Notes: generated by a model from the letters alone, not told the origin. A stretch of DNA of 64,000 nucleotides from Pseudomonadota bacterium (GCA_041694995.1 JBGFRS010000022.1:16996-80995); one strand, 5' to 3'. Positions 1 through 64,000 are shown, counted from the first letter of the stretch. Numbers and translations: made by a program.

Positions 1-479
1 GGTTTGAAGTGCACGGCCCATCGTCGCGTTGCAGAAACCGTCGCGTTCGCGGAATCGAAACCGATCCTGACATCCGGATCGACGGGGGCGGAACAGCCAC
101 GGCATAGCCGCTCGATAACCGACCCGACTTCTTGGTGAGACGTGGAATTAGCGTCTCGGCCGTAGTGCGCCGCATCCACAAGGTCCGACAACACATCGAT
201 ACCGCGAATACATGTTGCAATTGTTGTCTCGCTAGCGTCGAGACGACCTTCTCGCATGAGGTCGAGCAACGTTTCGAACCTGTGGGAGAATGCTACGAGA
301 TGGTCGAACCCGAATGCGCCTGCTCCACCCTTGATGGAGTGCACCGCGCGAAAGACGGCGTGCAGATTCGCCGGATCGCGTTCTCCCTGATCGAGTTGTG
401 CGAGCCGACCTCCGGCTTCGTCGAGAAGCTCGGTGCATTCTGCGAAATACGTTTCCTTGAACTTCTCGAATTCATTCAT
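1..479 (-). CDS. cheA: Chemotaxis histidine kinase CheA, N-terminal Hpt (P1) domain; partial, runs off the window and is absent from the ORF track
   Basis: Manual translation from ATG at 479 gives MNEFEKFKETYFAECTELL...AVFRAVHSIKGGAGAFGFDHL, the CheA phospho-acceptor motif; lies directly downstream of cheY. Confidence 0.92.
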   Translation of the reverse strand, partial: MNEFEKFKETYFAECTELLDEAGGRLAQLDQGERDPANLHAVFRAVHSIKGGAGAFGFDHLVAFSHRFETLLDLMREGRLDASETTIATCIRGIDVLSDLVDAAHYGRDANSTSHQEVGSVIERLCRGCSAPVDPDVRIGFDSANATVSATRRWAVHFK

Positions 480-502
480 GGCATGCGACCGCCGGCTCTA
501 CG

Positions 503-880
503 CTAAGCCGCTTGCAGACAAACCTTTCGGATGGTTGACACCAGCTTTTCAGGATCGAACGGCTTGACGATCCAGCCCGTTGCACCGGCTGCCCGCCCCT
601 CATCTCGCTTCTCCCGACTTGTCTCGGTCGTCAGTACCAAAACGGGCAACCCGGCGAGTTGCCGGTCCTGGCGCATGGCACGGATGAAGGTGTATCCATC
701 CATAACAGGCATGTTGACGTCGCAGATGATGACGTCGACGGGCTCGCGCGCCAGAATGTTTAGCGCCTCTCGACCGTTTTCAGCCTGCACCACCGTGAAT
801 CCGCGCGTGGCCAAGGCTGCACGGAGCATGTCGAGCATCGTCCGCGAATCGTCGACGGTAAGGATGCGTAAGCTCGTCAT
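503..880 (-). CDS. cheY: Single-domain response regulator CheY
   Basis: ILTVDDS, CDVNMPVMDG, LTTE and GATGWIVKPF motifs; located between STAS gene and cheA. Confidence 0.92.
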   Translation of the reverse strand: MTSLRILTVDDSRTMLDMLRAALATRGFTVVQAENGREALNILAREPVDVIICDVNMPVMDGYTFIRAMRQDRQLAGLPVLVLTTETSREKRDEGRAAGATGWIVKPFDPEKLVSTIRKVCLQAA

Positions 881-1176
881 GGTCGCATCCAGGCCTTGAA
901 GTGAAAGGCAAGGCCAAGATCGGCTATGGCCTCCCGAAGCGCTGGGGAAGGGCTTTCGACAAAAACGGCTCGGCGCTGCGAACTCATTGACTGAAGCAGG
1001 ACTATCAAGAACTGAATGGCCATTGTTCCGACGCGAGTTACAGGGGACGCATCAAGAACCAGTTCATTGCTCACGTCGACGGAGCTGACGGTCTCCTGCA
1101 GCGATGCAATCCCCTGCCGATCGAAGTTTGCAGGTAGAGGGATGACGGTACGTTCTGCGACAGCACCGTTCGCCAC
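877..1176 (-). CDS. STAS-domain protein of the chemotaxis operon (CheS-like)
   Basis: 99 aa with LVLDASPVTRVGTMAIQFL...SPSPALREAIADLGL STAS pattern; 4-nt overlap with cheY. Confidence 0.8.
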   Translation of the reverse strand: MANGAVAERTVIPLPANFDRQGIASLQETVSSVDVSNELVLDASPVTRVGTMAIQFLIVLLQSMSSQRRAVFVESPSPALREAIADLGLAFHFKAWMRP

Positions 1177-1593
1177 GGGAATCTCCTCGAGCCCTTTGGG
1201 CTGGAGACTGATCCGATCATGATTAATAAACAGTTGCCGAGTACGCTGAGGCGCCGGTTAAGGAGACGTCAGCGGACCCTGCATGGCGCTTATAGTCCGG
1301 TTTGAAACTCGGGAATGGGCGTTGCGTCGGATGAGCAGGCCGCAGCATGAAACACAATTCCACCTCGTCCTCGCCTTCCACGACCGCGCTACCTGCGTCG
1401 ATGGAGGAGGAGCGCACCCGGCGTCATTTCGGGCCGATGAATGCCATAGGGATTGATCAGGAAACGCGCAGGCGATCCGGCCACCTGCGCCGAGAAATGA
1501 TCGCGGATGCCTCGTTGAAGTCGAAATGCGTGGCCAGGCGAAAGGCGGCGGCAAGATCACGGCGGGATTAGGCGGGGCCGGCACGGGCATCGG

Positions 1594-2136
1594 TCAGCGG
1601 GGCGCGAGCATCATGACCATCTGCCGGCCTTCGAGCTTCGGCTCCTGCTCGACCTTGGCGACTTTGGCGGTGTCGGCCTTCACCCGGTCGAGCACCTTCA
1701 CGCCGAGGTCCTGGTGGGCCATCTCGCGGCCGCGGAAGCGCAAGGTGATCTTCACCTTGTCACCCTCCTCGAAGAAGCTGAGCATCGCCTTCATCTTGAC
1801 CTGGTAGTCGTGGTCGTCGATCGCCGGTCGAAGCTTGATCTCCTTGATCTCGACCGTTTTCTGGTTGCGGCGCGCTTCCGCCGCCTTCTTCTGGGCCTGG
1901 AATTTGAACTTGCCGTAGTCGAGCAGCTTGCACACGGGCGGCGTCGAATTCGGCGAGATCTCCACGAGGTCGAGGCCGGCCTCTTCGGCAAGGCGGATCG
2001 CCTCGTAGGTGGGCACGACACCGCGATTCTGACCTTCGGCATCGATCAATTGCACTTCGCGGACGCGGATGTCGCGGTTGACGCGGGGGCCTTCCTTTTG
2101 GACGGGCAAAACGGGACGTTGGAACGGGCGACGAAT
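1594..2136 (-). CDS. infC: Translation initiation factor IF-3, probable ATT start
   Basis: [32 protein letters not shown] and FRGREMAH motifs; AGGAG 9 nt before in-frame ATT at 2136 (ORF track uses ATG 2157). Confidence 0.96.
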
Positions 2137-2263
2137 GGCGGCATTCTCCTGTGGCATGGACGGCCATCTTGGTCCGACGTCGGACGGAAGGACGGCTCAT
2201 CCTGTGGCTGAGAGCATCTAACGTCGGCCGCGGCGGCTGGGAAGTCAAGATTCCCTGGAAACG

Positions 2264-3727
2264 TCAGCCGCTGCGCTTGACGCGCTCCACAGTCGAGGAG
2301 GTGCTCACGCCCTCGACCAGGGGCAGGAGGACGACCCGCCCGCCGCGGGCCTTGACGAGATCGGCACCGACAACCTGGTCTTCGCGGTAGTCCTGGCCCT
2401 TGAAGATCACGTCGGGCTCGATCGCAGCGATCAACTCGCGCGGCGTATCCTCCGAGAAGATCGTGGCCACGTCGACCACATCGAGGGCCGCGAGCACGCG
2501 CGCGCGCGTGGTCTCGTCTTGAATCGGGCGACTGGGACCTTTCAGCCGCTTCACGGACGCGTCGGAATTCACGCCGACGACCAGGATGTCACAATGCTCA
2601 GCCGCCTGTTCGAGCGACTGAATATGTCCAGAGTGCAGAAGGTCAAAAACGCCGTTGGTAAAGCCGATAACCTGCCCCTCGGCGCGCCATGCGGCAACGA
2701 GTTCGCGCGTGTCCGACCGGCTCATCGGCTTGTGCAAGGAAGTGAGGCCGAGCGAGCGCTTCAGTTCGAGCGGCGATACGGTTGCGGTGCCTGACTTCCC
2801 CACGACGATGCCCGCCGCCGCATTCCCGAAATGCACCGCATCCGGAAGCGAGAGCCCAGCGGCGACACCGGCAGCCACGACAGCAATGGCCGTATCGCCC
2901 GCCCCCGACACGTCGAAGACGCTCACCGCGCGCGTCCGCACGTGAAGCGGGGCCGCGCCGCGCTGCAAGAGCGTCATGCCCTGCTCGCTGCGGGTCACGA
3001 GCACGGCCTCGATGTCGAAGCGGTCGAGCGCGCGCCGGCATGCCTCCCCCGCCGTCGCGTCGTCCACGGCACGCAACCCGACGGCGGCTGCGAGTTCCTT
3101 GACATTGGGGCAGACGAGCGTGGCGCCTTTGTAGGCATCGAAATCCTCGGTCTTCGGGTCGGCGAAGACCGGGCGCTTGGCTGCGCGGGCCAATGCGGCG
3201 ACCGTGGCCGCGACGCCGCCCCCAAGCGTGCCTTTGGCGTAGTCCGACATCACGACGACGTCGACCTCGCCGAGGTGCGATTCGACGGCGGCGAGCAGAC
3301 GAGCGCGCACGTCGCCCGCGGCGACGTGAGGCGTTTCCTCGTCGATGCGCATCATCTGCTGGTTTCTGGCAAGGACCCGCGTCTTGACCGTTGTCATGCG
3401 CGCCGTATCGGCGACGAGATCGGCGGTGAGCCCCGCCTCGGTGGCAAGCCGTCCGATCTCGCCGGCCGCAGCATCCACGCCGATCAGGCCGACGAGCACC
3501 GCCGAGCCGCCGAATGCCGTGAAGTGGCGGGCAACATTGGCGGCGCCGCCGAGCACGGCGCGCCGCTCCGTTTGCAGAAGGACGGGCACCGGCGCCTCCG
3601 GCGAAATGCGCTGCACCTCGCCGGCCACATAGCGATCCAGCACGACGTCGCCCACGACGAGAGCGCGCACGCCCGACAGGCGCTCCATCGCGCGCTCGAA
3701 AGCGACCAGGGTCTCGGGTGAATACAT
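2264..3727 (-). CDS. hldE: Bifunctional heptose 7-phosphate kinase / heptose 1-phosphate adenylyltransferase
   Basis: RISPEAPVPV, GGAANVA, DVSGAGDT (PfkB) plus FTNGVFDLLHSGH and KRLKGPSRP (cytidylyltransferase-like). Confidence 0.95.
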   Translation of the reverse strand: MYSPETLVAFERAMERLSGVRALVVGDVVLDRYVAGEVQRISPEAPVPVLLQTERRAVLGGAANVARHFTAFGGSAVLVGLIGVDAAAGEIGRLATEAGLTADLVADTARMTTVKTRVLARNQQMMRIDEETPHVAAGDVRARLLAAVESHLGEVDVVVMSDYAKGTLGGGVAATVAALARAAKRPVFADPKTEDFDAYKGATLVCPNVKELAAAVGLRAVDDATAGEACRRALDRFDIEAVLVTRSEQGMTLLQRGAAPLHVRTRAVSVFDVSGAGDTAIAVVAAGVAAGLSLPDAVHFGNAAAGIVVGKSGTATVSPLELKRSLGLTSLHKPMSRSDTRELVAAWRAEGQVIGFTNGVFDLLHSGHIQSLEQAAEHCDILVVGVNSDASVKRLKGPSRPIQDETTRARVLAALDVVDVATIFSEDTPRELIAAIEPDVIFKGQDYREDQVVGADLVKARGGRVVLLPLVEGVSTSSTVERVKRSG

Positions 3728-3872
3728 CGGAGACGAGATTCCGTTTGCGCCGTGTCATGCCAGACGCGCGCCAGTCCGTAAAGGAACGCGGGAGTCTTGC
3801 GCAACGAAGCGAGCGCCGCTACGTCGGCGCCATGTCTCGTATGCTCATGCGACCCGACCTGCCGAGCGTGAC

Positions 3873-4895
3873 ATGAGCAAGACCCTCGTCATCGGACCCG
3901 CCTGGGTCGGCGACATGGTCATGGCTCAAGCGTTGTTCAAACGGTTGAAAGCGCAGGATCGTGGAGAGATCCACGTCCTTGCTCCGGCTTTCACCTTGCC
4001 GCTCGTCGCGCGCATGCCGGAGGTCGATGGGGCTTGGACGCTCGAGGTCGGCCACGGTGCTCTCGCGTTCGCAACGCGATGGCGAATGGCGCGCCGCTTG
4101 GCAGCCGAGACCTTCACGCACGCCATCGTCCTGCCGCGCAGTCTAAAGGCCGCGCTGATCCCGTTCATCGCCCGCATTCCCGTGCGACGCGGGGTTCGGG
4201 GCGAGTATCGTTACGGCCTCATCAACGACATGGTCCCGATCCGTGAAAAGGAAGGGCGGACGGTCGACGATTTCGTCGCGTTGTCAGGGGACCTTGCGCC
4301 GATGCGCGCGCAAGAACGGCCACAGCTCGTGTCACATCCGAGCGAAGGCGCCAGGCTGCGTGCGCGCTTGGCCGTACCCGAGAGCCGTGCGCTGGTGGCG
4401 CTGTGTCCTGGTGCCGAGTACGGCCCAGCGAAGCGCTGGCCCGCGGCGCATTTCACCGCGCTCGCCCGGCATCTCGATGCGGCCGGGTTCGCGGTCGTCC
4501 TCGTCGGTTCGACGAAGGACAGCGAGATCGCTCGCACAATCGCAACGTCCGACACGCCGGCGGTCGATGCGACCGGTCGCACCACGCTGGCCGAAGCCAT
4601 CGATTTCCTTGCGGCCGCCTCTGTCGTCGTTACCAATGATTCCGGATTGATGCACGTCGCGGCGGCGCTCGACCGCCCTGTCGTTGCCCTGTACGGCTCG
4701 TCGAGCCCACAGCGAACGCCACCGCTGACCGAGCGCGCCGTGGCGGTCGAGAGCGATGCCGTGCTGGATTGCCGCCCCTGTTTCGAGCGCACGTGCCGTT
4801 TCGGCCATCTCCGATGCCTGAACGATATCTCCCCGGAACGTGTCGCCGCGATCGTGCTTGCTCAGTCGGCCCGCGCCGCGCCGAGCGCGGCGTGA
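3873..4895 (+). CDS. waaF: LPS heptosyltransferase II (GT9)
   Basis: GPAWVGDMVMAQ, CPGAEYGPAKRWP, NDSGLMHVAAAL and CRPCFERTC motifs. Confidence 0.92.
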   Translation: MSKTLVIGPAWVGDMVMAQALFKRLKAQDRGEIHVLAPAFTLPLVARMPEVDGAWTLEVGHGALAFATRWRMARRLAAETFTHAIVLPRSLKAALIPFIARIPVRRGVRGEYRYGLINDMVPIREKEGRTVDDFVALSGDLAPMRAQERPQLVSHPSEGARLRARLAVPESRALVALCPGAEYGPAKRWPAAHFTALARHLDAAGFAVVLVGSTKDSEIARTIATSDTPAVDATGRTTLAEAIDFLAAASVVVTNDSGLMHVAAALDRPVVALYGSSSPQRTPPLTERAVAVESDAVLDCRPCFERTCRFGHLRCLNDISPERVAAIVLAQSARAAPSAA

Positions 4896-5935
4896 GCAAG
4901 TGCTGCGTCGACCGCAGTCAGCACCTGTCCGAGCGACAATTCGTCGAGGCAACGCGAATAGGAGTCGAGCTGGTTGAGGCAACCGAGCCGCTCGCAGGGC
5001 AAGCAGGGCAAGGGATTCTGAACCACGCGGACGTTGCCTCGGTGCTGGATCGTTCCCGAACGCTCCCACGGCCTGTCAAGCCCCCCGACTGGCCATGGGC
5101 CTATCAGGAGCGGATCCACGGGGCCGTACAGCGCAACGCACGGCACGCCAATCGCCGCCGCCAAGTGCGTGACCGACGTGTCTGGCCCCACATAGACCGC
5201 AGCGCCGCGCAGCAGCGCGGCAAGCTCGGGCCAGGACAGACGCCCATCGAACCGCTGTACAGGAACGTCGCAGCCGCCCCACAAGGCATCAAGATAAGCG
5301 GCCTCATCTGCGCCGCGACCGCCAGTGACGACAATGCCGAAGCCGCGCCGATGGAGCGTCGCGGCCAGGCCGCGCCAGCCGGCCTGATGCCAGCGGCGCA
5401 CGCTGTAGAAGGGATTGGCGTGGAGAACGACGTAGGGTGTTGTCGGCAAGGGCAGGGCCGCATCACCGCGCGGCGGTACGATTTCGGCAACCGGCGCAGC
5501 ACCAACCGCCGTCGCGAGCCGGAGCGTGTCCGTGATGCGGTGAAGATCGGTGACTTGCGGCACCGGCACGTGGAGAAAGAGACGCTTCAGTGCGCCACCC
5601 CACCCGGCGGCGGACATCCCCGCGCGTCGGCGGCCAGCGATGACCGTGAAGGTCGTTGGACGGTCTCCTGTCTGTGCCGAGATCGCAAGGTCGTAGGCGC
5701 GCCACAGCCGGCGGATCAGGGCGAGCGTCTCCGCCGCCCCCGGCCTTTCCGACATGGTGATGACCGCCCGTATGTCAGGATTGCCGGCCAGCATGACCTC
5801 CGTGCCGCGAAACACGAGCACGTCGACCGCCGCCTGCGGCCAGGCGTGCTTGATGCTGCGGACGAGCGGGGTCGCGAGCAGCACATCACCGAGGCGACGC
5901 AGCACCACGATCAGGACGGAGCGCGGTGCAGTCAC
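4862..5935 (-). CDS. GT9 heptosyltransferase (WaaQ/heptosyltransferase III-like)
   Basis: LRRLGDVLLATP, GPDTSVTHLAAA and CLPCERLGC motifs; GTG start chosen at 5935. Confidence 0.85.
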   Translation of the reverse strand: MTAPRSVLIVVLRRLGDVLLATPLVRSIKHAWPQAAVDVLVFRGTEVMLAGNPDIRAVITMSERPGAAETLALIRRLWRAYDLAISAQTGDRPTTFTVIAGRRRAGMSAAGWGGALKRLFLHVPVPQVTDLHRITDTLRLATAVGAAPVAEIVPPRGDAALPLPTTPYVVLHANPFYSVRRWHQAGWRGLAATLHRRGFGIVVTGGRGADEAAYLDALWGGCDVPVQRFDGRLSWPELAALLRGAAVYVGPDTSVTHLAAAIGVPCVALYGPVDPLLIGPWPVGGLDRPWERSGTIQHRGNVRVVQNPLPCLPCERLGCLNQLDSYSRCLDELSLGQVLTAVDAALAHAALGAARAD

Positions 5936-6008
5936 AACACGGTCCGTTCGCAGGTTTGGTGGAAGCGACCCGTGGCAAGCCTGGCCACCGGAACACTCGA
6001 ATGCTGGC

Positions 6009-6845
6009 TCACGGTATGGGCACCTTCTCGACGTCGAGCGTGGACAGGCCACGTTGCGCACGAAGCCGCACGCCGTGTTGGATGTCGGCGAGCCGACGCT
6101 CGTTCGCGGCCAGACCGGCGCGATCGGCTTCCTTGTGCCAGAGATGGAGGACGCCTGTCGCAAAACGCCCGTCCTTGCGCCGGACTCCGGAGCGAATCAG
6201 GCGGATGGCAATGTCCGAGTCCTCGAGCCCCCACCCCGTGAACTCTGCATCGAAACCGTCGATCGCCTCGAGATCGGCGCGCCAAGCTGCCATGTTCGCA
6301 CTTCGCACGCCGCGCCACTCTCCTGCGTGCAGATGACGCCATGCCCCGTCAGGCAGACGCGCAAGGGGCAGCAGGCGATTGATCCGCCCGCGCAGCCGCT
6401 CCATCAGCCAATGGCTCCAGCCATACGTCTCGACTTCGACACCGTCGTGCAATGCATCCTGCGTTGCAGCCTGCGAAAGGAGCATCCGATTGCCGAAGAC
6501 GAAGCTTCCCGGTTCTGCAAGGGCGCGGTGGCGTGCGACGAAGTCGCTGAACGGGATGCAGTCGCCGTCGAGGAATACGACGTAAGCGCCTTTGGACGCG
6601 CGCAGGCCGCGATTGCGGCTCTCAGCCGGCCGGAACCCCTCGTCCGGCTGCCATGCATGGCTGAGCGGAACGCCAAGCCGCTGTCGCCAGCCTTCGATGA
6701 GCGCGGCCGTCGTCGGCCCGGAGCCGTCGTCGGCAACAACGATCTCGAAATCGCGATCAGATTGCCGCGAAAGCCCGCGCAGCACCGCGTCCAGCGCCTC
6801 CGGACGCTCATACGTCGTCACGATGACGGAGATGGATGGCGACAT
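6009..6845 (-). CDS. Glycosyltransferase family 2
   Basis: SVIVTTYERP, VADDGS, FLDGDC and GWGLEDSD motifs; ATG at 6845. Confidence 0.88.
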   Translation of the reverse strand: MSPSISVIVTTYERPEALDAVLRGLSRQSDRDFEIVVADDGSGPTTAALIEGWRQRLGVPLSHAWQPDEGFRPAESRNRGLRASKGAYVVFLDGDCIPFSDFVARHRALAEPGSFVFGNRMLLSQAATQDALHDGVEVETYGWSHWLMERLRGRINRLLPLARLPDGAWRHLHAGEWRGVRSANMAAWRADLEAIDGFDAEFTGWGLEDSDIAIRLIRSGVRRKDGRFATGVLHLWHKEADRAGLAANERRLADIQHGVRLRAQRGLSTLDVEKVPIP

Positions 6846-6986
6846 TGTTCGAAGCAGGTTCCATGGGCGGTGCCCGCGCGGCATTTGCGCGCCGCAACCT
6901 AGACAGAGTCGAATGCCCCTTCTAGTAGCACTGCATCCGCAAACGAGCGACAGCCAGCACGCACACCGGGCAAGGACTTTCCGGGC

Positions 6987-7733
6987 ATGGACTTTCTCGA
7001 CATCGATGGCTGTTCTCTCGCCGTGCTCTCCCGCAAAGGCGCTGGCCCTGGCGTGGTGTGGCTCGGCGGGTTTCGTTCCGACATGACAGCGACGAAGGCG
7101 ACCCATCTCGCCGCATGGGCCGAGGGGACTGGGCGGGCCTATGTGCGGTTCGACTATTCCGGGCACGGCCAGTCTGGTGGCCGCTTCGAGGACGGCACGG
7201 TATCAACGTGGCTCGCCGACGCTCTCGCCGTCATCCGCGCCAGGACGCGAGGACCGCAGATTCTCGTCGGTTCGTCGATGGGCGGATACCTTGCGCTTCT
7301 TGCGACGCAGGCACTACGGGCTGCGGGCGAAGTGAAACGCATCGTCGGTCTCGTGCTGATCGCCCCGGCCCCGGACTTCACCGAGCGATTGATGTGGGAC
7401 GTGTTCCCGGACGCCGTGAAGGCTGAGATCATGAGCAAGGGCGTCTGGATGCGCGCCTCGCAGTACTCTCCGGAACCAACGCCGATCACGCGCAAACTCA
7501 TCGAGGATGGGCGGAACCATCTTCTGCTCGGGGCGGGCATCACGACCGGATGTCCCGTGCACATCCTGCACGGCACCGGGGATCCGGACGTGCCGTGGCA
7601 ATTGTCCGTAGAGCTCATGGGGCGGCTCGTGGGGGAACGCGTGACGCTCACCTTGATCAAAGACGGCGATCATCGCCTCTCGACACCATCAGATCTGAGC
7701 CTGCTCGAAACCGCAGTCGAAGGGATCGCGTGA
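6987..7733 (+). CDS. Alpha/beta hydrolase
   Basis: GGFRSDM, RFDYSGHG, GSSMGG nucleophile elbow, DPDVP and GDHRLS motifs. Confidence 0.9.
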   Translation: MDFLDIDGCSLAVLSRKGAGPGVVWLGGFRSDMTATKATHLAAWAEGTGRAYVRFDYSGHGQSGGRFEDGTVSTWLADALAVIRARTRGPQILVGSSMGGYLALLATQALRAAGEVKRIVGLVLIAPAPDFTERLMWDVFPDAVKAEIMSKGVWMRASQYSPEPTPITRKLIEDGRNHLLLGAGITTGCPVHILHGTGDPDVPWQLSVELMGRLVGERVTLTLIKDGDHRLSTPSDLSLLETAVEGIA

Positions 7734-7786
7734 GGCGCACGGCCGTGATAAGCGACGCGCGGCGGGATCGAAGCAAGAGGCATGAC

Positions 7787-8755
7787 ATGACGCTCGAGGT
7801 CGACCTGATCGTCGATAGACGGCGCTTGCGCCGGAAGCTTTCCTTCTGGCGCGTGCTCGGTGTGCTCACCACCGCCCTCGCGGTCATCGCTCTCGGAGCC
7901 CTTGCTGCGGGCCGTACGGGGCTCTTGCCCGGCACAGGCAATCACGTGGCGCGCGTCGCGATCTCCGGGTTCATGACGTATGACCGACCGCTCATTCGCG
8001 CGCTCGAAAGGGTTGCCGATGCGGAGTCGGCGAAGGCGCTCATATTGCAGATCGACTCGCCCGGGGGCTCCGTTGCGGGCTCTGAAGCATTGTTCGCTGC
8101 AATTCGACGTGTTGCGGAGAAAAAGCCGGTCGTGACTGTCGTCGGTGCGCTCGGTGCATCGGGAGCCTACATTGCCGCGATGGGCAGCGATCATATCGTC
8201 GCTGCCGAAACCTCGCTTGTCGGCTCGGTGGGAGTGATCGTCCAGTGGGCCGATGTCGAGCAACTCCTGCGCAACATCGGCGTACGCTTCCATGAAGTGA
8301 AGACCTCGCCGTTGAAAGCCTCACCCAACCCGTTTGAGCCGCCGACGGAGGAAGCCCGCGCGGCGTTGCGTGCCGTGATAGGCGACAGTTACGCGTGGTT
8401 CACTAGTCTCGTGCAGACACGGCGGCGCATCGAAGGCGAGCAGTTGCGCAACGTGACCGACGGTCGCGTCTTCACCGGCCGCCAGGCTCTGGAACTGCGG
8501 CTCGTCGACCAGCTCGGCGATGAACGCACCGCCGTCACCTGGCTCGAACGCGAACGGCGGGTGCCGGAAAAGCTCGAGATTCGAGACTACCGTCCGCGTC
8601 GCGATCGGCTGCCCGGCTTCCTCGATGTCGCCGTTGCGAGCATTGGCGAGCGGATCGGCCTGCCGGCGTCCTGGCTGCCGCAATTGACGAGCGGAGAAGC
8701 GCGCCTTGACGGTCTCGTGTCGGTTTGGCACCCTGCGATGAACGTCGAACGCTGA
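7787..8755 (+). CDS. sppA: Signal peptide peptidase SppA (S49)
   Basis: [24 protein letters not shown] and [10 protein letters not shown] motifs; N-terminal TM segment; upstream of ihfB. Confidence 0.92.
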
Positions 8756-8786
8756 CCGATCACTGAGTTTAAGGTCTTCACGCCAA

Positions 8787-9074
8787 ATGATAAAATCAGA
8801 GCTTGTGCAGCGGATTGCCGCTGCAAATCCGCATCTGTATCAGCGCGACGTCGAAATGATCGTCAATGCGATCCTCGACGAGATCACGGCAGCGCTCGCG
8901 CGCGGCGATCGCGTCGAACTGCGCGGCTTCGGCGCGTTCTCGGTGAAGAGCCGGCCAGCGCGCACCGGACGCAATCCGCGGACGGGGGACAAAGTGCCGG
9001 TGAGCGAGAAGTCGGTCCCGTTCTTCAAGACGGGCAAGGAAATGCGCGAGCGGCTGAACGACGGCCAAGGCTGA
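8787..9074 (+). CDS. ihfB: Integration host factor beta subunit
   Basis: MIKSELV...[13 protein letters not shown]...GRNPRTG...[14 protein letters not shown]. Confidence 0.97.
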
Positions 9075-9084
9075 CGGAGGGGGG

Positions 9085-9411
9085 ATGACGATCATCAGAC
9101 AGTTGTTCGGCTGGTTGGTCGTATTGCCCATCGCCGTCGTGGTGGTGGCGCTCGGCGTTGCGAACCGTGCATCCGTCACGGTCGCGTGGAATCCGCTTGA
9201 TCCGGCCGCCGGTGCGTTTCAGGTACCGCTGTTCGTGATTGCTTTGGCGATGTTCGTGCTCGGCGCGCTGGTTGGCGGCTTCACGGTGTGGAACCGACAG
9301 CGGCATTGGCGCCGCGCGGCGCGCGACGGCCGCGCCGAGGCGCGCACGCTGAAAGCGGAAGTCGATCGGCTGAAGCAGAACGTGGCCCCTGCTCTGGCGG
9401 GTCCGCGCTGA
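9085..9411 (+). CDS. LapA-family (LPS assembly) membrane protein
   Basis: Two TM segments, ANR motif and basic coiled tail; usual position after ihfB. Confidence 0.75.
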   Translation: MTIIRQLFGWLVVLPIAVVVVALGVANRASVTVAWNPLDPAAGAFQVPLFVIALAMFVLGALVGGFTVWNRQRHWRRAARDGRAEARTLKAEVDRLKQNVAPALAGPR

Positions 9412-9417
9412 GGCATC

Positions 9418-10398
9418 ATGCGCTTTCTGACCGCCGCCGACGTCGACGCCGCTCTCTCCTTTCCCGCACTCGTCGACGCTCTGGCGCGCGCCTTCCGCTC
9501 CGAGATCGTCACGCCCGCGCGGGCGCATCACACGGTGCAGCGCGCCGGGGCGGCGGAGGCGACGCTTCTGCTCATGCCGGCATGGACCGGCGCGGATACA
9601 CGTGCCGCCGATGGCTTCATCGGCACGAAGATCGTCTCGGTCGTGCCGGACAATCCCGCCAAGAGGAAACCCTCGATCGTCGGCATCTACGTCTTGTTCT
9701 CCACCGATACGGCCGAGCCGCTGTGTGTGATGGACGGTCCACGCCTGACGTTGTGGCGCACTGCGGCGGCCTCGGCCCTTGCCGCCTCCAAACTCGCCCG
9801 CGCGGACGCGTCGCGCCTTCTCATGGTCGGTGCAGGCGCGCTCGCACCCTACATGATCCGCGCGCATGCGAGCGTGCGTCCGATCCGCGAGGTCGCGATC
9901 TGGAACCGGTCGCGCGCGCCAGCGGAAACGTTGGCGGCGTCTCTGGTCGATGCCGAGCATCTCGACGGCGCCGACGACATGGCAGTGCGCATCGTCGATG
10001 ATCTCGAAGCGGCCGTGCGTGACGCCGACATCGTATCCTGCGCCACGATGTCCTCTACGCCGCTGGTGCACGGCGCATGGCTCAAGCCTGGCGCGCATCT
10101 CGATCTCGTCGGGGCGTACCGACCAACCATGCGCGAGTGCGACGATGAAGCGGTGAGGCGCGCGAGCCTTTTCTGCGACACGCGCGCCGGCGCGACGACC
10201 GAAGGCGGAGATCTCGCGGGTCCGATCGCGCGGGGCGTAATCGGTGCGGCCGACGTCAAAGGCGATCTGTTCGACCTCAGCCGCGGGACGCACCCGGGCC
10301 GCGCGCGCGAGGACGAGATCACCCTGTTCAAGAGCGTCGGCACGGCAATCGAGGATCTTGCGGCCGCGATGCTGGTGTGGCGGAGCACGACGCGGTAA
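9418..10398 (+). CDS. Ornithine cyclodeaminase / mu-crystallin family protein
   Basis: LLMPAW, RTAAASALA, GAGALA and LFKSVGTAIEDLAAA motifs. Confidence 0.9.
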   Translation: MRFLTAADVDAALSFPALVDALARAFRSEIVTPARAHHTVQRAGAAEATLLLMPAWTGADTRAADGFIGTKIVSVVPDNPAKRKPSIVGIYVLFSTDTAEPLCVMDGPRLTLWRTAAASALAASKLARADASRLLMVGAGALAPYMIRAHASVRPIREVAIWNRSRAPAETLAASLVDAEHLDGADDMAVRIVDDLEAAVRDADIVSCATMSSTPLVHGAWLKPGAHLDLVGAYRPTMRECDDEAVRRASLFCDTRAGATTEGGDLAGPIARGVIGAADVKGDLFDLSRGTHPGRAREDEITLFKSVGTAIEDLAAAMLVWRSTTR

Positions 10399-10408
10399 GC
10401 GTCCCGCA

Positions 10409-11059
10409 ATGGCGGTCCTTGTCAAGATCTGTGGGCTTTCGACGCCTGAAACGCTGGACGCCGCGCTCGATGCGGGCGCGGACATGGTCGGACTCGTCTT
10501 CTACGCTCGTTCGCCGCGCCACGTGATGCTGTCGCAGGCAAATAGGCTCGCAGCACAGGCGCGCGGGCGCGCGATGATCGTCGCACTCGTCGTCGACGTG
10601 GACGATGTCACGCTCGACGACATTCGGCGCGAGGTGCATCCCGACCTCTGGCAGTTGCACGGTAGGGAAACGATCGAGCGTGCCCGCGCGATCCGGACGG
10701 CGACCGGTACGCCGGTGATGAAGGCGATCGGCATCCGTTCTGCGGCCGATGTCGCGGAGGCCCGGCTCTACCTGCCCGCGGCCGACCGGCTTCTTCTGGA
10801 CGCCAAACCACCCGCCGATCCGTCGGCGCTGCCCGGCGGCAACGGACTTACCTTCGATTGGCGCCTCGTCGCCGACCTTTCCCCACCCTTGCCCTTCATG
10901 CTATCGGGCGGCCTCACGCCCGAGACGGTCGCGACCGCGATCGGCCTCGTCCGGCCACAAGCCGTCGACGTGTCATCGGGGGTCGAATCCGCGCCAGGCG
11001 TCAAAGACGTCAGCAAGATACGGGCTTTCCTCACGGCCGTGCGTGCGGCGAATGCCTGA
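10409..11059 (+). CDS. trpF: Phosphoribosylanthranilate isomerase
   Basis: [24 protein letters not shown] and VDVSSGVE motifs. Confidence 0.96.
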
Positions 11060-11072
11060 AACGGGGGATATC

Positions 11073-12293
11073 GTGACGGTTCAGCCGCTCAATTCGTTCC
11101 GAACGGGCCCTGACGAGCGCGGTTATTTCGGTCTCTACGGCGGGCGCTTCGTCGCCGAGACATTGATGCCGCTGATCCTCGAGCTGGAAGCGGCCTATCT
11201 CGCGGCGAAGGCCGATCCCGCCTTCCATGCGGAACTTAGCAAGCTCAACACGCACTATGCCGGGCGGCCGAGCCCGATGTATTTCGCCGAACGGCTCACC
11301 GCCCATCTTGGCGGCGCCAAGATCTATTTCAAGCGCGACGAGCTCAACCACACCGGCTCGCACAAGATCAACAATTGCCTCGGGCAGATCCTGCTCGCGA
11401 TGCGCATGGGCAAGACGCGCATCATCGCCGAGACCGGCGCGGGGCAGCACGGCGTGGCCGTCGCGACGGTGTGTGCGCGCTTCGGCCTCCCTTGCGTCGT
11501 TTATATGGGCGCGACCGACGTCGAGCGGCAGAAGCCGAACGTCTTCCGCATGAAGCTCCTCGGCGCGGAGGTGCGCCCGGTCACCTCCGGCAACGGCACC
11601 CTGAAGGACGCCATGAACGAGGCGCTGCGCGATTGGGTGACGAACGTCACGGACACCTACTACATCATCGGCACGGCGGCAGGTCCGCATCCCTATCCGA
11701 TGCTGGTGCGCGACTTCCAATCCGTCATCGGCACGGAAGCGAAGGCGCAGATCCTCGAAGTGGAAGGCCGGCTGCCGGATGCGCTCGTTGCGTGCATCGG
11801 GGGCGGGTCGAACGCGATCGGCCTGTTTCATCCCTTCCTCGACGACACGGACGTCGCGATCTTCGGCGTGGAGGCCGGCGGGCACGGGCTCAATGTTGAC
11901 AACGGCCATGCGGCGTCGATGACCGGCGGCCGTCCCGGTGTGTTGCACGGCAACCGTACCTATCTCTTGCAAGACGGTGACGGGCAGATTCTTGAAGGCC
12001 ATTCGATCTCGGCTGGTCTTGACTACCCCGGCGTCGGACCCGAGCATTCCTTCTTGCATGACACGAAGCGCGTCACCTATGTGGCGGTGACGGATGAGGA
12101 AGCGCTCGACGGGTTCCAGATGTGCACGCGGGTAGAGGGCATCATTCCGGCGCTCGAACCGGCGCATGCGCTCGCTTTCGTCAAGAAACATGCCCCGACG
12201 ATGCACAAAGATCAGATCCTGATCATGAATCTGTGCGGTCGCGGCGACAAGGACGTATTCACCGTTGCCGACAAGCTCGGTGTCAAGATGTGA
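11073..12293 (+). CDS. trpB: Tryptophan synthase beta chain
   Basis: [19 protein letters not shown] and [15 protein letters not shown] motifs; GTG start after GGGGGA. Confidence 0.98.
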
Positions 12294-12357
12294 CAGGCTC
12301 TGGTTCAGGGACTAAGCTTGACGGCGCGCTCCTCGCGCCAATCATCGGGAGGATGCA

Positions 12358-12519
12358 ATGGCCAATATCGCGATCGGCGACACCGTGAAACTGAATTCCG
12401 GCAGCCCCAACGTGACCGTGAAACGCATCGACCGCGACCACGCCCTCGTCTCCTTCACCGCGAATGACGGGCAGCCGATCGAGAAGAAGTTTCCACTCGT
12501 AAAGCTTATGAAGGCATGA
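12358..12519 (+). CDS. Small YodC/DUF2158-like protein, 53 aa (below ORF-track cutoff)
   Basis: [65 protein letters not shown] overlap with trpA. Confidence 0.72.
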
Positions 12520-13349
12520 CGCGCCTCGACCGCCGCTTCGCTCAACTGAAGAGCGAGGGCCGCGCTGCCCTCGTCACCTTCGTCACGGCCGGTGATCCGG
12601 ACGTCGAGACCTCGCTCGAAATCCTGAAGGGATTGCCGGCCGCCGGCGCCGATCTGATCGAACTCGGCATGCCCTTCTCCGATCCGATGGCCGAGGGCCC
12701 TCCGATCCAGGCCTCCTCCGAACGGGCCCTGAAAGCGGGCATGACGCTCAACCGCGTCATCGACATGGCGCGCGCATTCCGCGAGAACGACCAGGACACG
12801 CCGCTCATCCTGATGGGCTATTACAACCCGATCTATTCGATGGGCGTCGCTGCGTTTCTCGCGGCGGCCAAGGCCGCCGGCGTCGACGGGCTGATCGTCG
12901 TCGACGTGCCGCCGGAGGCGGACGAAGAGCTGTGTCTGCCCGCGATGCGCGCCGGTCTCGCCTTCATCCGCCTCGCCACGCCGACGACGGACGAGAAGCG
13001 CTTGCCGCGCGTTCTCGAGAACACATCCGGCTTCGTCTATTATGTGTCGATCGCCGGCATCACCGGGACGGCCGCGCCGGACACGGGCAAGGTCGCGGCC
13101 GCGGTCAAGCGCATCAAGGCGAAGACGGCGCTGCCCGTTTGCGTTGGCTTCGGGGTCAAGTCACCGGACCAGGCCGCGACGATTGCGAGCGTGGCGGACG
13201 GCGTCGTGGTCGGCTCCGCCCTCGTCAATGCCGTGCGCGATTCGCTCGATGCCGGAAGGGTTTCCGCTCGGACGGTCGCCGCCGTTCACGATCTGGTCCG
13301 GGCGCTCGCCCAAGGCGTGCGCGCCGGCCGGCGCGTGGCTGCCGAGTGA
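12516..13349 (+). CDS. trpA: Tryptophan synthase alpha chain
   Basis: [32 protein letters not shown] and VVVGSA motifs. Confidence 0.98.
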
Positions 13350-13402
13350 ATGCCGCAATTCAACCGCTATATCGAATCGGGCCCGTCGCCGGAGACACCA
13401 TC

Positions 13403-14308
13403 GTGAACTGGATCACCGACACGCTGAGGCCGCGCATCAAGAGCCTCCTTCGCCGCGATACGCCGGAAAATCTCTGGGTGAAATGCCCCGAGACCGGCGA
13501 GATGGTCTTCGTGAAGGAACTCGAGGCGAACCTCATGGTGGTGCCGAGTTCCGGCTACCACATGCGGCTCGGCGCCAAGGCGCGGCTTGCGGCCACGTTC
13601 GACAACGGCGCCTATGAGGAGATCGCTTTGCGCGAGGTCGCGACCGATCCGCTGCGCTTCCGCGACGAAAAGCGCTATTCGGACCGCTTGCGCGATGCGC
13701 GCGCCAAGACCGGTATGGCCGATGCCATCAAGGTCGCCGTCGGCACGATCGACGGGCTCGATGCCACCGTCATCGCGCAGGATTTCGACTTCATGGGTGG
13801 CTCGCTCGGCATGGCGGCCGGAGAGGCCGTCATCACCGGGCTCCGCAAGGCGGTCGAGCGGCGCACACCGGCAATCCTGTTCGCAGCCTCGGGTGGCGCG
13901 CGCATGCAGGAAGGCATTCTCTCGTTGATGCAGCTGCCGCGCACGACGGTCGCAGTGCAGGAACTCCGCGAGGTGCGCCTTCCCTACATCGTGGTGCTGA
14001 CCAATCCGACCACGGGCGGCGTCACCGCCTCATACGCCATGCTGGGCGACGTGCACATCGCCGAGCCTGGCGCGCTCATCGGGTTTGCCGGCCCGCGCGT
14101 GATCGAGCAGACCATTCGCGAGAAGCTGCCCGACGGCTTTCAGCGCTCGGAATACCTCCGCGACCACGGCATGGTCGACATGGTGGTGCCTCGCCACGAA
14201 CTGAAAGCGACGCTCGGGCGGCTGTGCCGGCTGCTCATGAACGCACCGGCCATCAACGCCGTCTCGGCCGAGCCTGAGGCCGAACCGGCGCGCATCGCGG
14301 CGGAGTAG
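13403..14308 (+). CDS. accD: Acetyl-CoA carboxylase carboxyltransferase beta subunit
   Basis: [23 protein letters not shown] and [11 protein letters not shown] motifs. Confidence 0.97.
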
Positions 14309-14330
14309 CGGTCCGGGCGTCTCGCAAACG

Positions 14331-14358
14331 AAAAGCCCGCGGCCATGCCGCGGGCTTC
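14331..14358. terminator. Intrinsic terminator hairpin between convergent accD and rpsA
   Basis: AAGCCCGCGGC-CAT-GCCGCGGGCTT perfect stem with an A-run on the left (U-tail for the minus strand). Confidence 0.85.
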
Positions 14359-14396
14359 GTCATTTCGGAAGGTGGTCGCGCTGGTGGCCGTCCCGA

Positions 14397-16112
14397 TCAC
14401 TTCTTGTCGTTGTTCGCGCGCTTCAAGGCCGCGCCCAGGATGTCGCCGAGCGAGGCCCCGGCATCGACCGAGCCGTACTGGGCGATCGCTTCCTTCTCCT
14501 CGGCCACTTCGAGCGCCTTGATCGATACCTGCACCTTGCGGGCGCGACGATCGAACAGGGTGACGCGCGCATCGACCTTCTCGCCGGGGGCGAAGCGCTC
14601 GGGGCGCTGGTCGGCGCGATCGCGCGCAAGCTCGGCACGGCGGATGAAGGCGGTGAGGTCGGTTCCGGCGATCTTCACCTCGACGCCGTTCTCCTTCACC
14701 TCGATCACTTCGCAGGTAACGATCGCACCCTTCTTGAGATCGGCGCCGGCGCCGCTCTCCGCCGCGAAGGGATCGCCGGCGAGTTGCTTGATGCCGAGCG
14801 AGATGCGCTCCTTCTCGACGTCGACGTCGAGCACGCTCGCCCTGACCATCTGGCCCTTCTGGTACTCCTCGAGCACCTGCTCACCGGGCCGGTTCCAATC
14901 GAGATCGGAGAGGTGCACCATGCCGTCGACCTCGCCGTCGAGCCCGAGGAACAGACCGAACTCGGTCTTGTTCTTGACCTCGCCCTCGACGATCGAGCCG
15001 ACCGGGTGCTTCTCGAGGAAGACCTCCCACGGGTTGCCCATGGTCTGCTTCAGGCCGAGCGAGATGCGCCGCTTCGAGGAATCGACCTCAAGCACCATCA
15101 CTTCGACCTCCTGCGAAGTCGATAGGATCTTGCCGGGGTGCACGTTCTTCTTCACCCACGACATCTCCGACACGTGGATGAGGCCCTCGATGCCCGGCTC
15201 CAGCTCGACGAAGGCGCCGTAGTCCGTGATGTTGGTAACGCGGCCCGAGAACTTGGCGTTGATCGGATATTTCGCTTCGATGTCGTGCCAGGGATCGGCA
15301 AGAAGCTGCTTCATGCCGAGCGAGATGCGGTGCGTCTCCGGGTTGACCTTGATGATCTGCACCTTCACCTGCTGTCCGATGTTGAGCACCTCGGAGGGGT
15401 GATTGATGCGCCGCCAGGCGATGTCGGTGACGTGCAGGAGCCCATCGATGCCACCGAGATCGACGAAGGCGCCGTAGTCGGTGATGTTTTTTACCACGCC
15501 GTCGATGATCTGGCCTTCGGCGAGGTTCGCCACCAGTTCGGCGCGGGCATCCGCGCGCGTCTCTTCGAGCACGGTGCGACGCGAGACGACGATATTGCCG
15601 CGGCGCCGATCCATCTTGAGGATCTGGAAGGGCTGCGACACGTTCATGAGCGGGCCGATGTCGCGCACGGGACGAATGTCCACCTGGCTGCGCGGCAGGA
15701 AGGCGACGGCGCCGTCGAGGTCGACCGTGTAGCCGCCCTTCACCGTGTTGAAGATCGTGCCGTTGACCTTCTCGTTCGCCTTGAAGGCGCGCTCGAGCTT
15801 CACCCAGCTCTCTTCGCGCCGCGCTTTGTCGCGCGACAGCACGGCCTCACCGAGCGCGTTCTCGACACGCTCGAGATAGACTTCCACGATGTCGCCGACG
15901 TTCGGCATTTCGCGGCCGGGTCCGGTGAATTCCTTGATCGCGATGCGGCCCTCGGTCTTCAGGCCGATGTCGATGACGACGAGGTCTCTTTCGAGGCCGA
16001 CGACGCGGCCGGACACGACGGTGCCCTCCATCATGGCGTCGTCGTTGAAGGAGGCGTCGAGGAGAGCGGCGAAATCCTCGCGGCTCGGGTTCATTGCAGA
16101 TCGGGTTGCCAT
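14397..16112 (-). CDS. rpsA: 30S ribosomal protein S1
   Basis: Repeated S1 domains (NITDYGAFV, LHVTDIAW, RISLGxKQ); ATG 16112 with AGGAG SD. Confidence 0.98.
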   Translation of the reverse strand: MATRSAMNPSREDFAALLDASFNDDAMMEGTVVSGRVVGLERDLVVIDIGLKTEGRIAIKEFTGPGREMPNVGDIVEVYLERVENALGEAVLSRDKARREESWVKLERAFKANEKVNGTIFNTVKGGYTVDLDGAVAFLPRSQVDIRPVRDIGPLMNVSQPFQILKMDRRRGNIVVSRRTVLEETRADARAELVANLAEGQIIDGVVKNITDYGAFVDLGGIDGLLHVTDIAWRRINHPSEVLNIGQQVKVQIIKVNPETHRISLGMKQLLADPWHDIEAKYPINAKFSGRVTNITDYGAFVELEPGIEGLIHVSEMSWVKKNVHPGKILSTSQEVEVMVLEVDSSKRRISLGLKQTMGNPWEVFLEKHPVGSIVEGEVKNKTEFGLFLGLDGEVDGMVHLSDLDWNRPGEQVLEEYQKGQMVRASVLDVDVEKERISLGIKQLAGDPFAAESGAGADLKKGAIVTCEVIEVKENGVEVKIAGTDLTAFIRRAELARDRADQRPERFAPGEKVDARVTLFDRRARKVQVSIKALEVAEEKEAIAQYGSVDAGASLGDILGAALKRANNDKK

Positions 16113-16296
16113 TGATGCTCCTGAGGCCGCCGCGATCTTCGCGGCCGGCCGGCGCCGGCTGTTACGTGTTGCGTTCATCGTCCGCTCGGACCGGGCCTCC
16201 ACGAAGGAGGCTTCGCCCGGGTTGAACCGGGGGCCAGCGCGCCGTGCCAGGCGGACGACGGGTTGTCATGCTTGTTTCGGGACGACGCGGCGGCAT

Positions 16297-18344
<2,048 letters not shown>

Positions 18345-18402
18345 TCACCTTTTCCGCGATAGAACCCTTCGAACCGCCCCATTCACCCAGCATCTCCCCG
18401 GC

Positions 18403-19989
18403 ATGGCTCTCGTCCGCAATTTCTTCACGGTCGGCGTCGCGACCCTCGGCAGCCGCGTCATGGGGTTCGTGCGCGACGTGCTGATGGCGGCAACCATGGG
18501 CACCGGCCCCGTGGCTGACGCCTTCGTCGTCGCATTCCGCTTGCCGAATCTGTTCCGGCGGCTGTTCGCTGAAGGCGCCTTCAACTCTGCCTTCGTGCCG
18601 CTCTTCGCAAAGAAGCTCGGCAATGATGGGAAACGAGATGCCCGGCAATTCGCCGAGGATGCCCTGGCGGTCCTGTTCTGGACGCTCGCGATTCTGACTG
18701 GGATCGCAATGATCTTCATGCCGGCACTCGTCTACGTCATGGCTCCCGGCTTCGTGAGCCAACCGGAGAAGTTTGAGGACGCGGTCCTCTTCAGTCAGAT
18801 TTGCTTTCCCTACCTCGCCTGCATGTCGCTAATTGCGTTGTTTGCAGGAGTACTGAACTCGGTCGGGCGTTTCGCGGCAGCAGCGTGGGCGCCGCTTCTC
18901 ATGAACTTCGTGCTGGTGCTCGGCCTACTCGCTGCCGGGGCCTGGGGCTACATCGGCACGCGTGAGACCGGCATCGTGGTCTCGATCTCGGTCGCGCTCG
19001 CCGGCATCGCCCAGCTCGCCCTTCTCGTCGTCGCGACCGAACGCGCCGGCTGGACGCTCACCTTGCGCGCGCCGCGCCTCACGCCCGAAGTGAAGCGCAT
19101 GTTCGCCCTCGCTGTGCCGGGCGTGATCGCGGGCGGCGTGCAACAGATCAACCTCGTCGTCGGCACCATCATCGCCTCGAGTGCGCCGGCAGCGATCTCT
19201 TGGCTCTACTACGCAGATCGCCTCTACCAACTGCCGCTCGGCATCGTCGGCATCGCCATCGGCGTGGTGCTCCTGCCCGAAATCGCACGCCAACTGCGCG
19301 AGGGCGATGCGCGCGTCGGTCACACGCAGAACCGCGCCTTCGAACTCGCCATGATGCTGACGCTGCCGGCCGCAACCGCGCTCGCGCTCGTACCGCACGC
19401 GATCATCGGCGGGTTGTTCGAGCGCGGCGCCTTCACCGCGAACGACACGCATGCCGTCGCTATCGCGTTGGCAGCCTTCGCGGCCGGTCTGCCCGGATTC
19501 GTGCTGACCAAGGTGTTCTCGCCGGGGTTCTTCGCACGCGAAGACACGACCTGGCCGATGATCTTCGCTGTGATCAGCGTCGCCGTGAACGTCGCGTTCA
19601 GCCTCGCGCTGTTCCCCCTCATCGGACATGTCGGCATCGCCATCGCGACCTCGATCGCGGGCTGGGTCAACGCGCTCCTGCTCTGGTTGGTCTTGTGGCG
19701 GCGTGGTCACTTTGCCTGGGACCGGCTGCTCACGCGGCGGCTCGGCGCAATCCTGATCGCGAGCGCGGTGATGGGCGCCGCGCTGCTCGCCCTCAACGCC
19801 GTCGCCGCGCCCTACCTTGCCACCTCGCAGTCCTTCCTCATCAAGGTCGCGGCGCTCGGCGTCCTCTGCGGCGGGGGGCTTGCCGTCTATGCGATCGTCC
19901 TCGTTCTTCTCGGCGGCGCCGATCACATGGCTCTGAAGGAAGCCTTCCGCCGGCGCAAGGGCGCGGCGCCGGTGGTCGACAGCGCTTGA
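18403..19989 (+). CDS. murJ: Lipid II flippase MurJ
   Basis: SRVMGFVRD, AFRLPNLFRRLFAEGAF and YADRLYQLPLG motifs. Confidence 0.96.
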   Translation: MALVRNFFTVGVATLGSRVMGFVRDVLMAATMGTGPVADAFVVAFRLPNLFRRLFAEGAFNSAFVPLFAKKLGNDGKRDARQFAEDALAVLFWTLAILTGIAMIFMPALVYVMAPGFVSQPEKFEDAVLFSQICFPYLACMSLIALFAGVLNSVGRFAAAAWAPLLMNFVLVLGLLAAGAWGYIGTRETGIVVSISVALAGIAQLALLVVATERAGWTLTLRAPRLTPEVKRMFALAVPGVIAGGVQQINLVVGTIIASSAPAAISWLYYADRLYQLPLGIVGIAIGVVLLPEIARQLREGDARVGHTQNRAFELAMMLTLPAATALALVPHAIIGGLFERGAFTANDTHAVAIALAAFAAGLPGFVLTKVFSPGFFAREDTTWPMIFAVISVAVNVAFSLALFPLIGHVGIAIATSIAGWVNALLLWLVLWRRGHFAWDRLLTRRLGAILIASAVMGAALLALNAVAAPYLATSQSFLIKVAALGVLCGGGLAVYAIVLVLLGGADHMALKEAFRRRKGAAPVVDSA

Positions 19990-20041
19990 ATCCCCAGTAT
20001 TCCACGGCCATAAGGCGCCTCCCTGTTTCGGATGATGGCCC

Positions 20042-21076
20042 ATGACGACCTTTCCGCCGCGCGTCTTTTCCGGCATGCAGCCGACCCACACGCTGCACAT
20101 CGGCAACTATCTCGGGGCCCTGCAGCGCTGGGTCGACATGCAGAAGACGCACGACTGCATCTTCTGTGTGGTCGACATGCACGCGGTCACGGTGTGGCAG
20201 GATCCGGACGACCTCTTGCGCGCCATCCGCGAGGTGACGGCGGCCTACATCGCCGCCGGCATCAATCCGAAACGCTCAATTGTGTTCAACCAGAGCCAAG
20301 TTGCCGAACATGCCGAGCTCGCCTGGGTGTTCAACTGCGTCGCGCGCCTCGGTTGGCTCAACCGCATGACGCAGTTCAAGGAAAAGGCGGGCAAGGACCG
20401 CGAGAATGCGTCCGTCGGGCTCTACGCCTATCCGAACCTGATGGCCGCCGACATCCTCGTCTACCGCGGCACGCATGTGCCGGTCGGGGAAGATCAAAAG
20501 CAGCATCTCGAACTTGCGCGCGACATCGCGCAGAAGTTCAACGTCGACTACGCCGAGCGCATCGCCGCGCTCGGGCATGGCGATGCCTTCTTCCCGCTTC
20601 CCGAGCCGCTGACGCAGGGCCCGGCACCGCGCGTGATGAGCCTGCGTGACGGCACGAAAAAGATGTCGAAGTCCGACCCATCGGACTATTCGCGCATCAA
20701 CCTGACCGACGACCAGGATACGATCGCGCAGAAAATCCGGAAGGCAAAAACCGATCCCGAGCCCTTGCCGTCAGAAGAAAAGGGCCTCGAGAATCGGCCG
20801 GAGGCGGAAAACCTCGTGACGATCTACGCCGCGCTCGCGGGCGAGGCCCCGGCCGCCGTTCTCGCCGCCTATGGCGGCGGACAATTCTCGACGTTCAAGA
20901 GCGCCCTTGCCGATCTCGCCGTGCACAAGCTCGGCCCGATCGCCGCCGAGATGCGCCGGCTGCTCGCCGACACGTCGGTGATCGATCACTTCCTGCGGGA
21001 CGGGGCGGCGCGCGCGCGGGCGATCGCCGCGCCGATCATGCGCGATGTGAAGGATATCGTCGGCTTCTTGCGCTGA
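20042..21076 (+). CDS. trpS: Tryptophanyl-tRNA synthetase
   Basis: [25 protein letters not shown] and KMSKS motifs. Confidence 0.98.
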
Positions 21077-21481
21077 TTACTTGCCGGCGAGCACGTGGCT
21101 CGCCGAGCGAATGTACTTCTTGCCTGCTTCTTCCGCGCAGCGAACGGCATCGGGCAGGCGCTGTCCGTCGGCGCGGAGTTTCGCGAGTTTAACCAGCATG
21201 GGCAGGTTCATGCCGGCGATCACCTCGATCGGACCCTCGTCCATGATCGAGATCGCCAGGTTCGAGGGCGTGCCGCCGAATAGGTCGGTCAAAATGATGA
21301 CACCCGCTCCAGTGTCAACCGAGCGGGCGGCTTCCAGGATGTCGCGACGACGACGATCCATGTCGTCGTTCGGTCCAATGCAGATCGTCGCAATGTGTTT
21401 CTGCGGCCCGACGACGTGCTCCAGAGCGGAGCGGAACTCATCCGCCAGGCGACCATGTGTAACGAGGACGAGACCGATCAT
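21077..21481 (-). CDS. PTS EIIA (mannose/fructose-family, ManX-like)
   Basis: MIGLVLVTHG, TDLFGGTPSN and GMNLPML motifs. Confidence 0.92.
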   Translation of the reverse strand: MIGLVLVTHGRLADEFRSALEHVVGPQKHIATICIGPNDDMDRRRRDILEAARSVDTGAGVIILTDLFGGTPSNLAISIMDEGPIEVIAGMNLPMLVKLAKLRADGQRLPDAVRCAEEAGKKYIRSASHVLAGK

Positions 21482-21584
21482 TCAGAACTCGTGTCGCGGG
21501 TGACATCGAAACGTCTATGGCCCGTCACAGGGGCGACATATCTGTCCCTTTTTGCGACGCAATACAAGTGGGTGCGACGCAACA

Positions 21585-22055
21585 TCACGCGGAAACCTCC
21601 ACATCCGCACGAACGGCAGTGACTGCCAGAACCAGTCGCGCGACGGGGTCAGGCTCGTCCGGCGCGATGGCGACGCACGGAAGCCGAACTCCCTCGATCA
21701 AGCTCTCTGTTTGGTGAACAGAAGGTAAACGCTGCGACGCGACCCGATCGACGATGAGGCCGACGACGCAGATCGGCTCGTGGCGGAAGGCCAAAAGGCC
21801 GTGTCCGCGAGCTTCGATTCGCCCGGCAAGGCGTGGATCCGGCCATGCCAAGAGCCGCCCATTCACGGCCTCGACCCAAGTCTGATCGTCGGCAACGAGC
21901 CTGACGAGCGCTGGGGTTCGGGCAGGGACGATCACTGGCGGGCGCGCAAGGAGAGCGAGGGCCAGTGCTGACTTGCCCGAGCCGGACGATCCTCGGATCA
22001 GAACACCGCGCTCGCCGAGGAGAACGGTGGTCGCGTGGAGGCGCTGCGCGCTCAT
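21585..22055 (-). CDS. hprK: Short HPr kinase/phosphorylase (alphaproteobacterial type)
   Basis: HATTV, GSSGSGKS Walker A, LVADD and IEARG motifs; 4-nt overlap with chvG. Confidence 0.88.
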   Translation of the reverse strand: MSAQRLHATTVLLGERGVLIRGSSGSGKSALALALLARPPVIVPARTPALVRLVADDQTWVEAVNGRLLAWPDPRLAGRIEARGHGLLAFRHEPICVVGLIVDRVASQRLPSVHQTESLIEGVRLPCVAIAPDEPDPVARLVLAVTAVRADVEVSA

Positions 22056-23821
22056 GCCGCCGGCAGGCGAACGACAAAGCGCGCGCCCAGAATGCGCACC
22101 CCGACCTCCGCGGAGGCGTCGTCGACCATGCGGTTCGTCGCGACGATTGTCCCGCGATGGGCCTCAACGATCTGCTTCGAGATCGACAGGCCAAGGCCGG
22201 AATTGTTCCCGAAGGCGCTCTCCGGGCGGTCGGTGTAGAAACGCTCGAAGATCCGCTCGATCGGTTCCACGCGGATGCCAGGGCCATCATCGTCAACGAC
22301 AACTTCGACCACCCCGCCCTCGCGTCGAACCGTCACGCGCACCTCGGTGTCGGGCGCCGAGAAGGACTTGGCATTATCGATGAGGTTCGCAAACACCTGT
22401 CCCAGACGCATCTCATGGCCCTGCACGAACAGGGCCTTGGTGCCCAGAGCGTGCTGAACCAGCGACACCGCAATGTTCGGTTCCCCGGCACGGCGCGTGT
22501 CGTTCTGCAGCTGTGCGACCGCCGAGACAATGCGCCCGACATCGATCAGGGTCGCGCTATCGCGCTGCAGCTCGGCATCGAGGCGCGAGGCATCGGAGAT
22601 GTCGGTGATCAAGCGGTCGAGCCGGCGCACGTCGTGCTGAATAATGGAGAGAAGTCGCGCGCGCGCCTCGTCGGTGCGGGCGAGCGGCAAGGTTTCAACT
22701 GCGCTGCGCAGCGAGGTGAGCGGGTTCTTGAGTTCATGCGCCACGTCGGCCGCGAAGCGTTCGATGGCTTCGATCCGGTCGTAGAGCGCTCCCGTCATGT
22801 CGCGCAGCGACTTCGACAGATGGCCGATCTCGTCGGTACGGTCGGTGAAGTTCGGGATTTCCTCGCGCGCGCGCGTGCCGCGACCGACGCGCTCGGCGGC
22901 TTCCGATAACCGGCGCACCGGCCCAGCGATCGAGGCGGAGAGCATGATCGACAGGAGCACCATCACGAGGGCGACGACAGCAAACACACGAAGAATCGCA
23001 CGCCGCTCCGCATCCACGATCGAATCGATGTCGCCGGGCTGCGTCGACAGCAGCAATGCTCCGATGGTTGCACCAGAACGCTGTACAGGTGCGGCAACGG
23101 AGACGATCAGTTCCCCGCGGTCGTTGACGCGCACGATCGAATATGAGCGGCCGTCGAGGGCTTGCGCCACTTCCGTGTACGAGCGGCCCTCGCTCGCGCC
23201 AAGTTCGCGGTAGCGCGGCAAGTCGTACCGACCGAACACGACGCGCATCGTACGCCAAAGGCGGTCGAGCCAGGTCGGGCTCGGCGCATCGGGTGAGGGT
23301 TCGTTGCGTCCGACCTGGCCGCGCGTGAAGAGAAAGCGCGAGTCGATGACGAGCGTGCCATCGGCATCATAGACACGCGCGCGCAAGCGGGCCGGACCGA
23401 CCAGACGGCGGATGACGGGTGCGACGCGTTCCGGGTTGATACCGAATTCGATCTGCGCCTCGTGCGAGAAGGGATCGTTCGGATCTCCGGGTTCGACGTT
23501 GAGGAGACGTTCGGGGTCGAGCGTGATCGATCCCTGGTCGACGGTCGCAGAGCCAGCAATCGCAGCGGCGATGATCTCTCCCTGGATCGACAGACTCTGC
23601 ACGCGCGCTTCGATCAAGCCGGCGCGATACTGGTTGAGGTACAGGATGCCGAGAAGGATCGCGGCAAGGCCGACGAGGTTGATGACAAGAATGCGCCGCG
23701 TGAGCGAGGAGAAAACGTGCGCGCCAAGTGACCGTCCGAGCCGCGCGGCGCGCAAGCGCCATGCCCGCGCAACCCCGCTGCGGAAACCGCGCTTCGTTGC
23801 GCGGCCAGCCCAGAACGCCAC
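22052..23821 (-). CDS. chvG: Sensor histidine kinase ChvG/ExoS (start uncertain)
   Basis: SSLTRRILVINL, FAADVAHELKNPLTSLRSAVE and RFYTDRP...GNNSGLGLSIS motifs. Confidence 0.95.
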   Translation of the reverse strand: MAFWAGRATKRGFRSGVARAWRLRAARLGRSLGAHVFSSLTRRILVINLVGLAAILLGILYLNQYRAGLIEARVQSLSIQGEIIAAAIAGSATVDQGSITLDPERLLNVEPGDPNDPFSHEAQIEFGINPERVAPVIRRLVGPARLRARVYDADGTLVIDSRFLFTRGQVGRNEPSPDAPSPTWLDRLWRTMRVVFGRYDLPRYRELGASEGRSYTEVAQALDGRSYSIVRVNDRGELIVSVAAPVQRSGATIGALLLSTQPGDIDSIVDAERRAILRVFAVVALVMVLLSIMLSASIAGPVRRLSEAAERVGRGTRAREEIPNFTDRTDEIGHLSKSLRDMTGALYDRIEAIERFAADVAHELKNPLTSLRSAVETLPLARTDEARARLLSIIQHDVRRLDRLITDISDASRLDAELQRDSATLIDVGRIVSAVAQLQNDTRRAGEPNIAVSLVQHALGTKALFVQGHEMRLGQVFANLIDNAKSFSAPDTEVRVTVRREGGVVEVVVDDDGPGIRVEPIERIFERFYTDRPESAFGNNSGLGLSISKQIVEAHRGTIVATNRMVDDASAEVGVRILGARFVVRLPAA

Positions 23822-23828
23822 GGCCAGA

Positions 23829-24551
23829 TCAAACCTCCTTAAAGCGGTATCCGACGCCGTACAGGGTCTCGATCATCTCGAAATCCGGATCGACCACTTT
23901 GAACTTCTTGCGCAACCGCTTGATGTGGCTGTCGATGGTGCGATCATCGACATAGACCTGATCGTCATAGGCCGCGTCCATCAGCGCGTTGCGGGACTTC
24001 ACCACGCCGGGGCGCTGGGCGAGCGCGTGCAGGATGAGGAATTCGGTGACGGTCAAGGTAACCGGTTGGCCCTGCCAGGTGCAGGTGTGGCGCTCGGGAT
24101 CCATCTTGAGCGCACCGCGCTCCAGCACCTTGTTGGACAGGTCGCCACTCTTCGCAGTCGAGACCGCCGTTGACCCGTTTGGGTCCTTGCTGCCACCGCG
24201 ACGCAGGACCGCTTTGACCCGCTCCACCAGCAGACGCTGCGAAAAGGGTTTGCGGATGAAGTCATCGGCGCCCATCTTAAGCCCGAACAGCTCGTCGATC
24301 TCCTCGTCCTTGGAAGTAAGGAAGATCACGGGCAGTTCGGATTTCTGGCGCAGGCGGCGCAGGAGCTCCATTCCGTCCATGCGCGGCATCTTGATGTCCA
24401 GGATGGCGAGGTCCGGCGGGTTCGTCTTGAAACCGTCCAGCGCCGAAGCGCCATCCGTGTAGGTCGTGATACGGTACCCTTCGTTCTCGAGCGCGATTGA
24501 GACGGAGGTGAGGATGTTGCGGTCGTCATCGACCAGGGCGATCGTGGGCAT
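23829..24551 (-). CDS. chvI: Response regulator ChvI
   Basis: [22 protein letters not shown]...[18 protein letters not shown]...[10 protein letters not shown]. Confidence 0.97.
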
Positions 24552-24608
24552 GGAACCTCGCGGTGTGCCTCGGGGAACCGGGACATTAGAACGAAGCGGG
24601 GCCGAATT

Positions 24609-25436
24609 GTGACAGAGAGCGCCGATAAGGGAAAGCCAAAAGGGCGGACCGCGGTGTCAGAGTCGCGCGGGTCCTCGATCACCGACCCGAAACTCGACCT
24701 TCCGGAGGGCGCTGCCCGCCCCTTCGACGCCCCGGGCCTCGCCAAGATGCTCCTGCGGACGCGCCGCGCGGGCGCGCTCGCGACGAACGACCCGGAATCG
24801 GGCCATCCACTCGCAACGCTCGTCACGGTTGCGACCGATGTCGACGGCGCGCCGCTCCTCTTCCTCTCAGGGCTGTCGCTGCATACGCGCAATCTCATGC
24901 GCGACGGGCGCGGCTCACTCCTCCTCGCTGAAACGGGCAAGGGCGACCCGCTTGCCTATCCGCGTCTGACGCTCGTCGGGGGTTTCACCCGGACTGACGC
25001 TGCAGCCCTCAAGCGGCGCTTTCTCGTGAAGCATCCCAAGGCACAACTCTATGCCGGATTGCCGGACTTCGCGATCTGGCGTCTCACCGTCACGGGTGTC
25101 CACCTCAATGGCGGCTTCGCCCGGGCCGCCGCTTTGGCCCCCACCGACGTTCTTCTCGATCTTTCGGGCGCGGATGCTCTGATCGCGGCCGAGGCGGATG
25201 CCATCGCGCACATGAACAGCGACCACGCGGACACGGTCGCGCTCTATGCAACCGAGCTCGCGGGCGAGGCGCCCGGCGCTTGGGTTGTAACCGGGATAGA
25301 CCCCGAAGGCCTCGATCTTGCTGCCGGGGATCGCACCACCCGCGTGCCGTTCCCGCGCCGGGTGGCGACGCCGGGCATTCTTGCCAAGGTTCTCAAGGAG
25401 ATGGCGACAGAGGCGCGCAATCGACCTCCCCGTTGA
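24609..25436 (+). CDS. HugZ-family pyridoxamine 5'-phosphate oxidase-like protein (start uncertain)
   Basis: [33 protein letters not shown] and HMNSDH motifs. Confidence 0.85.
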
Positions 25437-25632
25437 AACGCGCGGGGAAGGGGGTCGCACGGAGCCTTCACCACGTTCCGAGACGGGGAAGAAGCGCCAA
25501 AGCCCCCGCCATTGATCCTACGCCGTCTTTTCTTTACAGAGCGCCGACCGTGGAGTTCGGGTCCGACGCGACAGGCTTCGTCTGCCCGAGGAGGGGCTCC
25601 GACAGCGGCCATTCGTCAGGCGGAGGTTCATC

Positions 25633-27246
25633 GTGATCGAAACCGGCATTGTGAACGGCGCCGCACGGGCCGATAGCTTCGGTCTCCGCAACCTTGCCGC
25701 CATTCACTGGAACGCCAGCGAAGCGACGCTCTACGAAGCCGCGGTGGCGCGGGGTGAGGCTCGCACCGTCGCGAGCGGCGCCCTCGTTGCCGGAACCGGC
25801 GCGCATACGGGCCGTTCGCCCAAGGACAAGTTCGTCGTTCGCGATGCCGCGACCGAGAACGAAGTCTGGTGGGACAACAACGCAGCGATGACGCGCGACG
25901 CCTTCGACGCGCTCATGGCCGACATGCTCGCCCACGCCGAAGGCAAGGAGCTGTTCGTACAGGACCTGTTCGGCGGCGCCGACCCGAAATACCGCCTCAA
26001 CGTGCGCGTCTATGTCGAGAAGGCATGGCACGCGCTCTTCATCCGCCATCTCTTGCGCCGGCCCGATCGGCTCGAACTGGCGGACTTCGTGCCCGAGATG
26101 ACGATCCTGGATCTTCCTTCCTTCAAGGCGGATCCGAAAAAGTACGGCGTGCGCTCGGAAACGGTCATCGCCTGCGACTTCACGCGCAAGATCGTGCTCA
26201 TCGCCGGCACGGCCTATGCCGGCGAGATGAAGAAGTCGGTCTTCACGTTCCTGAACTATTTGTTGCCCGCGCGGGGCGTAATGCCGATGCATTGCGCGGC
26301 GAATGTCGGCTCGCGCGGCGATGCAGCCGTGTTCTTCGGCCTGTCCGGCACGGGTAAGACCACGTTGTCGGCGGACAAGAATCGCGCGCTCATCGGCGAT
26401 GACGAGCACGGCTGGGGCGATGACGGCATCTTCAATTTCGAAGGCGGCTGCTACGCCAAGATGATCAAGCTCTCGCGCGAGGCGGAGCCGGAGATCTACG
26501 AGGCCGTCTCGCGCTTCCCCGCCGTGCTCGAGAACGTGACCATCGATCCGATCACGCGGCTCCCCGATTTCGACGATGGCGCACGCACGGAGAACACGCG
26601 CGGCGCCTACCCGCTCGAATTCATTCCGAATGCGTCCGAGTCCGGGCGTGCCGGCCATCCGAAGAACATCGTGATGCTCACCGCCGATGCCTTCGGCGTG
26701 ATGCCGCCGATCGCGAAACTCACGCCGGCGCAAGCGATGTATCACTTCCTCTCGGGCTACACGGCGAAGGTCGCCGGCACCGAACGCGGTGTGACCGAAC
26801 CTTCCGCAACCTTCTCGACCTGCTTCGGCGCTCCGTTCATGCCGCGCCATCCGTCCGCCTATGGCGAGATGCTCAAGCGCCTGATGGCCGAGCACGGGGT
26901 CGATTGCTGGCTGGTCAACACCGGCTGGACCGGCGGGTCCTACGGCACCGGACGGCGCATGCCGATCCAGGTGACGCGCACGCTTCTCAACGCTGCGCTC
27001 GACGGTTCGCTCAAGGGCGCCCAGTTCCGCACCGATCCCTATTTCGGCTTCACGGTGCCGACCTCGGTTGCTGGCGTGCCGCCGCATATCCTGAACCCGT
27101 TCAAGACGTGGCAGGACAAGGCCGGCTTCGATGCGACCGCGCGCCGGCTCGTCGGCATGTTCCGCGACAATTTCGCGAAGTTCGAAGCGCACGTCGACGT
27201 CGACGTAAAGGCCGCCGCGCCGACGATCCGCCTCGCTGCGGAGTGA
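25633..27246 (+). CDS. pckA: Phosphoenolpyruvate carboxykinase (ATP)
   Basis: [27 protein letters not shown] and NFEGGCYAK motifs. Confidence 0.98.
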
Positions 27247-27329
27247 GATGGAGCCTCAGCCACGCGAAACACTTGCGAGTTCTCTGGAACCCGTTTTGAC
27301 AATCGCGGACGGCACGTGTCCCGCGCGCC

Positions 27330-27887
27330 TCAGCTTGCGCGCACCTCCTGCACCTCGGGCACGAAGTGCCGGAGAAGATTCTGGATGCCGCCGCGCAGCG
27401 TTGCCGTCGAGGACGGGCAGCCTTGGCACGAGCCGCGCATGTTGAGGTAGACGATGCCATCGGCATATTTGCGGAAGGTGATGTCGCCGCCATCCTGCGC
27501 GACCGCCGGGCGCACGCGCGTCTCGAGGAGTTCCTTGATCGTTTCGACGATCTCGGCGTCCTTCGGGTCGAATTCCTCTTCCCCCGCCTCTTCGGGCTTC
27601 GCCGTGTTCATCACCGGCTGGCCCGACATGTAGTGTTCCATGATGACGCCGAGGATCGCGGGCTTGAGATGCGGCCACTGCGCCTCGCCCTTCGTCACCG
27701 TGATGAAGTCGGGCCCGAAGAAGACGCCGGTCACGCCAGCGATGCCGAAGAGCTTGCCGGCGAGCAGCGATTGCGTCGCGGCTTCCGCCGGATCGCGGAA
27801 GTCGCGCGTCCCCGTGCCGAGGACGTCGCGGCCGGGGAGGAACTTCAACGTCGCCGGATTGGGGGTCGCTTCGGTCTGAATGAACAT
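27330..27887 (-). CDS. NifU/NfuA-family Fe-S carrier
   Basis: MFIQTEATPNPATLKFLPG...RPAVAQDGGDI...GSCQGCPSS. Confidence 0.95.
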   Translation of the reverse strand: MFIQTEATPNPATLKFLPGRDVLGTGTRDFRDPAEAATQSLLAGKLFGIAGVTGVFFGPDFITVTKGEAQWPHLKPAILGVIMEHYMSGQPVMNTAKPEEAGEEEFDPKDAEIVETIKELLETRVRPAVAQDGGDITFRKYADGIVYLNMRGSCQGCPSSTATLRGGIQNLLRHFVPEVQEVRAS

Positions 27888-28000
27888 GAGAACCTCCTCG
27901 GGCGGTCAAGACGCCTGGGACGGCGGAGTGTAGCGCGGATTCGACGATCTTCGTAGCGTTCGCAACCACAGATCGGGCGTGACGCGCCCGCCGTCAAGGG

Positions 28001-28513
28001 TCAGGCCAGCGCATCGATCTCGTGATCGGTCAGATCACCGGGCACGATGGTGATCGGGATCGGGAAGGTGCCGGAGGCCTTGCCCGCCAAGGTCGAGACC
28101 AGGGGTCCGGGCCCTTCGCGTCCCGTGCCGGCGGCAAGGACCAGGATCGCAACGTCCTCGTCCTCGGCAATGACGGTGGCGATCACCTCGGCCTTGTCGC
28201 CTTCGCGCACGAGACGCTCGGGCTCGATGCCTGAGACGGCGCGCGCGCGGGCGGAGGCTGCTTCCAGCGCGGCCTCTGCAGCATCCTTCGCCTCCTGCCG
28301 CATCATTTCCTCGACGCCGCGCCAGGTCTGCCCGTCCGGCGGTTCGGTGATGGCGAGCATCAAGACTGAACCGCCGGTCGACTGCGCACGCCGCGAGGCA
28401 AAGTAGATGGCGCGGTCGCACTCCACCGTGTCGTCCACCACGATCAGGAACTTTCGGCGGTGGCCCGGCTCCGTCGAGCGGCGCCGGCTGCGGCGCGGCG
28501 TCGTATCGTCCAT
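28001..28513 (-). CDS. Universal stress protein
   Basis: RKFLIVVDDTVEC, LVLAAG-x4-GPGPLV and PITIVPG motifs; ATG 28513. Confidence 0.9.
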   Translation of the reverse strand: MDDTTPRRSRRRSTEPGHRRKFLIVVDDTVECDRAIYFASRRAQSTGGSVLMLAITEPPDGQTWRGVEEMMRQEAKDAAEAALEAASARARAVSGIEPERLVREGDKAEVIATVIAEDEDVAILVLAAGTGREGPGPLVSTLAGKASGTFPIPITIVPGDLTDHEIDALA

Positions 28514-28636
28514 GCCAGTGACCCTATCGCTGACCCCTGAAGGTGCATCATGGCCTGCAGGGGCCGTGCCCGGCAACTGGGCCACCCACTTGAAGATGGA
28601 TCGTTGTGAGCGCAAGGTGCGCGCCCCGAAGTCTCG

Positions 28637-28936
28637 ATGTCCGACGTCATCCCTCCTGACGCGTTTTCGCGTGAACTTGCCATCACCAACAAGCGCGGCT
28701 TGCACGCCCGCGCCTCGGCCAAATTCGTGCAGGTCGTCGAGCGCTATGCGGATTCGGCGACGATTTGGGTCTCACGCGCCGGAGAAACGGTCGGCGGCAT
28801 GTCGATCATGGGTTTGATGATGCTTGCAGCCGGCCCCGGCACGTCGATCGTCATTTCTGCCCATGGCCCGCAAGCCGCCGCAGCGTTGGAGGAACTCGTC
28901 GCCCTCGTGGCCAACCGATTCGGAGAGGACGAGTAG
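28637..28936 (+). CDS. HPr/NPr phosphocarrier protein
   Basis: NKRGLHARASAKFV and SIMGLMMLAA motifs. Confidence 0.95.
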   Translation: MSDVIPPDAFSRELAITNKRGLHARASAKFVQVVERYADSATIWVSRAGETVGGMSIMGLMMLAAGPGTSIVISAHGPQAAAALEELVALVANRFGEDE

Positions 28937-28939
28937 TAT

Positions 28940-28954
28940 ATTTGAATATCAAAT
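28940..28954. promoter_or_regulatory. Palindromic operator candidate (LysR-type T-N11-A) in the AT-rich icd upstream region
   Basis: ATTTGA-ATA-TCAAAT perfect inverted repeat within an AT-rich tract. Confidence 0.45.
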
Positions 28955-29054
28955 CCTTCATCGAATGATTATTTATTTCAAAAATTCTTTTGCGCTCCCT
29001 ATGTCTAACCTAGCGCCACGCGCTGATCCGCACTGGGACAATGGAGCTGTAGCC

Positions 29055-30542
29055 ATGACGACCCATGCCACCATCGATCCGAAAACCGCAACCGCGCTCA
29101 GTGCTGCCGTGCCGATCACGGTCGCCTATGGCGACGGGATTGGGCCAGAGATCATGAAAGCTTCTCTCAAGGTGTTGCAGGCGGCCGGTGGGCGCCTTGC
29201 GATCGAGGAGATTGCCATCGGCGAGAAAGTCTACACCGCCGGCAATACGGCCGGGATCGAGCCCTCCTCCTGGGACTCCTTGCGGCGCACGAAGGTCTTC
29301 TACAAGGCGCCGATCACGACACCGCAGGGTGGGGGCTTCAAGTCGCTCAACGTTACGGTGCGCAAGACGCTCGGCCTCTACGCGAACGTTCGACCGTGCG
29401 TCGCCTATGCACCGTTCATCGCGACTAAGCATGGCGGCATGGACGTCGTCATCGTGCGAGAGAACGAGGAAGACCTCTACGCTGGCATCGAGCATCGGCA
29501 GACCGATGAGGTCTATCAGTGCCTCAAGATCATCTCGCGGCCGGGATGCGAGAAGATCGTGCGCTATGCCTTCGAGTACGCCAAGGCGAATGGGCGCAAG
29601 AAGGTGACCTGCTTCACCAAAGACAACATCATGAAGCTCACCGACGGCCTGTTCCACAAGGTCTTCGACGAGATCGGGGCCGCTTATCCCGACATCGAAA
29701 AGGAGCACTGGATCGTCGACATCGGCGCAGCGAAGCTTGCCGACAAGCCCGGACAATTCGATGTCCTCGTGATGCCGAACCTGTACGGGGACATCCTTTC
29801 CGACATCGCGGCCGAGATCGCAGGCTCGGTCGGCCTCGCGCCCTCTTCCAACATCGGCGAGCACTGCGCCATGTTCGAGGCGATCCACGGCTCGGCGCCC
29901 CGCCGCGCCGGGCAGGACGTGGCGAATCCGTCCGGCCTGCTCCTCGCTGGCGTGATGATGCTCGTGCACATCGGGCAGCCGGAGGTGGCGGAGAAGGTAC
30001 ACAACGCCTGGCTTGCGACCATTGAGGATGGCGTGCACACCTACGACATCTTCGATCCGGCGGTGTCGAAGGAGAAGGTCGGCACGTCCGCTTTCGCCGA
30101 TGCGATCATCGCGCGCCTCGGCCAGATGCCGAAGACCATGAAGCCGGTGCGCTATGGCGCGGGCAAAGGGTTCGAACTCAAACCTTATGTGCGGACCTAC
30201 ACTCCAGCCGTGAAAAACCTCGTCGGCATCGACGTCTTCGTGAACCATCTCGGTAATGCCGACGAACTCGCGCCGCGCCTGCAGAAAGCGCAGAATGGCG
30301 CGTTCGAACTCACGATGATCACCAATCGCGGCGTGAAGGTATGGCCGGGCGGTCTGCCCGAGACCTTCTGCACCGATCACTGGCGGTGCCGTTTCATGGC
30401 GAAGCCAGGCAAGCAGCTTAACAAGGCGATGATCGCCGAGCTCCTCGCACGGCTCGCGCAGGACGGCGTCGATTTCGTGAAGACCGAGCATCTGTTCACC
30501 TTCGACGGCGAACCGGGCTTCTCACTCGGCCAAGGGCAGTGA
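29055..30542 (+). CDS. icd: NADP-dependent isocitrate dehydrogenase (long form with C-terminal extension)
   Basis: GDGIGPEI, KAPITTPQGGGFKSLNV, NLYGDILSD, FEAIHGSAP and TFCTDHWRCRF motifs. Confidence 0.95.
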   Translation: MTTHATIDPKTATALSAAVPITVAYGDGIGPEIMKASLKVLQAAGGRLAIEEIAIGEKVYTAGNTAGIEPSSWDSLRRTKVFYKAPITTPQGGGFKSLNVTVRKTLGLYANVRPCVAYAPFIATKHGGMDVVIVRENEEDLYAGIEHRQTDEVYQCLKIISRPGCEKIVRYAFEYAKANGRKKVTCFTKDNIMKLTDGLFHKVFDEIGAAYPDIEKEHWIVDIGAAKLADKPGQFDVLVMPNLYGDILSDIAAEIAGSVGLAPSSNIGEHCAMFEAIHGSAPRRAGQDVANPSGLLLAGVMMLVHIGQPEVAEKVHNAWLATIEDGVHTYDIFDPAVSKEKVGTSAFADAIIARLGQMPKTMKPVRYGAGKGFELKPYVRTYTPAVKNLVGIDVFVNHLGNADELAPRLQKAQNGAFELTMITNRGVKVWPGGLPETFCTDHWRCRFMAKPGKQLNKAMIAELLARLAQDGVDFVKTEHLFTFDGEPGFSLGQGQ

Positions 30543-30585
30543 ACGCCGGCCCTGTGAAACGACAAGGGGCCGCGAGAGGCCGCCC

Positions 30586-31017
30586 TTACCGTTTGCGGGC
30601 GACGAGCGCTGCGACCAGGTGCTTTTGAGCGACGGGGTTCATAGCCGATAGTGCAATTATTGCACGCTCGGCCAGCCGCACGAACTTCTCGACATCGAAC
30701 GGACGCTCTAAGCTGCTACCCGAGGGCACGCGAACGTTGAACCAGATGTAGGCGAACCGCTCGTCTCCGAAGGCCCGCAATGCAGCCTGAGCGCGATTGG
30801 CAGCATCAAGGGACACCGTAACCGGAATTGCCCGGTGTCCCTCCGCAAACTCGACGTCTACGTATGTTGAGGGATCACCGTCATGGTCATCGGCGACGCG
30901 CACGTTCAGCCCGGCAAAACCATCTGCGCCAAGCTCGCGCTGCAGCACTGGAGCAATGACGCCACGTGCCTGATCAAGAATCAGTATGGGTATATTTCCG
31001 ACTTTTAAGGATAGCAC
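30586..31017 (-). CDS. Hypothetical protein with DDHDGDP...GDERFAY motif (start uncertain)
   Basis: 143-codon ORF with protein-like composition and atypical codon usage. Confidence 0.5.
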   Translation of the reverse strand: MLSLKVGNIPILILDQARGVIAPVLQRELGADGFAGLNVRVADDHDGDPSTYVDVEFAEGHRAIPVTVSLDAANRAQAALRAFGDERFAYIWFNVRVPSGSSLERPFDVEKFVRLAERAIIALSAMNPVAQKHLVAALVARKR

Positions 31018-31053
31018 GAAGAGGTGGGTGCCGCACTTGCTTCCTTGCGCTCC

Positions 31054-31407
31054 TCAGACTGCCGCGCTCACCTGAATCTCGACGAGCATCTCCGGCGCCG
31101 CGAGCTTCGCTTCGACGGTCGCGCGCACAGGCAGCGCGTTCTGGTCGACCCATTCGATCCACGCTTCGTTGACACCGGCGCGATGACGGATGTCGCTCAC
31201 CCAGATATAGGCGGTCAGCAGCTTTTTCTTGGACGTCCCGAATTCCTTGAGGACCTTGTCGATCGTCTTCAGGATCTGCTTCGCTTGTCCCTTCGCGTCC
31301 TGATTGAGATTGTCGGCGACGATGCCAGCCGTGGTGACGACACCGTTGTAGATGACGCCGTGAGAGAGAAGCTTGTTGTCGTCGAGCTTGACGCGCTTGA
31401 TGGTCAT
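31054..31407 (-). CDS. RidA/YjgF family protein (YoaB-like)
   Basis: QAKQILKTID, VNEAWIEWV and PVRATVEAKLAAPEMLVEI motifs. Confidence 0.9.
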   Translation of the reverse strand: MTIKRVKLDDNKLLSHGVIYNGVVTTAGIVADNLNQDAKGQAKQILKTIDKVLKEFGTSKKKLLTAYIWVSDIRHRAGVNEAWIEWVDQNALPVRATVEAKLAAPEMLVEIQVSAAV

Positions 31408-31978
31408 GGAAGGCCTCTACGAGATGAACGGCCCTCTCTTACGCATGGTGGTGCGGTTGGGCAAAGGGAATCCGCGAACAACCGACCTGAGGATGCCGCG
31501 CGCCGCGGCGCACCGCGGCCCTGCCGACAGGTGCAGCTCATCGGTCGCGTCCGCGCAGGCATCGAGCGTCACGTTCGCCACGGAACCGCGATGACCGCCG
31601 AAATCCCGGCCGCAGCTCGGTGCACAGGCCGTCCACCGGATAGAGATCAAAGAAGCCGGCTCGAAGACGAAATCCACCTGATCGAACCCGTGGCGCGCGG
31701 CGGTGTCATCCGGATCGCGCGGGAAGGAACTTCGGAACCGCGCGGTGCGGCAGTTCGCGGTCAAAGGAGATCGCGGGCAGGGCGCGCGGGACGCAATCAT
31801 CGGCATCCTCGCAGTTTGGGCCCAAGCCGCACTGTCACGCGGATGCAGACAGAGAACGGCACGGCCGACACGGCCGGTACTCGCAACCGCACGCGCAGAA
31901 GCCTTCTTGATGCTCTATGGGCGACGCTGTACCACATCAGGCGACCATGGGCCGCTGCGGACCGTCGGGCACGTTACG

Positions 31979-32665
31979 TCAACGCGCTCCGCCGCAAGTT
32001 GCAATCAGCGCCATCATGTGTGTCGGCACCGGCGCCTCGATGTTGATCGGTGCTTTCTTGGCGTAGAGCGGCACCTCGATCGCGCGGGCGTGCAGGTGCA
32101 AGCGCCGATCGATTCCCCGCGCGGGACCCCCACCATAGACGCCATCGCCCACGATCGGGCAGCCGAGATGGGACATGTGCACGCGCAATTGGTGCGTACG
32201 CCCCGTTTCAGGATTGAGTTCCAAGAAGCTGACGCCCGCTCCCTTTCCGAGCACGCGCCAATGAGTGAGCGAAGGAAGGCCCGACTCATCGACCTTCATC
32301 CACCAAGACCGTCTGTCGTGGCTCCTGCGCGCAAGCGGCGCCGCGCACAGTCCTTCATCGGCCGGGGGGCCACCCGCGACGATGGCCCAGTACGTCTTCC
32401 GCACGGCACCGGACGCGAAGAGCTCGCCTAGACGCGCCGTCGCCTTGCGATGCCGCCCGAGCACGAGGCAGCCGGAGGTATCCTTGTCGAGCCGATGCGC
32501 CAAGGCGGGGTCGTGCGGCAGCCCGAAACGCAAGGCCGCGAGGTGCTTCTCGAGATGGTCACCCCCCTTCGGGCCCGCATGCACTGGTAGGCCCGCCGGC
32601 TTGTCGATCACCAGCATGAACGCGTCGCGGTAGAGAAGCCGCGCGAGAAGGTCATCCGCGGTCAT
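31979..32665 (-). CDS. RluA-family pseudouridine synthase
   Basis: DKPAGLPVH, HRLDKDTSG, TGRTHQLRVH and LHLHA motifs. Confidence 0.95.
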   Translation of the reverse strand: MTADDLLARLLYRDAFMLVIDKPAGLPVHAGPKGGDHLEKHLAALRFGLPHDPALAHRLDKDTSGCLVLGRHRKATARLGELFASGAVRKTYWAIVAGGPPADEGLCAAPLARRSHDRRSWWMKVDESGLPSLTHWRVLGKGAGVSFLELNPETGRTHQLRVHMSHLGCPIVGDGVYGGGPARGIDRRLHLHARAIEVPLYAKKAPINIEAPVPTHMMALIATCGGAR

Positions 32666-32699
32666 CTTGAGCTGTCCCTGCCGCAGTGGGGTCGCATCC

Positions 32700-32930
32700 T
32701 GCCTTCAGTCGGTGACAACCCGACCTCCGTTCCGGCCTGCCAGCGTCAGCAAGGAGGCTCTGCCCGATCCGCCTCTCGGCGATCGCGCCAAGCCGCAAGG
32801 CCCGCAATCCCGCGGTCTGCTCCTCACTCGCCGTCACCGGAGATTTGCCGACCATGTCCCGCTCCTGCGAACCAGGGCCAAGACGGAATCACGGCCAACA
32901 TCCATTGGCCAGCCAGGTCAAACCTGCTTA
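32700..32930 (-). mobile_element. Degraded 5' fragment of an IS630-like element (left end plus frameshifted HTH N-terminus)
   Basis: AGGAG then ATG 32855 MVGKSPVTASEEQTAGLRAL; frameshifted continuations RDRREADRA and LLTLAGRNGGRV resemble recalled IS630 transposase N-termini; TAAGCAGGTTTGAC near 32930 is a candidate TA-flanked end. Confidence 0.6.
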
Positions 32931-32976
32931 GACCCCGTCACGGTTTTCCGGTCTCTCGACCTTGGAGGCTTGCAGA

Positions 32977-34101
32977 TTAAGGAGGCCAGGGCGCCTGCAT
33001 CGCAGCCCGTTTCCGCTCGATGATCTGCTGCGAGCTGCGCTCAAGGTAATAGGCGACGGTCTCCACCCGAATCTTGATCGAGCCCGCCGGCTTCGTCGAG
33101 TCCAGTTCCTGGAAGGAGAAGAAGAGTGTGCCGGAGCGCTCGACGATCTGTTGAACCGGCGTGAACGTCGGCTGATCCATGCCGCATTCGTAGCTGGTCA
33201 GCCGGATCGCGCAGCTGATCCACGGTACGCGGGCGGCGACCTTGGCGCCCCACAGGATCTCGTTGGTGTTGGCGCTGTAGGACGACGGCCAGACGTCGCT
33301 GACATCGAACGGCGAGCGGATGATACCGGCGCGGACTTCCTCGCCGAAGATCCACTCCATCAAATCGTCGTCGATCGGGAAGTATTGCATCCACAGGATC
33401 GGGTAGCCGTAGGCTTGGAGGTCAGCCTCGATCTCATGTCCGATGCCGGCGTCCATGTGGTAGGGGCGCGCCAGCACCATGATTGCCGGGCGGTCCTCGC
33501 GCGCGCACCATTCCAGCATCTTGCGGCTCTTGGCGCGGAGGGCGGCATTGAAGGCTCGCAGCGTCCGGTAGCCCTCCTGCACCGCCTCCCCGGTCTCCTC
33601 CGGGGTGAGACCGTCGAGCACGTCGGCGAGAGATTCGTAGAGCTGGCGCGGCACCAGTTTCGGCTCCGCCATGGTTACCAGCGGCGAGATGTGGCGGATG
33701 CCGTTTTCGGCGAAGACGTCCGTCTCCTTGATGAACCCGGCCTTGATGGTCTCAGGCGCGGCCATGACGCGCGGGCAGGCGAGGGAATCGGAGACATGGC
33801 CGAGCAAGAAGGAATCGAGGGAATAGATCATCGGCGAGAAGAGGATGTCGATCTTGCGCTTCTGGCCGAAGATGAGTTCGCCGTAGTGGCCGGCGCCGCA
33901 CTTCACCGGGTAGCAGCAGTCGACCGTGCCACGGCCGCGGCCGTATTCCCGCATCTGCTCCTCCGAGGTATCCCCGGAGAAGATGATGCGGTTGCTGGGG
34001 ACGCCGAGCGCGCTAAAGAAGCCAAGCCAGAATTGGTGCGTGGTCCAGATGTTGAGAAGCTTAGGGATGCCGATCCTGAGCTTGCTCCGCGCCTGCCGCA
34101 C
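32977..34101 (-). CDS. DUF2229 / acyl-CoA dehydratase-activase-related Fe-S protein (PlsA reductase-domain-like)
   Basis: RIGIPKLLN, DCCYPVK, SLACPRV, LARPYH and SYECGMD motifs; GTG 34101 preceded by GGAGAGG. Confidence 0.85.
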   Translation of the reverse strand: MRQARSKLRIGIPKLLNIWTTHQFWLGFFSALGVPSNRIIFSGDTSEEQMREYGRGRGTVDCCYPVKCGAGHYGELIFGQKRKIDILFSPMIYSLDSFLLGHVSDSLACPRVMAAPETIKAGFIKETDVFAENGIRHISPLVTMAEPKLVPRQLYESLADVLDGLTPEETGEAVQEGYRTLRAFNAALRAKSRKMLEWCAREDRPAIMVLARPYHMDAGIGHEIEADLQAYGYPILWMQYFPIDDDLMEWIFGEEVRAGIIRSPFDVSDVWPSSYSANTNEILWGAKVAARVPWISCAIRLTSYECGMDQPTFTPVQQIVERSGTLFFSFQELDSTKPAGSIKIRVETVAYYLERSSQQIIERKRAAMQAPWPP

Positions 34102-36283
34102 TGTCTGCCTCTCCGGCAAAAGCCCTGCGGAAGGCTTGGGCACGAACCATCTCGCCAATGTTTGGATAGGCACGCCGCCGCTCCTCTATGTCGGCTTTGA
34201 CCACCTTCATCTCGTTCACGTCCTCAAGCAGACCCTTGGGGCACGAGTTGCCGCTGATCACCCGCTCCCAGCCTTGCTCAACCGGAACCTTGCTCCATGG
34301 CCGCCCCTTGGCGCCGGGCAGTTCCACGTCGACAAAGGCACGCTTGCAGTTGACCGGGCACCAGCGGCAGATCGTCTTCTCACTGGTGGTGGTGCGGTAG
34401 TTCAACGCTTCGATGCGCTCGAAGCCGCGGAACTTGCTGGGCTTGTCCGGGGCCCAGGCTTCGAGCGCGCAGAGTGCCGCGCCGATGGCGCCGGCTTCGC
34501 CGGAATAGGGGTGGATCAGAACCTCCGCGTCCGGAACCTTGGCAGTGATGAAGTCAACCTGCGCCTTGACCACAGCGAGGTTGCGGTGGGTGCCGCCCTG
34601 GAGCACGAATCGCCGGCCGACGGCGCGGAGGTTCTGGAGCTGTCCGGCATAGATCCAGACGTTGAGCGGCAGCACGGCGGCGAGCGACGCCATGATTTCT
34701 CCCGCCGACCAGCCTTTGCGCTGCTGGTTGACGATGTCGGACTGGAGGAAGACGCCACAGCCCATGGCAAGCGCCGGCATCGCCTTCGCCTCGAACGCCT
34801 TGTCGGCATAATCCTCCAGCGGGATGCCGTAGCGCTCGGCAACCCCCTGAAGGAACGCGCCATTGCCCGACGAGCACTGCGAATTGAGCCGGAAGTCCGA
34901 CACCGTCCCCTGGCGCAGAATCATGATCTTCACGTCGGTTCCGCCGACGTCGCAGATCACGTCCGCCTCAGGGAACACGTGCAGCGCCGACTTGGCGTGG
35001 GCCACGGTCTCGACCACGCCGACATCGGTGCCGAGGATGTCCTTGAGCAGGTCCTTGCCGTAGCCGGTCAGTGCCAGCGCAGCAACCTCCCCAACGCCGC
35101 CGGCGCGGATGTCGCGGAACAGCGCCTTGGCATCCTCGACGGGATTGCCCTTTGACTGAACATAGGCGGAGTAGAGCAGCTCCTTGTCTTCGGAGAGCAC
35201 CACGGCCTTGACGGTGGTGCTGCCGAAATCGCACCCGACGAACAGGGGGCCGTCCAAGCGCTTGGACGTGCCAGTGCGGTTTGCTGGCGCACCGTTGGTC
35301 TTGCCGTCGACATAGCGGGCGCGGAAGTCGGAAAGGTCGTTGGTGCCGCGCACGAGCCCCTTGGCGCCGTTCTTCGCCTTCTCCTGATGCTGGCCTTCCT
35401 CGATCCACCAGGTCAGCCGCCCGGTGCCGACATAGCCGCCGACGCCGTGCGCCTCGCCCTTGCCGATCTCGATGCAGCCCAGCGCCGCGTAGTAGAGTGC
35501 GTCCTCCGGGACCTCGATGCACTCGGCGGGCGACTTGCCGTCCGGCAAGACCGCCTTGCGGTCGAGCCACAGTTTGGCGAGGTGGTGGCACCAAGCCTGC
35601 TGCAGGCCGGTGAAAAACAGGTTGGGCCCGCCGAGGAGAAGCACCTGCGGCGTCGGCGTGTTGCCTTTGGTGAGCGTCGCGAGGTTCTGGTAGACAACCG
35701 CCTCGAACAGGCTGGCGATGATCTCGTCCACTGGCACGCCGCCCTTGAGCAGCGTGTTGGCGTCAGTCTCGGCGAAAATCCCGCACTTGGAGCTGATCTT
35801 GTGGAGGCTCAAACCGTCGTAGGGCATCTTCGCCAGGTCTTCCGGCTTGATCCGGAGTTTACGCGCGGTCTTTTCGATGAAGGTGCCGGTGCCGCCGGAA
35901 CAGGCGGACTGCATGTAAACCTGTTTGGCCTTGCCGTTGGCCGACGGCTTCAGGAAGATTGTCTTCATATCTTCGCCGCCGATCTCGGAGACGAAGTTCA
36001 CGTTCGGGTGGAGCTTTTCCACCGCGGCGGCGACGGCGACCACTTCCTGTACAATCTTGCCGCCGACCAGCGGCCCGATCATCCCGGCGCCTGAGCCGGT
36101 GAAGAAGATGAGGTCTTTTCCGGCGGTGAAGCCGCTCTCCCGTTCGATCCGGCCGAGGAACTCGCGCACCATTTCGGCCTGTTTGGTGTTGTGACGCTGA
36201 TAGTCGCGCCACAGCACACGGTCGTCCTCGACGGCCAGCGCCTTAACCGTCGTCGAGCCGACGTCCATGCCGACAATCTTCAT
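34061..36283 (-). CDS. Tandem BadF/BadG/BcrA/BcrD ATPase (CoA-enzyme activase), PlsA activation-domain-like
   Basis: Two ASKHA modules: GMDVGSTTVK...EIGGEDMK...ACSGGTGTF...KCGIFAE and GCDFGSTTVK...DVGGTDVK...QCSSGNGAF...GCGVF; C-terminal CRWCPVNC...GNSC. Confidence 0.92.
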   Translation of the reverse strand: MKIVGMDVGSTTVKALAVEDDRVLWRDYQRHNTKQAEMVREFLGRIERESGFTAGKDLIFFTGSGAGMIGPLVGGKIVQEVVAVAAAVEKLHPNVNFVSEIGGEDMKTIFLKPSANGKAKQVYMQSACSGGTGTFIEKTARKLRIKPEDLAKMPYDGLSLHKISSKCGIFAETDANTLLKGGVPVDEIIASLFEAVVYQNLATLTKGNTPTPQVLLLGGPNLFFTGLQQAWCHHLAKLWLDRKAVLPDGKSPAECIEVPEDALYYAALGCIEIGKGEAHGVGGYVGTGRLTWWIEEGQHQEKAKNGAKGLVRGTNDLSDFRARYVDGKTNGAPANRTGTSKRLDGPLFVGCDFGSTTVKAVVLSEDKELLYSAYVQSKGNPVEDAKALFRDIRAGGVGEVAALALTGYGKDLLKDILGTDVGVVETVAHAKSALHVFPEADVICDVGGTDVKIMILRQGTVSDFRLNSQCSSGNGAFLQGVAERYGIPLEDYADKAFEAKAMPALAMGCGVFLQSDIVNQQRKGWSAGEIMASLAAVLPLNVWIYAGQLQNLRAVGRRFVLQGGTHRNLAVVKAQVDFITAKVPDAEVLIHPYSGEAGAIGAALCALEAWAPDKPSKFRGFERIEALNYRTTTSEKTICRWCPVNCKRAFVDVELPGAKGRPWSKVPVEQGWERVISGNSCPKGLLEDVNEMKVVKADIEERRRAYPNIGEMVRAQAFRRAFAGEADSAAGAEQAQDRHP

Positions 36284-37803
36284 GCCGCTCTCCGCTGCGA
36301 CTTCATCCCGGCGACGTGAATGAGGAAGTTGGCAGCGGTGCCAGCCACCCCTTCATGCGGCACACGATAGGTGGCGCGCTTCACGTGCGGGTTGGCGTCG
36401 GCGATCTTCTTGGCGTCCTCCGGCGTCAGCCCGGTTCGCTCCATCGCCTCGACATACTCGCGCACCGCCCGCTTTTTGGCCTCGGTCAGGATCATTTGGC
36501 AGCGCGACAGGGCGTGAATCTCGGCGTCGCCCTTGATTTCGATCGGCGCGTAGAGGAGGTCGGGGTACCTGCCGATGGCGCCCGCCATGGCCCCGATCGA
36601 CATGGTGTTGGGCATGCAGGCGTAGGGCGACAGTTCGCAGATCATGTGGGCGCGCTTATGCTTGTGGGCCCACAGCGCCTTGCCGACCAGCATGTCGCCC
36701 TCTCCCCCCGACAGGCGGTGGTGGAAGAAGGGCGCCGCCAGCTCGCGCAGTTCGTACTGGTCGGGGATGTCGTGGGGGATGTCGTTGAGCGCCGCGCGCA
36801 GGCGGTCATAGACCCAGCGGAAGGCCTTCTGGACCCCCTTCACCGCCGTGATCTTGGCGCCGGCGTAGCGATCGATCCCGCGATACTCCTCGAAGTTCTG
36901 AACGTAGAACCGCATCCAATAGTCGATCCACACCGCGATCGACGCAGGGTGGACCTCGGCGCCTTCGGCTTCGAGCCAACTGTGGATGTTGTAGTTGGGT
37001 TCGCCCTCGACGGTCTGCAGGTAGAATTCGCCAGTGATCTTGACCATCGGCTTGCACTGCAGCCGGTCGACCTCGATCGCGTCGAACTTCTTCTTCACTT
37101 CGCGCAGCGCATTCACGAAATAATCGGTGGAAAGGTGCCAGACGAGCGTGCCCCACTTCTTGCCCCGACGTGGCCGTTTGCGAAAGACCTCGCAGAGATA
37201 ATCGACGCTTTCCTCGACCGCGCGGTTGGTAGCACCTGCCTCCACCTCGTAGGGCCGCACCCGGTATTCGAGGCTCTGGAGCACGTCGGTGCACAGCACC
37301 GCCCACAGGCCGCCGAGCGTGAAGGTCATGTCGATCTTGAGCCCGCCGCCCTCCGGGGCACCCTGGTCCAGCTGGTCCTGGGCCATCAGGAACATGCGGA
37401 AATCCTCAAGTCCGAGGTTGCGCAGCGCCAGCTCGTAGCTCTGGTGGTACTGGCCGAAACGGCAGGCGCCGCAGGAGCCAGCGGTGATGTAGGCGAACTT
37501 CTTGGCAACGTTCTCTTTGCCGATCTTGTCGGACTGGTCGCGCAGGAAGTTGGCAAGGTTCCCGGCCGTGAAACTGGTCGGGCAGCACTGGCCGATATCG
37601 GCCAGTTCGCGGCCGGTGAGAAGATCGGCCTTGGTCGCCGGCGGCAGCGGCCGTGCCTTGTAGCCCAGGTTCTCGAACAGCGCCTGCAGCACCCGCTCAG
37701 CACGCCAATGCAATCCGCCGAACAGGATCTCGACCCCGCCGATCTCTGTCTTCGTCAATGGTTTGGGTCGGTAGGCGCGGTAGTGAGGCTGGGGCACGGG
37801 CAC
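36280..37803 (-). CDS. 2-hydroxyacyl-CoA dehydratase-like Fe-S protein (PlsR-like)
   Basis: GQCCPTSF, GSCGACRFGQY, RPYE, KITGEFY, GGEG and PYACMPN motifs; AAGGAGA SD before GTG. Confidence 0.85.
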   Translation of the reverse strand: MPVPQPHYRAYRPKPLTKTEIGGVEILFGGLHWRAERVLQALFENLGYKARPLPPATKADLLTGRELADIGQCCPTSFTAGNLANFLRDQSDKIGKENVAKKFAYITAGSCGACRFGQYHQSYELALRNLGLEDFRMFLMAQDQLDQGAPEGGGLKIDMTFTLGGLWAVLCTDVLQSLEYRVRPYEVEAGATNRAVEESVDYLCEVFRKRPRRGKKWGTLVWHLSTDYFVNALREVKKKFDAIEVDRLQCKPMVKITGEFYLQTVEGEPNYNIHSWLEAEGAEVHPASIAVWIDYWMRFYVQNFEEYRGIDRYAGAKITAVKGVQKAFRWVYDRLRAALNDIPHDIPDQYELRELAAPFFHHRLSGGEGDMLVGKALWAHKHKRAHMICELSPYACMPNTMSIGAMAGAIGRYPDLLYAPIEIKGDAEIHALSRCQMILTEAKKRAVREYVEAMERTGLTPEDAKKIADANPHVKRATYRVPHEGVAGTAANFLIHVAGMKSQRRAA

Positions 37804-37972
37804 GCGTATCTCCTTAGGTCGAAGCCACAGAGGAGTTTCAGCTAAGGTTGCATTCTATGCTGGAATTCGCAACCGGCGGTCCGGTTTGGGCCAACAACGC
37901 CATGCCTTCGTCAGTAAAGTCGCCCGACACGATCGCATCATGCGAGACACGGCATGCGCCACCTGAGCTTCT

Positions 37973-40036
37973 TCAGACGTCCTCGCCTTTCTCCAGCTTG
38001 GCGCGGTCTTTCAGATACATCTCGCGCTCCCGGATATAGTCTTCCGTCGTGCGCGGCGCCGGGCGCTGCGGTGGGCCATAAGGGTCGAAACCCTCATTGG
38101 TGACAGCTTCGAGGCGGCAATTCTCGCACATGCGGATGACGTCGATGCGCTTTTGCATGGCGCCGGAGAACATCCAGTGCTTGCCCTCAAGCTTGGCGAC
38201 GATCTTCTCGACCGTCGACTTCGTCCCGAACGGCTTGCCGCAGGCGATGCAATGGTACGGCTCTTCTTCCTTGACTGTGATCGGCGCGGCGTTGAAGGCG
38301 GGGAAGTTCAGGCGTGGTTCAAGCGAGATGATTTTTTCGGGGCACGTCGCCACGCACAGCCCGCACTGCACACAAGCATCTTCCTTGTACTTGAGCATCG
38401 GCCGCTCGGGATTGTCCGACAAGGCCTGCGTCGGACACGCCGCCACGCAGGAGAGGCACAGCGTGCAGCCGTCGACATTGATGTTTAGTCCGCCGAACGG
38501 GGCGCCGGACGGCAATGGTACAATGTCGATGGGCATGGGGGCGGCGCGGTGAAGCTCGCGCATGGCGAGGTTGAGCAGGTTGCGCTTGGCGCCGGTCACG
38601 GCGAAGCTGCTGGGCTTGGCGCTTGGCGTGGTCGCCAGTGGCGCGCGAAGCGTGGCTACGAGCGCGTCGGGATCATCCGTTTCGATCGTTGTGACCCCAC
38701 CACTTCCGTATCCCAGCGCAGATAGAGCGATTTCTGCAACGGCGAGCGTGCGACGGATGCCCTCGATGTCGTGCTTGGGCTTGGCCCGCAGGAGGAGGCG
38801 AACGCCTGCCGCGCCATAGGCGAAGGCGGCTGCAAGCGCTTCGAGCCCCACCTGGGTGACCTCGTTGACCTCGAGCGGCAGCACATGCGCGGGCAAGCCG
38901 TCGCTGAAGCGCGCAGCCGCATCAATCAGCGCCGCTCCGTGGTCGCCGTCGTGCAGGAGAACGATGGCATTGGCACCGCCTGCCTGGCGATAGGTCGTGA
39001 TCAGCGCGCGCAGCTTGCGCAGAAGCGCATCGGCGTGCGGGAGTGCGTACTCCGCGGCGCCGGTCGGGCAGACGGCAGCGCACGCGCCACAGCCGGCGCA
39101 CACGGCCGCGTCGATGACGACGGCATCGCCGCCAGGCGAGATCGCGCCCGTCGGGCACAGCTCGAGGCAGCGCGTGCATCCCGTCTTCTTCGAGCGGGAA
39201 TGCGCGCAGAGATTGGGGCGGAACTCGATGAAGCGCGGCTTGTCGAAGGTGCCGACGAGGTCGGCCGTGGCGAAAACCGCTTCGGCCACCGCGACGGGAC
39301 TCGCCGGGTCGGCGCGCACGTAGCCCGGACGCAACTCGGATGCGGGAAAGAGGGGGGGTGCTCCCGTAAGGTCAAGGACGATGTCGCAGGTTGACACCGC
39401 TCCGTCGCGCTTCGTCCCGAAGACATAGGCATTCCGCGACGACGGCGAGGGCTCGGCAAACCCGTCGATGGTCAGTTCGAACTGGCCGAGATGGCCTTTC
39501 GCGGTACGGACACGCCCGGCCCGCACGGGGTAAGCCGTGCGTCGTGGTGGCAGGATGCCGTCGCTCGCGGCGAGCAGCACGGTGACGTCGAGCCGGTCCT
39601 TCAGCTTCTCCGCGGCGGCGATGGCCGTCTGATCGCGACCCAAGATGAGCACGACGCCTTCACTTTCGAGCGTGACGATCGGGACGGGTTCGGCCGTCTC
39701 GACGGCGGCGGCGACGAGGGCGGCCATTTTCGGCCCGGCGGCGCCTGCTTCGCTCGACCAGCCAGCGGTCTCGCGGATGTTGGCATAGGTGACCGGAATC
39801 GTACGCTGATCGTCTTCGAGCGTATCCTCGAACAGCGGCGCCTCTTGCGTGCAGCCGACGATGAGGCCGTCGGCCTTGGCGGCGATCGCGCGAAAGCGGC
39901 CGATCTCGGCGCGGCACAGCTGGGTTGCACCTTCGACCTTGGCCCCCTTGCAGGCGGCCGCGATGCGCTCATCGTCCGGGGCCATCGTCCCTTCGCAGGA
40001 GCACAATAGAATCGTACGGCGCGAGATGTCGGTCAT
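37973..40036 (-). CDS. Multi-[4Fe-4S] protein of the FDH accessory locus
   Basis: CSC..LC..GCTQE..NIRE N-terminus; four ferredoxin motifs (GCTRCLELCP, CAGCGACAAVCP, CTLCLSCVAACP, CVQCGLCVATCP); CIAC..CENC. Confidence 0.9.
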   Translation of the reverse strand: MTDISRRTILLCSCEGTMAPDDERIAAACKGAKVEGATQLCRAEIGRFRAIAAKADGLIVGCTQEAPLFEDTLEDDQRTIPVTYANIRETAGWSSEAGAAGPKMAALVAAAVETAEPVPIVTLESEGVVLILGRDQTAIAAAEKLKDRLDVTVLLAASDGILPPRRTAYPVRAGRVRTAKGHLGQFELTIDGFAEPSPSSRNAYVFGTKRDGAVSTCDIVLDLTGAPPLFPASELRPGYVRADPASPVAVAEAVFATADLVGTFDKPRFIEFRPNLCAHSRSKKTGCTRCLELCPTGAISPGGDAVVIDAAVCAGCGACAAVCPTGAAEYALPHADALLRKLRALITTYRQAGGANAIVLLHDGDHGAALIDAAARFSDGLPAHVLPLEVNEVTQVGLEALAAAFAYGAAGVRLLLRAKPKHDIEGIRRTLAVAEIALSALGYGSGGVTTIETDDPDALVATLRAPLATTPSAKPSSFAVTGAKRNLLNLAMRELHRAAPMPIDIVPLPSGAPFGGLNINVDGCTLCLSCVAACPTQALSDNPERPMLKYKEDACVQCGLCVATCPEKIISLEPRLNFPAFNAAPITVKEEEPYHCIACGKPFGTKSTVEKIVAKLEGKHWMFSGAMQKRIDVIRMCENCRLEAVTNEGFDPYGPPQRPAPRTTEDYIREREMYLKDRAKLEKGEDV

Positions 40037-40081
40037 CGTGGCGAGTTCTCCCCCGAAAGCGGGAGGTGCGGTCCCCCGTCG

Positions 40082-40109
40082 TTGCGGACTTATCGGCGTG
40101 TCCTATAAC
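40082..40109 (+). promoter_or_regulatory. Candidate sigma70 promoter overlapped by an imperfect palindrome
   Basis: TTGCGG-N16-TATAAC; TTATCG-N7-CTATAA at 40090-40108 in the divergent intergenic region. Confidence 0.45.
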
Positions 40110-40176
40110 TGACGCAAACAAACAACAACGCCCCGGGCGAGGGGGCGTGCGGCGTGGGCGCTGCGCGGGAGAGGAC

Positions 40177-40938
40177 ATGACGACGGCCGCTTTCGATGTC
40201 GGGACCGGCGCGGCGATGCTCGATTTGCCGCCACTCTTCTCGGAAATCGCTCTGCGCGAACTGGGCGATGCGTTCGCGCATGCCCGGGACATCGCTGCGA
40301 CGCGGGGGGCGGGCACGCTCGTTTGGGTGCGACGATTCGACGTCGCGGAATTCGCCGTGGTCCTGGAGCCCGACGAGCCGCTCGCCGCGGCGCGGCGTGC
40401 GCTGTATGTCGGTCTGGCCGCCATGGGCGATGCGCTCGCGAGCTATGTGCCGCCGGAGAAACCCGTCACATTTGATTGGCCGGACCAGATACGTCTCGAC
40501 GGCGCCATCGTCGGTGGCGGGCGCATCGCGTGGCCGCACGGGACCGCCGAGACGGAAGTGCCGGCCTGGATGGTTTTCGGCGGCATGCTGCGCACCGTCG
40601 TGCTCGGAGAAACCGAGAGCGGCTTCTTCAAGCTCGGTTCCGCGCTCGAGCTCGAAGGCGTCGCTGCGCCCGAACCGAAGATCCTGATCGAGAGCTTCGC
40701 GCGCCATCTCATGCTGCATGTCGATGCCATCGGCGAGCGCGGCTTCAAGAAGGTCGGCGAGCAGTGGCTGGCGCGCTTGCCGCGCGAGACGGGCGTGCGC
40801 CGCGCCATCGATGGAAACGGCGACCTGCTTGTCCGTCGTGCGGGCGTCACAGGGGCGGCGGAACGTTCGCCGCTGCTGTCGCGGCTCGCCAGCCCGCCGC
40901 AATGGCTCGATCCTGAGACCGGGATGCCGTGGCTATGA
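40177..40938 (+). CDS. Biotin/lipoate-protein ligase-like protein, FDH-associated
   Basis: GAGTLVW, AVVLEP and WPDQIRLDGAIVGG (aligns with BirA KWPND...KxxG); GGAGAGG SD. Confidence 0.78.
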   Translation: MTTAAFDVGTGAAMLDLPPLFSEIALRELGDAFAHARDIAATRGAGTLVWVRRFDVAEFAVVLEPDEPLAAARRALYVGLAAMGDALASYVPPEKPVTFDWPDQIRLDGAIVGGGRIAWPHGTAETEVPAWMVFGGMLRTVVLGETESGFFKLGSALELEGVAAPEPKILIESFARHLMLHVDAIGERGFKKVGEQWLARLPRETGVRRAIDGNGDLLVRRAGVTGAAERSPLLSRLASPPQWLDPETGMPWL

Positions 40939-41468
40939 AGCTTCTGCGCACCATTCGCCTCGATCCGTCGGATAGCTTCGTCTTCGACCTTGCGGCCGCT
41001 GCTGGCGAATGGGCGGTGCCCGGATCGTTCCTGTTCTGGGACCGCGATCCGACGACGTTCGTCGGCAAGGAGCGCACGGCGTTCCGTGCGGGCTTTCTCG
41101 GCATCGTGTCGTTCGGTTTCTCCACGCTTGCTGTGGTGCACGAGGTGACGGAAGCCGAGCGCGAGGCCGCGGTGCAGCTCCTCGCCGAGCAGTTCGTCGC
41201 CCGTCTCGGGGCTCCGGACGTCGCGACGGCACTGCCAGCCGCACGCGAAGAGATCGCCTTCGCGGAAAGCCTGTGCGACCACGCGCCGCAAACCCTCGTC
41301 GCGCTGCACCGCACGCTCGAAGATGGCGCCATCCGCGAGCAGTTCCGCACCCTGAAGCCGGGCAAGCCGGTGAATGCGGTGCGCGCCTTCTCCTTCGTTG
41401 ACGTTGATGAAGGTTCCGTCGAAGAGCGGATCGACCTTTCGGCACTCATCCCGGAGAGGCGCGCATGA
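40935..41468 (+). CDS. Conserved FDH-locus protein (DUF6505-like)
   Basis: RTIRLDPSDSFVF...AAGEWAVPG...AFRAGFLG; ATGA-coupled to neighbours. Confidence 0.72.
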   Translation: MKLLRTIRLDPSDSFVFDLAAAAGEWAVPGSFLFWDRDPTTFVGKERTAFRAGFLGIVSFGFSTLAVVHEVTEAEREAAVQLLAEQFVARLGAPDVATALPAAREEIAFAESLCDHAPQTLVALHRTLEDGAIREQFRTLKPGKPVNAVRAFSFVDVDEGSVEERIDLSALIPERRA

Positions 41469-42475
41469 AGGAGTTCTGGGTCTCCTCCGGTCATCATCTC
41501 CTCGACGTCGATGAGGGCGGCGGCCTCGTCGTCACAGACGATTTCCTGAAGGTCTATTTCGCGCGGCCCGAGATCGTCCCGCCGACCGAGGCCTGCCAGG
41601 CGGAACTCGCCCTCTACGCCAAGATGCTGCGCGATCCGCGCGCTGCCGTCCCGTCGACCGAGATCGCCGCCATCCTCGACGCCGATGCGCGCGAGAATTG
41701 GGCGGTCATTCTCGCGTTTCGCGATCACCTGCTGCGGCATCGCACCCTCGAGGCCGCCTATGTCGCGCTGGTGAAAAACGGGATGGGGCGGACGCCGCCG
41801 CTTTTCGTCGATCAGCTGGTGCATGTGATCTTGCGCAACGCCCTGCACGAAGTGGAAGACGCCTATGTGCTGCGTGCGGCCGAAACCTTTTTCCGCCTGC
41901 AAAAACTCACGCAGCACGAGGGCACCATACTGCTCGCGGACGAAGAGACCGTTGCGCAATTCGATGGAAATCCCCACGCTTCGCCGCTCGTCGCCATGTT
42001 CGGCGGCGCGACCATTGTCGAGCTTGACGTCCTCAACGACGACAACGCCGCTCGCTACCAGTCCCGTTCCGATGGTTTCGACATGGTCCTCGACTTCGGC
42101 ACCAACCGGCGTGGCCGACGCGGTTTTGCAACCGTGGTCGAGCATTGGGTGCGACATCTTCTCGGTATCGAGGTCACGGTCGAGCCGATCCCGGCGATCG
42201 AGAACGAGGCATGGACGTGGTTCGTCGGGCTCGATACCGAGGCAACCCGCATCGGTAACGCGATCTGGAACGGCGAACCCGTCGATCCCGATGCACTCGA
42301 ACGGATCGTCGCGCTGTTCCGCCTGACCTTTCGCGATCCGGCGCAGATGCTGCCGCATGTCGCCGGCGCTCCGGTCTACTTGATCCTCGCGACCACGCCG
42401 GATCGGATCGTGCGCGTGAAGCCGCAGAACCTCGTCATCGGCCTGCCGGTCGGCCAGGCCGCGATTGCGAGCTAG
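41465..42475 (+). CDS. Conserved FDH-locus protein (DUF6352-like)
   Basis: FWVSSGHHLL...RPE...ENW...WFVGLD...KPQNL. Confidence 0.72.
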   Translation: MKEFWVSSGHHLLDVDEGGGLVVTDDFLKVYFARPEIVPPTEACQAELALYAKMLRDPRAAVPSTEIAAILDADARENWAVILAFRDHLLRHRTLEAAYVALVKNGMGRTPPLFVDQLVHVILRNALHEVEDAYVLRAAETFFRLQKLTQHEGTILLADEETVAQFDGNPHASPLVAMFGGATIVELDVLNDDNAARYQSRSDGFDMVLDFGTNRRGRRGFATVVEHWVRHLLGIEVTVEPIPAIENEAWTWFVGLDTEATRIGNAIWNGEPVDPDALERIVALFRLTFRDPAQMLPHVAGAPVYLILATTPDRIVRVKPQNLVIGLPVGQAAIAS

Positions 42476-42477
42476 CC

Positions 42478-42996
42478 ATGCCGGTTGGATACACGGACGT
42501 CGGCGTCGTCGTCGCCAAGCGCAAGCTGAAGGGCCCGTGGGCCGATCACGCCTGGCTGCCGGTCGCCGTCTTGCCCGAGCCGCCGGCGGCTGCGCCGTGG
42601 ACGCCGCTGGGCCGTGACGGCGATGACGAGCTCTTTTATCTCGGTTCGGCCGCTCTCGAATTCCACACCGTGGAGACGGGCAACTACCGCGACAACCTGC
42701 TCACCGATACGCCGCGGCTGTGGGTTGCGATCCGTCCGAGCCTCGGCGACACCCCAGTCGAGCTGGTCATGGTCACGGCAGATCCGGCCGAGGGCGAAGC
42801 GTTGACGGAGCCCGGGACCGACATCGTCGAAACCGTGCCGATGCCGCCCGAGGTTGCCGCAATGCTCGCATCGTTTTACGCCGAGCATCACGTCGAGCGT
42901 GTGTTCGTGAAGCGCAAGCGCGATCGCGCCAATCCCGAAGCTCTGGCAGGCGGCGGGCAGCAGGGACGGCGCCCCCGTCAGGACGAGGCAGGATGA
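42478..42996 (+). CDS. DUF3305-like protein
   Basis: PWADHAWLPVAVLP, YRDNL, TADPAEGE and FVKRKRD motifs. Confidence 0.8.
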   Translation: MPVGYTDVGVVVAKRKLKGPWADHAWLPVAVLPEPPAAAPWTPLGRDGDDELFYLGSAALEFHTVETGNYRDNLLTDTPRLWVAIRPSLGDTPVELVMVTADPAEGEALTEPGTDIVETVPMPPEVAAMLASFYAEHHVERVFVKRKRDRANPEALAGGGQQGRRPRQDEAG

Positions 42997-43730
42997 CAGG
43001 TCAGGACGAGCGCGAAAGCCTTCTCGGGCGGTGGGCGCGCCGCAAGCAGGCAGCGAAAGCCGACACTGCAGCCGCGCCGCCTCCCGCAGTTGAGCCGCCA
43101 GCCCCGAACGAAGAGGAGCTTGCGGCAAAACTCGCGACGCTGCCGAAGATCGAGGACGTGACCGCGGCAACCGACATCAAGGTCTTTCTCGAATCATGGG
43201 TTCCGGATGGGTTGCGCAACGCCGCGCTGCGCAAGGTCTGGGCGTCCGACCCGCATATCTCGACCTTCATCGAAACGGCGGATTATCAGTGGGATTGGAC
43301 GGTGCCGGGCGGGGCGCCGGGATCCGGGCCGCTTGACCCCGGGTTCAATGCTGAGCGCTTCATTGCCGAGATGTTCGAGCACCGCGCCGGGGCCGTTCGA
43401 GCAGACAACGGTGTGCGCGACGCTGAGTCGCAGCCGCACGCGGCGGTGGAAGCGCCGCGTTCATTCGGCGATGCCGCACTGCAGCATAGCGCGGCGACCG
43501 CACCGCGGGGGTCAGACGTGCACCTACGCAAAAATCGGGATGAGAGCCCGGATGAGCCGGAACGTGCCGAGGATTTGCGTGCCGGCAGTCTCGATCAGGG
43601 CGGCCGGGACGATTTCCAGGGCGATCACGGTGATTTTGCGGCGCAACAAGAACCCGGCCAGAATGCCGCGGAATCGGCCGCGAAACGACGTCGGCACGGC
43701 GGCGCCCTGCCGATTTGTCCGGAAAAATAG
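42993..43730 (+). CDS. DUF3306-like protein
   Basis: LGRWARRK, LRNAALRKVWASDP, ADYQWDW and C-terminal RRRHGGALP motifs. Confidence 0.8.
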   Translation: MTGQDERESLLGRWARRKQAAKADTAAAPPPAVEPPAPNEEELAAKLATLPKIEDVTAATDIKVFLESWVPDGLRNAALRKVWASDPHISTFIETADYQWDWTVPGGAPGSGPLDPGFNAERFIAEMFEHRAGAVRADNGVRDAESQPHAAVEAPRSFGDAALQHSAATAPRGSDVHLRKNRDESPDEPERAEDLRAGSLDQGGRDDFQGDHGDFAAQQEPGQNAAESAAKRRRHGGALPICPEK

Positions 43731-43757
43731 AAAAATAGCAGTTGCGGATGGTGCGGG

Positions 43758-43774
43758 CATAGGTTTTGACTATG
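43758..43774. promoter_or_regulatory. Inverted repeat CATAG-N7-CTATG upstream of the Cro-TorD gene (operator candidate)
   Basis: Seen directly 25 nt before ATG 43800; a related repeat lies at 40090-40108. Confidence 0.45.
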
Positions 43775-43799
43775 GCAGATTGGAATCTTTCCAGGTGCA

Positions 43800-44585
43800 A
43801 TGAAAGACGCAGGTCTCCAACAGGCGATCGAAGCGGCCGGTGGGGTGGGTGCCCTGGCGCGGGCCTTGGGCATTTCGCAGCCCTCCGTTTCCAATTGGTC
43901 CAAGGTTCCGGCCGAGCGCGTCGCCGCGGTGGAGGGGGTGACCGGCGTGTCCCGCGCTGTGCTGCGGCCTGATCTTTATGCGGATAACCCGATCATCGTG
44001 CCGCCACGCCCGGTCGATGAGGTCGACGCGGTCCGCGCGCAGCACTACCTCCTGCTCGCCAAGCTCCTGCGCCAAGCGCCGGATGCGGACGTCCTCGAGC
44101 GGCTCACTGGCCTCAAGGGGGATTCGACCGAGTTCGGCATGGCGCTGATCGCGCTGGCGGATGCCGCTGCAGCCGCGCGCGCCGATGCCGTCGGCAATGA
44201 ATTCTTCGCCGTGTTCATCGGCGTCGGCCGGGGCGAGGTTCTGCCCTACGGCTCGTATTACATGTCCGGCTTTCTGCACGAGCGGCCGCTGGCCCGCGTG
44301 CGCGAGGATCTGATCCGGCTCGGCATTGCGCGGGCCGATGGCGATTACGAACCGGAAGACCACATCGCGACGCTGTTCGAAGTGATGGCCGGCCTCATCG
44401 ATGGCACCTTCGATGCGGAGGCTGCCGAGCAGAAGAGGTTCTTCGACCGTCACCTGAAGCCCTGGGCAGGGCGCTTCTTCGTGGACGTCGAGATCAGCAA
44501 GCAGGCGGTGTTCTACAAGGCGGTAGCCGCCGTGGGACGCCTATTCGTGGAGATCGAGGCGGAGGCGTTCTCGATCGGATCATGA
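43800..44585 (+). CDS. Cro/YdaS-type HTH fused to a TorD/DmsD-family molybdoenzyme chaperone
   Basis: N-terminal AIEAAGGVGALARALGISQPSVSNW..VPAER..LRPDLY; C-terminal PYGSYY, EPEDHIA and FFDRHLKPW. Confidence 0.9.
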   Translation: MKDAGLQQAIEAAGGVGALARALGISQPSVSNWSKVPAERVAAVEGVTGVSRAVLRPDLYADNPIIVPPRPVDEVDAVRAQHYLLLAKLLRQAPDADVLERLTGLKGDSTEFGMALIALADAAAAARADAVGNEFFAVFIGVGRGEVLPYGSYYMSGFLHERPLARVREDLIRLGIARADGDYEPEDHIATLFEVMAGLIDGTFDAEAAEQKRFFDRHLKPWAGRFFVDVEISKQAVFYKAVAAVGRLFVEIEAEAFSIGS

Positions 44586-44631
44586 TCCGATCGAGGCCGT
44601 CCTGCTTCACCGTCGGTTGGAGGAGACGACG

Positions 44632-44838
44632 ATGGCAGACAAGACCAAAGACGCGGTCGGGCGGCGCGAATTCCTGCGCACGTTCGGGGCTGGCGCGTCC
44701 GTCGCGGCGATGGCGGCGGCGGCAACCACGGTTGCCGGGCCGGCCGAAGCCCGCGAGAGCCGGCAGGAAGCGCGGAAGGCCCGGTACCAGGCCAATTCCC
44801 CGCATGTGCAAGCATTCTACCGCACCAACCGTTACTGA
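44632..44838 (+). CDS. Small Tat-signal protein of the formate dehydrogenase region
   Basis: GRREFLR twin-arginine motif; C-terminal HVQAFYRTNRY; GGAGGAG SD. Confidence 0.85.
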   Translation: MADKTKDAVGRREFLRTFGAGASVAAMAAAATTVAGPAEARESRQEARKARYQANSPHVQAFYRTNRY

Positions 44839-44855
44839 ATTCGGAGGATCGCCCC

Positions 44856-47816
44856 ATGCTGGTCAAGCGCAGGGAAGCGAGCGCGACGCGCTCTTCGCTC
44901 CGTGAAAAAGTCGGCGTTCTCGCCACGGCGACCGTCGACCGCCGTTCGTTCCTCCGCCGCGCCGGTCTTGCCGCCAGCGGCGTCGCGGCCCTTGGAACGT
45001 TGAAGGTCGGCGCAGTGCGCCGGGCTGAAGCGGGGCCGGCGAACCATCGACAGCCGATCACGCTGAAGAAGAACATCTGCACGCACTGCTCGGTCGGCTG
45101 CACGGTCATTGCCGAGGTGCAGAACGGCACCTGGGTCGGCCAGGAATCCGCGTGGGATTCGCCGATCAATCGCGGCACGCACTGCGCCAAGGGCGCCTCG
45201 GTGCGCGAACTCGTCCACGGTGATCGCCGTATCAAGTATCCGATGAAGCTCGTCGACGGGAACTGGCGGCGCATCTCCTGGGATGTCGCCATCAACGAAA
45301 TCGGCGACCGCATGCTCCAGATCCGCGAGAGGAACGGTGCGGATTCCGTCTACCTGCTCGGCTCGGCGAAGTTCTCGAACGAAGGCGCGTATCTCTTCCG
45401 CAAATTCGCGGCCTTCTGGGGCACGAACAACGTCGACCACCAGGCCCGCATCTGTCACTCGACGACGGTTGCCGGCGTCGCCAACACCTGGGGCTACGGC
45501 GCGCAGACCAACTCCTACAACGACATCCGCAACGCCAAGACCATCATGTTCATGGGGTCGAACGCGGCGGAGGCGCACCCGGTTTCGATGCAGCACATCT
45601 TGACCGGCAAGGAGATCAACCGCGCCAACGTCATCGTTGCCGATCCGCGCTTCACGCGCACGGCCGCGCACGCCACCGAATATGTGCGCTTCCGCTCGGG
45701 CACGGACATTCCGCTGATCTGGGGCATGCTGCACCACATCTTCGCGAATGGCTGGGAAGACAAGGAGTTTATCAGGCAGCGCGTGCACGGCATGGATCAG
45801 ATCCGCGCCGAGGTCGCGAAATGGACTCCGGAAGAGGTCGAGCGCGTCACCGGCGTGCCCGGCGAGCAGTTGCGGCGCGTCGCGGAGAAGTTCGCGAAGG
45901 AACGCCCGTCGACCTTCATCTGGTGCATGGGCGCGACCCAGCACACGGTCGGTACGGCCAACGTTCGCGCGATCTGCGATCTCTTGCTTGCAACCGGTAA
46001 CGTCGGCGGCAACGGCAATGGCGCCAACATCTTCCGTGGCCACTGCAACGTGCAGGGCGCGACGGATATGGGCCTCGATGTCGGCAATTTGCCGCTCTAC
46101 TACGGCCTGGTCGAAGGCGCGTGGCGCCACTGGGCGCGCGTTTGGGAGGTCGAGTACGACTGGCTGCAATCGCGCTTCGACGAAGTGCCGGCGAAGGGTG
46201 GTCGCCCGGCCCGCGCCCGCAAGGCCAACATGGAGCTGCCGGGGCTCACCTCGACCCGCTGGTTCGATGCGACGAACCTGCCGGCCGAGCAGGTCGACCA
46301 GCGCGACAATCTCAAGGCGATGGTCGTGTTCGGCCACGGCGGCAACACCATCCCGCGCGTGCCGGATTCGGTGCGGGGCCTCGAGAATCTGGACCTCCTC
46401 GTCATCGCCGACCCGCATCCGACGAATTTCATTTCGCTGGCGCGGCGCCGAAACGGCACGTATCTTTTGCCGATCTGCACGCAGTTCGAGTGCGAGGGCT
46501 CGCGCACGGCGTCGAACCGCTCGATCCAGTGGGGCGAGAAGGTGGTCGAGCCGATCTTCGAGTCGGCGAACGACTACTTCGTCATCCACCGCCTCGCACA
46601 GAAGCTCGGCTTCGCCGACCGGATGTTCAAGAACATCCAGATGGTAAACGGCAAGTTCGGACCGGAGCCGCAGCCGGAATCGGTGCTCCGCGAGATCAAT
46701 CGCGGCGGATGGTCGACCGGCTACACCGGTCAGTCGCCGGAGCGTCTCAAGGCGCATATGGCGAACCAGGGCGTGTTCGATCTCGTCACGCTTCGCGCCC
46801 CGGCGACCGCGCCGCCGGAAGTGCGCGGCGACTATTACGGTCTGCCCTGGCCGTGCTGGGGCACGCCGGAGATGCGGCACCCTGGAACGCACGTGCTGTA
46901 CGACACCAACAAGCACGTGAAGGACGGCGGCGGCACCTTCCGCGCCCGCTTCGGTACGGAGCGTGAAGGCCAAACGCTGCTGGCGGAAGGCTCGTACTCG
47001 CTCGGCTCCGAACTGCGCGACGGCTATCCTGAGTTCACCATGGGCGTCATGCAGCGCCTGGGTTGGGACTCGCTCTTGACCGCGCGGGAGATGGAAGTGA
47101 TCCGCCGGATCGGCGGCAACAACATCGAAAACGTGTCTTGGGCGATCGACTTGTCCGGCGGCATCCAGCGCGTGTGCCTCGACAAGGGCGTCTCGCACTT
47201 CGGCAACGGCAAGGCCCGCGCGGTTGCGTGGAACCTGCCGGATCCCGTGCCTATCCATCGCGAGCCGATTTACTCCCCGCGCGTCGATCTCGTGCAGCGC
47301 TATCCTGCACGCAACGACGAACGGACCTTGCGCATGCCGAACCTCCACGCGACCTTCCAGCGGCGGGCGGTGGAGCAGCGCATCGCCGAGCGCTTCCCGA
47401 TCATCCTGACCTCGGGGCGTCTCGTCGAATACGAAGGCGGCGGCGAGGAAACGCGCTCCAACAAATGGCTCGCCGAACTGCAGCAGGACATGTTCGTCGA
47501 GATCAACCCGGCCGACGCGCAGGCCCGTGGCATCAGCGACGGACAATGGGTCCTCGTCCAAGGTCCGGAGATGCCACAGGACCGGTGGACGCGCGTCAAG
47601 GCGCTCGTCACCGAGCGGGTCGGGCGCGGCGTGGCCTTCATGCCCTTCCACTTCGGTGGATGGCTGATGGGCCAGGATCAGCGCGGGAACTATCCGCAGG
47701 GCACGGACCCGATTGTTCTTGGCGAGTCCGTGAACACCGTCACCACCTATGGCTACGATCCCGTGACCGCGATGCACGAAGGCAAGGTCACGCTGTGCCA
47801 AATCCGCGCCGCGTGA
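44856..47816 (+). CDS. Periplasmic Mo/W-bis-PGD formate dehydrogenase alpha subunit (FDH3-type, Cys ligand)
   Basis: Tat DRRSFLRR; CTHCSVGC...HCAKG Fe-S motif; ARICHSTT active site; RGHCNVQG. Confidence 0.96.
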   Translation: MLVKRREASATRSSLREKVGVLATATVDRRSFLRRAGLAASGVAALGTLKVGAVRRAEAGPANHRQPITLKKNICTHCSVGCTVIAEVQNGTWVGQESAWDSPINRGTHCAKGASVRELVHGDRRIKYPMKLVDGNWRRISWDVAINEIGDRMLQIRERNGADSVYLLGSAKFSNEGAYLFRKFAAFWGTNNVDHQARICHSTTVAGVANTWGYGAQTNSYNDIRNAKTIMFMGSNAAEAHPVSMQHILTGKEINRANVIVADPRFTRTAAHATEYVRFRSGTDIPLIWGMLHHIFANGWEDKEFIRQRVHGMDQIRAEVAKWTPEEVERVTGVPGEQLRRVAEKFAKERPSTFIWCMGATQHTVGTANVRAICDLLLATGNVGGNGNGANIFRGHCNVQGATDMGLDVGNLPLYYGLVEGAWRHWARVWEVEYDWLQSRFDEVPAKGGRPARARKANMELPGLTSTRWFDATNLPAEQVDQRDNLKAMVVFGHGGNTIPRVPDSVRGLENLDLLVIADPHPTNFISLARRRNGTYLLPICTQFECEGSRTASNRSIQWGEKVVEPIFESANDYFVIHRLAQKLGFADRMFKNIQMVNGKFGPEPQPESVLREINRGGWSTGYTGQSPERLKAHMANQGVFDLVTLRAPATAPPEVRGDYYGLPWPCWGTPEMRHPGTHVLYDTNKHVKDGGGTFRARFGTEREGQTLLAEGSYSLGSELRDGYPEFTMGVMQRLGWDSLLTAREMEVIRRIGGNNIENVSWAIDLSGGIQRVCLDKGVSHFGNGKARAVAWNLPDPVPIHREPIYSPRVDLVQRYPARNDERTLRMPNLHATFQRRAVEQRIAERFPIILTSGRLVEYEGGGEETRSNKWLAELQQDMFVEINPADAQARGISDGQWVLVQGPEMPQDRWTRVKALVTERVGRGVAFMPFHFGGWLMGQDQRGNYPQGTDPIVLGESVNTVTTYGYDPVTAMHEGKVTLCQIRAA

Positions 47817-47833
47817 TCGGGAGGACTTGAACC

Positions 47834-48430
47834 ATGGCCCGTATGAAGTTCCTGTGCGACGCCGACCGCTGCATCGAGTGCAACGCCTGCGTCACCGCCT
47901 GCAAGAACGAGCACGAGGTGCCCTGGGGCATCAACCGCCGGCGCGTCGTCACCATCAATGACGGCAAGCCGGGCGAGCGCTCGGTGTCGATGGCCTGCAT
48001 GCACTGCACCGACGCGCCCTGTGCCGCCGTGTGCCCCGTCGATTGCTTCTACACCACGGCCGACGCCGTGGTCCTGCACTCGAAGGATCTGTGCATCGGC
48101 TGCGGCTACTGCTTCTACGCCTGCCCGTTCGGCGCGCCGCAATATCCGCGCGTCGGCAATTTCGGTTCGCGCGGCAAGATGGACAAGTGCACCTATTGCG
48201 CCGGCGGTCCGGAAGCCGACATGACGGCAGCCGAGTACACGAAGTACGGCTCCAACCGTCTCGCGGAGGGTAAGCTGCCGATCTGCGCCGAGATGTGCTC
48301 GACGAAGTCGCTGCTCGCCGGCGATGGCGAAATCATCGCCCAGATCTATCGCGAGCGCGTCCAACGTCGCGGCTACGGCTCCGGCGCCTGGGGCTGGCGG
48401 ACGGCGTACCGGCAAACGATCAATGTGTGA
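47834..48430 (+). CDS. Formate dehydrogenase Fe-S (beta) subunit
   Basis: CIECNACVTAC, CMHCTDAPCAAVCP, CIGCGYCFYACP and DKCTYC motifs. Confidence 0.96.
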   Translation: MARMKFLCDADRCIECNACVTACKNEHEVPWGINRRRVVTINDGKPGERSVSMACMHCTDAPCAAVCPVDCFYTTADAVVLHSKDLCIGCGYCFYACPFGAPQYPRVGNFGSRGKMDKCTYCAGGPEADMTAAEYTKYGSNRLAEGKLPICAEMCSTKSLLAGDGEIIAQIYRERVQRRGYGSGAWGWRTAYRQTINV

Positions 48431-48449
48431 TCGTTTGCCCGACTTTGGC

Positions 48450-48552
48450 GATCGCCGCGGGCAGACGCGGCGATCACCGCTCGACGACAGGGCGCCCGAC
48501 GACAGGGCGCCCGACCGCATGGTGCAGGAAGCAAATGGTGCAAGAAGCAACC
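48450..48552. repeat. Intergenic hairpin plus short tandem duplications
   Basis: GATCGCCGCG-N6-CGCGGCGATC stem; (CGACGACAGGGCGCC)x2 at ~48482-48511; GGTGCARGAAGCAA x2. Confidence 0.7.
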
Positions 48553-48581
48553 GGGGGCGAACCCCTGAGGGAGGAACGGGA

Positions 48582-49592
48582 ATGCGCAGACTGGTATCGG
48601 CCGCACTCATCCTGATTGCCGCAATATGTGCCGTTCCGGCTCTGGCGCAAGATCGCCAGCCGACGCAGGTGAACCCCACCGCGCTGTCGGTGCAGGAGCA
48701 GCAGCTCTTTCAGCGCCTTCAGGGCGTTGGCCCGGCCGGCGGGCCGACGATCGGGGGGCGCGTGTCCATTCCCGACCAGCAATCGGCGAATCTGATCAAG
48801 CCGTCCGGCCGCGAATGGCAGCACTTCCATCAGGTCACGATGCCGTGGATCGGCGCCATTGCCATTCTCGGCATGGTGGTCGTGCTCGCCGTGTTCCGCT
48901 TCTCCAAAGGCAAGATCCCGATCGAGGGCGGCTCGTCCGGCCGCACGATCATTCGCTTCAACTCGCTCGATCGTTTCGCGCACTGGCTCACGGCGGGGTC
49001 GTTCATCGTCCTCGCCATCACCGGGCTCAACATCACCTTCGGCAAGTTCGTCGTGCTGCCGATCATCGGGCACGAAGCCTTCACGCCATGGTCGCAATTC
49101 GCCAAGTACGTCCACAATTTCTTGAGCTTCGCCTTCATGCTTGGCGTTGCGTTGATGTTCGTGATTTGGGTGAAGGACAACATCCCGAATGGCCGTGACG
49201 TGGCATGGATCCGTGAAGGCGGCGGGTTGATCGGCCATGGCCACCCCAAAGCAGACCGCTTCAACGCCGGCCAGAAATTGATCTTCTGGACCGTCATCCT
49301 CTCAGGTGTCGCTCTCTCGATCACGGGAATCATTCTGCTGTTCCCGTTGGAAGTGACGGAGGGGAACTGGAAGCTGTCGCAGATCATCCACGGCCTCGTC
49401 GGCCTCCTCACCATCGCCGTGATCATCGCCCACATCTACATCGGCTCCATCGGCATGGAGGGCGCCTTCGATGCCATGGGGTCGGGCGAGGTGGACCTGA
49501 ACTGGGCCCGCCAGCACCACGCGATTTGGGTTGAGAAGGAAATGGCGCGTCAGTCAGGCCGTGCTGGAGCAAGGGCCGTTCCCGCCGAGTGA
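48582..49592 (+). CDS. Formate dehydrogenase cytochrome b (gamma) subunit
   Basis: Signal peptide; RFAHW, KYVHN, RFNAGQK, IHG..AHIY and WARQHH heme-ligand pattern. Confidence 0.95.
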   Translation: MRRLVSAALILIAAICAVPALAQDRQPTQVNPTALSVQEQQLFQRLQGVGPAGGPTIGGRVSIPDQQSANLIKPSGREWQHFHQVTMPWIGAIAILGMVVVLAVFRFSKGKIPIEGGSSGRTIIRFNSLDRFAHWLTAGSFIVLAITGLNITFGKFVVLPIIGHEAFTPWSQFAKYVHNFLSFAFMLGVALMFVIWVKDNIPNGRDVAWIREGGGLIGHGHPKADRFNAGQKLIFWTVILSGVALSITGIILLFPLEVTEGNWKLSQIIHGLVGLLTIAVIIAHIYIGSIGMEGAFDAMGSGEVDLNWARQHHAIWVEKEMARQSGRAGARAVPAE

Positions 49593-49660
49593 CGGCCGAA
49601 CGCCGAAAGGATATGAGCAACCGGGCGCCATGAGCGCCCGGTTCGCGTTTCGAGGTCATC

Positions 49661-50179
49661 ATGCGCATTATCGGTTTGGCGGGCTGGAGCGGGGCCGGCA
49701 AGACGACGCTTGCGACCAAGCTCCTGCCGGAGATCATCGGCCGCGGCTTCACCGTCTCGACGCTGAAGCACGCGCATCATGCCTTCGACGTCGACACGCC
49801 AGGGAAGGATTCATACGTCCACCGCATGTCCGGTGCGACCGAGGTCCTGGTCTCCTCCGCGCGCCGCTGGGCCTTGATGCACGAGAACCGCGATGCGCCA
49901 GAGCCGCATCTTTCCGAACTCCTGGCGAAACTCGCGCCGGTCGACCTCGTTCTCGTCGAGGGCTTCAAACGCGATCCCCATCCCAAGATCGAGGTCTACC
50001 GGAAGGCGAACGGCAAGCCGTTCCTCCATCCCGGAGACGCCGCCATTCGGGCCGTCGCCTCGGACGTGCCCCTGCCCGACTGCCCTTTGCCGGTCGTGCA
50101 TCTCGACGAGGCTCGCGCCATCGCCGACGCCGTGCTCGCGCACGCAGCGCCGATCGCGCGGTTCCTGCAGGCGAGGTAA
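49661..50179 (+). CDS. mobB: Molybdopterin-guanine dinucleotide biosynthesis protein B
   Basis: GWSGAGKTTL, KHAHHAFDVD.PGKDS and LVEGFK motifs. Confidence 0.95.
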   Translation: MRIIGLAGWSGAGKTTLATKLLPEIIGRGFTVSTLKHAHHAFDVDTPGKDSYVHRMSGATEVLVSSARRWALMHENRDAPEPHLSELLAKLAPVDLVLVEGFKRDPHPKIEVYRKANGKPFLHPGDAAIRAVASDVPLPDCPLPVVHLDEARAIADAVLAHAAPIARFLQAR

Positions 50180-50180
50180 G

Positions 50181-51434
50181 ATGGCGCAACTCACCGATGA
50201 CGCGCTGGCCTTCGGCGGAACACTGTCGACCGTGGACGACGCCATTGCCGGCTTTCGAACGCATCTGCGCCCGGTCGCCGACATCGAGACCGTCAGCTTG
50301 GCTGCGGCGGACGGGCGAGTCCTGGCCCGCGACGTCATCGCCCCGCTCGCCATACCGTCCTTCGCGAACGCGGCGGTCGACGGCTACGCCGTGCGAATGG
50401 CGGACATCGCCGCGCACGGCGAGACGACGCTTCTGGTGGTCGCCCGCGTCATCGCCGGCAGCGCGGCAGCAACCGCTCTGAGGCCGGGCGAGGCCATTCG
50501 CGTCTTCACCGGCGCGCCGCTCCCCCCGGGCGCCGATACGGTCTACATGCAGGAGGATGTGCGCCTGGAGGATGGCCGCGTCATTGTGCCCGGCGGCCTG
50601 CGGCAGGGGGCCAATGTCCGCTTCATCGGCGAGGATCTGGCGCAGGGCGCCGTCGCAGTGTCGGCGGGCCGCCGCCTCAGGCCGGAAGACCTCGGCCTTG
50701 CCGCGGCGCTTGGCATCGCTCGCCTGGACGTGCGCCGCCGGCTTCGGGTCGCGGTGGTCTCGACCGGCAACGAGGTCGTCGAACCCGGATCCGCGCTCCC
50801 GACCGCCGCCCTCTACGATGCCAACCGTTTCATTCTCGCGGCGCTCGTCCGCCGGGCCGGGGCCGAAGTGCTCGATCTCGGCATCGTACGCGACGATCGT
50901 GCCGCGATCGCCGCGGCGCTTGCCGATGCGGCCGGGCGCGCGGATGTCATCATCACCTCGGGGGGCGTTTCGACCGGCGACGAGGACCATGTCAAGGCGG
51001 CGGTCGAGGCCGCCGGTCGCCTGGTCTGGTGGCGCATCGGCATCAAGCCGGGCCGGCCCGTGGCGATGGGGGTGGTCCGCGGAGCGGCCTTTCTCGGCTT
51101 GCCCGGCAACCCTGTCGCGGCCTTCGTCACCTTCACCCAGATCGTTCGCCCCTTGCTCGCTGCCCTTGCCGGCGAAGCCTGGGCGCCGCCCCGTCCCACC
51201 CGCGTCATGAGCCGCTTCGTCCACGAGAAGAAAGCAGGCCGGCGCGAATTCGTCCGCGTCCGCCTCGAAACGGGCGCGGACGGCACCTTGGTCGCGCTCA
51301 AGCACGTGCAGGACGGGGCGGGTGTCATCACCTCTCTCACCGCCTCGCATGGCCTTGTTGCGCTGCCTGAGAGCGTCACGCGCGTCGAGATCGGCGACTG
51401 GGTCGACTTCATCGCCTTTGCGCTGCTCGACTGA
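50181..51434 (+). CDS. moeA: Molybdopterin molybdotransferase
   Basis: AAVDGYA, FTGAP, STGNEV, SGGVSTG, IKPGRP and LPGNPV motifs. Confidence 0.95.
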   Translation: MAQLTDDALAFGGTLSTVDDAIAGFRTHLRPVADIETVSLAAADGRVLARDVIAPLAIPSFANAAVDGYAVRMADIAAHGETTLLVVARVIAGSAAATALRPGEAIRVFTGAPLPPGADTVYMQEDVRLEDGRVIVPGGLRQGANVRFIGEDLAQGAVAVSAGRRLRPEDLGLAAALGIARLDVRRRLRVAVVSTGNEVVEPGSALPTAALYDANRFILAALVRRAGAEVLDLGIVRDDRAAIAAALADAAGRADVIITSGGVSTGDEDHVKAAVEAAGRLVWWRIGIKPGRPVAMGVVRGAAFLGLPGNPVAAFVTFTQIVRPLLAALAGEAWAPPRPTRVMSRFVHEKKAGRREFVRVRLETGADGTLVALKHVQDGAGVITSLTASHGLVALPESVTRVEIGDWVDFIAFALLD

Positions 51435-51546
51435 CCGTCACCAACCGACATCGAATGTGAATGGACGCCGCAACCTGACCGGGGCAATGGCCGGCGCTGC
51501 GGCGTCTTGCGCACACCGCCACGCGCACCTGTTAGGGGCAAATGAT

Positions 51547-52701
51547 ATGAACAAGATGGTCGTTCCTGCGCCGGTGCCCCTGCCATTCATTGACCTTGGC
51601 GCCCAGCGGCGGCGGATCGCCGCCGACATCGACGCCGCAGTTCTCAAGGTCGTCCACCATGGCCAATACATTCTCGGGCCGGAAGTGTTCGAACTGGAGG
51701 CGGCCCTTGCGGACTTCTGCGGTGCGAAGGAGGTCGTCTCCTGCGGCAACGGCACGGATGCGCTCGCCATGGTCCTGATGGCGAAGGGCGTGCGGCCCGG
51801 TCAAGCCGTCCTGTGTCCGAGTTTTACCTTCGCCGCAACCGCCGAAGTGGTCGCATGGCTCGGAGCCACCCCGATCTTCGTCGACGTTCTTGCCGACACC
51901 TTCAACATGGCTCCGGCGAGCCTCGAGGTCGGGATCGGGACGGCGCGCACGCTTGGCCTTGAACCGGTCGGCGTCATCACGGTGGATCTTTTCGGCCAGC
52001 CGGCCGATTACGACACCCTCCTGCCCATCGCTGACAGGCACGGTCTGTGGACCCTGTGTGACGCGGCCCAATCCTTTGGGGCGAGCCACAAGGGCACGAA
52101 GGTCGGCGTCATCGGCGCCGCAACGGCGACGTCCTTTTTCCCGGCAAAACCGCTCGGCGCCTACGGCGACGGCGGAGCGATCTTCACCGACGATCGCGAT
52201 CTTGCGCGCACGCTGCGTTCGTTGCGCGTGCACGGGCAGAACGTCGAGGACAAGTACGACAATGTGCGCATCGGGATGAATGGCCGGCTCGACACGATCC
52301 AGGCCGCCGTTCTCATTCAAAAGCTCAAGATCTTCCCCGAGGAGATCGCGGCGCGCCAGCGCATTGCAACGCGCTACAATGCGGCCTTGCATGACGTCGC
52401 AATCGTTCCAACTGTTCTCGGGAACTGCACGTCGGTCTGGGCGCAATACACGTTGCGGCTCGGTCCGGGGCGCCGCGATGAGCTCGCGGCGCGACTGCGC
52501 GCGCAAGGCATTCCGACCGCCATCTACTATCCGAGGCCCTTGCATCAGCAGACCGCCTATGCACGCTTCCCGGTTGCCGGCACTGGCTTGCCGGTTTCCG
52601 ATCGGCTGGCCGGCGAAGTGATCTCGCTTCCGATGCATCCGTATCTGGACGAGGCGACGCAGGACCGCATCGTCGGCGCGGTGCGCGCGTGCCTGGTATG
52701 A
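51547..52701 (+). CDS. DegT/DnrJ/EryC1/StrS sugar aminotransferase (GnnB/WbpE-like)
   Basis: NGTDAL, DAAQSFG, SFFPAKPLGAYGDGG and NGRLDTIQAA motifs. Confidence 0.92.
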   Translation: MNKMVVPAPVPLPFIDLGAQRRRIAADIDAAVLKVVHHGQYILGPEVFELEAALADFCGAKEVVSCGNGTDALAMVLMAKGVRPGQAVLCPSFTFAATAEVVAWLGATPIFVDVLADTFNMAPASLEVGIGTARTLGLEPVGVITVDLFGQPADYDTLLPIADRHGLWTLCDAAQSFGASHKGTKVGVIGAATATSFFPAKPLGAYGDGGAIFTDDRDLARTLRSLRVHGQNVEDKYDNVRIGMNGRLDTIQAAVLIQKLKIFPEEIAARQRIATRYNAALHDVAIVPTVLGNCTSVWAQYTLRLGPGRRDELAARLRAQGIPTAIYYPRPLHQQTAYARFPVAGTGLPVSDRLAGEVISLPMHPYLDEATQDRIVGAVRACLV

Positions 52702-52781
52702 CACGCGACGCGTGGCGCGCCCTCTGTTATTGAGGGCATCGGCGCCACGGCCTCCGGGCGCCGACTCGTGAGCCTATCGAT

Positions 52782-54725
52782 ATGAGCCATATCGATCCGA
52801 CCACCCTGCCTTGGTTGCCGCGTCCGAGCGCCGACGACAGGGCGGCGCTCGAAAGATGGCGCGGCGCGGATGGCGCCGGGTTGGCGGCGCTGTCGGATCT
52901 GTCGCGCCGCGCCTGGGACGAAGCGGGCCTGCGCCGGCTCGCACATCGGCTCCGCAAGGCGGTTACGGCCGTTGGCGGCCGCGGGCGGGCGGCATCGACA
53001 TTGGGCCATGTGCCGCTCAAGCTCCTGATCCTCTCGGCGCGTACCATTGCGCACCTCGCCCCTCTGGTTCAGGCAAGCGCCCTTCGCCATGGCCTGGTGC
53101 TCGACGTCGGCGTCCGCGAAGGGGCCTTGGCGTTTGCCCATCCCGAGGTTTTCCTGCGGGATGACCGCCCCGATGCCGTTCTCCTGCTGTTCGCCGTCGA
53201 CGATTTGGCCGCCGGCGGTCAGCTGGGGGATGCCGCAGAGGCGTCGGCCGCCGTGACCGCCGCGGTCGATCGGCTGGAACGCCTCGCCACGGCCATTCGG
53301 TCCGCCGCGCCGATGGCGAGACTCTTGGTCGCGACCTCGCCGGCCGATGCGTCCCAATCGCAGCTGAGCGCAGATATCTCCTTGCCAGGGAGTCCGCGCC
53401 AGCGGTCCGCCGCGTTCGATCACCTGGTCGCCGCACGGTCCGTTGATGCCGGATGGATCGTGTTTGATGTCGCGGGCATTGCCGCACTCGTGGGAGCAGC
53501 CCGCTGGCATCCCGGCCGCTTGGGATTTCTCGCGAACCAGGCGTTCGCGCCGCTCGCCGGTCCGCTCGTGGCCGATCGGCTTGCGACCGTCCTCGCTGCT
53601 CTTTCCGGCCGCTCCCGCCGCGCCTTGGTGCTCGATCTCGACGACACGTTGTGGGGCGGCCTGGTCGGGGAGGAGGGCGGGGCGGCTCTGGCCATGAGCG
53701 CGGGCGATCCCCGCGGCGAAGCACATCGGGCCGTGCAGGCCTTCGCGCGCGACATGGGGCGTCGCGGGGTTCTGCTTGCCATCGCCTCGAAGAACGATCC
53801 GCACGGCGCGCGAGAGGTCTTCCGCACCCATCCCGACATGCTCCTGCGCGACGCCGATATTGCAGTCTTCGAGATCGGGTGGGGGTCCAAGCCGGACATG
53901 CTCCGCCGCATCGCGCAGGAAGTGCGGCTCGGCCTGGAGGCTTTCGTCTTCATCGACGACCAGCCGGCCGAACGGCACGAAATGCGGATGGGGTTGCCCG
54001 AAGTCGCCATTCCCGAGCTTCCGCCCGACCCCGCGGACTGGCTTCCCGTCATTCAGGCCGCCGCCTATTTCGAGACGATCGGCCTCACCCAGGAGGATCG
54101 GGCGCGCGCCACAATGCAGCAGGCCGACAATGCGCGCGCGCAAGCCGCTCGCCTTGCGCCCGACCGCCGGGCATTCCTGGCCTCGCTCGACATGGTCGTC
54201 ACCATCACCCCGTTCGAGCGCATCAGCCGCCCCCGCATTGCTCAGCTCTTGGCGAAGTCGAATCAGTTCAACCTCACGACGCGCCGGTACCCGGACGCCG
54301 AGATCGCACGTTTGGCGATGGACAAGGACGTCTTCACGGCGCAGGTGCGGCTGGTCGACCGATTCGGGGACAATGGCATCGTCTCTGCCGTTATCTGTCG
54401 GCGTGCGCCGTCCGTGTGGGACATCGACACGTGGGTCATGTCCTGCCGTGTCCTCGGCCGAGGCATCGAAGAGAGAATCCTGGACCACCTTGTGCATGCC
54501 GCGCGCGCGGCGGGAGCGACGATGTTGACCGGGACATATCTGCCGACGCCTCGGAATGGGCTTGTCGCCGATCTCTACAGGCGACTCGGCTTCGCGCTGT
54601 CGGCGGCCGCCGCGGACGGCACCACGACATGGCACCTGACGATCGCGCCTCATCCTGAGCGTCCCGGGAAGCCGAGCATCTCGCGCGTATCCCCGCCGGT
54701 CGAAGAATCTAGCCTGAACGGCTGA
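52782..54725 (+). CDS. FkbH-like HAD-IIIC phosphatase/glyceryl transferase
   Basis: LDLDDTLWGG, ASKND, FIDDQPAE, KSNQFNLT, DRFGDNG and MSCRVLGR motifs. Confidence 0.92.
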   Translation: MSHIDPTTLPWLPRPSADDRAALERWRGADGAGLAALSDLSRRAWDEAGLRRLAHRLRKAVTAVGGRGRAASTLGHVPLKLLILSARTIAHLAPLVQASALRHGLVLDVGVREGALAFAHPEVFLRDDRPDAVLLLFAVDDLAAGGQLGDAAEASAAVTAAVDRLERLATAIRSAAPMARLLVATSPADASQSQLSADISLPGSPRQRSAAFDHLVAARSVDAGWIVFDVAGIAALVGAARWHPGRLGFLANQAFAPLAGPLVADRLATVLAALSGRSRRALVLDLDDTLWGGLVGEEGGAALAMSAGDPRGEAHRAVQAFARDMGRRGVLLAIASKNDPHGAREVFRTHPDMLLRDADIAVFEIGWGSKPDMLRRIAQEVRLGLEAFVFIDDQPAERHEMRMGLPEVAIPELPPDPADWLPVIQAAAYFETIGLTQEDRARATMQQADNARAQAARLAPDRRAFLASLDMVVTITPFERISRPRIAQLLAKSNQFNLTTRRYPDAEIARLAMDKDVFTAQVRLVDRFGDNGIVSAVICRRAPSVWDIDTWVMSCRVLGRGIEERILDHLVHAARAAGATMLTGTYLPTPRNGLVADLYRRLGFALSAAAADGTTTWHLTIAPHPERPGKPSISRVSPPVEESSLNG

Positions 54726-54733
54726 CAGCTCCC

Positions 54734-56164
54734 ATGACATCATCTCCACCACCTTCGCTGGCGCACGTCGTTCCCGTCATCATCGGCGGCGGCGCCGGTT
54801 CGCGGCTCTGGCCCGCCTCCCGCGAATCCTTCCCGAAGCAGTTCATCCCGCTCTTCGGGGAGCGCTCGATGTTCCAGAAGACGCTGGAGCGCGTTCGCGA
54901 CTGTGGGCTCAGAGACCCCGTCATCGTCACCCACGAGGAGTTCCGCTTCAGCGTGCGCCGGCAGATGGACAGCGTCGGCGTATCGGGCGCCATCCTCTTG
55001 GAACCCGTCCGCCGCGACTCCGGTCCCGCCATCGCTGCCGCCGCGCGGTTCGTTCAGACGCGCGCCGCGGATGCTCTGGTGCTGGTCTTGGCGTCCGACC
55101 ATCTCATCACCGATCTCGACGCGTTCCGTTCTGCCGTCGCGCGCGCCGCAGCGGCGGCAGCGACCGGCCGCATCGTTACGTTCGGCATGATCCCGGACCG
55201 GCCGCACACCGGGTATGGCTACGTCAAGCCGGGGGCGGGGCTGCACGATGGCGTGCATGCGGCCGAGCGTTTCGTTGAAAAGCCTGATGCGCCGACGGCC
55301 GCGCGGTACATCGCGGAGGGGTATCTGTGGAACAGCGGCATGTTCCTGTTCCGCGCAGATGCGTTTCTTGCGGAACTCGGCCGTCTTGCGCCGACCATGG
55401 CCGAATCGGCGTCCCGCGCGGTCATGCTTGCGCGTCCGGATTTCGACTTCATCCGCCTCGATGCCGGCGCTTTTGCGCAGGCGCCTAAAGTGTCCATCGA
55501 CCATGCCGTGATGGAGAAGACGACGATGGCTGCCGTCGTCCGTGCGGCGTTCGGCTGGTCCGATGTCGGATCCTGGGCGGCGGTTTGGGCAGCTTCGACG
55601 CGCGATACCAACGGCAATTCGACGCGCGGTGACGTCGAAGTGCTCGACAGCAGAAATTGCCACGTTCAGTCGGCTGGCCCGCTCACGGTGGTCATCGGCA
55701 TGAGCGATGCTGTCGTCGTGGTCGAGGACGACGCCGTCATGGTTGCCTCCCGCGACATGTCCGAGAAGGTCAAGCCCGTCGTCGAAAAACTGAAGCAACA
55801 AGGCCACGCGGCCGCGACGCGGTCGCGTCGGACGCAGCGGCCCTGGGGCTATTATCACACGCTCGACCTCGGAAAACGATATCAGGTCAAACGCATCGTC
55901 GTCGATCCGGGCGCGCGCTTGTCGCTGCAGAGCCATGCGCATCGCGCCGAGCACTGGGTGGTTGTGTCGGGCGCGGCGGTGGTGACGGTCGACGGCCAAG
56001 AACGATGCCTGATGGAGAACGAGTCGGCCTTCATTCCCCGCGGGGCGGTTCATCGGTTGGCAAACCCGGGCAAGGTACCGCTCGAATTGATCGAGGTTCA
56101 GTCCGGCGCCTATCTCGGCGAAGACGACATCGTTCGCTACGAGGACGCCTACAAGCGCGTCTGA
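54734..56164 (+). CDS. manC: Mannose-1-phosphate guanylyltransferase / mannose-6-phosphate isomerase
   Basis: GGAGSRLWPASR..PKQF, FVEKP, WSDVGSW, RPWG and SLQSHAHRAEHW motifs. Confidence 0.95.
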   Translation: MTSSPPPSLAHVVPVIIGGGAGSRLWPASRESFPKQFIPLFGERSMFQKTLERVRDCGLRDPVIVTHEEFRFSVRRQMDSVGVSGAILLEPVRRDSGPAIAAAARFVQTRAADALVLVLASDHLITDLDAFRSAVARAAAAAATGRIVTFGMIPDRPHTGYGYVKPGAGLHDGVHAAERFVEKPDAPTAARYIAEGYLWNSGMFLFRADAFLAELGRLAPTMAESASRAVMLARPDFDFIRLDAGAFAQAPKVSIDHAVMEKTTMAAVVRAAFGWSDVGSWAAVWAASTRDTNGNSTRGDVEVLDSRNCHVQSAGPLTVVIGMSDAVVVVEDDAVMVASRDMSEKVKPVVEKLKQQGHAAATRSRRTQRPWGYYHTLDLGKRYQVKRIVVDPGARLSLQSHAHRAEHWVVVSGAAVVTVDGQERCLMENESAFIPRGAVHRLANPGKVPLELIEVQSGAYLGEDDIVRYEDAYKRV

Positions 56165-56224
56165 TATAGCTCAGATCTGGCGTGGCATCCGATGGGTGCG
56201 GTCCGGCAGCATCACGAGGGATGA

Positions 56225-57211
56225 ATGACGGTGTTGGTGACAGGCGGTGCGGGCTATATCGGCTCGCACATGGTCTATGCGCTTCTCGATCGCGGGGAGC
56301 GTGTCGTCGTTCTCGACAATCTGTCGACCGGGTTTCGCTGGGCGGTGCCGGACGGTGTGCCCCTCATCGTCGCGGACGCCGGAGACATCGAAACAGTCTT
56401 GCCCGCCCTGCATACCCATGGCGTCGAATCGGTCGTGCACTTTGCCGCGAAGATCGTCGTGCCGGAATCGGTGGCCGATCCGCTCGGCTATTACCTGAAC
56501 AACACCGTCAAGAGCCGCGCACTCATCGCCGCGGCCATTGGCGCAGGCGTGCGCCATTTCATCTTCTCGTCGACCGCGGCCGTGTACGGCGACCCGGCAG
56601 TCAGCCCCGTGCCGGAAGACTGCGCCGTGTCGCCGATGTCGCCGTACGGCGCGTCGAAGCTGATGACCGAAACCATGCTGCGCGACGTCGCCGTCGCGCA
56701 CGGACTTGGCACGGTCATCTTGCGCTACTTCAACGTTGCCGGTGCCGACCCCAAGGGCCGCACCGGCCAGTCGACGCCCGCCGCGACGCATCTGATCAAG
56801 GTCGCCGTGCAAAGCGCCCTCGGCCTGCGCTCCGGCATGCACATCTACGGCACCGACTATCCGACGGCGGATGGCACATGCGTCCGCGACTATATCCATG
56901 TGACCGATCTGGTGCGGGCGCATGTGGATGCCCTCGATTATCTGCGGCGCGGCGGCGAACTGCTCACCTGCAATGTCGGTTATGGGCGCGGCTACTCGGT
57001 TCGCGAGGTCGTGGATACGGTTCGCGCCGTTTCGGGGGTTGCTTTCAGGGCCGACATCGCACCGCGCCGCGCCGGTGACCCGGCCTCGATCGTCGCAGCC
57101 AATGACCGCGCCAAGCGCGCGCTCGGCTGGCGTCCGGAGATCGAGGATCTCGCCACCATCGTCGAGCATGCGTTGCGCTGGGAACGGCGGCTGCACCAAC
57201 GCGGTGTCTGA
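56225..57211 (+). CDS. galE: UDP-glucose 4-epimerase
   Basis: TGGAGYIGSH, SSTAAVYG, YGASK, RYFNVAGA and DGTCVRDYIHV motifs. Confidence 0.96.
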   Translation: MTVLVTGGAGYIGSHMVYALLDRGERVVVLDNLSTGFRWAVPDGVPLIVADAGDIETVLPALHTHGVESVVHFAAKIVVPESVADPLGYYLNNTVKSRALIAAAIGAGVRHFIFSSTAAVYGDPAVSPVPEDCAVSPMSPYGASKLMTETMLRDVAVAHGLGTVILRYFNVAGADPKGRTGQSTPAATHLIKVAVQSALGLRSGMHIYGTDYPTADGTCVRDYIHVTDLVRAHVDALDYLRRGGELLTCNVGYGRGYSVREVVDTVRAVSGVAFRADIAPRRAGDPASIVAANDRAKRALGWRPEIEDLATIVEHALRWERRLHQRGV

Positions 57212-57292
57212 GCGGGCCCGCGATGGGCACTTGCGCGCTCCCCCGCCGATGCTATTCCTGCGGCCACTCTTGCTTGGAAAGGTCCTCCGCGC

Positions 57293-58618
57293 ATGCGCAT
57301 CGCCATGGTCGGCGCCGGCTATGTCGGTCTCGTCTCAGGCGTTTGCTTTTCCGACTTCGGTCATGACGTTGTCTGTGTCGACACCGACGGCGCCAAGATC
57401 GAAGCGCTGCAGCGCGGCGAGGTGCCGATCTATGAACCGGGTCTCGAGGCCCTGGTGCGCGCCAATATGCGCGACGAGCGCCTTGCCTTCACGACCAGCC
57501 TGGAACAGGCCGTGCGCGGCGCACAGGCGATCTTCATCGCGGTTGGAACGCCGTCGCGCCGCGGCGACGGGCATGCCGACTTGTCCTATGTGCACAAGGC
57601 CGCGCGGGACATCGCCGCCCTGGCTGATGGCTTCACGGTCGTCGTGACCAAGTCGACCGTGCCGGTGGGGACGGGAGACGAGGTCGAACGCATCATCCGG
57701 TCCGTGCGGCCGGACGCCGACGTAGCCGTCGTGTCGAACCCGGAGTTCCTGCGGGAAGGCGCGGCAATCGGCGATTTCAAGCGCCCTGATCGGATCGTGA
57801 TCGGAACCGACGACGAACGGGCCCGGCGCGTCATGTCGGACATCTATCGGCCCCTGCACATCAACCAGGGGCCGCTGGTCTTCACCTCCCGGCGCACGGC
57901 GGAACTGATCAAATACGCCGCCAACGCCTTCCTCGCGATGAAGGTCACCTTCATCAACGAAATGGCCGATCTGTGCGAGGCCGTCGGCAGCAATGTGCAG
58001 GAGGTGGCCCGTGGGATCGGGCTCGACAACCGCATCGGCCCGAAGTTCTTGCATGCGGGCCCGGGGTATGGCGGGTCGTGCTTTCCGAAGGACACGCTCG
58101 CCCTCGTCAAGACGGCGCAGGATGTCGGCGCTCCAACACGGCTGATTGAGACCGTGATCGCGGTCAATGATCGGCGCAAGCATGCCATGGTGCACAAGAT
58201 CATCCGTGCGTGCGGCGGCACCGTCGCGGACAAGCGCGTGGCGGTCCTCGGCCTGGCGTTCAAGCCGAACACCGACGATCTGCGCGAGGCCCCGGCGCTG
58301 GTGATCGTTCCGGCTTTGCAAGAGGCGGGCGCAACCGTGACCGCCCACGACCCCGAGGCCATGAAGAATGCGGCGGAATTCTTGCCGAACGTCGCATTCG
58401 CTGAATCGGCCTATGGCTGCGCCAAGGGCGCGGACGCGCTGGTTATCTTGACCGAGTGGGACGTGTTTCGCGCGCTCGACATGACGCGCATCCGCCGGCT
58501 GATGCGGACGCCGACCGTCGTGGATCTCCGCAACGTCTATCGCATCGACGAGATGCGGGCGCTCGGCTTCACCTATGTGAGCATCGGGCGCGCGTCGGTT
58601 CAGGGCGAATCGCGATGA
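57293..58618 (+). CDS. ugd: UDP-glucose 6-dehydrogenase
   Basis: GAGYVGL, SNPEFLREG, GYGGSCFPKD and AFKPNTDD motifs. Confidence 0.96.
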   Translation: MRIAMVGAGYVGLVSGVCFSDFGHDVVCVDTDGAKIEALQRGEVPIYEPGLEALVRANMRDERLAFTTSLEQAVRGAQAIFIAVGTPSRRGDGHADLSYVHKAARDIAALADGFTVVVTKSTVPVGTGDEVERIIRSVRPDADVAVVSNPEFLREGAAIGDFKRPDRIVIGTDDERARRVMSDIYRPLHINQGPLVFTSRRTAELIKYAANAFLAMKVTFINEMADLCEAVGSNVQEVARGIGLDNRIGPKFLHAGPGYGGSCFPKDTLALVKTAQDVGAPTRLIETVIAVNDRRKHAMVHKIIRACGGTVADKRVAVLGLAFKPNTDDLREAPALVIVPALQEAGATVTAHDPEAMKNAAEFLPNVAFAESAYGCAKGADALVILTEWDVFRALDMTRIRRLMRTPTVVDLRNVYRIDEMRALGFTYVSIGRASVQGESR

Positions 58619-59640
58619 CGGAGCCAGCGCCCGGCCCGGTTCTCGTGACGGGCGCTGCCGGCTTCATCGGCTTCCACCTCGCTGAGCACCTGTTGCGGTC
58701 CGGCGTCAGCGTCGTCGGCATCGACAGCATGACTGACTACTATGATCCGGCGCTCAAGGAAGCGCGTCTCGCGCAGCTGAGCCGACGCGAGGAATTCTCC
58801 TTCGAACGGCTTGACGTTCGGGAGTTCGAGGCTTTCGGCGCGCTGGTCGCACGGGTGCGGCCGCGTGCGCTCGTCCACTTGGCCGCGCAAGCCGGCGTGC
58901 GCTATTCGCTCGATGCGCCGCGATCCTATACCTCGACGAATGTCGAAGGCTTCCTGTCCGTCCTCGAGGCGTGCCGGCACACGCCCGTTGGCCACCTCGT
59001 CTACGCCTCGTCGAGCTCGGTGTACGGGCTCAACACCAAGACGCCGTTCTCGGAGCACGACGGCGCCGACCATCCGGTCTCGCTCTATGCCGCGACCAAG
59101 CGGGCGAACGAATTGATGGCGCATGCCTATGCCCATCTCTACGGAATTGCCGCAAGCGGGCTGCGCTTCTTCACCGTCTACGGACCGTGGGGGCGCCCTG
59201 ACATGGCCTATTTCAAATTCACCAAGGCCATTCTCGAAAACCGCCCGATCGAGGTCCATGCCCCGGACGTCATGCGGCGGGACTTCACCTATATCGACGA
59301 CATCGTGGAAGGCATCGCCAGGCTGCTCCCCCGCCCCCCATCGCCGGACCCGCACTTCGACCGCCGGCGTCCGGACCCCGCCACTGCCGCCGCGCCGCAC
59401 CGCATTTTCAACATCGGCAACAACGCGCCGGTCGACCTTCGCCGTTTCATCGCGGCCATCGAGGCGGCCGCCGGGCGGCGCGCCACCTGCGTCGTGACGC
59501 CACTGCAGCCGGGCGATGTCGAGGCGACCTGCGCCGACGTGACCGATCTTGCGGCCGCCGTCGGCTTTGCGCCGTCAACCTCGATCGAGGCGGGCATCGG
59601 CCGTTTTGTCGCGTGGTATCGTGACTTCTACGCGATTTGA
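58615..59640 (+). CDS. UDP-glucuronate 4-epimerase-like NAD-dependent epimerase
   Basis: TGAAGFIG, HLAAQAGVRYS, SLYAATK and RFFTVYGPWGRPDMA motifs. Confidence 0.93.
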   Translation: MTEPAPGPVLVTGAAGFIGFHLAEHLLRSGVSVVGIDSMTDYYDPALKEARLAQLSRREEFSFERLDVREFEAFGALVARVRPRALVHLAAQAGVRYSLDAPRSYTSTNVEGFLSVLEACRHTPVGHLVYASSSSVYGLNTKTPFSEHDGADHPVSLYAATKRANELMAHAYAHLYGIAASGLRFFTVYGPWGRPDMAYFKFTKAILENRPIEVHAPDVMRRDFTYIDDIVEGIARLLPRPPSPDPHFDRRRPDPATAAAPHRIFNIGNNAPVDLRRFIAAIEAAAGRRATCVVTPLQPGDVEATCADVTDLAAAVGFAPSTSIEAGIGRFVAWYRDFYAI

Positions 59641-59683
59641 GGCCGCGGCAGGTTCTATCCGTCGGCGCGATCGGACGAGGCGC

Positions 59684-59809
59684 TCACAGGCGAACGGCTG
59701 AGGTGGTGAACGCGGTTTCCACCGGCTTCTGGGCCATGCGGTCGAGGGTCAGCCACGCGCCAACCCCGAGGACTGCTGCCACGCCGACGGCCAATAGGAA
59801 CGCCTTCAT
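59684..59809 (-). CDS. 41-aa single-TM small protein (below ORF-track cutoff)
   Basis: MKAFLLAVGVAAVLGVGAWLTLDRMAQKPVETAFTTSAVRL*; strong AAGGAGGGAG SD; downstream of mrp. Confidence 0.75.
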   Translation of the reverse strand: MKAFLLAVGVAAVLGVGAWLTLDRMAQKPVETAFTTSAVRL

Positions 59810-59887
59810 CGATCTCCCTCCTTCATAGATGTTTGCGCGCGACCTTGGCGTAGCACGCCCCCATCGCGCAAGAGGTGCGCTGTCGCA

Positions 59888-60988
59888 TCAAATCGGAACG
59901 GCACGGCGCTTCGGGGGGGATTGGCCCGCGGGATCGGCAAGCGCGGCCCAGACCCGATCCGCGATCTCAAAATAGGCCTGAGCGTGCGCTCCGTCCGGAT
60001 CGGAAGCAACAGACGGCGCGCCGGCGTCCGCGCTCGCGCGGATGTGCATGTGCAGGGGGATCTCCCCGAGGAACGCGGTCCCGTGCCTGCCCGCCTCCGC
60101 CCGCGCGCCGCCATGCGAGAAGATGTTGCAGCGAAATCCGCAGGTCGGGCACACGAAGAAGGACATGTTCTCGACGATCCCGAGAACCGGGACGTTCACC
60201 TTCTGGAACATGGCGATGCCCTTGCGCGCATCGATGAGGGCGAGGTCTTGCGGGGTGGACACGATCACGGCGCCGTCGAGCGGCACTTTCTGGGCCATGG
60301 TGAGCTGCGCGTCCCCCGTCCCCGGGGGCATGTCGACCACCAGGACGTCGAGATGGCCCCAGGCAACCTCGCGCAGCATCTGCGTCAAGGCCGAATCGAT
60401 CATCGGTCCGCGCCAGATCAGCGGCGTTTCGTCATCGACCATCAGCCCGATCGACATGATCTTGAGGCCGTGGGCCTCGAGCGGCTTCAGCATGCGCCCG
60501 GGCAGAAGCTCGGGCCTGCCTTTGACGCCCATGAGCTTGGGCACGGACGGCCCGTAAATGTCGGCATCGAGCAGGCCCGCGCTTCGCCCACGTCTTGCCA
60601 GCGCAATCGCGAGATTCGCCGCCGTGGTCGATTTGCCGACCCCGCCCTTGCCGGATGCGACGGCGACAATGCGGGCGATGCCGGGCACCGGCGCGGCATG
60701 CGGTGCCGGCGCCTTGGCCTGCGGTGCCCCGGCGCCGGACGCGCTCCGCTCGGCCGTCAGCGTCACGAACGCCTTGCTCACCCCGGGCACGGCCCGGATC
60801 GCCCGCTCGACCGCTTGCCGGGTCGGCTCGAACGCGGCGGCTTCGCTCGCCTCGATGGTCAAGGCGAGCATGACCGTATCGCCAGCGATCACGACCTCGC
60901 CCAGGCGCCCGGCCTCCGCGAGCCGGCGCCCGCTGGGGTCAGTCAGGGCGGCGAGGGCGCCAAGAATGGTGTCGGCGGTGAGCGCCAT
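59888..60988 (-). CDS. mrp: Mrp/ApbC (NBP35-family) Fe-S carrier ATPase
   Basis: ASGKGGVGKST, DADIYGPS, WRGPM, DMPPGTGD and ENMS..CPTCG motifs. Confidence 0.95.
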   Translation of the reverse strand: MALTADTILGALAALTDPSGRRLAEAGRLGEVVIAGDTVMLALTIEASEAAAFEPTRQAVERAIRAVPGVSKAFVTLTAERSASGAGAPQAKAPAPHAAPVPGIARIVAVASGKGGVGKSTTAANLAIALARRGRSAGLLDADIYGPSVPKLMGVKGRPELLPGRMLKPLEAHGLKIMSIGLMVDDETPLIWRGPMIDSALTQMLREVAWGHLDVLVVDMPPGTGDAQLTMAQKVPLDGAVIVSTPQDLALIDARKGIAMFQKVNVPVLGIVENMSFFVCPTCGFRCNIFSHGGARAEAGRHGTAFLGEIPLHMHIRASADAGAPSVASDPDGAHAQAYFEIADRVWAALADPAGQSPPKRRAVPI

Positions 60989-61143
60989 GCGTCGAACAGG
61001 CCCGCTTGGTGAGGAACGGCACAAATGTCACATTTTCCGCTCCTGTGCACCTGCTGCGGTGCCGCGCGTGGTGCGCGGAGCAGGATGGGGCTATAAAGCG
61101 CGGCTGACCTGTGCCACCGGGGCTTTGGACGCGGACCATCGCC

Positions 61144-63060
61144 GTGCAAGCGATCAACCCACGTAAGGTTCTGATCATCATCCACGATGTGGTGATGACG
61201 GCGGCGGCTGTGCTCGTCAGCTTCTTCGTCCGCTTCGAAGAGCGGGGCCTCGCCGAGCGCTGGGACGATCTCCTCGTCTTCCTGCCGGTCTTCGTCGTCT
61301 ACGCAGCCATCGTCTATCACCTCTTCCACCTCTATCGCGCGAAGTGGCGCTTCGCGTCGCTGCCGGACCTGTTCAACATCTTTCGGGCCGTGACGGTTCT
61401 GACGTTCACACTGGTCGTCCTCGACTATGTGCTCGCGTCCTCTGCCTTCTACGGCGCGCTCCTGTTCGGCAAGATCACCATCGGCCTGTATTTCCTGCTG
61501 CAGATCGCCTTCCTGGGCGGACCGCGGCTTGCCTATCGCTACTACCGCTATTGGCGCACCCGCACGCACGCGCGGGCGCAGCACGCCGCCGCGGTCCTTC
61601 TGATCGGTCGCGCGACGGACGCAGACGTCTTCCTGCGCGCGATCGAAAGCGGCGCCGTGCAGAAGGTCTGGCCGGTCGGCATTCTGTCGGACGCGCCGTC
61701 CGACCGTGGCCAGTCCGTGCGCGGCGTGCCCGTGCTCGGCCGGCTGGCGCAGCTCGACAGCGTCCTCGCCGACAGTGGCGCGGGGCCGTCGCGGCCGGTC
61801 CGGCTCATCTGCCTCCCGTCCGCGTTCGAAAGCGAAGGCGCGCTCGACGGTGTGCTGACGCGCGCGCGGCAATTGGGGCTCGCGGTCAACCGGCTGCCGT
61901 CCCTGGACGGGCGCACGCTGGACGGCCACACGCTGCGCCTTGCGCCGGTCGACGTCGAAGACCTGATGCTGCGCCCCCGCGTCGACGTCGACCACGCCCG
62001 CTTGAAGGCTTTCGCCGCGGGCCGCGCGGCCATCGTCACCGGCGGCGGCGGCTCGATCGGGGCCGAGATCTGCGACCGTCTCGTGTCGTTCGGCGTGGCG
62101 CGCCTCCTGGTCCTTGACAACAGCGAGCCGGCCCTGCACGCCGTTCTGGAGCGTCTCGGTGCCGCGCGTGGCGATGTGGCCGTCACAGGCCGGATCGCCG
62201 ATGTGCGCGACCGGGAGCGCATCCACAAGCTGTTCTACGAGTTCGCTCCGGATCTCGTGTTTCATGCCGCCGCGCTCAAGCACGTGCCCATTCTCGAGAC
62301 CGATTGGCAGGAGGGGGTGAAGACGAACGTCTTCGGCTCGGTCAATGTCTGTGACGCCGCGATCGCGGCCGGCGCGGCGGTTCTGGTGGTGGTGTCGACC
62401 GACAAGGCCATCGAGCCGGTGTCGATCCTCGGCGCGACCAAGCGCCTCTCCGAGATCTATGCGCAAGCCCATGATCGCGAGGTCGCGGCGGCCAAGGGCG
62501 CCGGCCCGCGCACGCGCCTCATCTCTGTTCGCTTCGGCAATGTCCTCGCCTCGTCGGGCTCGGTCGTCCCGAAGTTCAAGGCGCAGATTGCCGCCGGCGG
62601 CCCGGTGACGGTGACGCATCCGGACATGGTGCGCTTCTTCATGACCGTCCGCGAGGCGTGCGACCTCGTCATCACCGCCGCTTCGCACGCCAGCGAGGGT
62701 ATCGTGCCGCCGGTGTCCGTCTACGTTTTGAACATGGGCCAGCCGGTCCGTATTCTTGATGTGGCTGAGCGCATGATCCGCCTGGCGGGGCTTGAGCCGG
62801 GCAAGGACATCGAGATCGCCTTCACCGGCGTGCGGCCCGGCGAGCGCCTGAACGAGATCCTGTTCTCCGCCGAGGAGTCGAGCCGGAACATCGGCGTGCC
62901 CGGCATCGTGGCGGCGTTGACGGGTGCGCCGAGCCTCGCCGTGGTCAGGGGCTGGCTCGCCGAACTTGAGAAAGCCGTCGCCAGCGATGACCGCGACCGT
63001 GCCGAGGCCTTGCTGCGCAGCGCGGTTCCGGGGTTCCGCGGTGACCGCGCCGCGGCGTGA
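61144..63060 (+). CDS. CapD/PglF/WbpM-family UDP-GlcNAc 4,6-dehydratase with N-terminal TMs
   Basis: TGGGGSIG, HAAALKHVP, STDKA, RFGNVLASSGSV and RPGERLNE motifs. Confidence 0.94.
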   Translation: MQAINPRKVLIIIHDVVMTAAAVLVSFFVRFEERGLAERWDDLLVFLPVFVVYAAIVYHLFHLYRAKWRFASLPDLFNIFRAVTVLTFTLVVLDYVLASSAFYGALLFGKITIGLYFLLQIAFLGGPRLAYRYYRYWRTRTHARAQHAAAVLLIGRATDADVFLRAIESGAVQKVWPVGILSDAPSDRGQSVRGVPVLGRLAQLDSVLADSGAGPSRPVRLICLPSAFESEGALDGVLTRARQLGLAVNRLPSLDGRTLDGHTLRLAPVDVEDLMLRPRVDVDHARLKAFAAGRAAIVTGGGGSIGAEICDRLVSFGVARLLVLDNSEPALHAVLERLGAARGDVAVTGRIADVRDRERIHKLFYEFAPDLVFHAAALKHVPILETDWQEGVKTNVFGSVNVCDAAIAAGAAVLVVVSTDKAIEPVSILGATKRLSEIYAQAHDREVAAAKGAGPRTRLISVRFGNVLASSGSVVPKFKAQIAAGGPVTVTHPDMVRFFMTVREACDLVITAASHASEGIVPPVSVYVLNMGQPVRILDVAERMIRLAGLEPGKDIEIAFTGVRPGERLNEILFSAEESSRNIGVPGIVAALTGAPSLAVVRGWLAELEKAVASDDRDRAEALLRSAVPGFRGDRAAA

Positions 63061-63074
63061 CTGACGGCGGGGAT

Positions 63075-64000
63075 ATGCGCGCCGCAACGGCTGGCCCGCC
63101 GCGGCCCAAGCTCATGTATCTGGTCACCGAGGACTGGTTCTTCGCCTCGCATTTTCTCGGCTTCGCGCGCGCGGCGGTCGCGGCGGGGTTTGAACCTGTG
63201 GTCGCGACGCGGGTGCGCGATCACCGCGCGGCGATCGAGGCGACGGGTGCCCGGGTCGTGCCCGTCGACGTCGAGCGCCGCTCGGTCGGCCTCGTCGCGG
63301 TTGCCGCAACCCTTGCGCGCTATCGCGCGGTCATTGCCGCCGAGCGACCCCGGATCGTGCATTGCATCGCCTTGAAGCCGGTGCTGCTCGGCGGACTCGT
63401 CGCCCGCATTCTGCGCGTCCCGGGGCTGCTGCTGGCGCCCACCGGGCTCGGCTATCTGTGGGTTGCCGCCGGGCCGGCCGCCGCGACGGTGCGGACGGCG
63501 ACCCGCTGGTTCGTCGCCGACGTGCTCGCGGGGTCCCGAACGCGCTTCCTGTTCGAGAACCGGGACGACGCCGTCGCCCTCGGGCAGGACCCGGTGGATG
63601 AGAGGCGCGTGACGGTCGTGATGGGCGCCGGCGTGGCGCCGGAGGCTTTTCCCGCCTCCCCGGACCCGGGCGGCGCGCCGATCCGGGTTGCCGTCGTCGC
63701 CCGCATGCTGCGCATGAAGGGGATCGCGGACGCCGTCGCGGCGGTGCGTTTGGCCCGGGGGGCCGGGTACGACGTGGTGCTCGACCTGTGGGGGGCGCCA
63801 GACCCCGGCAACCCTGACGCGATTTCCCCGGCCGAATTGCGCGCCTGGTCGCAGGAGCCGGGCATCGTCTGGCACGGGCGCACCGATGATCCGGCCGCCG
63901 TCTGGCAGCGCAGCCACATCGCGCTGCTGCTGTCGCATGGCGGGGAAGGGCTGCCCCGCGCGCTGGTCGAAGCCGCGGCTTCGGGGCGCCCGATCATCAC
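63075..64000 (+). CDS. Glycosyltransferase family 4; partial, runs off the window and is absent from the ORF track
   Basis: LMYLVTEDWFFASHF, HCIALKPV, ARMLRMKG and GGEGLPRALVEAAASGRP motifs. Confidence 0.9.
   Translation, partial: MRAATAGPPRPKLMYLVTEDWFFASHFLGFARAAVAAGFEPVVATRVRDHRAAIEATGARVVPVDVERRSVGLVAVAATLARYRAVIAAERPRIVHCIALKPVLLGGLVARILRVPGLLLAPTGLGYLWVAAGPAAATVRTATRWFVADVLAGSRTRFLFENRDDAVALGQDPVDERRVTVVMGAGVAPEAFPASPDPGGAPIRVAVVARMLRMKGIADAVAAVRLARGAGYDVVLDLWGAPDPGNPDAISPAELRAWSQEPGIVWHGRTDDPAAVWQRSHIALLLSHGGEGLPRALVEAAASGRPII

Follow-up and report, generated by a model that had tools for sequence, protein, structure and literature searches.

What would an alphaproteobacterium do with three overlapping genes whose products together carry the domain set of an ether-lipid enzyme? 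The question is raised by a locus in a stretch of 64,000 nt from a Pseudomonadota bacterium (GCA_041694995.1), which was analysed over its whole length and is called the window. The genes encode a putative reductase/dehydratase subunit (R), a tandem activase (A) and a DUF2229 protein (D), and had been described in an initial annotation as an anaerobic plasmalogen or ether-lipid synthase cluster of the PlsA/PlsR (Ger) type. Judging from sequence comparison, their most likely role is that of an ATP-driven Fe-S reductase converting ester bonds of membrane lipids into ether bonds.

The operon and its host

The tightly coupled minus-strand operon that had been annotated, with R followed by the tandem activase and the DUF2229 gene, was recovered at the same positions, with overlaps of 4 nt (ATGA) between R and A and 113 nt between A and D (Table 1). 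The operon is real and intact, since its three ORFs keep all conserved Cys, the starts and the Shine-Dalgarno sequences, and its GC content is that of the window. Contigs of three sequencing runs from three studies, one of them possibly the source sample, crossed the A/D junction without indels. A sequencing or assembly error at this junction is ruled out by the indel-free contigs of several runs together with the conserved relatives. Contigs also link the operon to both flanks, with rluA on one side and a ferredoxin-like gene on the other, and a strain of run X1 carries an ATG where R starts, by way of a one-base insertion. The runs sharing the most words with the operon were groundwater metagenomes, and no RNA run was present among the sequencing runs listed as sharing words with it.

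Table 1. Features of the operon, in positions of the window.
Feature	Position	Strand	Description
R	36280..37803	minus	putative PlsR-like reductase/dehydratase subunit, 507 aa
A	34061..36283	minus	tandem ASKHA (BadF/BadG/BcrA/BcrD) activase, 740 aa
D	32977..34173	minus	DUF2229 (PF09989) putative reductase subunit, 398 aa, HAD/BCR/DCCP-like predicted fold
Shine-Dalgarno-like AAGGAG of R	37810..37815	minus	6 nt 5' of R's GTG start
Shine-Dalgarno GAGGAG of D	34181..34186	minus	sits in two Glu codons of A
A/D overlap, dual-coding, 113 nt	34061..34173	minus	D in the +1 frame of A, from GTG 34173
C639-x2-C642-x3-C646...C681 motif of A	34241..34369	minus	downstream of second ATPase domain; in 8/8 PlsA-type references
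A residues 705-725, predicted docking segment on D	34109..34171	minus	entirely within the overlap

The alphaproteobacterial host that had been proposed was accepted because the flanking genes fit, TIGR02924 (ICDH_alpha) being matched above its cut-off. Within the window the operon has rluA and a formate dehydrogenase cluster as neighbours, with no lipid genes. In the formate dehydrogenase cluster, a Cro/YdaS-like helix-turn-helix is fused to a TorD-like (Nitrate_red_del) chaperone (43800-44585), and positions 52782-63060 are taken up by a polysaccharide cluster encoding an FkbH-domain protein, a GMP-PMI, a UDP-glucose dehydrogenase and a dehydratase. The host genome (67% complete) encodes a single heme-copper oxidase subunit, four molybdopterin oxidoreductases and five Crp/Fnr regulators that exceed the cut-off. 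A molybdopterin oxidoreductase in a 1260-aa frame (G000:C32:21258-23426) is of the size known from a respiratory nitrate reductase subunit. No FNR box with fewer than two mismatches was found in 52 upstream regions, and in the search for PF10520 (CarF/PEDS1) the controls gave no match.

DUF2229 was not found in 400 further genomes of the host's order, among them those of two congeners that are 98-100% complete, and both operon flanks have other neighbours in the congeners. Within the host's class, 5 of 400 genomes gave a DUF2229 match, in every case in ORFs of 968-1444 aa. Horizontal gain is the simplest reading.

Family placement, relatives and gene neighbours

In a profile search, two PF01869 stretches were found in A, which scored above the cut-off of TIGR00241 and far below the BcrA/BcrD equivalog cut-offs. 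This protein has two ATP-binding motifs and the cluster Cys C128, C167, C470 and C509, and carries GGTD where the references have GGQD. The separate gene D has a Pfam match to PF09989, with C87, C133 and C330 conserved. R had no Pfam or NCBIfam match, but it resembled the reductase part at the C-terminus of PlsA-type proteins, with E-values from 2e-15 to 3e-29; PF06050 was found neither in R, nor in D, nor in the host genome at its 67% completeness. When 7-9 annotated PlsA/PlsR-type homologues were compared, eight Cys of A, three of D and three of R aligned with Cys of every reference, and C73, C114 and C396 of R did so in 7/7 reference PlsR-type regions. The further Cys C74, C389 and C435 of R are invariant in the clade of the operon, in which seven Cys of R are unchanged across 54 members versus the three common to all PlsR-type references. 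The extra invariant Cys are possibly additional cluster ligands.

The 11 best structural matches of the D model (pLDDT 89) were HAD, BCR and DCCP chains (E 3e-5 to 7e-4, 10-14% identity); the same families ranked first for the R model (pLDDT 79), but with E-values of 3e-3 or weaker. Solved HgdC/Bcr activases matched a single domain of A only (best E 2e-24), and no meaningful PDB sequence match was obtained for D or R. With eight annotated plasmid-collection records as references, A, D and R corresponded to consecutive parts of single-chain PlsA-type proteins. The identities to a 1475-aa Listeria protein were 30, 24 and 23% for A, D and R (E 1e-92, 3e-24 and 2e-17, respectively), and those to a Brevibacillus pair were 41, 38 and 33%. 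Natural single-chain fusions were found in both orders, R-A-D (P0556) and A-D-R (P0587). In a further protein of 1271 aa (P0575) the R homologue is fused to an FAD/Fe-S oxidoreductase, which could hint at the electron donor in some lineages.

Two trees were calculated from collected homologues, among which the validated enzymes of C. perfringens, E. faecalis, L. cremoris, T. maritima and D. alkenivorans do not figure. In the activase tree, for which the second activase domain was aligned (82 rows out of 142, with a single long row omitted), the split clade had a support of 100/99 and was sister to fused A-D proteins (100/100); both together were sister to the Listeria/Fusobacterium/Collinsella-type PlsA (100/96), and all DUF2229-linked rows were separate from 16 single-domain activases (100/100). 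The same groups were obtained for D in a tree of 60 out of 127 rows that was rooted at the midpoint. The stem of the split clade is long, with 0.92 changes per column. Forcing split and single-domain activases together was rejected with a p-AU of 5e-6 (42 rows, eight long-branch loci left out). A grouping with the Hgd/Bcr enzymes, which the initial annotation had named as a refutation, is thus rejected for the rows used. Because domain set, cysteines and the two trees agree, membership of the operon in the PlsA/Ger family, the central claim of the initial annotation, is supported.

A relative is encoded in 190 GTDB stretches. The best 80 of these 190, all of them MAGs with taxa as recorded, comprised 43 Rokubacteria/Methylomirabilota, 9 Alpha-, 7 Beta- and 4 Gammaproteobacteria, 6 unplaced proteobacteria and 11 others, and among them the three-gene form was present in at least 10 phylum- or class-level groups. 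The R-A-D layout is kept wherever contigs permit, at about 60-80% identity, and the split form makes up one conserved clade. A split-type D was found in 27 of the 81 genomes of a Methylomirabilota sample, including the carrier used as its centre. Caldovatus sediminis is the only cultured carrier named, and no paper on the lipids of Caldovatus or Falsiroseomonas was among the matches listed in a literature search. One acidobacterial genome (G401) encodes both a split-type D and a fused PlsA-type protein of 1032 aa (L119 and L124).

A set-up peculiar to this organism is not supported in view of this spread, and alphaproteobacterial homologues are already in print. The Ger homologues given in the accessible part of PMC13159169 include those of alpha-Proteobacteria and Ca. 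Sulfopaludibacter, Aquifex is entered there with a stand-alone BB architecture, and PlsA/PlsR homologues of Acetobacteraceae, Rhodobacteraceae and Burkholderiaceae are reported in that of PMC13023045. No description of the three-gene clade or its overlap was found in the literature searched, and "Rokubacteria" had no mention in the part of it that was screened for the name; members may be listed by Jackson et al. (2021) and by Chen et al. (2025). The family and its alphaproteobacterial homologues are already known, and the split three-gene clade is a conserved variant of PlsA/Ger that is rare in the host's order.

Among long proteins, D has its closest relatives in fused A-D chains, the named ones mostly acidobacterial; identities to the acidobacterial relatives were 46% for A, 42-45% for D and 32-38% for R. 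All four Bryobacteraceae-type sister proteins scanned had Pfam bounds of 353-621 and 771-1003, and the same domain bounds are printed for Acid_0922 of S. usitatus (Fig. S10, accessible part of PMC10087280). This domain-coordinate fingerprint, taken from the text of a figure that no longer had its columns in order and compared without the Acid_0922 sequence, suggests that the sister clade corresponds to Acid_0922. According to the same part of PMC10087280, Acid_0922/Acid_0921 is the proposed PlsAR/Ger homologue, and S. usitatus produces alkyl ethers (mono-, di- and tetraethers) whether O2 is high or low; Table S21 of PMC13159169, as far as accessible, has no Ger homologue entered for S. usitatus. 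R comes first in eight of ten sister loci and last in two, so that this order is inherited and derives from the sister group. The difference from the clostridial form that had been pointed out is therefore valid as regards the separation of A and D, while the R-first order, though correctly noted, is common to the fused sister. In two of the ten sister loci, R and the fused A-D gene are separated by a radical SAM gene (L205:9748-11169 and L206:8895-10187).

Gene neighbours were scanned for 50 hand-picked genes of 245, without a background rate, and the only widely recurring one was an acyl-ACP-desaturase-like diiron gene directly upstream of R (31/81 loci, e.g. L076:5678-6499), for the most part within a single lineage and in Rokubacteria. 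Its nearest Atlas clusters have PF03405 in 16-42% of members; of five members scanned for PF03405, one was above the cut-off, one was below and three had no match at 1e-5. Acyl-ACP desaturases of this type usually need O2, and here the gene adjoins an Fe-S reductase. A fatty acid desaturase and a fatty acid hydroxylase were next to the operon in four loci of one proteobacterial lineage (L016, L018, L019 and L088). Other lipid genes were confined to single lineages (GDPD in two loci, CDP-alcohol transferase in two and acyltransferase in one), and MaoC and PhaC were single cases. No CoA-transferase, ligase or aromatic-degradation gene recurred among the neighbour clusters.

The overlap between the activase and DUF2229 genes

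Eighty-one A/D junctions were examined and 73 were parsed by pattern; the other eight comprised truncated contigs, a frameshifted assembly and motif variants, and the +1 frame is seen in four of these. In all 73, counts that overstate independence since the loci are kin, D lies in the +1 frame of A, its start codon is at one fixed place (GTG in 68; ATG in 5, altering A's residue) and GGAG or GAGG stands upstream of it. The length of the overlap ranges from 56 to 113 nt. The N-terminus of D reads MPIQTLARWF here, with L6, W9 and F10 conserved (L-x-x-W-F): residue 6 was Leu in 69/73, residue 9 was Trp in 70 and Leu in 3, and residue 10 was Phe in all. The Val codon after that Phe was GTT in 73/73, versus 99 of the 3811 Val codons elsewhere in A, and GTT-CGN is invariant inside the overlap. 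Among 464 conserved four-fold columns of the three genes, only two were fixed on an A/T-ending codon, both of them in the overlap.

In one sub-branch (L207-L210, four of five further loci), D is read in the +2 frame from a start that lies 16 nt ahead of A's stop, and begins with M-F/L-G-F/L-L-K/R-K/R (MFGLLKK type). The codon constraint in the overlap tracks the reading frame of D, because the Val codon is GTC in 4/4 of these loci. The comparison of junctions shows that D has its own predicted translation start inside A and that the split involves no frameshift. No conserved hairpin over GAR-NTG-GTT-C and no consensus structure were obtained with RNAalifold, and no covariation beyond shuffles was detected at the junction. 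A named 5-pair helix was rejected, as it was no better than shuffles (185-500 of 500 on four measures; 150 of 500 for pair types).

The +1-type N-terminus of D has a helical hydrophobic moment at the median 93rd percentile of its protein and a median charge of +3 (67 proteins), whereas the moment of the +2-type (MFGLLKK) N-terminus is not high (25th-53rd percentile). An aromatic residue at a like place was found in 108 of 116 fused linkers. The model of a complex between A340-740 and D reached an ipSAE of 0.90, the best of three controls being 0.00; the mark applied is passed by 116/157 solved and 2/215 mismatched pairs. Runs shared at least 76% of contacts, the partner pLDDT was at least 86, and the overlapped stretch of A, residues 705-725, was placed at the core of the A-D interface. 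Because fused relatives were present in both alignments (23/77 and 44/85 rows), the model shows likeness to the fused contact rather than binding. The overlap is dual-coding, for the predicted docking helix of A and the conserved N-terminus of D.

Proposed function and comparison with known systems

In the proposed mechanism, R, A and D would assemble as an ATP-driven Fe-S reductase, with the complete PlsA/Ger domain set in three proteins, and would turn the acyl ester at the sn-1 position of membrane phospholipids into an ether. The steps of electron flow draw on the general electron-transfer chemistry of BCR and HAD and on the PlsA/PlsR model. A would carry a [4Fe-4S] cluster, placed between the two ATPase domains, and would hand single low-potential electrons to the clusters of D and R when ATP is hydrolysed. 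Two reductions, with protonation and loss of water, would yield a vinyl ether, from which an alkyl ether would form if reduction went further. The C-terminal segment of A is predicted to dock on D in place of the covalent linker of the fused relatives, and the hydrophobic, basic N-terminus of D may help to keep the complex at the membrane. Activity under low O2 would be expected from the family only, and one PlsA functions in air (PMC12838417, accessible part).

Sequence cannot decide between a vinyl and an alkyl ether product, according to the accessible part of PMC13274423. The tree neighbour past the sister clade is the Listeria-type PlsA, and the nearest lipid data are alkyl ethers. An alkyl ether, quite possible and tentatively preferred, is favoured over a plasmalogen, a rather unlikely product, since alkyl mono- and diethers are produced by the closest organism for which lipids have been analysed. 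Ger homologues are not always paired with ether lipids, and two expressed homologues gave none (PMC13159169, accessible part).

An ATP-driven radical enzyme of the same family could also act on another substrate, dehydrating or reducing a soluble acyl-CoA or acyl-ACP thioester or attacking another membrane component. The folds of D and R are closest to hydroxyacyl-CoA dehydratases, benzoyl-CoA reductases and DCCP, yet at only 10-14% identity versus 23-46% to PlsA-type proteins, and the trees nest the operon inside the DUF2229-linked family. A change of substrate is possible because of the long stem (0.92) and the clade's own substitutions, the Cys of R and the GGTD of A, and the very high conservation across phyla (60-80%) could be read likewise. 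The acyl-ACP-desaturase-like neighbour could hint at acyl-ACP chemistry, and the single MaoC and PhaC genes point in the same direction, but CoA-transferase, ligase and aromatic-degradation genes do not recur in the neighbourhood. Another substrate is considered unlikely.

Translation of A and D as one PlsA-like chain, through a programmed +1 ribosomal frameshift in the overlap, would suit the constant +1 frame of D, the invariant GTT-CGN and the fusion of both parts in relatives. It is ruled out by D's own start and Shine-Dalgarno, conserved in 73/73, and by the four loci with a downstream start in the +2 frame, where GTT is relaxed to GTC; as neither consensus RNA structure nor covariation speaks for it, its probability is taken as negligible. 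The operon might instead be a cassette that this organism gained recently and that is silent or decaying, as it was not found in the two congeners or the 400 genomes of the order and the flanks differ. This is very improbable, since all ORFs are intact with every conserved Cys, start and Shine-Dalgarno, the GC content equals that of the window and the intact form recurs in several runs. The ester-to-ether reductase is thus retained as the preferred reading.

For the clade as a whole, a fuller interpretation is conceivable although doubtful: an ether-bond former of Rokubacteria and scattered Proteobacteria, sister to the candidate Solibacter enzyme, active in O2-respiring soil and groundwater bacteria and born by gene fission, when a new start in the activase gene overprinted a membrane-binding N-terminus on the docking helix. 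If this were true, about a third of the sampled Methylomirabilota genomes would belong to overlooked bacterial ether-lipid producers. Where the bacterial ether lipids of soils, lakes and aquifers come from, brGDGT climate proxies among them, is an open question, and in S. usitatus, the best producer in culture, the ester-to-ether step is only proposed. Caldovatus sediminis is now supplied as a cultured carrier and Rokubacteria as candidates, and searches requiring a full-length, high-coverage Ger match would overlook or truncate the split form. The three-protein form would offer smaller, separately expressible parts of an enzyme reported mostly in inclusion bodies on expression (PMC13159169, accessible part). 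Moreover, the overlap may serve as a clean example of gene fission with dual coding, with the +2-frame loci as a natural control.

Among the known systems, HgdABC, class I benzoyl-CoA reductase and DCCP:DCCP-R share the fold families and have a separate activase and an alpha/beta-type reductase pair, but D and R are only 10-14% identical to them, and their activases are single-domain, lack a DUF2229 partner and form a separate clade. Ger (T. maritima Tmari_0479 and D. alkenivorans), compared by the architecture described in the accessible part of PMC13159169, is one chain, whereas here there are three, without PF06050 in R; the BBD set of alkyl-ether producers is present across A and D. PlsA/PlsR of C. 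perfringens and the single-gene forms of E. faecalis, L. cremoris and Listeria have in common with the operon two activation and two reduction/dehydration domains and, as compared with annotated homologues, the linker Cys motif and all conserved Cys. In PlsA/PlsR as described, activation and the first reduction domain are in one chain, whereas here A and D are separate overlapping genes, with only 23-31% identity, R first and extra Cys in R. Closest are Solibacter Acid_0922/Acid_0921 and the Bryobacteraceae-type proteins, the latter being the sister clade in both trees, which are like the operon in their Cys and mostly R-first order and differ in having A and D as one chain of about 1190 aa instead of two genes.
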